Origin: Actinomycetota bacterium | GTDB taxonomy: Bacteria > Actinomycetota > UBA4738 > HRBIN12 | DNA: 25,592 nucleotides | Reading direction: 5' to 3' | Assembly: GCA_040006375.1 (NCBI GenBank) | Contig: JBDTXD010000001.1 | Coordinates: 1 to 25,592 of the forward strand | In this document: positions 1 to 25,592 of the stretch, piece after piece | Layout: each line of letters opens with the position of its first letter | Position numbering within the stretch: the stretch's first letter is position 1 | The notes under the pieces: model-generated | What the model was told of the DNA's origin: nothing | Database searches by the model: none | Seen by the model: the letters and a program-made list of their open reading frames with translations, nothing else | Translations under genes and position numbers: made by a program

Positions 1-1
1 C

Positions 2-625
2 CTTCGGGACGCGCTGGACGGCGTGACGGCATCGTGGCGGGGCCGCGCACCTGAGCGAGGCTTCACCATGTCGATGGATCGCTTGCCATCGCAGCACGAT
101 CCCGACGCACTCACCGTCGTCGCCCGCGACCCCGACGGGCGGGCCCAGGGGTACCTTCACCTGGTCCCCTGTTACGGCGAGGAACCGGGGTTCAGCCTGG
201 ACCAGATGCGGCGGCGGCCCGATACCCCGAACGGTCTCATGGAGTGGATGGTCGCGGAGACCGCGTTGGAACTCGGCCGGCGCGGCGCCGAGAGATTCAG
301 CCTGAACTTCGCGGTTCGCGGCAGGATCTTCGACGATCAGTTCCACCTCACGCTGATCCAGCGCGCCGAGGCCAGGATCCTCGGGTGGCTCAACCCGTTC
401 TTTCAGCTCGAACGCCTCTGGTCCTTCAACGATAAGTTCGGGCCCGAATGGCGGCCGCGATTCATCTACTACGAGGCACCGCTCAGCCTCCCGCGCGTGA
501 TCCTCGCCTACCTGGAAGCGGAGGCGTTCCTGCGGTTGCCGTTGATCGGTACACAGGGCCGCCTCCGTCGGGCGAGTGCCCCACAGCTCCGAGAAGCACG
601 GCGCCGTCCCACCCTCCATCCCTGA
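2..625 (+). CDS. Phosphatidylglycerol lysyltransferase (MprF/LysX-type, DUF2156) C-terminal domain; 5'-partial
   Basis: Frame is open from the window edge. Motifs ERGFTMSMDR, FSLDQMRRRPDTPNGLMEWMV, FSLNFA, QLERLWSFNDKFGPEWRPRF and LEAEAFL match the aminoacyl-PG synthase domain. Confidence 0.85.
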   Translation, partial: LRDALDGVTASWRGRAPERGFTMSMDRLPSQHDPDALTVVARDPDGRAQGYLHLVPCYGEEPGFSLDQMRRRPDTPNGLMEWMVAETALELGRRGAERFSLNFAVRGRIFDDQFHLTLIQRAEARILGWLNPFFQLERLWSFNDKFGPEWRPRFIYYEAPLSLPRVILAYLEAEAFLRLPLIGTQGRLRRASAPQLREARRRPTLHP

Positions 626-656
626 GGGTGGGCCGGGACGTGATACAACGCACACC

Positions 657-2063
657 ATGATCGCCCGTTCTCGTTTCGCTGCAACCTATGCCGACGCCGC
701 CCACATCCCTCTGTGGCTGGACCGACCCCGCCCCTTCGACGACCAGCCGGCCCTGAAGGGCGACGTCACCGCGGACCTTGTGGTGGTCGGCGGAGGGTTC
801 ACCGGCCTGTGGACGGCCCTCCTGGCGAAGGAGGCGGATCCAGGGCGAGACGTGCTGCTCCTGGAACAGCGCGAGGTCGCGAATGCCGCCACCGGTCGCA
901 ACGGCGGATTCTGCGCCGCCACGCTCACCCACGGCTTGGGCAACGGTGCCGCACGGTGGCCGGATCAGATGCCCGAACTCGAACGGCAGGGAGCAGAGAA
1001 CCTCGCAGGGATCGAGGACACGGTCCATCGCTACGGCATCGACTGCGACTGGCGACACACCGGCGAGCTGATCCTGGCGACGCAGCCCTGGCAACTCGAA
1101 GGGCTCCGCCAGACCGTCGAGCACGCCGCAACCCTCGGACGGGCCGTCCAGTTCCTGGACCGTGATGAGGTAGCCCAGGAGGTCCGCTCACCCACCTACC
1201 TGGGCGGGTTCCGGGACGTGGAGGGCGCGGCCATGGTTGACCCAGCGCGGCTCGCGTGGGGCCTGACGACGACGTGTCTGCAACTGGGGGTTCGCATCCA
1301 CGAGCACACGGCCGCGATCGGGCTGGAGAAGACCGGTGCCGGCGTACTGGTGCGCACGCGGCGCGGGAACGTCCGCGCGGCACACGTCGCATTGGGCACG
1401 AACGTCTTTCCGAGCCTGGTTCGCCGCGTGCGGCCCTACGTGGTGCCGGTCTACGACTACGTCCTTGCGACCGAACCCATCGCTGCCGAGCGATGGGCCG
1501 AGATCGGCTGGGAAACCCGCACGGGACTGGCCGACGCGGGCAACCGGTTCCACTATTACTCTCGGACCGACGACGGGCGGATCGTCTGGGGAGGGTTCGA
1601 CGCGATCTATCACTACGGAAACGGCCTGCGGCCCGAACACGAGCAGCGTGCAACTACGTTCGAGCTCCTGGCCGAACACTTCTTCGAGACCTTCCCGCAG
1701 CTGGTCGGGACGCGATTCAGCCACACGTGGGGCGGCGCCATCGACACGTGCACGCGGTTCTCGCCGTTCTTCGGCACCGCGCTGGGTGGACGCGTGGCGT
1801 ATGCGCTGGGCTACACCGGCATGGGCGTGGGCGCGTCGCGATTCGGGGCGAGCGTGATGCTCGACAAGCTCGCGGGAGCCCGAACCGAACGGACGCGGTT
1901 GGAGCTGACGCAACGTAAGCCCGTCCCGTTCCCGCCGGAACCGATCCGGTGGGCGGGCATCACGCTCACCAAACGGGCGCTGGCGCACGCGGACGAGCAC
2001 GGCGGCGCGAGGAACCTCTGGCTCCGAACCCTGGATCGGTTCGGCGTCGGCTTCGACAGCTGA
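657..2063 (+). CDS. FAD-dependent oxidoreductase, DAO/DadA family (PuuB/OrdL-like)
   Basis: VVVGGGFTGLWTA dinucleotide-binding motif, ATGRNGGF, HTWGGAID and GYTGMGVGASRFG. ATG657 is preferred over the ORF-track start at 576, which overlaps the upstream gene. Confidence 0.85.
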   Translation: MIARSRFAATYADAAHIPLWLDRPRPFDDQPALKGDVTADLVVVGGGFTGLWTALLAKEADPGRDVLLLEQREVANAATGRNGGFCAATLTHGLGNGAARWPDQMPELERQGAENLAGIEDTVHRYGIDCDWRHTGELILATQPWQLEGLRQTVEHAATLGRAVQFLDRDEVAQEVRSPTYLGGFRDVEGAAMVDPARLAWGLTTTCLQLGVRIHEHTAAIGLEKTGAGVLVRTRRGNVRAAHVALGTNVFPSLVRRVRPYVVPVYDYVLATEPIAAERWAEIGWETRTGLADAGNRFHYYSRTDDGRIVWGGFDAIYHYGNGLRPEHEQRATTFELLAEHFFETFPQLVGTRFSHTWGGAIDTCTRFSPFFGTALGGRVAYALGYTGMGVGASRFGASVMLDKLAGARTERTRLELTQRKPVPFPPEPIRWAGITLTKRALAHADEHGGARNLWLRTLDRFGVGFDS

Positions 2064-2073
2064 ACCACGCGAC

Positions 2074-2079
2074 TACACT
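2074..2079 (+). promoter_or_regulatory. Putative -10 box (TACACT), leaderless start at 2087
   Basis: TANNNT 7 nt upstream of the ATG; no SD. Confidence 0.55.
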
Positions 2080-2086
2080 CCCGCGC

Positions 2087-2338
2087 ATGCTCGACATCAC
2101 CGAACGCGCAGCAGCCGTGGTGCACCAGTCGGAGCAGGCGGCGCGGCGATTCAACCCAAACGCTCGGATCCGCCTCGTGCCAACCGGGGGCGGCGTCGCG
2201 TTCGCCTTCACCGACTCCGCCGACCCCACTGATGCCGAGCTCGACTGCCTCGGAACGCTCCTGCTGGTGACTGAGGGGATCGAGGGCACCATCGACATCG
2301 GCGAACACAACGCGCCCGTCCTGGTTCCCACGCGTTGA
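2087..2338 (+). CDS. Small hypothetical protein (83 aa), HesB/IscA-like N-terminus
   Basis: MLDITERAAAVV...RIRL resembles HesB-fold starts. Codon usage is coding-like and a TACACT box precedes the ATG. Only one Cys. Confidence 0.65.
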   Translation: MLDITERAAAVVHQSEQAARRFNPNARIRLVPTGGGVAFAFTDSADPTDAELDCLGTLLLVTEGIEGTIDIGEHNAPVLVPTR

Positions 2339-2406
2339 TCCGAGGGACTCTCAGACGGTTCGCTGCGCCCGGGCCTCGCGTCTGCGTCCATCGCCTGCTC
2401 CTTTCC

Positions 2407-3615
2407 CTAATGCGTGCCGGCGCTCGCTGCGTCGGGGACCATGCGGTCGCGTTCGAACCGGTCGACGGCGAATGGGGCGATGAGATCGGGCACCCGCCCC
2501 GTCACGAGCGTCTCCGCCAGCAGTTTGCCGAAGATGGGCGAGCCTTTGAAGCCCCACGTCCCCATCCCCGCCATAAGGAAGAATTTCTCCACATCCGTGG
2601 CGCCGAGCATCGGTGAGGAATCGGGCGTCATGTCGCAGAGGCCCGTCCACTGGCGCATCACGCGCGCGTTCGCGATGAACGGCAGGAACATGATGGTGCG
2701 CCGGGATGCCTCAGCCAGGAAGTCGAACGTCGACCGCGTGGAATACGTGTTGTAGGGCAGGATCTCTGCGCCCACCAGGAACTCGCCACGCGCGGTCTGC
2801 GATATGTATACGTACAGGTCCATCGAGCTGATCAATCCGTCGAAGACGTGCGCGTAGGGTTCGGTCACGAAGGCCTGCAAGGGGTGCGTGCTGATGGGGA
2901 GCTGCAGTCCCGCCATCCCGGCGACGATCGACGAGTACCCCGCGACTGCGCTGACAACCGTCCCCGCACCCACCGGCCCTGCCTCGGTCTGGACACCCGA
3001 ACACCCGCCGTTCGCGACATCGATCCCGGTGACACCCACGCCTTCGTGGATGTGGACGCCCAGGCGTTGCGCCGCGGTGGCGTAGCCCCAGACCACCGAG
3101 TCGTGGTGCGCGATGGATCCGGGCGGGTGGTAGCTGGCGCCGATGACCGGCAGCTCTCCGCCGCCCGACATATCGATGTCCGGGCACATCTTCAGGACTT
3201 CCTCGGGGCTCAGGATGTCGGTCTGGACAGCGTACGCACGGTTCAGGAGGGATTTGTCACGCTCGACCTCGAGGGCATCGGTGGTGTGGACCAGGTCGAG
3301 TTCGCCGGCGGTGGTGAACATGATGTTGAAGTCCAGGCGTTGGCTGAGCGTTCGCCAGATCTCCAGGCTCGCCTTGTAGAGCGGCACGGTTTCCGGCGTG
3401 TTGTAGTTGGCGCGAACCACCTGCGTATTCCGGCCGCTGCCCCCGCCGCCGATGTAGGCACGCTCGAACACCGCGACGTTCGTGATGCCGTGGTTGGCGG
3501 CCAGGTTATACGCCAGGCTCAGCCCGTTGACGCCGCCTCCGATGATGACGACGTCGTAGTGCGGGTTCACCGCTCTTCGCTTCAGGAACGTGTGTCGTTT
3601 CAGCAGGCCGGTCAC
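2407..3615 (-). CDS. soxB: Sarcosine oxidase-like beta subunit (FAD-binding)
   Basis: YDVVIIGGGVNG, GGGSGRNTQVVRANY, IAHHDSVVWGYA (equivalent of the FMN-linking His region), RQWTGLCDMTPDSSP, GTWGFK and C-terminal ASAGTH. GTG3615 overlaps the soxG stop (GTGA). Confidence 0.85.
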   Translation of the reverse strand: MTGLLKRHTFLKRRAVNPHYDVVIIGGGVNGLSLAYNLAANHGITNVAVFERAYIGGGGSGRNTQVVRANYNTPETVPLYKASLEIWRTLSQRLDFNIMFTTAGELDLVHTTDALEVERDKSLLNRAYAVQTDILSPEEVLKMCPDIDMSGGGELPVIGASYHPPGSIAHHDSVVWGYATAAQRLGVHIHEGVGVTGIDVANGGCSGVQTEAGPVGAGTVVSAVAGYSSIVAGMAGLQLPISTHPLQAFVTEPYAHVFDGLISSMDLYVYISQTARGEFLVGAEILPYNTYSTRSTFDFLAEASRRTIMFLPFIANARVMRQWTGLCDMTPDSSPMLGATDVEKFFLMAGMGTWGFKGSPIFGKLLAETLVTGRVPDLIAPFAVDRFERDRMVPDAASAGTH

Positions 3616-4088
3616 CGCGCACCCCACGCGGTCCCGGGCGCGGCCCTCACGCCGAGATCGGCGCACCGGCCCATGATCCGCTCGTGCAGGTAGTCGCCCC
3701 ATACCGCGGCGACGAGCACATGCGCGCGGCCGTGGTCGATCACGATACGCGCAGGGATGTGAGCGACGTCGCCCTGCGTGAAACCATCGATCGCGGGGTC
3801 GAGGTCCAGATGCGAGAGTCGCTGGAGCGCCTCCGGAAGGTGGTCGCCAGTGAGCGTCCACACCGCCCACCCGTCCGTCCCGTCCACGATCAGGGCGTCC
3901 GGGTCTCCCGCCGTCACTGCCCCAGCGTCGCGGAGCAGCGCCTCTCCCGCGCCGGCTTCGCGAACGAACATCTCCTCGTCGGGCGCGATCCGGCAGCGCG
4001 TGGCGCCCGCGGGGGCGAGCGCGTCGAGCGCCGCAGGTTCGGCGTGCACCTGCACAACCGCTGCCGACGTGCGGGAGACCTCAAGCAC
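3612..4088 (-). CDS. soxG: Sarcosine oxidase-like gamma subunit
   Basis: 158 aa with RIAPDEEM, VDGTDGWAVWTLTG and WGDYLHERI. Overlaps both soxA (8 bp) and soxB (4 bp). Confidence 0.75.
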   Translation of the reverse strand: MLEVSRTSAAVVQVHAEPAALDALAPAGATRCRIAPDEEMFVREAGAGEALLRDAGAVTAGDPDALIVDGTDGWAVWTLTGDHLPEALQRLSHLDLDPAIDGFTQGDVAHIPARIVIDHGRAHVLVAAVWGDYLHERIMGRCADLGVRAAPGTAWGAR

Positions 4089-6705
4089 GGAGTCTCGCTC
4101 CTTCGGGGTCGTAGAACGGCGTCGGTACGACGCGACAGCCGACCCCGTTGGCAGTCAACGCCGATGGGAACTCCCCATCGACCGATCGCAGCCAGCCGAG
4201 ACCCACGCCGTATCCGAGTGAAGGCGAATGACCGCATGATGTGACCCTGCCGACGATCCGATCACCGGTCATGAGCGGCACCCCGCGCTGCGGCTCCGCG
4301 TCGAACCGCAGGCCAACCAGCTTCCGTTCCGATGGCAAGGCCGCCATCCGCTCGAGCGACGAACGACCGATGAAATCACCCTTGTCCATGGCGACCGCCC
4401 AGCCCAGTCCCAGCTTGTCCGGGTAGTCGTCGGGAAGCGTGTCCTGTGCGAGATAGAGATGCCCCTTCTCCATCCGAAGCAGATCGAGCGCGTCCAGACC
4501 GTGCGGCCGGATGTCCCACTCGGCGCCGGCCTCGATCAGCGCCGTCCACAGTGCCACGCTGCACGAGCGCGGATGATGCAGTTCGAACGACAGCTCTCCG
4601 ACGAACCCCACCCGGACCGCCCGGCACGGCACGCCGGCGATCGTCACCTCGGCGTGGCCGGGATAGCGGATGGCGCCCGCAGACAGATCGTCGTCGCTGA
4701 GTTCGGCGAGGAGATCGCGCGCATGGGGACCAGCGACGTTGATCGCGCCGAGCATCGCGGTCTGGTTCATCACGTGTGCCCGGATGCCGAACCGGTCCGC
4801 CCAGTTCCGAAGCCCTGCTTCCATCCTGTCCGCACCGCCAGACGTCGAGGTCAGGTAATACCGCCCATCGGGAAGCGCGCAGATGAGGCCGTCGTCCATG
4901 ACGTACCCGGCCTCGTCCAGCGCGAGGAGGTACCGGCTGCGACCCGGCGTGAGATCGGTCACGCGCGTCGGGAAGACGCGGTCCACCAGGGCCGTCGCGT
5001 CCCGCCCGGCGATGAGGAACTTGCCCAGCGTGCTCACGTCCATCAGGGACACGCGTTCGCGAACCGCCCGATACTCCCCCCGCCAGTCCCCGTAGTGATA
5101 CGGACGGATCCAACTCCCCGACCAGTCCAGGCGGGCGCCGGCCGCGCCGTGGGTGTCGTGGAGCGCGGTGTGTTTCGGGATGACCTCGTTCACCCCGCCC
5201 GCGATATCGCCCAGGCGGACCGTGCGGGCGGGTGGGCGAGCGGTGGTTCGAGCGCCGGCCCCCGAGCTTGCTGCACCGGCGGCGGCGAACGCGGCCAGAT
5301 GCCGCCCGCACATCGCTCCCTGGCAGGGCCCCATGGTCGCGGTCGTGTACCGCTTCAGGATCTCCGAGGACTGCCAGCCCTCCGCCCACGCGGCCTCCAA
5401 GTCGTGGACCGACACGTCTGCGCAGAGACACACGTACCCGTCGACGCCCATCGCCACCGGATCGGGCTCGCGCGGCGTCTCCTCCCCCGCGCCGACGCCG
5501 GCCGCCGCGCCCGAGGCCTCCGCCTCTTCGAGCGAACAGCCGGGAAGGACGACCTCCCCCGCGCCGCACACCGACACATCGCCGCTCATCCGGAGCAGCC
5601 CGTCGCGAGGTGCGGAGCCGACGGAGAGCGTGAGCACGTCACACTCGATCGTGCGTTCTCCCTGCTGGGTCGAGAGCCGCACGGCGGTGAGGTGACTCCG
5701 GCCCTCGGCTGCTAGCACCTTCGCGCCCCGCAACACCTCGATGTCGGTGGGCACCGCCTCGGCGAGGGCTTCAGGGACCACCGCCGCGAGCACGGTCACG
5801 CCGGCAGCCTTCAGCGTGCCCAGGTGCAGGATCCCCTCCACCGAATCCGCGACGACAACCGCCCGATCCCCGGGCGCGACACCGTGCACCCCCGCCAGCC
5901 TCGCGGCTCCGCGGCCGAGCCACACACCGGGGAGATCGTTGCCGGGGAAGACTGCGTGCGTCTCGACGGCGCCCGTCGCCACGATCACTCGGCCGGGATC
6001 GATCTGGAGGAGTTCGTCCGGGCCGACCACCGGCACCAAAGGTCCGTCGTAGACGCCGACGGCGGTGTGACCGGCCAGCACGGTCACGTTGGACACGGCG
6101 TCCAACTCGCGAGCCAGCGCCACCACCCGGTCGCGTGCCGCTCCCGGCGCGATCGCCGCCCCGGGTACCCCTTCGTCGCAGAGGAGCACTCGCGCGCCGG
6201 TGCCGCCCGCCGCCTTCGCTGCGGCCAGGCCCGCGGCCCCCCCGCCAACCACCAGCACGTCGGTGTGGACGTGGCGGCTCGGCTTCATGCGCGGCGCCTG
6301 CCCCATCGGCAAGGCGCCGATCCCGGTCGCGCGCCGGATGATCTTCTCCGCGAACTCCCAGGCCCACCGCGGCCGAACGAACACCTTGTAATAGAAGCCG
6401 ACCGGCATGAACCGATGGAGGTGATCGGTGATCTTCAGCACGTCGCGTTCGGTCGAAGGCCATCCGGATTCCCGGCGAACGGTGGCACCTTCTCGAGCCG
6501 GCGTGGTGCACGCCCGGCACCCAGGCTGTCCGTCGACGGTGACCAAACAGTTCGGACAGTCGCCGGTCATGCAATAGAGACCGCGCCGACGGTGATGCTT
6601 CAACGATCGTGTGAACGTCCGCACCCCGGCGCGGTAGAGCGCCGAGCCGACGGTGTCTCCGTCGCGGAGGGGGACGCGCTTGCCTTCGAAGTCGATGGTG
6701 GCCAC
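4081..6705 (-). CDS. soxA: Sarcosine oxidase-like alpha subunit: 2Fe-2S domain + pyridine nucleotide oxidoreductase + BFD-like Cys cluster + GcvT-like folate-binding domain
   Basis: GDTVGSAL...RSLKHHRRRGLYC, GFYYKVF, GGGAAG, KRYTTATMGPCQG, DVSTLGKF, YLTSTSGGA, RVGFVGELSFELH and LRMEKG. GTG6705 overlaps the soxD stop (TAGTG). Confidence 0.85.
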   Translation of the reverse strand: MATIDFEGKRVPLRDGDTVGSALYRAGVRTFTRSLKHHRRRGLYCMTGDCPNCLVTVDGQPGCRACTTPAREGATVRRESGWPSTERDVLKITDHLHRFMPVGFYYKVFVRPRWAWEFAEKIIRRATGIGALPMGQAPRMKPSRHVHTDVLVVGGGAAGLAAAKAAGGTGARVLLCDEGVPGAAIAPGAARDRVVALARELDAVSNVTVLAGHTAVGVYDGPLVPVVGPDELLQIDPGRVIVATGAVETHAVFPGNDLPGVWLGRGAARLAGVHGVAPGDRAVVVADSVEGILHLGTLKAAGVTVLAAVVPEALAEAVPTDIEVLRGAKVLAAEGRSHLTAVRLSTQQGERTIECDVLTLSVGSAPRDGLLRMSGDVSVCGAGEVVLPGCSLEEAEASGAAAGVGAGEETPREPDPVAMGVDGYVCLCADVSVHDLEAAWAEGWQSSEILKRYTTATMGPCQGAMCGRHLAAFAAAGAASSGAGARTTARPPARTVRLGDIAGGVNEVIPKHTALHDTHGAAGARLDWSGSWIRPYHYGDWRGEYRAVRERVSLMDVSTLGKFLIAGRDATALVDRVFPTRVTDLTPGRSRYLLALDEAGYVMDDGLICALPDGRYYLTSTSGGADRMEAGLRNWADRFGIRAHVMNQTAMLGAINVAGPHARDLLAELSDDDLSAGAIRYPGHAEVTIAGVPCRAVRVGFVGELSFELHHPRSCSVALWTALIEAGAEWDIRPHGLDALDLLRMEKGHLYLAQDTLPDDYPDKLGLGWAVAMDKGDFIGRSSLERMAALPSERKLVGLRFDAEPQRGVPLMTGDRIVGRVTSCGHSPSLGYGVGLGWLRSVDGEFPSALTANGVGCRVVPTPFYDPEGARLRA

Positions 6706-6935
6706 TAGGCGCCGGTCCGGTTCGTCACCGTGTCGCGCGTCACCTGGAACCACCGGCGGCAGCCGAACGCGTGGTACCAGCGTTCGTCCTGAGGGCCGGG
6801 CGCGTTCTCGCGCAGGTACACGCGAACGAAGTCCTCGTGAGGCGTCGGCGCATCCAGGTCACGGAGCTCGCCGCCGAAGCTGAACTCCGTGTACGGGCGA
6901 GGACCGCACGTGGGACACGCGATCTTGATCGTCAT
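6705..6935 (-). CDS. soxD: Sarcosine oxidase-like delta subunit (Zn-binding)
   Basis: CPTCGPRPYTEF and ERWYHAFGCRRWF...RDTVTN give the Cys/Cys/His/Cys Zn ligands. AGGTGG SD upstream. Confidence 0.9.
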   Translation of the reverse strand: MTIKIACPTCGPRPYTEFSFGGELRDLDAPTPHEDFVRVYLRENAPGPQDERWYHAFGCRRWFQVTRDTVTNRTGA

Positions 6936-7028
6936 AGCGGGCCACCTGTGACTTGGGGTCAGAGCGCCACGGCGGCGCCGGACAACGCACGGGTCATCAC
7001 GATACAGGCGGGGGTCGGCGCGATACTA

Positions 7029-7053
7029 CGCGTCCCCGTGACCCGGGGTCGCG
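7029..7053. other. GC-rich inverted repeat between the amidohydrolase stop and soxD
   Basis: CGCGTCCCCG-TGACC-CGGGGTCGCG forms a 9-bp stem with one T-T mismatch. No U-tract, so function is uncertain. Confidence 0.3.
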
Positions 7054-7059
7054 CCGGAC

Positions 7060-8703
7060 TCAACCCTGGTGCACGACCTCGCCGCCGACCATCGTCATCT
7101 CAACCTTCGCGGCCAAGACGCGCCGGGGATCCGGCTTCACGCACCCGAAGAGGTCGTGAGACAGGAGCGCGAGGTCGGCGTACTTGCCGGGGGAGATCGA
7201 ACCTCGGTCATCCTCCGCAAAGCATGCGTACGCCCCGCCCATCGTGTAGGCGCGGATCGCCGACGCCAGGTCGACACGCTCCTCCGGGACCCACGACTCC
7301 GATCCGTCCAGGGTCGCTCGCGTGATCGCCGAGTAGATCCCGATGATCGGATCCATCTCCGCGACGTTCCAGTCCGAGCTGAACGCCAGCGTCGCCCCCG
7401 CCTCTTGCAACGAACGGAACGCCCAGGCATACCGCCACCGCTCCTCGCCGACGTTCGCCCGCCAGTCGGCCACGATGTCGGGAGAGCAGTGCCGCGGCTG
7501 CATCCCCGGGATCACGCCGAGCTCGGCGAAGCGGGGGATGTCCTCCTGGGTCAGGCATTCGGTGTGGATCATGAGGTGTCGCCTGTCGCCCGGACCGTTG
7601 GCCTGACGCGCCGCCTCGATCCCGTCCAGCGCGGTCCGGATCCCGCGGTCACCGGTGGCGTGGATGTGACACTGGAACCCCTGCTGTTCGAGCTCGGTGA
7701 TCAAGCCGCCGAACTCCTTCGGATCCCAGAACGTGTCGCCTCGCTCGCCGGGACGATTCGCATAGGGCTCGACCATCGCGGCCGTCCACGGCTCGATCAC
7801 ATCGTCGATATAGAGCTTGATGGGCGCCACGCGGAGACGGTCGTCCGCGAACCGCTCGCGCGCCGCCACGAACTCCGCCCGCTCGGCGTCGGTGGTGCCG
7901 ACCGGGTGGAACATCGCTGCGACGAGTCGAGACTGCAGTCGGCCCTCATCGCGTGCCCGCTGGTAGATCCACAGATCGTCCGGAGAGTTCTGCGGTTCAA
8001 CGATGGTGGTGATCCCGAACTGGGTCGCCATATCCAGGCTCTCGAGCGTCCGCGTGTACTGCTGGTCATGCGCATACCCGGGGAGCACGCCCTCCAGTGC
8101 CGCCTGTCCCCGCCGACTTATCCCCATCACGGCGAACCCGGTGACGAACCCGGTCGGTTCGCCCCCCGCGTCATGCTGCACATGACCGAACGGAAGATCG
8201 CCGGAACCCCGGGTCACCCCGAAGATCTCCATCGCCTCGCGGTTCATCCAGACGTTGTGCGCGTCGTAGCTCAGGAGGAAGGCGGGCTTGCCGCCTGTCA
8301 CGCCTTCCAGATCACGCCAGGTGGGCAGGCGACCGCCCGGCATCGCGGAGTAGTTCCACCCGACGCCCTCGATCCACGCGAGGTCCGGGCGCCCGTCCGA
8401 CCAGCTTCGCACCCGCTCGGTGATCTCCTCGAGCGTCGCGGCACCCGCGAGGTTCACCTCCAACGGGTTCGACCCCAGACGGACATGGTTGTGTGTGTCG
8501 ATGAATCCGGGCAGGAGCATCTTCCTACCCGCGTCGATGACCCGGGTGCCCGGCCCGGTGTGCGCGCCGGCCTCCGAGTCGAGTCCGACCCAGGCGATCC
8601 GATCGCCGACCACTGCGACCGCGTCCGTCCAGGGCAGGTTCGGGTCGACCGTGTAGACCCTGGCGTTGCGGATGAGGGTGTCGGCCGGCTGCGTCGCGTT
8701 CAT
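7060..8703 (-). CDS. Amidohydrolase family 3 (YtcJ/NfdA-like) metallo-hydrolase
   Basis: LPGFIDTHNH, IKLYIDD, HIHATGDRG, IHTE, FSSDWNV, AYTMGGAYA and GSISPGKYADL. Confidence 0.9.
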   Translation of the reverse strand: MNATQPADTLIRNARVYTVDPNLPWTDAVAVVGDRIAWVGLDSEAGAHTGPGTRVIDAGRKMLLPGFIDTHNHVRLGSNPLEVNLAGAATLEEITERVRSWSDGRPDLAWIEGVGWNYSAMPGGRLPTWRDLEGVTGGKPAFLLSYDAHNVWMNREAMEIFGVTRGSGDLPFGHVQHDAGGEPTGFVTGFAVMGISRRGQAALEGVLPGYAHDQQYTRTLESLDMATQFGITTIVEPQNSPDDLWIYQRARDEGRLQSRLVAAMFHPVGTTDAERAEFVAARERFADDRLRVAPIKLYIDDVIEPWTAAMVEPYANRPGERGDTFWDPKEFGGLITELEQQGFQCHIHATGDRGIRTALDGIEAARQANGPGDRRHLMIHTECLTQEDIPRFAELGVIPGMQPRHCSPDIVADWRANVGEERWRYAWAFRSLQEAGATLAFSSDWNVAEMDPIIGIYSAITRATLDGSESWVPEERVDLASAIRAYTMGGAYACFAEDDRGSISPGKYADLALLSHDLFGCVKPDPRRVLAAKVEMTMVGGEVVHQG

Positions 8704-8773
8704 GCCCCATCCTGTCTCGCGAGGGGTGCCCGAGGCAAGCGGTCGTCCGGAAGCCGCTTATCCTGCATCGATC

Positions 8774-9889
8774 ATGCTCATCGACATCCTGGCGTTCATC
8801 GGAGGGATCCTGCTGGTCGTGACCGCTTTGGATTCGGCCGTCAGGACGGTGCTGGTGCCCCGCGCGCTCCAGGCGTACCTCGCCCGAACCGTGTTCGTCA
8901 CGGTACGCCGCCTGTTCGGGCTGCGTACCGGTGCGCGGCACACATACGAACACAGGGACCGCGTGCTTGCGTTCTACGCGCCGTTCGCGCTGCTGACGCT
9001 CCTGGCCACGTGGCTGACGTTCGTGCTCGCCGGCTACACGTTCCTGTTCTTCGCGCTCGGGGTGCACCCGCTGCGCGAGGCGTTCCTTCTCTCCGGCTCG
9101 TCGGCGTTCACGCTTGGTTCCGCGACGCACAGCGGGCTCCCGGTCGCGGTGCTCGTGTTCAGCGAGGCCGCGATCGGCCTCATGCTGCTGGCGCTCCTCA
9201 TCACGTACCTGCCTAGCCTCTACTCCGCCTTCAGTAGGCGCGAGGTCGGCGTAACCAAACTCGAGGTCCGAGCGGGGCAACCGGCATCGGGCATCGTCCT
9301 GATCGAACGCGCCTGGCTGGTCGGACGGTTCGAAGATCTGAAGGCCTTCTGGCAGGACTGGGAGGACTGGTTCGCCGAGGTGGATGAGACCCACACCACG
9401 TACGGGACGCTGGTCTACTACCGCTCGCCGCACGGGAACCAGTCGTGGATCACCGCCGCGGGCGCGGTCTTGGACGGCGCCGCGCTCCTCGCGAGCTGCG
9501 TTGCGGTGCCGCCGACTCCGGAGCCACAGTTCACCATCCGCGCGGGTTTTCTCTGTCTGGTGCACATCGCGCAGTTCTTCCACCAGCCCGTGAACATCGA
9601 TCCCGCGCCCACCGACCCGATCTCGGTGACACGCGAGGAATTCGACGCGGCGTTCGACCAGCTCGAGGCCGCCGGCGTGCCCATGAAGGCCGATCGCGAG
9701 CAGGCGTGGCGAGACTTCGCGGGCTGGCGGGTGAACTACGACCAGGCGCTCATCAGCATCTGCAGGATGACCTTCGCTCCGCCAGCTCTGTGGTCATCGG
9801 ACCGCTACCCCGACGAGCATTACAAGCCGACCTACTTCCCCAAACGAAGGGAACGCAGACGCGAGGAGACTGAGGCGCAGAGGCGATAA
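8774..9889 (+). CDS. Membrane protein, potassium-channel-like family with non-canonical pore loop
   Basis: Hydrophobic helices flank SGSSAFTLGSA. ITYLPSLYSAFSRRE follows, then a soluble C-terminal domain (ETHTTYGTLVYYRS..QSW). ATG8774 chosen at the first hydrophobic helix. Confidence 0.65.
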   Translation: MLIDILAFIGGILLVVTALDSAVRTVLVPRALQAYLARTVFVTVRRLFGLRTGARHTYEHRDRVLAFYAPFALLTLLATWLTFVLAGYTFLFFALGVHPLREAFLLSGSSAFTLGSATHSGLPVAVLVFSEAAIGLMLLALLITYLPSLYSAFSRREVGVTKLEVRAGQPASGIVLIERAWLVGRFEDLKAFWQDWEDWFAEVDETHTTYGTLVYYRSPHGNQSWITAAGAVLDGAALLASCVAVPPTPEPQFTIRAGFLCLVHIAQFFHQPVNIDPAPTDPISVTREEFDAAFDQLEAAGVPMKADREQAWRDFAGWRVNYDQALISICRMTFAPPALWSSDRYPDEHYKPTYFPKRRERRREETEAQRR

Positions 9890-10006
9890 CTAGCTGCTGC
9901 TGGACTTGCCGGACTTCTTCGCCTTCTTTGCTTCGCGCTTCTCTTTCAGGGTCGAAGACGCGGCTTTCTTATTGCCCTTCGATCCGCCCTTGTCCTTGCT
10001 AGCCAT
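9890..10006 (-). CDS. Small Lys-rich basic protein (38 aa), below the ORF-track cutoff
   Basis: MASKDKGGSKGNKKAASSTLKEKREAKKAKKSGKSSSS*. Purine-rich AAGGGGGCAGGT directly upstream. The stop abuts the stop of the convergent gene. Confidence 0.75.
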   Translation of the reverse strand: MASKDKGGSKGNKKAASSTLKEKREAKKAKKSGKSSSS

Positions 10007-10124
10007 ACCTGCCCCCTTGGGATCTAGAACGCTCCGAAGACTCTACCTCGCCGCACCGACGTGGGTACAGGGGATGCGGGCCTTAGTGCAACCTCGGCCT
10101 TCCCCGACCTTCGGCCGCCGTTAG

Positions 10125-10529
10125 TGTTCGATCACCTTTCTTGAGCTGGCGAGGCTGATGGACGAGACACTGCCTAGGTGGTGCAACGATCGGCCAGGGT
10201 GCTCCACGACGGCCTGGAGGGCTGGTTGATCGACGACGGCACGATGACCGAATTCCGTCCTTCATACGATCGCGTCCGCCCATTCAGGGACGCCTCATGA
10301 ACCTCGTAGACGCAACGGGCGCGGTCATCGCTCGTCAGGATGGCGACGATCGCGCGACCATTATCGCCGACATCTCCGGACTCAGGGCTGCAGAGGACAC
10401 CGTCTTCCGATTCCACATAGACCTCGACACAGGGATCGTCCTTCGGATAAGACCAACTGACTATTCGCTCGCCCTGGTGAGTCAACTTGTGAACTCGCCT
10501 CGGCGCGACGACGCGTGTAGGGTTGAGCG
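10125..10529 (+). pseudogene. Possible degraded or frameshifted hypothetical gene
   Basis: Successive short frames with GC-rich third positions (LELARLMDETLP / VLHDGLEGWLIDDG / MNLVDATG..HIDLDTGIVLR). No recognisable family. Confidence 0.25.
10518..10523 (+). promoter_or_regulatory. Putative -10 box (TAGGGT), leaderless start at 10530
   Basis: TANNNT 6 nt before the ATG. Confidence 0.5.
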
Positions 10530-11042
10530 ATGCGCACCGCGATGCTGGACGATGCCTTCAGCCATCATGTCTGGGCAACGCGGCGGTTGATCGGCGCGTG
10601 CGCCGAGCTCAGCCCGAAGCAACTGGAGACAAGTGTCCCAGGGACCTACGGCTCGATCGTCGAGACGCTGCGGCACCTCGTCGACACGGACGCGTGGTAC
10701 GCGTATCGCCTCAACGGCGAACCAAGCAGGTTCCTCAGCGCAGAAGCTTTTGGGTTTTCGGAGCTTCATGCAGCCATGGAAGGTGCTGCGACTGCATGGT
10801 CGCGCGTGCTCGCGACCGATCCCGATCCCGGCGCCCTGGTCGTCGGGATCGCTGACGACGGAACTGAGGTCTACTGGCCCACGAGCATCCGCGTCGCGCA
10901 GGCGCTACACCACGGGACCGATCATCGGAGTCAGATCTGCACGGCGCTCACCACGATCGGAGTTGTGCCGCCGGCGATCGACGTGTGGGACTTCGCCGAA
11001 CAAGATGGCAGGCTGGCGACGGTTCCGTCCCCGGCACCGTGA
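10530..11042 (+). CDS. DinB family protein
   Basis: HHVWATRRL, GTYGSIVETLRHLV and ALHHGTDHRSQICTALT give the His triad of the DinB/YfiT fold. Confidence 0.9.
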   Translation: MRTAMLDDAFSHHVWATRRLIGACAELSPKQLETSVPGTYGSIVETLRHLVDTDAWYAYRLNGEPSRFLSAEAFGFSELHAAMEGAATAWSRVLATDPDPGALVVGIADDGTEVYWPTSIRVAQALHHGTDHRSQICTALTTIGVVPPAIDVWDFAEQDGRLATVPSPAP

Positions 11043-11103
11043 GCGTCCGAAGCAACCGAGCGCGTTGCGCGCACGCCGGGACGTCGCGTGAACCTCGGAC
11101 GCG

Positions 11104-11994
11104 ATGACCCGCCGCCTCCTCCTGGATGTGTCGAGCCTCATGTACCGGGCGTTCTTCGCCCTCGGGGACACCATCGCCTCCCCCAAAGGCGAACCGATAG
11201 GTGCGGTGCACGGCTACCTGGATATGGTCGCTCGCCTGGTGGCGCAGCGGAAGCCCGCCGAGATCGTGCACGCCTACGACCACGACTGGCGACCCGTCGC
11301 GCGAACCGAGATCTACCCGGGTTACAAAGCCGGCCGAGCGGTCGATCCCGAGGGCCTGCCGGCCCAGTTCGAGGTGCTCAAGACGGTTCTCGAACGCACC
11401 GGCATGACCCAGATACAGACGCGTGGCTGGGAGGCTGAGGATGCGATCGGCGCCTTCTGCGCGGACGCCCGCCCGGACGACAGGTTCGAGATCGTGAGCG
11501 GTGATCGCGATCTGATCCAGCTGGTGCACGACCCCGAGATCAAGCTCCTCTTCACGGTCCGCGGTGTGTCGGACCTCTACGAGTTCGACGAGGCCGGGGT
11601 GCTGGCGAAATACGGGGTACCTGCGGCGAGGTATGTGGAGTTCGCCATATTGCGGGGGGATCCGAGCGACGCGCTCCCCGGCGTGAATGGCGTGGGCGAG
11701 AAGACCGCGTTCGCGCTGGTGCAGACCTACGGATCGTTGGACCTGATGTTGGAGGCCGCAGCCGGCGAACCGCAAGAGGGCCCGCTGGTCAAGCCTGCGC
11801 TGCGCGCCAAGCTCCTCGCCGCCGCCGACTACCTCCACGACATGGAGCGCCTCGTGCCGGTCAACATCGATGCTCCCCTGGACCTGTGGGGCGGCGAGCG
11901 CGACGACGGTGTGCTCAAGGAGCTGGCCGACGATCTCGGGATCCGGGGTCCGGTGCAGCGACTCCTGGCGGCGCTCGACAGCGTCGGGTCGTAG
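11104..11994 (+). CDS. 5'-3' exonuclease / flap endonuclease (standalone PolI N-terminal-like)
   Basis: LLLDVSSLMYRAFFA, YKAGR, EAEDAIG, IVSGDRDLIQLV and LRGDPSDALPGVNGVGEKTA (H3TH motif). Confidence 0.92.
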   Translation: MTRRLLLDVSSLMYRAFFALGDTIASPKGEPIGAVHGYLDMVARLVAQRKPAEIVHAYDHDWRPVARTEIYPGYKAGRAVDPEGLPAQFEVLKTVLERTGMTQIQTRGWEAEDAIGAFCADARPDDRFEIVSGDRDLIQLVHDPEIKLLFTVRGVSDLYEFDEAGVLAKYGVPAARYVEFAILRGDPSDALPGVNGVGEKTAFALVQTYGSLDLMLEAAAGEPQEGPLVKPALRAKLLAAADYLHDMERLVPVNIDAPLDLWGGERDDGVLKELADDLGIRGPVQRLLAALDSVGS

Positions 11995-11997
11995 GCT
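11992..11997 (+). promoter_or_regulatory. Putative -10 box (TAGGCT) overlapping the exonuclease stop
   Basis: TANNNT followed by a short leader with AAAGG before ATG12019. Confidence 0.35.
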
Positions 11998-12018
11998 GGG
12001 GGCTACGCGAGCGAAAGG

Positions 12019-12423
12019 ATGCCTGTGCCCGTACACGAACGCCGGCCCAACGAGGTTCTCGGCGGGTCGGTGACGATCGTGTCGGTAGAGCCCGGGCGAG
12101 AGGACGATGTGGCCGCGGCGATCGCGGCGATCCACGGCGATCCCGGCTCACCCACCATGGGAACGCTTCCGTTCGTCGTCTACGACAAGACGACCACGGA
12201 GAGAGCCGCGGACGCGGCGACAGCCCTTGAGGTCGCCGGGGCGCGAGTTACGGTGGAGGAAGTGTGGGTCACGCGCGAGATCGCACCCGATACCCGCCCG
12301 CGACCGGCGTGTCCGAACTGTGGCTCGACCAAGACCCAGCCGTTCACCTTCAGCGGATCCGGCGGGCGGGCGAACATGAAGTGCACCGCGTGCGGGCAGC
12401 TCTTCAAAGAACGCCACGCGTGA
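12019..12423 (+). CDS. Hypothetical protein: ribosomal bL12-CTD-like segment + C-terminal Zn ribbon
   Basis: LPFVVYDKTTTERAADAATALEVAGARVTVE resembles the bL12 C-terminal beta-alpha-beta pattern. CPNC...CTAC zinc ribbon. AAAGG SD. Confidence 0.7.
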   Translation: MPVPVHERRPNEVLGGSVTIVSVEPGREDDVAAAIAAIHGDPGSPTMGTLPFVVYDKTTTERAADAATALEVAGARVTVEEVWVTREIAPDTRPRPACPNCGSTKTQPFTFSGSGGRANMKCTACGQLFKERHA

Positions 12424-13031
12424 GGGAACGTTCCGCGGAACGGTTCGAGATCGGCGCCGCCGCAGGGGTTGCGGGTCCGTGCGTGTTCCTGCTTGTCGCG
12501 TTCTCCATGGCCTTCCTCCGCCGCGATGTCATCCAGGTCGAGGGGTGGGTGAGCTGGCCGAGCAGCATGGCGATCGGCGGTTTGGCGGGGACGCCGCAGA
12601 TCCTCGCGTTCCTCACGCTGGCGTCCTGTTATCCGCTCTTCGCGTGGTGGGCGCTCCGTCCCGCGTTGGGAACCGGCGTCGTCGCGTTCACGGTGATCGC
12701 CGCAGGTGAACTCTGCTTGGCGTTCCCGACCGACGCGCGGGGCCACGGACACAGCTGGCATGGGACGGTGCATCTGATCGGCGTCCTGGTGGTCACGGCG
12801 GCGACGGCCCTCGCCTCGGCGCAGATCAGCGCCGCCACGTGGAAGCGGTCGTCCTGGCGCGCGTGGCGTCTGGTGGGCGTGCCGAGCATCGCGGCCGGTG
12901 TGGTGGTTGGCGCCGTGGCCGGGTTCGGCTCGGCGTGGGCGAAAGTGTTCTTCGTGCTCGCGATCACCCTCCCCATCCCGCTCCTGGCTCGGCTCGTCTC
13001 TCGCGATGGAGCAACCGCGGCCATCGGCTAG
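12420..13031 (+). CDS. DUF998-like membrane protein
   Basis: About 5 hydrophobic helices and FPTD...SWHGTVH. GTG12420 overlaps the upstream stop (GTGA). Confidence 0.65.
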   Translation: MRERSAERFEIGAAAGVAGPCVFLLVAFSMAFLRRDVIQVEGWVSWPSSMAIGGLAGTPQILAFLTLASCYPLFAWWALRPALGTGVVAFTVIAAGELCLAFPTDARGHGHSWHGTVHLIGVLVVTAATALASAQISAATWKRSSWRAWRLVGVPSIAAGVVVGAVAGFGSAWAKVFFVLAITLPIPLLARLVSRDGATAAIG

Positions 13032-13034
13032 CCT
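13029..13034 (+). promoter_or_regulatory. Putative -10 box (TAGCCT), leaderless start at 13042
   Basis: TANNNT 7 nt before the ATG. Its TAG is the upstream gene's stop. Confidence 0.55.
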
Positions 13035-13041
13035 CTCGGCC

Positions 13042-13941
13042 ATGTCGGCCGGACGTCCCCTACGAGTCGGAGTGCAGCTCCCTGAGGTGGAGCGTGAGGT
13101 CCGCTGGCCCGAGTACGTCGCGATGGCGCTCGCCGGGGAGGAAGTTGGGTTCGATTCGGTGTGGGTTGGCGATCACTACCTCTACCGCGATGAGACCGGG
13201 CGCGAACGCGGCCCGTGGGAAGCGTGGACGACGCTGGCCGCGTTGGCACAGGCCACCGAGCGCGTGGAGCTCGGACCCCTGGTCGCATGTGCGGGGTTCC
13301 ATCGACCGGTCGTTCTGGCCAAGCTGGCGGCATCGGTGGACGAGATCAGTAGGGGCAGACTCCGGTTCGGGATCGGGGCGGGATGGAACCGGGCCGAGTT
13401 CGATGCGCTTGGAGCGCCCTACGACCTTCGGGTCACCCGGTTCGAAGAGGCGTTCGACGTCATCCGGCGGCTTCTGGCAGGCGAGCACGTCACGTCAGAT
13501 GGACGGTTCGGTTCCGTGAGCGACGCGGCGCTCCTCCCTGCTCCGGCGCGGCGGCTGCCGCTCATGATCGGGAGCAACAGCGATCGGATGCTGGCCGCGG
13601 CACTTCCCCACGTCGATGCCTGGAACACCTGGTTCGATGGATACGGGAACACCGCGACGGGGTTCCGCTCGCTGAACGAACGCATCTCGGCGGCCTGCGA
13701 ACGTGCCGGTCGCGATCCGGGGACCGTGAGGCGCAGCGCCTGCGTGCTGATCCGGCTCGACCCCGCCTCGGCTGAGCGCCCCAACGACCCTCCCGCGATC
13801 GATGGGCCGATAGGCGCCATCGCGGACACACTGCGGGGGTTCGCCGATGCCGGAGCGGGCGAGGTCATCCTGGTGCTGGATCCGATCACCGAAGCATCCA
13901 TCCGAACGCTCGGCGAGGTACTCGCGGTCCTGGACCGCTAA
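13042..13941 (+). CDS. LLM class (luciferase-like) flavin/F420-dependent oxidoreductase
   Basis: GFDSVWVGDH, EAWTTLAALAQATERVELGPLV, LAKLAASVDEISRGRLRFGIGAGW and LPLMIG. Confidence 0.9.
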   Translation: MSAGRPLRVGVQLPEVEREVRWPEYVAMALAGEEVGFDSVWVGDHYLYRDETGRERGPWEAWTTLAALAQATERVELGPLVACAGFHRPVVLAKLAASVDEISRGRLRFGIGAGWNRAEFDALGAPYDLRVTRFEEAFDVIRRLLAGEHVTSDGRFGSVSDAALLPAPARRLPLMIGSNSDRMLAAALPHVDAWNTWFDGYGNTATGFRSLNERISAACERAGRDPGTVRRSACVLIRLDPASAERPNDPPAIDGPIGAIADTLRGFADAGAGEVILVLDPITEASIRTLGEVLAVLDR

Positions 13942-14855
13942 ACCCTGGTCAGCTCCATCGACAGCTCCCCGGACAGGGTTCCCGTCCCGTCGCCGGTCAG
14001 TACCGACTTCGGGAAGCCGTGCAGCGCCAGCCGGATGGAGTAGGTGCCGCGCGACACCGTCTTCAGCAGCGAACCGGTCGCGGGGTCGACCCACGACGTC
14101 GTGGTCGTGTCCGTCAACGAACCGGAGTAGGAGGCGCTCGCGGCGGCGGGGACCTGAGACACGGGCAACGACAACACATCGTCAAGAGCCGACACCTTCA
14201 CGGTGACGTCGACGGGCACGGTCGCGCGGGTCTCGATGACGGCGGCATCCACGCCGTCCAGCATCTCCCGCCGAAGGAACTGACTCGTGCTTGCGTACGA
14301 GAGTGCCGAGCCCCAGAACGCCTGCGAGGCCTGGGTGCGCCAGATGTCGCCCTCCGCGACTGGGTGTCCGGGAAGGAACGCCATGGGGCGTGCGATCCCC
14401 GCCTGCGCAGGGCCGGGTGCGCCGCCCGAAAAGAGGTTCACTCCGGTGGACGCCCGCACCTGTCCGTCTGCGCCGATCTTGATCTTCGTCGGTGGGAGGT
14501 CGGACAACGTGGTGGGCAACCCGTTCGTCGTCATGGTGGGATCGCTCACCGTCTGCACCACCAGTGCGGTGCCTGAGGGATCGACGGTCACCACGCGCCA
14601 TGTGACGTCGGCCTGGATCTCATCCTCGGCCGGTCGCGGGGACGTACCCGACAATGTCACCCCGCTCACGTTCATGATCATGTGGAACCGGAGCGTCTCT
14701 CCGGGCTTGAACGTGACGTCGACGGACACGGCAGGCGGTGGCCTGAGGAAGAGGAAGGCCCCGGCCGCGAGCCCGGCGAGCAGAACCGCCAACACCGGCG
14801 CGAGCGCGAGGACCCCGCGATGGGATCCGCGCGGCTGGACCTCCTGCTCGCTCAC
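13938..14855 (-). CDS. Hypothetical membrane-anchored extracytoplasmic protein
   Basis: One N-terminal hydrophobic helix (VLALAPVLAVLLAGLAAGAFLFL), then a Thr/Val/Ser beta-rich domain. TAGCAT box 6 nt upstream of the GTG. Confidence 0.7.
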   Translation of the reverse strand: MSEQEVQPRGSHRGVLALAPVLAVLLAGLAAGAFLFLRPPPAVSVDVTFKPGETLRFHMIMNVSGVTLSGTSPRPAEDEIQADVTWRVVTVDPSGTALVVQTVSDPTMTTNGLPTTLSDLPPTKIKIGADGQVRASTGVNLFSGGAPGPAQAGIARPMAFLPGHPVAEGDIWRTQASQAFWGSALSYASTSQFLRREMLDGVDAAVIETRATVPVDVTVKVSALDDVLSLPVSQVPAAASASYSGSLTDTTTTSWVDPATGSLLKTVSRGTYSIRLALHGFPKSVLTGDGTGTLSGELSMELTRV

Positions 14856-14861
14856 CCGGCG

Positions 14862-14867
14862 ATGCTA
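14862..14867 (-). promoter_or_regulatory. Putative -10 box (TAGCAT), leaderless start at 14855
   Basis: TANNNT 6 nt before the GTG. Its TAG is the DEAD-box gene's stop. Confidence 0.55.
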
Positions 14868-16121
14868 CCGCCGGCGACGGCCTTGGGACTGACGCCCCTG
14901 GGGCTTGCGACGGCCGTCATTGCGAACATCCTTCGGTCCCTGCTGCGGGCGCTGCGCTCGCATCCCTGCATCCTCGAACTCGGCGTGGAGTTCGAGCGTT
15001 CGAGCCATCGCGCGGACGTCACCGTGCTGTTCGGGTGTCACGAACGTGATCCCCGTTCCGGAGCGGCCGGCACGAGCCGTACGGCCGACGCGGTGAACGT
15101 AGGCCTTGTCATCCTCGGGCGGGTCGAAGTTGATGACGTGTGTGATGGCCTCCAGGTCCAACCCGCGAGCCGCGACATCGGTCGCAACCAATACGTCGTT
15201 GGCACCGGAGGCGAAGTGGCCGAGCGCCCGCTCGCGCTGGGGCTGGCTCATCCCGCCGTGCAGCGCTCCCGCGCGGAACCCTTGCGTCTTCAGGTTCTTG
15301 GCCAGCCGGTCCGCTCCGCGCTGCGTGCGAACGAAGATCAGGGTGAGACCTCGATCGGCGGCGAGTTCGCGAACCAGGGCGGCGGTCTTCTTCGGGTGCT
15401 CGACACCGATGAACCGGTGGGCGGCCGTGGAGATCGTCGGCGAGTCGTCGGCCACCTCGTGCATAGCCGGCTGGTACGTGAAGCGCTTGGCAAGCCGGCC
15501 GACCTCACCGTCGAGCGTGGCGCTGAACAGCATGGTCTGGCGTTCGTCGCGGAGTTGCTCCAGGATCCGCGTGACGTCGGGCAGGAACCCCATGTCTAGC
15601 ATGCGGTCGGCCTCGTCTAGGACACAGATCCTCACGCGATCGAGCCGGAGCAGCCGGCGGTTCACCAGGTCCAACAGGCGGCCGGGCGTGGCGATGAGGA
15701 TGTCGGCGTGCCGCGCGCGCTTGGCCTGCGCCTGGATGCCCACCCCGCCGTAGACCGATGCGATCTGCAGATGCTTCACATCGGCGATGGCGCGGAACTC
15801 TTCGGTCACCTGGCTCGCAAGCTCGCGCGTGGGTGTCATGACCAGCGCGGTGGGCGAACGGGTGTCGTGCATCAACTGTTCGACGATCGGGACCGCGAAC
15901 GCGAGGGTCTTGCCGGATCCGGTACGCGACTTGGCGAGCACGTCCCGGCCGGCGATGGCGTCCTCGAGCACGAGCGACTGGATGGCGAACGTCTCAGCGA
16001 TGCCGCGCATGCGTAGCGCTTCGACAACCTGAGCGGAAACACCGAGGTCGGCGAACGGCCGGCCCGGCATCTCATGGGTGGTGCGGGCAGTGTCGAACGC
16101 TGCCGCGGTGGAACTGGTCAT
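14865..16121 (-). CDS. DEAD-box ATP-dependent RNA helicase (RhlE/CshA-like)
   Basis: Q motif FAIQ, RTGSGKT, PTRELA, TPGRL, DEAD, SAT, ATDVAARGLD and HRVGRTARAG, plus a short Arg-rich tail. AGGAG SD 8 nt upstream. Confidence 0.95.
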   Translation of the reverse strand: MTSSTAAAFDTARTTHEMPGRPFADLGVSAQVVEALRMRGIAETFAIQSLVLEDAIAGRDVLAKSRTGSGKTLAFAVPIVEQLMHDTRSPTALVMTPTRELASQVTEEFRAIADVKHLQIASVYGGVGIQAQAKRARHADILIATPGRLLDLVNRRLLRLDRVRICVLDEADRMLDMGFLPDVTRILEQLRDERQTMLFSATLDGEVGRLAKRFTYQPAMHEVADDSPTISTAAHRFIGVEHPKKTAALVRELAADRGLTLIFVRTQRGADRLAKNLKTQGFRAGALHGGMSQPQRERALGHFASGANDVLVATDVAARGLDLEAITHVINFDPPEDDKAYVHRVGRTARAGRSGTGITFVTPEQHGDVRAMARTLELHAEFEDAGMRAQRPQQGPKDVRNDGRRKPQGRQSQGRRRR

Positions 16122-16194
16122 ACGGGCACTCCTAAGGATCGTGGTGCGAGGGACTCACGCGCGGTTTGGCGAAGTCGTGAACGACGCTGCTGGG

Positions 16195-16395
16195 CTAGGA
16201 GCCGTCAGCGGGTACGTCGACGACGATGTCCTCTTCGACCGCGATCTGAGCGAACCCGTCGTCCGTCTGCTCAGGGAGGATGCCGTTGGCACGGTCGTCG
16301 CGCCGTTGGTTCCGGGCTAGGCGTAGCTCCTCGCGGGCGGCGGCCTTGTTGGCCTTCACCTCACGACGCTGTCGCTTTCCCATACTGTCAGGCAC
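16195..16395 (-). CDS. Small hypothetical protein (66 aa), basic N-terminus and acidic C-terminus
   Basis: GKRQRREVKANKAAAREELRLARNQRR followed by an acidic tail. TACGCT box 6 nt upstream. An alternative ATG lies at 16383. Confidence 0.7.
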   Translation of the reverse strand: MPDSMGKRQRREVKANKAAAREELRLARNQRRDDRANGILPEQTDDGFAQIAVEEDIVVDVPADGS

Positions 16396-16401
16396 GCACC
16401 T

Positions 16402-16407
16402 AGCGTA
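16402..16407 (-). promoter_or_regulatory. Putative -10 box (TACGCT), leaderless start at 16395
   Basis: TANNNT 6 nt before the GTG. Confidence 0.5.
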
Positions 16408-16483
16408 CGCGAAACGACAAGGGCCGCGACGGATGCGGGAGTGGGAGCGCCCTCGCCCAGGAAGTGCGACCCGGCAGAACGCG

Positions 16484-17698
16484 CTACCCCAAGGAGTCCG
16501 CGATGGCGAACGCTGCGTCGATCGTCCACCGGTCCGCGAGCGGATCGAGTGCCGTTCGCCACGTGGAGAACTTCGCGATCACCGTTTCCGTGGGCATGTG
16601 TACGAATACCATCTGCCCATTGATGCCGAGGCCGGCGTACGCCGCGACGTCTGGCGAGAGCACCCACCATTTATCACGGTAGTGGGCGCCCGGGCGCCGG
16701 TCCGCCGCGTCGGCCCCCTGCGCATACGCCTCAACACCGTCGGGCGCTCCGGCGACGACGTCGGCGATCCACGCAGCCGGCACGATCTGCCGCCCGTCGC
16801 GTTCCCCGCCCCTCGCGAACAGGAGGCCGAACCGCGCGAGGTCTCTGAGCGAGGTACACACCCCGCCGTCGGCCATCGCGTTCCCGTGCCCGTCCACCGT
16901 GACCTCCGCGTCATGCTCGGCGCCCATCGGCTGCCACACCTCCCGGGAGATCAGCTCGGCGAGCCTTGCGCCGGCGGCGCGTTCGATCACCCAGCCCAGG
17001 ACGTCGGTAAGGACCGACCGATAGCGGAACGGACCACCGTGCGGGCCGTCGTTGACCAGGGTGGCGAAATATGCGGTCGCATCGGCTGGCAGGTCGCGTC
17101 CGGTCGGGGGTCGCCAGAGGTAGATCTCCTCGTAGATCCGAACTTCAGCATCCAGATCCTCATAGTCCTCGTTGAACCGCGTGCCCGTTCGCATGTCCAG
17201 AAGGTGCTGCACGGTCGCCCCGTCGAAGCTGGAGCCTCGGAGCTCGGGTAGCACGTCGGTGACCGGCGCGCCGGCCGACAGCTGGCCACGGCCGATGAGG
17301 ATGCCGGCCACGGTGGATGTCACCGACTTCGACACGCTCATAAGCAGGTGAGTCGTGTCCGGGGTCATGCCGTTGAGATAGCGCTCCGTCACCACCTTGC
17401 CGTGGTGCAGGACCATGAACCCGTCGGTTGCCGTGTCCTCCAGCATCCGGCCAACGGTCAGGGTCTTACGTCCGGACGTGAACGTGAGGTCCTCGAGATC
17501 GCGTTCGGCCCGAGGCAGGTCCCACACCTGCCCCTGACCACGCGAGATGCGGGCGGTCGGGATGAGATCGCGGACATGTTGGAACCCCCATCGGTTGAAG
17601 GGCGGGTCCTGCCAGTTCGCGAGGGTGACCAGACGATCGGCGGGCGGAGGTGTTCCCTCCATGAGGTGGAGTTCGGCGGCGGTCCGATAGCGCGGCAT
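16484..17698 (-). CDS. Serine hydrolase, beta-lactamase/class C family, 6-aminohexanoate-dimer hydrolase (NylB)-like
   Basis: HLLMSVSKS (SxxK), NEDY, FRYRSVLTDVLG (catalytic Tyr), GGVCTSLRDLAR, GINGQ, and N-terminal TLANWQDPPFNRWGF. Confidence 0.9.
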   Translation of the reverse strand: MPRYRTAAELHLMEGTPPPADRLVTLANWQDPPFNRWGFQHVRDLIPTARISRGQGQVWDLPRAERDLEDLTFTSGRKTLTVGRMLEDTATDGFMVLHHGKVVTERYLNGMTPDTTHLLMSVSKSVTSTVAGILIGRGQLSAGAPVTDVLPELRGSSFDGATVQHLLDMRTGTRFNEDYEDLDAEVRIYEEIYLWRPPTGRDLPADATAYFATLVNDGPHGGPFRYRSVLTDVLGWVIERAAGARLAELISREVWQPMGAEHDAEVTVDGHGNAMADGGVCTSLRDLARFGLLFARGGERDGRQIVPAAWIADVVAGAPDGVEAYAQGADAADRRPGAHYRDKWWVLSPDVAAYAGLGINGQMVFVHMPTETVIAKFSTWRTALDPLADRWTIDAAFAIADSLG

Positions 17699-17704
17699 CG
17701 CGCG

Positions 17705-17710
17705 AACCTA
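17705..17710 (-). promoter_or_regulatory. Putative -10 box (TAGGTT), leaderless start at 17698
   Basis: TANNNT 6 nt before the ATG. Confidence 0.55.
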
Positions 17711-17753
17711 CCGCCGGTCATCCTCCGGCGACAACGCCCTATGGCGCCAGACA

Positions 17754-17759
17754 TACACT
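17754..17759 (+). promoter_or_regulatory. Putative -10 box (TACACT), leaderless start at 17766
   Basis: TANNNT 6 nt before the ATG. Confidence 0.55.
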
Positions 17760-17765
17760 CACGCG

Positions 17766-19163
17766 ATGGAGGTCGAACCCCCGGCAACCGATGCGGCTCC
17801 ACCCTGGCGCGAGGTGTTCCACGGCCGCCGGGGCCGGCTGGCTGCGGGGCTACTGCTCTTGGAGGCGATCGCCGCCATCCAGTACCTGGCGATCGCCACG
17901 ATCATGCCCGATGTGCGCAAGGACCTCGGCATGGTCCAGCTGTACGGATTGGCGTTCACCGCATCGAGCCTTGCGATGCTCGCCTCCATCCCCATCGCCG
18001 GGAAGGCCGTCGATCGGTTCGGGCCGCGCCGGGTCCTGCTCCAGGCGCTCGCGCTGATGGGGAGCGGCCTCATGATCTCGGGAGCCGCGGTCGCGATGCC
18101 GATGCTCCTCGCCGGCCAGTTCGTGTTGGGGGCGGGTGGCGGCGGCCTCTATGCGTTCTCGCTGGGGACGGTGGCCAAGACGTTCCCGGAACGCCTCCAA
18201 CCCCGGGTGCTCGCGCTGCTCTCGAGCATGTGGATCCTCCCCGGCCTGATCGGCCCGCCGTTCGCGGCGCTCATCGCGAGCACCGTCGGCTGGCGATGGG
18301 CCTTCATCGCCCCGATCCCGCTCCTGGGGCTCGGCTGGCTCCTCATGGCGCCCGCGGTCGGTCTGGTGCCCGCGCCCGAGAACGCTCGAACGCCGCTCGC
18401 TCCCCGGTGGCCGCTGCAGCTGATGGTGGGCGCCGGGCTCGTATTCACCTCCCTGGCGGTGGTCGAATGGTGGGCGCCGATACTGGTGGTGGGCGGCTTC
18501 GTGATCGCGTGGCCCGCGCTCCGGCAGATCGTCGTGCCCGGGACGCTGCTCGCAGCGCCGGGGATCCCCGCGGCGGGCGCGTCCGCGTTCCTCCTGTCGT
18601 TCGGATTCATCGCGTCGGATTCGTTCCTCACCCTCATGCTGACGGGGGTGCGAGGGCTTTCGCTCGGGGTCGCGAGCCTCGCGCTCACCGCCGCGACGCT
18701 GACGTGGTCGGCCGGGAGCGTGTGGCAGTCGGGACGAACGGCCCGTTTCTCGCTATCGCGGCTCATGCAGATCGGCGTAGCGTTCATCATCCTGGGCGAG
18801 ATCGCCGTGTTCGCAACGCTGTGGACAGCCGTCCCGGCCGCTGCGGCGTTCGCGGGGTGGGTGTTCGTCGGCCTGGGGATGGGGATCGCGTTCCCGATCC
18901 CGTCGCTAGCGACGATGCAGCAGTCCGGCCCCGGACAGGAGGGACGGCAGCTGTCGTCGGTCTTGCTCATGGACATGCTCGGAGTGGCGAGTGGCGCGGG
19001 GTTGGGAGGCGCCGCCGTTGCGGTGGCGAATGCCACACACATCTCCTTGGCCGTCGGGATCGGTGCCTCCTACGTGATGGGTCTCTTCGCGCTGGCCGCA
19101 CTCATGGTCACCGCGCCGCGGTTGATCGCGAGGAGCCGGGCACAGTCGGCGCTTCAGGCCTGA
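17766..19163 (+). CDS. MFS transporter
   Basis: Many hydrophobic helices, motif A-like GKAVDRFGPRR, GQFVLGAGGGG and ILPGLIGPPFAA. Confidence 0.9.
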   Translation: MEVEPPATDAAPPWREVFHGRRGRLAAGLLLLEAIAAIQYLAIATIMPDVRKDLGMVQLYGLAFTASSLAMLASIPIAGKAVDRFGPRRVLLQALALMGSGLMISGAAVAMPMLLAGQFVLGAGGGGLYAFSLGTVAKTFPERLQPRVLALLSSMWILPGLIGPPFAALIASTVGWRWAFIAPIPLLGLGWLLMAPAVGLVPAPENARTPLAPRWPLQLMVGAGLVFTSLAVVEWWAPILVVGGFVIAWPALRQIVVPGTLLAAPGIPAAGASAFLLSFGFIASDSFLTLMLTGVRGLSLGVASLALTAATLTWSAGSVWQSGRTARFSLSRLMQIGVAFIILGEIAVFATLWTAVPAAAAFAGWVFVGLGMGIAFPIPSLATMQQSGPGQEGRQLSSVLLMDMLGVASGAGLGGAAVAVANATHISLAVGIGASYVMGLFALAALMVTAPRLIARSRAQSALQA

Positions 19164-19361
19164 TCGTCCGCGGCTCTCGTGACATCGGCGACCGCCGCCG
19201 CGGTCGCCGCGAGAAGGCCCGCGTCTCGGCGAACGACGGTCGAGTTCTATGCCCTGCAGCTCGGCGCTCTCCGCTGCGCTGTGGGCCAACGCAGTCTGCA
19301 CCGGCGTGAACGGTACGTCGAGATCTGTGAGTGCGCGGATGGCCGGCGTATCCAGAGCCAC
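19154..19361 (-). pseudogene. Internally deleted, frameshifted YbaK/EbsC (aminoacyl-tRNA deacylase)-like remnant
   Basis: GTG19361 opens ALDTPAIRALTDLDVPFTPVQTALAHSAAESAELQGIELDR (YbaK-like N-terminus). After a frame change near 19240 it reads VVRRDAGLLAATAAAVADVTRAADDQA* (YbaK-like C-terminus). The span is 208 nt, not a multiple of 3. Confidence 0.6.
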
Positions 19362-19368
19362 GACGTCG

Positions 19369-20277
19369 TCAGAACTTCTGCGCGCGAGTGGAAACCAACA
19401 GCACGGCTCCGGCAGCGAGCCCGAAGAGCGCCGCCAACCCGACGAAGAGCCCGGCGGAATGGCCGATGGCCAGATCCACCGACAGGGTCGAGCCCAGGGA
19501 TGCGTAGACGCTGGTCAACTGGCTCGCGGTTTGAGCGGTGAAGGTCTGCCCGTCGGTGGTCGTCGCGATCTGGCGGAGGAGCCCGGTGTCGGCGCCCCCC
19601 GTTGCGGTCTCGACGCCGAGCGCCACCGTGAAGACCGGGACCTCGAGTTCGGCCGCCCGCGAGGCCGCCGTCGCGGGTGCGACCGTGCTGCCGGTGTCCA
19701 GCCCATCCGACAGGAGTAGGACCGCCGCGGGACCCTTGCCGTCGGCTCGCCAGTCAGCCTCCATGGCATCGAGTGCGGTGGCCAGTCCGTCGCCGATGAC
19801 GGTGCCCTGCTCGGTGGTGACTCCGGCGAGCGCGGCTGTCACGCGGCCCCGCTCCAACGTCGGCGCCACTGTCAGGTCCGCGGTGCCGGCGAACGTCACC
19901 AGCCCGACGCGGAAGTCCGCAGGCAGGGCGCGAAGGAACGCGCCCGCGGCGGATTTCGCCGCATCCAGCCGGGTCGGGGTCACGTCGGCCTGATCCATGG
20001 AATCGGACGTGTCGATGACCAGGATCACCGTTCCCTGGGTCACCTGACGGCTCAACCGGAACTGCGTAACGGCGATGGCGAGGAACGCGACCGCGACCGC
20101 CAAGAGCAGGAAGGGCGCCGCACGCACGTAGAGCGGCCGACGCGTCGAACGGTAAACCGGCCGGAATGCCCTCCCCTTGGCCTCGACGGGCTTGCGCTCA
20201 CGGGCGTTGACGAAGAGATAGGCACTCCCGAGAACCAGCGCGATGAGGATGACGGTGAGAACGAGTGGGCTCGTCAC
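19369..20277 (-). CDS. VWA domain membrane protein (BatA/Rv1481-like)
   Basis: MIDAS DTSDS, GLVTFAG, GTVIGDGL and VLLLSDG. TM helices at the N- and C-termini. Confidence 0.88.
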   Translation of the reverse strand: MTSPLVLTVILIALVLGSAYLFVNARERKPVEAKGRAFRPVYRSTRRPLYVRAAPFLLLAVAVAFLAIAVTQFRLSRQVTQGTVILVIDTSDSMDQADVTPTRLDAAKSAAGAFLRALPADFRVGLVTFAGTADLTVAPTLERGRVTAALAGVTTEQGTVIGDGLATALDAMEADWRADGKGPAAVLLLSDGLDTGSTVAPATAASRAAELEVPVFTVALGVETATGGADTGLLRQIATTTDGQTFTAQTASQLTSVYASLGSTLSVDLAIGHSAGLFVGLAALFGLAAGAVLLVSTRAQKF

Positions 20278-20283
20278 ACGGTG

Positions 20284-20289
20284 AGCCTA
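20284..20289 (-). promoter_or_regulatory. Putative -10 box (TAGGCT), leaderless start at 20277
   Basis: TANNNT 6 nt before the GTG. Confidence 0.55.
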
Positions 20290-20318
20290 CGACGAGCGAG
20301 CAGTATCTATCGACAGGC

Positions 20319-20915
20319 TCAGCGGGCGGGTCTCCACATCGTCGTCACCGTGGGGCCGCCTTCTGGGAGCGTGAAGGAGCCGCGCTGGCCGAATCCGAGC
20401 CTGCCGTAGTGATCCAGGTTCGCATCATTGGTCGACTCCAAGTACGCGGGCATGTGCAGCCGGTCGATCTCGGCGAGGTTCCCAAGGATGAGCGCTCCCC
20501 CGAAGCCCGCGCCCCGACGATCGGCGTGCGTTCCCCACAGGCTCAGATAGAAGTGTGGCTCATCACGGGGATGGTTCTCCTCGAAGAGGCGGATGATCTC
20601 GGGGAGCAGGCGGGCGCGATCGTTCGCGAGGGCGGAGATGAATGGCTCGATCTCTTCTTCCTCCGTTGGCGTCAGCTCCGTCCCCCCAGGGGGGATCCAG
20701 AGCGCGACCGACTCGCAGGCTCCGGTCACGCGGAGCCAGGGATATCTAAGGGCGCTCGTGAGCAGGAACGACCACCATGCGGACACCGCACTGGGGGCCG
20801 CCCCCTCCAGCGCCCATCCCCACGCCGGATCCTGCGTGAACGCCGACGCGATCGTGCGCGTGGCTGCCGGGATGTCGCCCGCTTCCGCGACGCGGATGGT
20901 GATGCCGGCGGTCAC
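20319..20915 (-). CDS. GNAT family N-acetyltransferase
   Basis: AFTQDPAWGW, HFYLSLWGTHADRRGAGFGGAL (motif A) and PAYLESTNDANLDHYGRLGF. GTG20915 overlaps the upstream stop (GTGA). Confidence 0.88.
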   Translation of the reverse strand: MTAGITIRVAEAGDIPAATRTIASAFTQDPAWGWALEGAAPSAVSAWWSFLLTSALRYPWLRVTGACESVALWIPPGGTELTPTEEEEIEPFISALANDRARLLPEIIRLFEENHPRDEPHFYLSLWGTHADRRGAGFGGALILGNLAEIDRLHMPAYLESTNDANLDHYGRLGFGQRGSFTLPEGGPTVTTMWRPAR

Positions 20916-21592
20916 CCTGAGCCCCCGGATCGGTCCTCGATCTCCCACGCATGGTCCAGGACATGCCACGCCGCCCGGCGGACGAAGTACCGGGCAGACC
21001 ACATCGCACCTCCGCGGGGCCCCGTCGCCGGGAGCCCTTCTGTGACGGCGCGCGCCAGCCCCTCCAGGACCGCTTCGCGCAACGCGGGATACGAGGCGCG
21101 CGGGTCGGCGGTCACATCGGGCGACCGGACAGCGATCTTCCGCGCGTAACTCGACTCAGCGCCGGCGACATGGGCCAGGATGCCATCGAGATCGCGGCCT
21201 CCACCTCGCGGGCCGCGCGCCAGGGTCACGCCGGCAGCGGTCTCCGTTGCCCTGTCGAGCGCGTCCCAGGTCGCCCGGAGCACGGCCTGCAACCGGCGGA
21301 GCTCTGGCGGCCGCATCGCCGACGCATCCCCGGAAGGAGCGATGGACGGCGCGCCGAAATCCGTCGTGCTGTCGCCGGTGAGCCGTTCGCGAACGGTGAA
21401 CGACGACGCGCGCTTCGGGGGAGCGAATGCGGGCCGGACGCCCGAGCCGGACATGACACCGGCATACCGAGGGCCGTAGGACAGGAGCGCCTCGATGGCG
21501 CCGGTCTCATCGCGCGCCGTTCGACACCATCCCGGCCAGGCGATCGCCCCGGCGAAGACGCGCCTGTCCCCCGCCTCCAGGTAGATGTCCAC
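20912..21592 (-). CDS. Conserved hypothetical protein with a C-terminal DinB-like His triad
   Basis: FAGAIAWPGWCR N-terminal motif, ILAHVAGAE, and WSARYFVRRAAWHVLDHAWEIED. Confidence 0.75.
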   Translation of the reverse strand: MDIYLEAGDRRVFAGAIAWPGWCRTARDETGAIEALLSYGPRYAGVMSGSGVRPAFAPPKRASSFTVRERLTGDSTTDFGAPSIAPSGDASAMRPPELRRLQAVLRATWDALDRATETAAGVTLARGPRGGGRDLDGILAHVAGAESSYARKIAVRSPDVTADPRASYPALREAVLEGLARAVTEGLPATGPRGGAMWSARYFVRRAAWHVLDHAWEIEDRSGGSG

Positions 21593-21598
21593 CCATCC

Positions 21599-21604
21599 AG
21601 CCTA
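21599..21604 (-). promoter_or_regulatory. Putative -10 box (TAGGCT), leaderless start at 21592
   Basis: TANNNT 6 nt before the GTG. Confidence 0.55.
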
Positions 21605-21651
21605 CGAAGCGCAGCGGCAACCGTGCGTCCCACCTGCGAGACTCCCGAGCC

Positions 21652-22020
21652 GTGACGCTCCGCGAGACATTCCAGGCAGAACTCGACCGATTCGGGGTGC
21701 AGTGGTGTGCGGGCCCATGTCGGTACCGGAACAGCCACCGCCGGGGGTTCGCTACCCAGGGGACCGTGCACCTGGACGCGAAGATCGGCACGCGTCGCTC
21801 CCTCTATCGGGGGCTGCACGAGATCGGGCACATCGTCCTGGGGCACGACCGGCGAGGGCGCAAACGCCGTTGGCAGGTCGAGGCGGAGGCGGAGGCGTGG
21901 GCACAGGAGCGCATGGCCGAACTCGGTCTCGAGCCACCGCCCGAGATCGTGGACGCCGGCCGCGCCTATGTGGCCAGGATGAAACGATGGGGCGACAACA
22001 TCAGCCGAGCGCTGGACTGA
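21652..22020 (+). CDS. Small IrrE/ImmA-like HExxH metallopeptidase-domain protein
   Basis: LHEIGHIVLGH followed by EAEAEAWA (downstream Glu ligand). Fills the gap between the flanking genes. Confidence 0.7.
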   Translation: MTLRETFQAELDRFGVQWCAGPCRYRNSHRRGFATQGTVHLDAKIGTRRSLYRGLHEIGHIVLGHDRRGRKRRWQVEAEAEAWAQERMAELGLEPPPEIVDAGRAYVARMKRWGDNISRALD

Positions 22021-22027
22021 GCTGCGC

Positions 22028-22432
22028 TTAGCGCTGTGTGAGCCTGAATACCGGGATCTTCCGCGCCGTCTTCGTCTCGTACTCCGCGAACTGGGGCATG
22101 ATGCCGACCATCCCGGCATAGAGCCGATCGCGCTCCTCACCCGTGGCCTCAGCGGCCTCGACGTCGATCGACTCGGTGCCCGCCTCGATGTGGGCCTGCG
22201 GGTTCGCCCTGAGGTTGTGGTACCACGCCGGGTGGGTGTCCGAGCCGTTCGCCGAAGCGATGACGACCCACGCATCACCGTCGCGGTAGCACGCCAGTGG
22301 CGTGGTGTGTTTGTTCCCGGTCTTCGCGCCCGTGCTGGTGAGTAGCAGCAGCGTCTTACCTTCGAAATACCCGCCGACAACACCCTCGTTGTCCCTGAAC
22401 TCCTGGATGATCCCTGCGTTCCAGTCGCTCAC
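22028..22432 (-). CDS. Deazaflavin (F420)-dependent nitroreductase/quinone reductase (Ddn family)
   Basis: WNAGIIQEFR, LLLLTSTGAKTG...TPL, VIASANGSDTHPAWYHNLRANP and FAEYETKTARKIPV. Strong AGGAGG SD before GTG22432. Confidence 0.92.
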   Translation of the reverse strand: MSDWNAGIIQEFRDNEGVVGGYFEGKTLLLLTSTGAKTGNKHTTPLACYRDGDAWVVIASANGSDTHPAWYHNLRANPQAHIEAGTESIDVEAAEATGEERDRLYAGMVGIMPQFAEYETKTARKIPVFRLTQR

Positions 22433-22506
22433 CGTCTCCTCCTTCTGATCGCCTCGTTGCAGCATACGCAGGAGCCGAGGAAACGTGAGGCGCTGCGCGA
22501 GGCCGG

Positions 22507-22512
22507 TACCCT
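22507..22512 (+). promoter_or_regulatory. Putative -10 box (TACCCT), leaderless start at 22520
   Basis: TANNNT 7 nt before the ATG. Confidence 0.55.
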
Positions 22513-22519
22513 GGCTCGG

Positions 22520-23074
22520 ATGGACATCGACATCGACTTCAGCCCTCTGGAAACGGAACGCCTGCAGCTGCGTCGCTCCGATCCCGAGGACGCCGGCTCG
22601 ATCTCCGCCTACCGGAGCGATCCGCAGGTCAATCGGTACCAGGGCTGGGAGCGCACGGACCCCGACGGCATCCGCGGCGAGATCGAACTCATGGCGACCC
22701 GATCGCCGGGTGAGGCCGGGGGTTGGGTGCAGCTCTCCGTGATCGAACGCGACACGGGAACGCTGGTCGGCGATGTGGGATTCAGTGCAGCCGAGGGCGA
22801 ACCCGGCGTGATCAAGGTCGGGTACACGATGGCGCCGGTGTTTCAAGGGATGGGCTACGCCACCGAAGCCGTCGCGGCGATCATCGCCTACGCGTTCGAC
22901 AAGCTGGGTGCACGGGTGGCGCGCGCGTACGCCAGTGCGGAGAACATCCCGTCCATCCGCGTCGCCGAGAAGGTTGGGATGCGACTGATGGAACGCTTCG
23001 AACACCACTCGGACGGCGAGACGTGGCACGGCGTTCGCTACGAACTGCGACGCGAGGACGCCGCGCCGGCCTGA
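22520..23074 (+). CDS. GNAT acetyltransferase, RimJ/RimL family
   Basis: LETERLQLRR, LVGDVG, VGYTMAPVFQGMGYATEA and ENIPSIRVAEKVGM. Confidence 0.9.
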   Translation: MDIDIDFSPLETERLQLRRSDPEDAGSISAYRSDPQVNRYQGWERTDPDGIRGEIELMATRSPGEAGGWVQLSVIERDTGTLVGDVGFSAAEGEPGVIKVGYTMAPVFQGMGYATEAVAAIIAYAFDKLGARVARAYASAENIPSIRVAEKVGMRLMERFEHHSDGETWHGVRYELRREDAAPA

Positions 23075-23089
23075 GGTAAGTGTTGCCGT

Positions 23090-25312
23090 CTAGACGCGCC
23101 GGACGGCCAGCACGGCGATGTCGTCTGCCGGCCGTCCACCGCCGAATGATTCGACCCTCTCGACGATCTTCTTCGCGAATACCGCGACGGGTTCATCGCC
23201 GAGCGCGCGCCCCAGGTCGAGCAACCGCTCGTCACCGAACAACTCGGACCCCCGATGCTCCTCAGTGACTCCGTCCGTGTAGAGCACCAGACAATCCCCA
23301 GGCTTCAGCTCGAATGAGTGGTCGGTGAGCTCGGGCGACTCGACCACCCCGAGCAGGGTGCCGGGCACCTGGACCAGGGTGGCGTCCCCGCCGGACACCA
23401 GCATCGGTTCGGGGTGTCCGGCGCAGGAGAGCGTCACGCGCGAGAACTGTTCACCCTCGTCGATCCGGAGCGCCGCCACCGTCACGAACCGATCGAATCC
23501 AGATCTCAGCAAGGCCTCGTTCAGCGTCGACAGGATCCCGCTGGGACGAACCTGCCGGAGGGCGGCGGTTCGGATCGTGTATCGCGCCAGCGCCATGACG
23601 GCCGCGGCGTCCACGCCCTTGCCACAGACATCTCCGACGACCGCGAACCAACTCCCCGGTCGCAACTCGAACACATCGTAGAAATCGCCGGCTACCTCCA
23701 ACATGGCGCCGCCCGGGTGGTACTCGGCGGCGAGCTCGATCCCGGGGATCTCCGGCAGGAGCGGGGGGCGCAAGCTCGACTGCAGGGTGTCCGCCACCCG
23801 CCGTTGTTCGTCGAAGATCCGGGCGTTGTCGATGGAGATCGCCGCTCGCAGGGCGAGCTCCTGCGCGATGGCGAGATCCGTTTCATCGTAGTGGCGCTCG
23901 GACTCTCCCCAAACGAACGACATGGCGCCGAGCACCCGTCCGCGAGCGATCAACGGCACCGTCATCGCCGAGGTCAGATGGAGTTGCTCGATGAGGTCGC
24001 CAAGCTCCGGGAATTCGACCACGACTCGGTCTAGGAGTTCCTTCGGGATCTCGGGGAGCAATTCGCTCTTCCCGGTCCTCACGACCGCGGACGTGCCTGT
24101 TGGCGCCTCGGGGTCGGGCGGATACCGCTCGCGAAGATCCCGCGCGAGCTGCACCTTCTCCGGGTCCGCATGCGCCACCGCGAGCAGCTGAAGGCCTCCA
24201 TGGTCGTCCACGAGGTCGACCGTGCACCAGTCGGCGAAGTCGGGCACGGCCGAGGCCGCCACCTCCCGGAGGGTCTGTTCGTACTCCAGAGACGAGCCGA
24301 GCAGACGGCTGGCGTCGGCAAGGAGCCGGAGCCGGTACATGGCCTCCTGTTCGGCCTCATACAGCTGCGCACGTTCCAGCGCCTGGCCGAACTGGTCCCC
24401 TAGGGTGGTCATGAAGTCCTGCCACTCCTGCGTGGGGGACGGGAGGGCGGCGAGTGTCAAGCCGATCGCGCCGAGCATCCGGTTGCCCGCCCTGAGCGGA
24501 ACCGCCACGACGACGGCCTGCTCGCCGAGTTCGGTTCGCATCTGCGCGAGGGCAGCGCTCGGACCGCCGGCCACGCGAGCCGGGCGGATGACGGTACGAC
24601 CGCTGCGGATCGCCTCGGCACCCGTGAGCGGGGAATCGGTGGTGAATCGCCGCCAATCCTCGGGCAGGTCCGCCTCCGGCAGGGAGGTCGCGACCACGTT
24701 GATGTGGGTCCCATCGGCCTCGAGCAGCAAGAGCGTCGAACCGGCCGCGTCGGTCGCAGCGACTAGTTCGTGCAGCGCGATCAGCCCGACCTCTTCTGTG
24801 GTTCTCGCTTCAGCCAACGCGACCGTAACCTCCTGTAACTGGCGGAGCCGTTCCTCGTGGAGCTTGCGCTCCGTGATGTCGCCGGAGACCCCCATCAACC
24901 CTCGTGGTGCTCCATCGGGGGCTCGCAGTACCCGGCCCCAGCCCTCCACCCAGTGGATGGAGCCGTCGGGCCAGATGACGCGGTGTTCGACCTTGTGATC
25001 TCCTCCGGCCTCGAGGGAGGCGGTCGATGTCGTCGCAACCATCTCTCGATCGGCGGGATGTAGGAGCGCGAGGTAAGCCTCGTAGGTCCGTGGAAACGTT
25101 CCTTCATTCAGCCCGTAGATCCGCTCGAGCGCCCGGTCCCACACGACCTCGCCGGTCGCGGCGTCCCACTCCCATGTGCCCAGGCCGCTCGCTTCCAGCG
25201 CGAGCCGGACACGCGCATCCTCATCGAGCGCCACCGACTCCGTCGCAGGAGTTCCTTCATCCCCTTCGGGGGTGGACGCGTCGTGATCGTGTGCGGATGC
25301 GTCCGACTGCAC
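23090..25312 (-). CDS. SpoIIE/RsbU-type PP2C phosphatase with PAS and two GAF domains
   Basis: GLGTWEWD...EHRVIWPDGSIHWV (PAS), two GAF repeats (VPLRAGNRMLGAIGL; VPLIARGRVLGAMSF), VAGDFYD, GDVCGKG, AGHPEP, LYTDGVTE and DDIAVL. GGAGG SD before GTG25312. Confidence 0.9.
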   Translation of the reverse strand: MQSDASAHDHDASTPEGDEGTPATESVALDEDARVRLALEASGLGTWEWDAATGEVVWDRALERIYGLNEGTFPRTYEAYLALLHPADREMVATTSTASLEAGGDHKVEHRVIWPDGSIHWVEGWGRVLRAPDGAPRGLMGVSGDITERKLHEERLRQLQEVTVALAEARTTEEVGLIALHELVAATDAAGSTLLLLEADGTHINVVATSLPEADLPEDWRRFTTDSPLTGAEAIRSGRTVIRPARVAGGPSAALAQMRTELGEQAVVVAVPLRAGNRMLGAIGLTLAALPSPTQEWQDFMTTLGDQFGQALERAQLYEAEQEAMYRLRLLADASRLLGSSLEYEQTLREVAASAVPDFADWCTVDLVDDHGGLQLLAVAHADPEKVQLARDLRERYPPDPEAPTGTSAVVRTGKSELLPEIPKELLDRVVVEFPELGDLIEQLHLTSAMTVPLIARGRVLGAMSFVWGESERHYDETDLAIAQELALRAAISIDNARIFDEQRRVADTLQSSLRPPLLPEIPGIELAAEYHPGGAMLEVAGDFYDVFELRPGSWFAVVGDVCGKGVDAAAVMALARYTIRTAALRQVRPSGILSTLNEALLRSGFDRFVTVAALRIDEGEQFSRVTLSCAGHPEPMLVSGGDATLVQVPGTLLGVVESPELTDHSFELKPGDCLVLYTDGVTEEHRGSELFGDERLLDLGRALGDEPVAVFAKKIVERVESFGGGRPADDIAVLAVRRV

Positions 25313-25416
25313 GGTGAGCCTCCATCCGGAAAGCGGAAGGACAGAGACGGACGGTCTCACCACTTGGCGAAACTGTCCACCTCAAGGGCTCCGGAGTAGC
25401 CGGAGGTAGGGTTTGT

Positions 25417-25592
25417 TCAGTGTGGCCGGGCGACCTGTGGTTCCGGCGGCTCACCTGTCGGTGGCTCCTGTGGCGGGGCCGGTTCCGGCGTGGGAGCCGG
25501 GGCCGGCGTGGGAGCCGGGGCCGGGGCCGGGGCCGGAGGCACCGGCGGCATCACCGCACGACCGGTCGCGCCACCGACGGATCTGGCGATCC
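25417..25592 (-). CDS. C-terminal end of a protein with a Pro/Ala-rich tail; 5'-partial
   Basis: Reads IARSVGGATGRAVMPPVPPAPAPAPAPTPAPAPTPEPAPPQEPPTGEPPEPQVARPH*. Frame is open to the window edge. Confidence 0.7.
   Translation of the reverse strand, partial: IARSVGGATGRAVMPPVPPAPAPAPAPTPAPAPTPEPAPPQEPPTGEPPEPQVARPH
25485..25536. repeat. Coding tandem repeat: CCGGCGTGGGAGCCGGGG x2 followed by CCGGGG units
   Basis: Directly visible. Encodes (PA)n and PAPTPA. Confidence 0.85.

Follow-up and report, generated by a model that had tools for sequence, protein, structure and literature searches.

The window analyzed here, the whole stretch of 25,592 nucleotides, carries a four-gene operon on its minus strand (2407-6935; Table 1). 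The genes follow the order delta-alpha-gamma-beta, overlap at their junctions and are translationally coupled. The true start of the alpha gene is the GTG at 6705, which has one base in common with the soxD stop codon (TAGTG) and fixes the length given in Table 1. The gamma gene overlaps the alpha stop by 8 nucleotides, and the beta and gamma genes meet in a GTGA overlap.

Table 1. Genes of the operon, domains of its alpha subunit and the flanking upstream gene
Feature	Position	Strand	Length	Match or remark
Amidohydrolase_3 gene	7060..8703	-		Upstream, same strand, 124-bp gap; PF07969 E 2.7e-85
Delta subunit, soxD-like	6705..6935	-	76 aa	Pfam SoxD E 4.2e-22
Alpha subunit	4081..6705	-	874 aa	Identical (100%) to database gene call P0002
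Alpha: Fer2_4 domain, N-terminal, ferredoxin-like	6466..6699	-		PF13510 E 3e-24, 85.3 bits vs cut-off 22.8
Alpha: Rossmann region, predicted dinucleotide-binding (VVGGGAAGL...CDE)	5584..6261	-		PF07992 E 2.2e-9
Alpha: BFD-like [2Fe-2S] domain within SO_alpha_A3 region	5293..5436	-		PF04324 E 1.5e-7, PF17806 E 1.1e-14
Alpha: GcvT-type tetrahydrofolate-binding domain and C-terminal barrel	4108..5163	-		PF01571, PF08669
Gamma subunit, short	3612..4088	-	158 aa	Position between alpha and beta conserved in relatives
Beta subunit, DAO-family flavoprotein	2407..3615	-	402 aa	1VRQ_B E 1.9e-91

In the delta subunit, Cys7, Cys10, His55 and Cys59 fit the Cys3His zinc site of the sarcosine oxidase delta subunit. 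The beta subunit retains the histidine to which sarcosine oxidase links FMN covalently; the alignment sets 'HHD' here against 'KHD' in 1VRQ_B and 2GAG_B. Only a profile comparison identifies the gamma subunit: searches of Pfam and NCBIfam gave no match to it, and hhalign pairs it with SoxG-type gamma subunits at 92% probability (E 6.3e-7). The other subunits all score below the NCBIfam cut-offs for sarcosine oxidase, with 519.7 bits against 1164 for alpha (TIGR01372, soxA), 374.7 against 529.45 for beta (TIGR01373, soxB) and 73.3 against 116.5 for delta (TIGR01374, soxD). The soxG model of this set (TIGR01372-01375) has no match in the operon.

Eight cysteines in the alpha subunit

Pfam divides the alpha subunit into Fer2_4, a Rossmann region (Pyr_redox_2), a BFD-like/SO_alpha_A3 region, GCV_T and GCV_T_C, in that order. 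The sequence-only reading of this DNA had noted two four-cysteine sets fused to a complete GcvT-like domain, and translation together with the Pfam domains places both sets exactly where it had them. C45, C50, C53 and C66 (C-x4-C-x2-C-x12-C, encoded at 6508-6573) lie in Fer2_4. C426, C428, C461 and C466 (C-x-C-x32-C-x4-C, encoded at 5308-5430) lie in the BFD-like domain, where the Fer2_BFD (PF04324) score is 32.1 bits against a cut-off of 26. In the numbering of the longer open reading frame (4081-6753, minus strand) the same eight residues are Cys61/66/69/82 and Cys442/444/477/482. A fifth N-terminal cysteine, the first C of CRAC, is valine in most relatives and falls outside the ligand set.

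The GcvT-like domain is indeed complete: the match to GCV_T spans positions 1-255 of 255 (E 7e-63), GCV_T_C follows (E 9.5e-12), and the Asp-Asp pair D604/D605, conserved across relatives, is retained. G154, G156 and G159 of the Rossmann region are likewise invariant among relatives. This site holds NAD+ in canonical SoxA and FAD in the alpha subunit of opine dehydrogenase.

The AF2 model of alpha (mean pLDDT 91.0) has its best Foldseek matches in 1VRQ_A (E 8e-74) and 2GAG_A (E 3e-71). It also resembles 1Y56_A (TM 0.71), and its GcvT fold resembles T-protein (1WOO/1WOS) with a TM of 0.91. Residue alignment puts S/E/A of 1VRQ_A and 2GAG_A at the first three N-terminal cysteine sites and D/Q/D/S at the four sites of the BFD domain. 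The fourth N-terminal site is threonine in canonical-type relatives, the alignment to 1VRQ_A and 2GAG_A stopping before it. The cysteine-free segments that the sequence-only reading gave for canonical SoxA, 'EEPNAL' and 'FVDLQRD...DQGKTS', agree with this alignment.

Across 31 sequences with identities down to 30% (alignment A2), only 47 columns are invariant, and all eight cysteines are among them. Both sets are present in 141 of 241 full-length relatives and neither in 94, leaving six mixed cases. The sets are thus retained or lost jointly, with four of five phylogenetically independent contrasts concordant. Judged from these alignments, the eight-cysteine pattern is far beyond chance. We found the Fe-S form in at least 88 species-level genomes from several phyla, all of them MAGs; it is common in uncultured soil bacteria and not rare.

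Cysteines placed in this way could be structural staples only, forming zinc sites, mononuclear iron sites or disulfides with no Fe-S cluster. Four-cysteine sites are able to bind Zn, the family's own delta subunit is a Zn protein, and the crystal structure of proline dehydrogenase (1Y56) reportedly contains iron in some form. We nevertheless consider such a role very improbable, because each motif scores above the cut-off of a Pfam [2Fe-2S] domain and because the spacings of the first set, and those at the two ends of the second, are those assigned to [2Fe-2S] in opine dehydrogenase, for which ~7.5 Fe per alpha4-beta4-gamma4 was measured (PMC4575208). Within the same limits, the resemblance proposed earlier to the two [2Fe-2S] motifs of the dehydrogenases for opines, D-hydroxyproline and (in archaea) proline holds as well (PMC4575208).

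Phylogeny and gene context

The trees separate the operon alpha with 100% support from the canonical clade, which holds the characterised enzymes and is of the 'E-A...D-Q-D-S' type, and place it inside a 12-row clade made up entirely of Fe-S forms. It belongs to a 72-row super-clade sister to canonical heterotetrameric sarcosine oxidase (TSOX) and is nested there among Fe-S lineages linked to N-methylglutamate (NMG). The outgroups lacking GcvT were the split alpha subunits of Amycolatopsis jejuensis and Spongiactinospora, obtained from a DNA motif scan; a homologue search for such outgroups with the N-terminal half of alpha returned the same clade only. In the rooted trees, the Fe-S form comes out as the ancestral one and the Cys-less canonical SoxA as derived, with at least five losses of the cysteines. 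Canonical sarcosine oxidase and a clade of proteobacterial NMG dehydrogenase candidates are among the groups that lost them. The sequence-only reading had taken the alpha subunit for a hybrid, a description that the trees replace with a retained ancestral state. It is apparently through this ancestral Fe-S form that sarcosine oxidase connects with the dye-linked dehydrogenases that carry Fe-S (proline, hydroxyproline, opine, HCN synthase).

The cultured Conexibacter stalactiti lies inside an Fe-S clade, is Cys-less and has an unchanged N-methylglutamate gene context. Because close relatives that have lost all eight cysteines retain their gene context, the clusters are not needed for the demethylation chemistry itself; taken with the other losses, this makes them inessential to catalysis and perhaps accessory. 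If the annotation of the Cys-less enzymes in proteobacterial NMG clusters as dehydrogenases is right, an enzyme of this family can behave as a dehydrogenase without Fe-S. On plasmids, the best tblastn matches all lack the cysteines (Paracoccus versutus, Shinella, Rhizobium sp. CB3171). Two of them nevertheless bear the PGAP name '2Fe-2S iron-sulfur cluster-binding protein', so this name is no evidence for Fe-S.

Clusters could also be present in a structural role, or as a sensor of redox state or O2, with O2 still reduced at FMN as in ordinary sarcosine oxidase. The repeated, complete loss of both cysteine sets from an otherwise unchanged operon and context indicates that catalysis does not depend on clusters. 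In addition, the organism is probably aerobic and its operon has no dedicated acceptor gene; in the neighborhoods of the examined loci we saw no gene for an ETF, ferredoxin or cytochrome conserved beside the operons. However, the eight cysteines are invariant across several phyla, and the purified homologous Fe-S enzymes are dye-linked dehydrogenases without oxidase activity (PMC4575208). Moreover, another contig of the same genome carries a canonical soxBDAG of the oxidase type, which is Cys-less, so the two systems are not redundant copies. On balance, we regard clusters that leave O2 as the acceptor as rather unlikely.

For the gene neighborhoods we used gene maps filtered by GC3, together with Pfam scans and targeted tblastn; all-against-all clustering of open reading frames was confounded by antisense frames in high-GC DNA. 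Of the other clade members, L013 alone, the nearest relative at 87% identity, shares the amidohydrolase gene. We therefore rejected it as an obligate partner, and it is doubtful that it belongs to the four-gene system. Elsewhere the genome, which is 64% complete, has 10 GcvT-domain matches, two MttB genes and DMGDH-like genes.

Genes resembling gmaS, mgsA or mgsC lie within ~6 kb of ~17 of 41 Fe-S loci (~40%), compared to 0 of 19 canonical loci, and the NMG-linked loci often have formate-THF ligase nearby as well. With its clade nested among these lineages, the operon might be an mgdABCD equivalent, the same enzyme with the same clusters acting on N-methylglutamate, whose gmaS and mgsABC fall in the unassembled part of the genome. 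Three observations make this unlikely. NMG-pathway genes (gmaS/mgsABC) are absent from the window and from the vicinity of all 12 clade members, tblastn of the 64% complete MAG found neither gmaS nor mgsC, and the clade relatives sit in a different setting. One of them (L050) has a cluster of aldehyde dehydrogenase, MttB, DMGDH and Sox genes, another (L012) has a homocysteine S-methyltransferase upstream and a third (L062) has an SNF transporter nearby. By their gene content, the loci of the clade relatives are clusters leading from choline/betaine through dimethylglycine to sarcosine. Given this context, sarcosine remains a likely substrate, and the earlier suggestion of a different one is not needed. 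The neighbors do vary within the 12-member clade, which leaves the substrate uncertain.

A proposed Fe-S-linked demethylase and its relatives

We conclude that the operon encodes a putative dehydrogenase, a genuine but uncharacterised variant within a known family of enzymes. The enzyme probably demethylates small amines and passes the electrons to a carrier other than oxygen. The explanation that we favor, and hold to be probable, is a four-subunit, tetrahydrofolate (THF)-linked N-demethylating flavoenzyme of the ancestral Fe-S branch of the sarcosine oxidase/NMG dehydrogenase family, working as follows. With its FAD, the beta subunit would take a small N-methyl amino acid, most likely sarcosine from the breakdown of choline or glycine betaine, and oxidize its N-methyl C-N bond. 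The histidine-linked FMN between alpha and beta would take up the electrons next and hand them to two [2Fe-2S] clusters of alpha, the first in the BFD-like domain and the second in the ferredoxin-like domain at the N-terminus. From there the electrons would exit to an acceptor other than O2, either the respiratory chain or a soluble carrier. The iminium product would be captured on THF in the GcvT domain of alpha, giving 5,10-methylene-THF. In this scheme we infer all four of Fe-S occupancy, electron path, acceptor and substrate.

To our knowledge, heterotetrameric sarcosine oxidase, a textbook flavoenzyme, has been studied solely in its Cys-less form. Our search of the open-access literature found no characterised SoxA with both cysteine sets and no biochemical study of an Fe-S form of either SoxA or N-methylglutamate dehydrogenase, which is not proof of absence. 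The 'TrSOX' of Thermomicrobium was considered as a characterised example and set aside, a text search having turned up no heterotetrameric enzyme from Thermomicrobium. The Fe-S form is the version found in many uncultured lineages that abound in soil and sediment, and in most of the non-proteobacterial NMG dehydrogenase candidates. Should the clusters lead electrons to an acceptor other than O2, the annotation 'sarcosine oxidase' misstates how far the turnover of betaine, sarcosine and methylamine in these organisms depends on O2 and how much energy it yields. Natural on/off pairs for cluster function are at hand in the Fe-S and Cys-less enzymes of one genome and in Conexibacter and its Fe-S relatives.

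A further reading gives the clusters another destination: they might wire the interface FMN to the dinucleotide site of alpha or to a low-potential carrier, in an NAD(P)- or ferredoxin-linked demethylase that is possibly electron-confurcating or -bifurcating. A distantly related glycerol-3-phosphate enzyme, FngABC (PMC13689815), has its B subunit in InterPro family IPR051691 (cyanogenesis / opine-oxidation / glycerol-3-phosphate dehydrogenation). We consider an NAD(P)- or ferredoxin-linked enzyme quite improbable; if true, it would mean O2-free oxidation of methylated amines by uncultured soil Actinomycetota, Chloroflexota and Acidobacteriota.

Among known systems, TSOX (SoxBDAG; Corynebacterium sp. 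U-96 and Stenotrophomonas maltophilia; PDB 1VRQ/1X31 and 2GAG) has the same four subunit families as the operon, with the same whole-length alpha fold, GcvT/THF domain, FMN-linking histidine in beta and Cys3His site in delta. Its electron acceptor is O2. The operon differs from TSOX in an alpha identity of only ~27-34%, in falling short of the soxA, soxB and soxD cut-offs, in its D-A-G-B order and short gamma subunit, and in retaining eight cysteines where TSOX has S/E/A/T and D/Q/D/S.

MgdABCD of Methyloversatilis universalis and Methylobacterium extorquens shares with the operon the super-clade sister to canonical TSOX (100% support). It acts in the NMG pathway of methylamine use, with methylene-THF as its predicted product (PMC5023235), and many Fe-S relatives of the operon adjoin the gmaS/mgsABC genes of that pathway. 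In contrast to the operon alpha, the alpha subunits of proteobacterial NMG clusters are Cys-less ('T-D-T-D / D-D-S-S').

The Fe-S dye-linked dehydrogenases, namely OdhABC, D-hydroxyproline dehydrogenase (LhpBEF), HcnABC and archaeal L-proline dehydrogenase (1Y56), have the same alpha/beta core with FMN between the subunits. The operon alpha matches their first motif, C-x4-C-x2-C-x11-12-C, with a last spacer of 12. It also matches the ends of their second, C-x-C-...-C-x4-C, whose spacer is 15-20 residues in these enzymes compared to 32 here, as in BFD domains. Opine dehydrogenase contains FAD, FMN and [2Fe-2S] and is a dehydrogenase, not an oxidase (PMC4575208). Unlike the operon enzyme, this group has no GcvT domain and no THF capture, and several members have the first motif on a separate small subunit. 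Finally, DMGDH and DMGO (4PAB, 1PJ5) also use a fused GcvT domain to link N-demethylation by a flavin to THF, but they do so in a single chain (DAO plus GcvT) without alpha-type Rossmann or Fe-S domains, and their electrons go to ETF or O2.

Cysteine sets and operon of the alpha subunit

The longest frame encoding the SoxA-like alpha subunit spans 4081-6753 on the minus strand. Scripted mapping placed its N-terminal cysteine set (Cys61, 66, 69 and 82 in longest-frame numbering) at 6508-6573 and the second set (Cys442, 444, 477 and 482) at 5308-5430, exactly where the sequence-only reading had located them. The true start is a GTG at 6705; it overlaps by one base the TAG that ends the soxD-like gene upstream. 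From this start the protein is 874 aa long, identical to database gene call P0002, and the sets become C45/C50/C53/C66 and C426/C428/C461/C466. In Pfam, the first set falls within Fer2_4 (E 3e-24) and the second within Fer2_BFD (E 1.5e-7), itself inside the SO_alpha_A3 region. Downstream of both Cys domains lie a full-length GCV_T (1-255 of 255, E 7e-63) and then GCV_T_C, bearing out the proposed fusion of a Cys-bearing alpha to a complete GcvT domain.

The sequence-only reading took canonical SoxA, the Cys-less sarcosine oxidase alpha subunit, to carry other residues at both sites, and alignment to the solved structures 1VRQ_A and 2GAG_A agrees. Their 'GIFSAGVEEPNAL' aligns opposite 'GLYCMTGDCPNCL' at the N-terminal site, and their 'FVDLQRD...ANDQGKTSG' opposite the window's 'YVCLCAD...MGPCQGAMCG' at the second. 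An AlphaFold2 model built with 60 aligned relatives was confident (mean pLDDT 91.0). In fold searches, 1VRQ_A and 2GAG_A were among its best matches, over the whole length; its C-terminal half matches T-proteins (TM 0.91), and the alpha subunit of the archaeal proline dehydrogenase 1Y56 matches at TM 0.71.

Four translationally coupled minus-strand genes encode delta, alpha, a 158-aa protein and beta. A family search with the 158-aa protein returned no match; its position between alpha and beta is conserved among relatives, and profile comparison to SoxG-type gamma subunits gave 92% probability (E 6e-7). The beta subunit matches 1VRQ_B (E 2e-91), and the His to which FMN is covalently bound in sarcosine oxidase is conserved in it. 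Alpha, beta and delta all score below the NCBI curated sarcosine-oxidase cut-offs (519.7 vs 1164, 374.7 vs 529 and 73.3 vs 116.5, respectively).

The Amidohydro_3 gene upstream of soxD is unlikely to be a constant partner of the Sox-like complex, because it is conserved only in an 87%-identical relative, L013, and absent from the rest of the clade. Divergent from it is a gene for a predicted membrane protein, and this pair recurs in L013.

Features of the window and of other contigs of its genome
Feature	Location	Strand	Remarks
Beta subunit	2407-3615	minus	start in GTGA overlap
158-aa protein (gamma position)	3612-4088	minus	8-nt overlap with alpha stop
Alpha subunit	4081-6705	minus	Fer2_4, Fer2_BFD, GCV_T, GCV_T_C
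Delta subunit	6705-6935	minus	Pfam SoxD
Amidohydro_3 gene	7060-8703	minus	124 bp upstream of soxD, same strand
Predicted membrane protein	8666-9889	plus	407 aa, no Pfam match
Complete canonical soxB-soxD-soxA-soxG operon	C54:896-5043	minus	
GcvT, MttB, DMGDH-like and CrtI-like genes	C2, C19, C25, C46, C64, C128, C160, C218		

Conservation and ancestry of the cysteines

We compared the residues at the eight sites across 241 full-length relatives, collected by a word-indexed search and by exhaustively searching representatives of 50%-identity clusters. Both sets are present in 141, neither in 94, and 6 are mixed. Across 31 Cys-bearing sequences, with identities to the window protein down to 30%, the eight cysteines are invariant and belong to only 47 such columns; the additional Cys in 'CRAC' is not conserved among relatives. 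A DNA scan for C-x2-G-x-C-P-N-C-L-V, with one genome per prokaryotic species, returned at least 120 loci. At least 90 reach into the GcvT domain, at least 88 of them with Cys at every site seen. The loci that reach into GcvT come from Actinomycetota (at least 56), Chloroflexota (at least 19), Acidobacteriota (at least 6), Latescibacterota (at least 5), Gemmatimonadota (at least 2) and Poribacteria (at least 1), with one lacking a phylum. Among the matches listed, all GcvT-bearing Fe-S loci are from metagenome-assembled genomes, and cultured organisms have only GcvT-less forms.

Annotation does not separate the two states. PGAP also gives the name '2Fe-2S iron-sulfur cluster-binding protein' to Cys-less alpha subunits; it tracks the match to the Fer2_4 domain model rather than the presence of ligands. 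Cys-less SoxA-type alphas with this RefSeq name occur on plasmids of Shinella zoogloeoides (L019) and Rhizobium sp. CB3171 (L020).

Three trees bear on polarity. In a tree of the GcvT half, rooted on GcvT paralogues of the window's own genome, a Cys-less canonical clade (100% support) splits from a 95% clade that takes in every Fe-S protein and nested Cys-less groups. In a full-length tree of 93 rows with the eight Cys columns taken out, the canonical clade ('D-Q-D-S' at the four BFD-domain Cys sites; 21 rows, 100%) stands opposite a super-clade of 72 rows (100%), which comprises a 'D-D-S-S' clade from Proteobacteria plus an Fe-S grade, the latter holding three further Cys-less groups. On this tree the N-terminal set requires 5 state changes and the BFD set 4, with joint change in 4 of 5 independent contrasts, too few for significance. 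The window protein sits in a distinct 12-row all-Fe-S clade (100%) spanning Actinomycetota, Gemmatimonadota, Chloroflexota and Acidobacteriota. The third tree, a quick search of the N-terminal half with Cys columns retained, was rooted on Amycolatopsis jejuensis and Spongiactinospora gelatinilytica relatives that have the Cys but no GcvT domain. Its basal branches are Fe-S forms, and the canonical and D-D-S-S clades both arise from among them (~91% support).

With Cys in the outgroup and at the base of the large clade, the trees indicate an ancestral Fe-S state and a derived canonical SoxA, whichever root holds. The sequence-only reading had called the window alpha a hybrid; this is the wrong word, and 'retained ancestral form' is the better fit.

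In the two cultured outgroup organisms (L135:761-2504, A. jejuensis; L131:16-1762, S. gelatinilytica), the GcvT-less alpha-like protein has all eight Cys and is split over two ORFs: one covers Fer2_4 and the Rossmann region, and the other, of 110-157 aa, carries the BFD-like Cys.

Gene context and substrate

We surveyed genes within ~6 kb of alpha at 92 related loci by Pfam scans and tblastn, scoring as N-methylglutamate (NMG) markers GmaS-like gamma-glutamylmethylamide synthetase and the N-methylglutamate synthase subunits MgsA and MgsC. Such genes lie near ~17/41 Fe-S alphas, ~7/25 D-D-S-S alphas, the alpha of the cultured, Cys-less Conexibacter stalactiti, and 0/19 canonical alphas, often accompanied by a formate-THF ligase gene. 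Thus, the 72-row super-clade is largely the family of MgdABCD, the N-methylglutamate dehydrogenase that serves the methylamine pathway (PMC5023235). Outside the Proteobacteria, most members of this super-clade are Fe-S forms. In the D-D-S-S-type operon of Paracoccus versutus pTAV4 (L021:5669-5938), delta lacks the usual N-terminal C-x2-C zinc motif ('MKIMTCPVNGPRN').

No member of the window's 12-row clade has NMG genes nearby, and in the 64%-complete genome of the window tblastn found neither gmaS nor mgsC. Within this clade, the Sox genes follow an aldehyde dehydrogenase, MttB-family methyltransferase and DMGDH-like gene row (L050), a homocysteine S-methyltransferase gene directly ahead (L012), an SNF transporter (L062), or a block of arginase, two CrtI-like flavoproteins, GcvT and phosphodiesterase (L014 and L104). 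These are settings of the choline/betaine to dimethylglycine to sarcosine route, so sarcosine or a near analogue is the most economical guess for the substrate.

By its gene content, the 1.5 Mb genome itself looks specialised for the demethylation of betaines and methylated amines, with 10 GcvT-domain matches, two MttB-family methyltransferase homologues, DMGDH-like DAO-GcvT fusions and at least six CrtI-like flavoprotein paralogues. A complete canonical operon is also present; its 884-aa alpha is 34% identical to the window alpha and lacks Cys at every one of the eight sites ('VEEAGAF', 'YVDLQRD...IDQGRTSG'). That one small genome carries two Sox systems points to a difference in role, through either the acceptor or the substrate.

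Elsewhere in this genome, a tandem pair of GcvT genes at C2:1432-13257 lies together with genes for formate-THF ligase and for a large formate dehydrogenase-like oxidoreductase that contains Fer2_4; the group resembles a module for C1-THF oxidation. A protein of 171-179 aa and no recognised family adjoins soxD divergently in L014 (9075-9590) and L104 (8084-8623), and ends the CrtI-CrtI-GcvT-phosphodiesterase block in the window's genome (C46:6835-7365). The L104 copy has a faint Nfu_N match on record, and the protein may have a role in Fe-S delivery.

Candidate electron route and known dehydrogenases

From the observed parts list, we infer cluster occupancy, electron path, acceptor and substrate. 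The evidence best supports a THF-coupled N-demethylase in which electrons would pass from the beta FAD to FMN, then to two predicted [2Fe-2S] clusters in alpha, and finally to an acceptor other than O2. No conserved acceptor gene lies beside the operons among the loci examined.

The strongest counter-evidence to an Fe-S electron route comes from the repeated loss of both Cys sets while operon and context stayed unchanged. The clearest loss is in the cultured Thermoleophilia member C. stalactiti KCTC 39840 (L044), whose Cys-less alpha (G-S-A-A / D-D-T-S) sits in a gmaS-mgsABC cluster and is nested inside an Fe-S Thermoleophilia clade. Its neighbour L041 is intermediate (C-C-S-C / D-D-S-S), and we read the pair as a recent natural loss of both predicted clusters. 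Such repeated loss suggests that the clusters may tune the enzyme rather than enable catalysis.

The Fe-S alpha is a real and well-conserved variant within a known enzyme family, and one not yet studied biochemically; text searches of the open-access literature turned up no purification or assay of an Fe-S SoxA or MgdC. This variant is of moderate interest and readily testable. A 32-residue spacer in the second motif is typical of BFD domains. Counterparts of both motifs are described in opine, D-hydroxyproline and L-proline dehydrogenases, among which opine dehydrogenase was shown to contain FAD, FMN and [2Fe-2S] and to be a dehydrogenase, not an oxidase (Watanabe et al., PMC4575208). The second motif of these enzymes has the same ends as that of the window alpha but a spacer of 15-20 residues, against 32 in the window protein.
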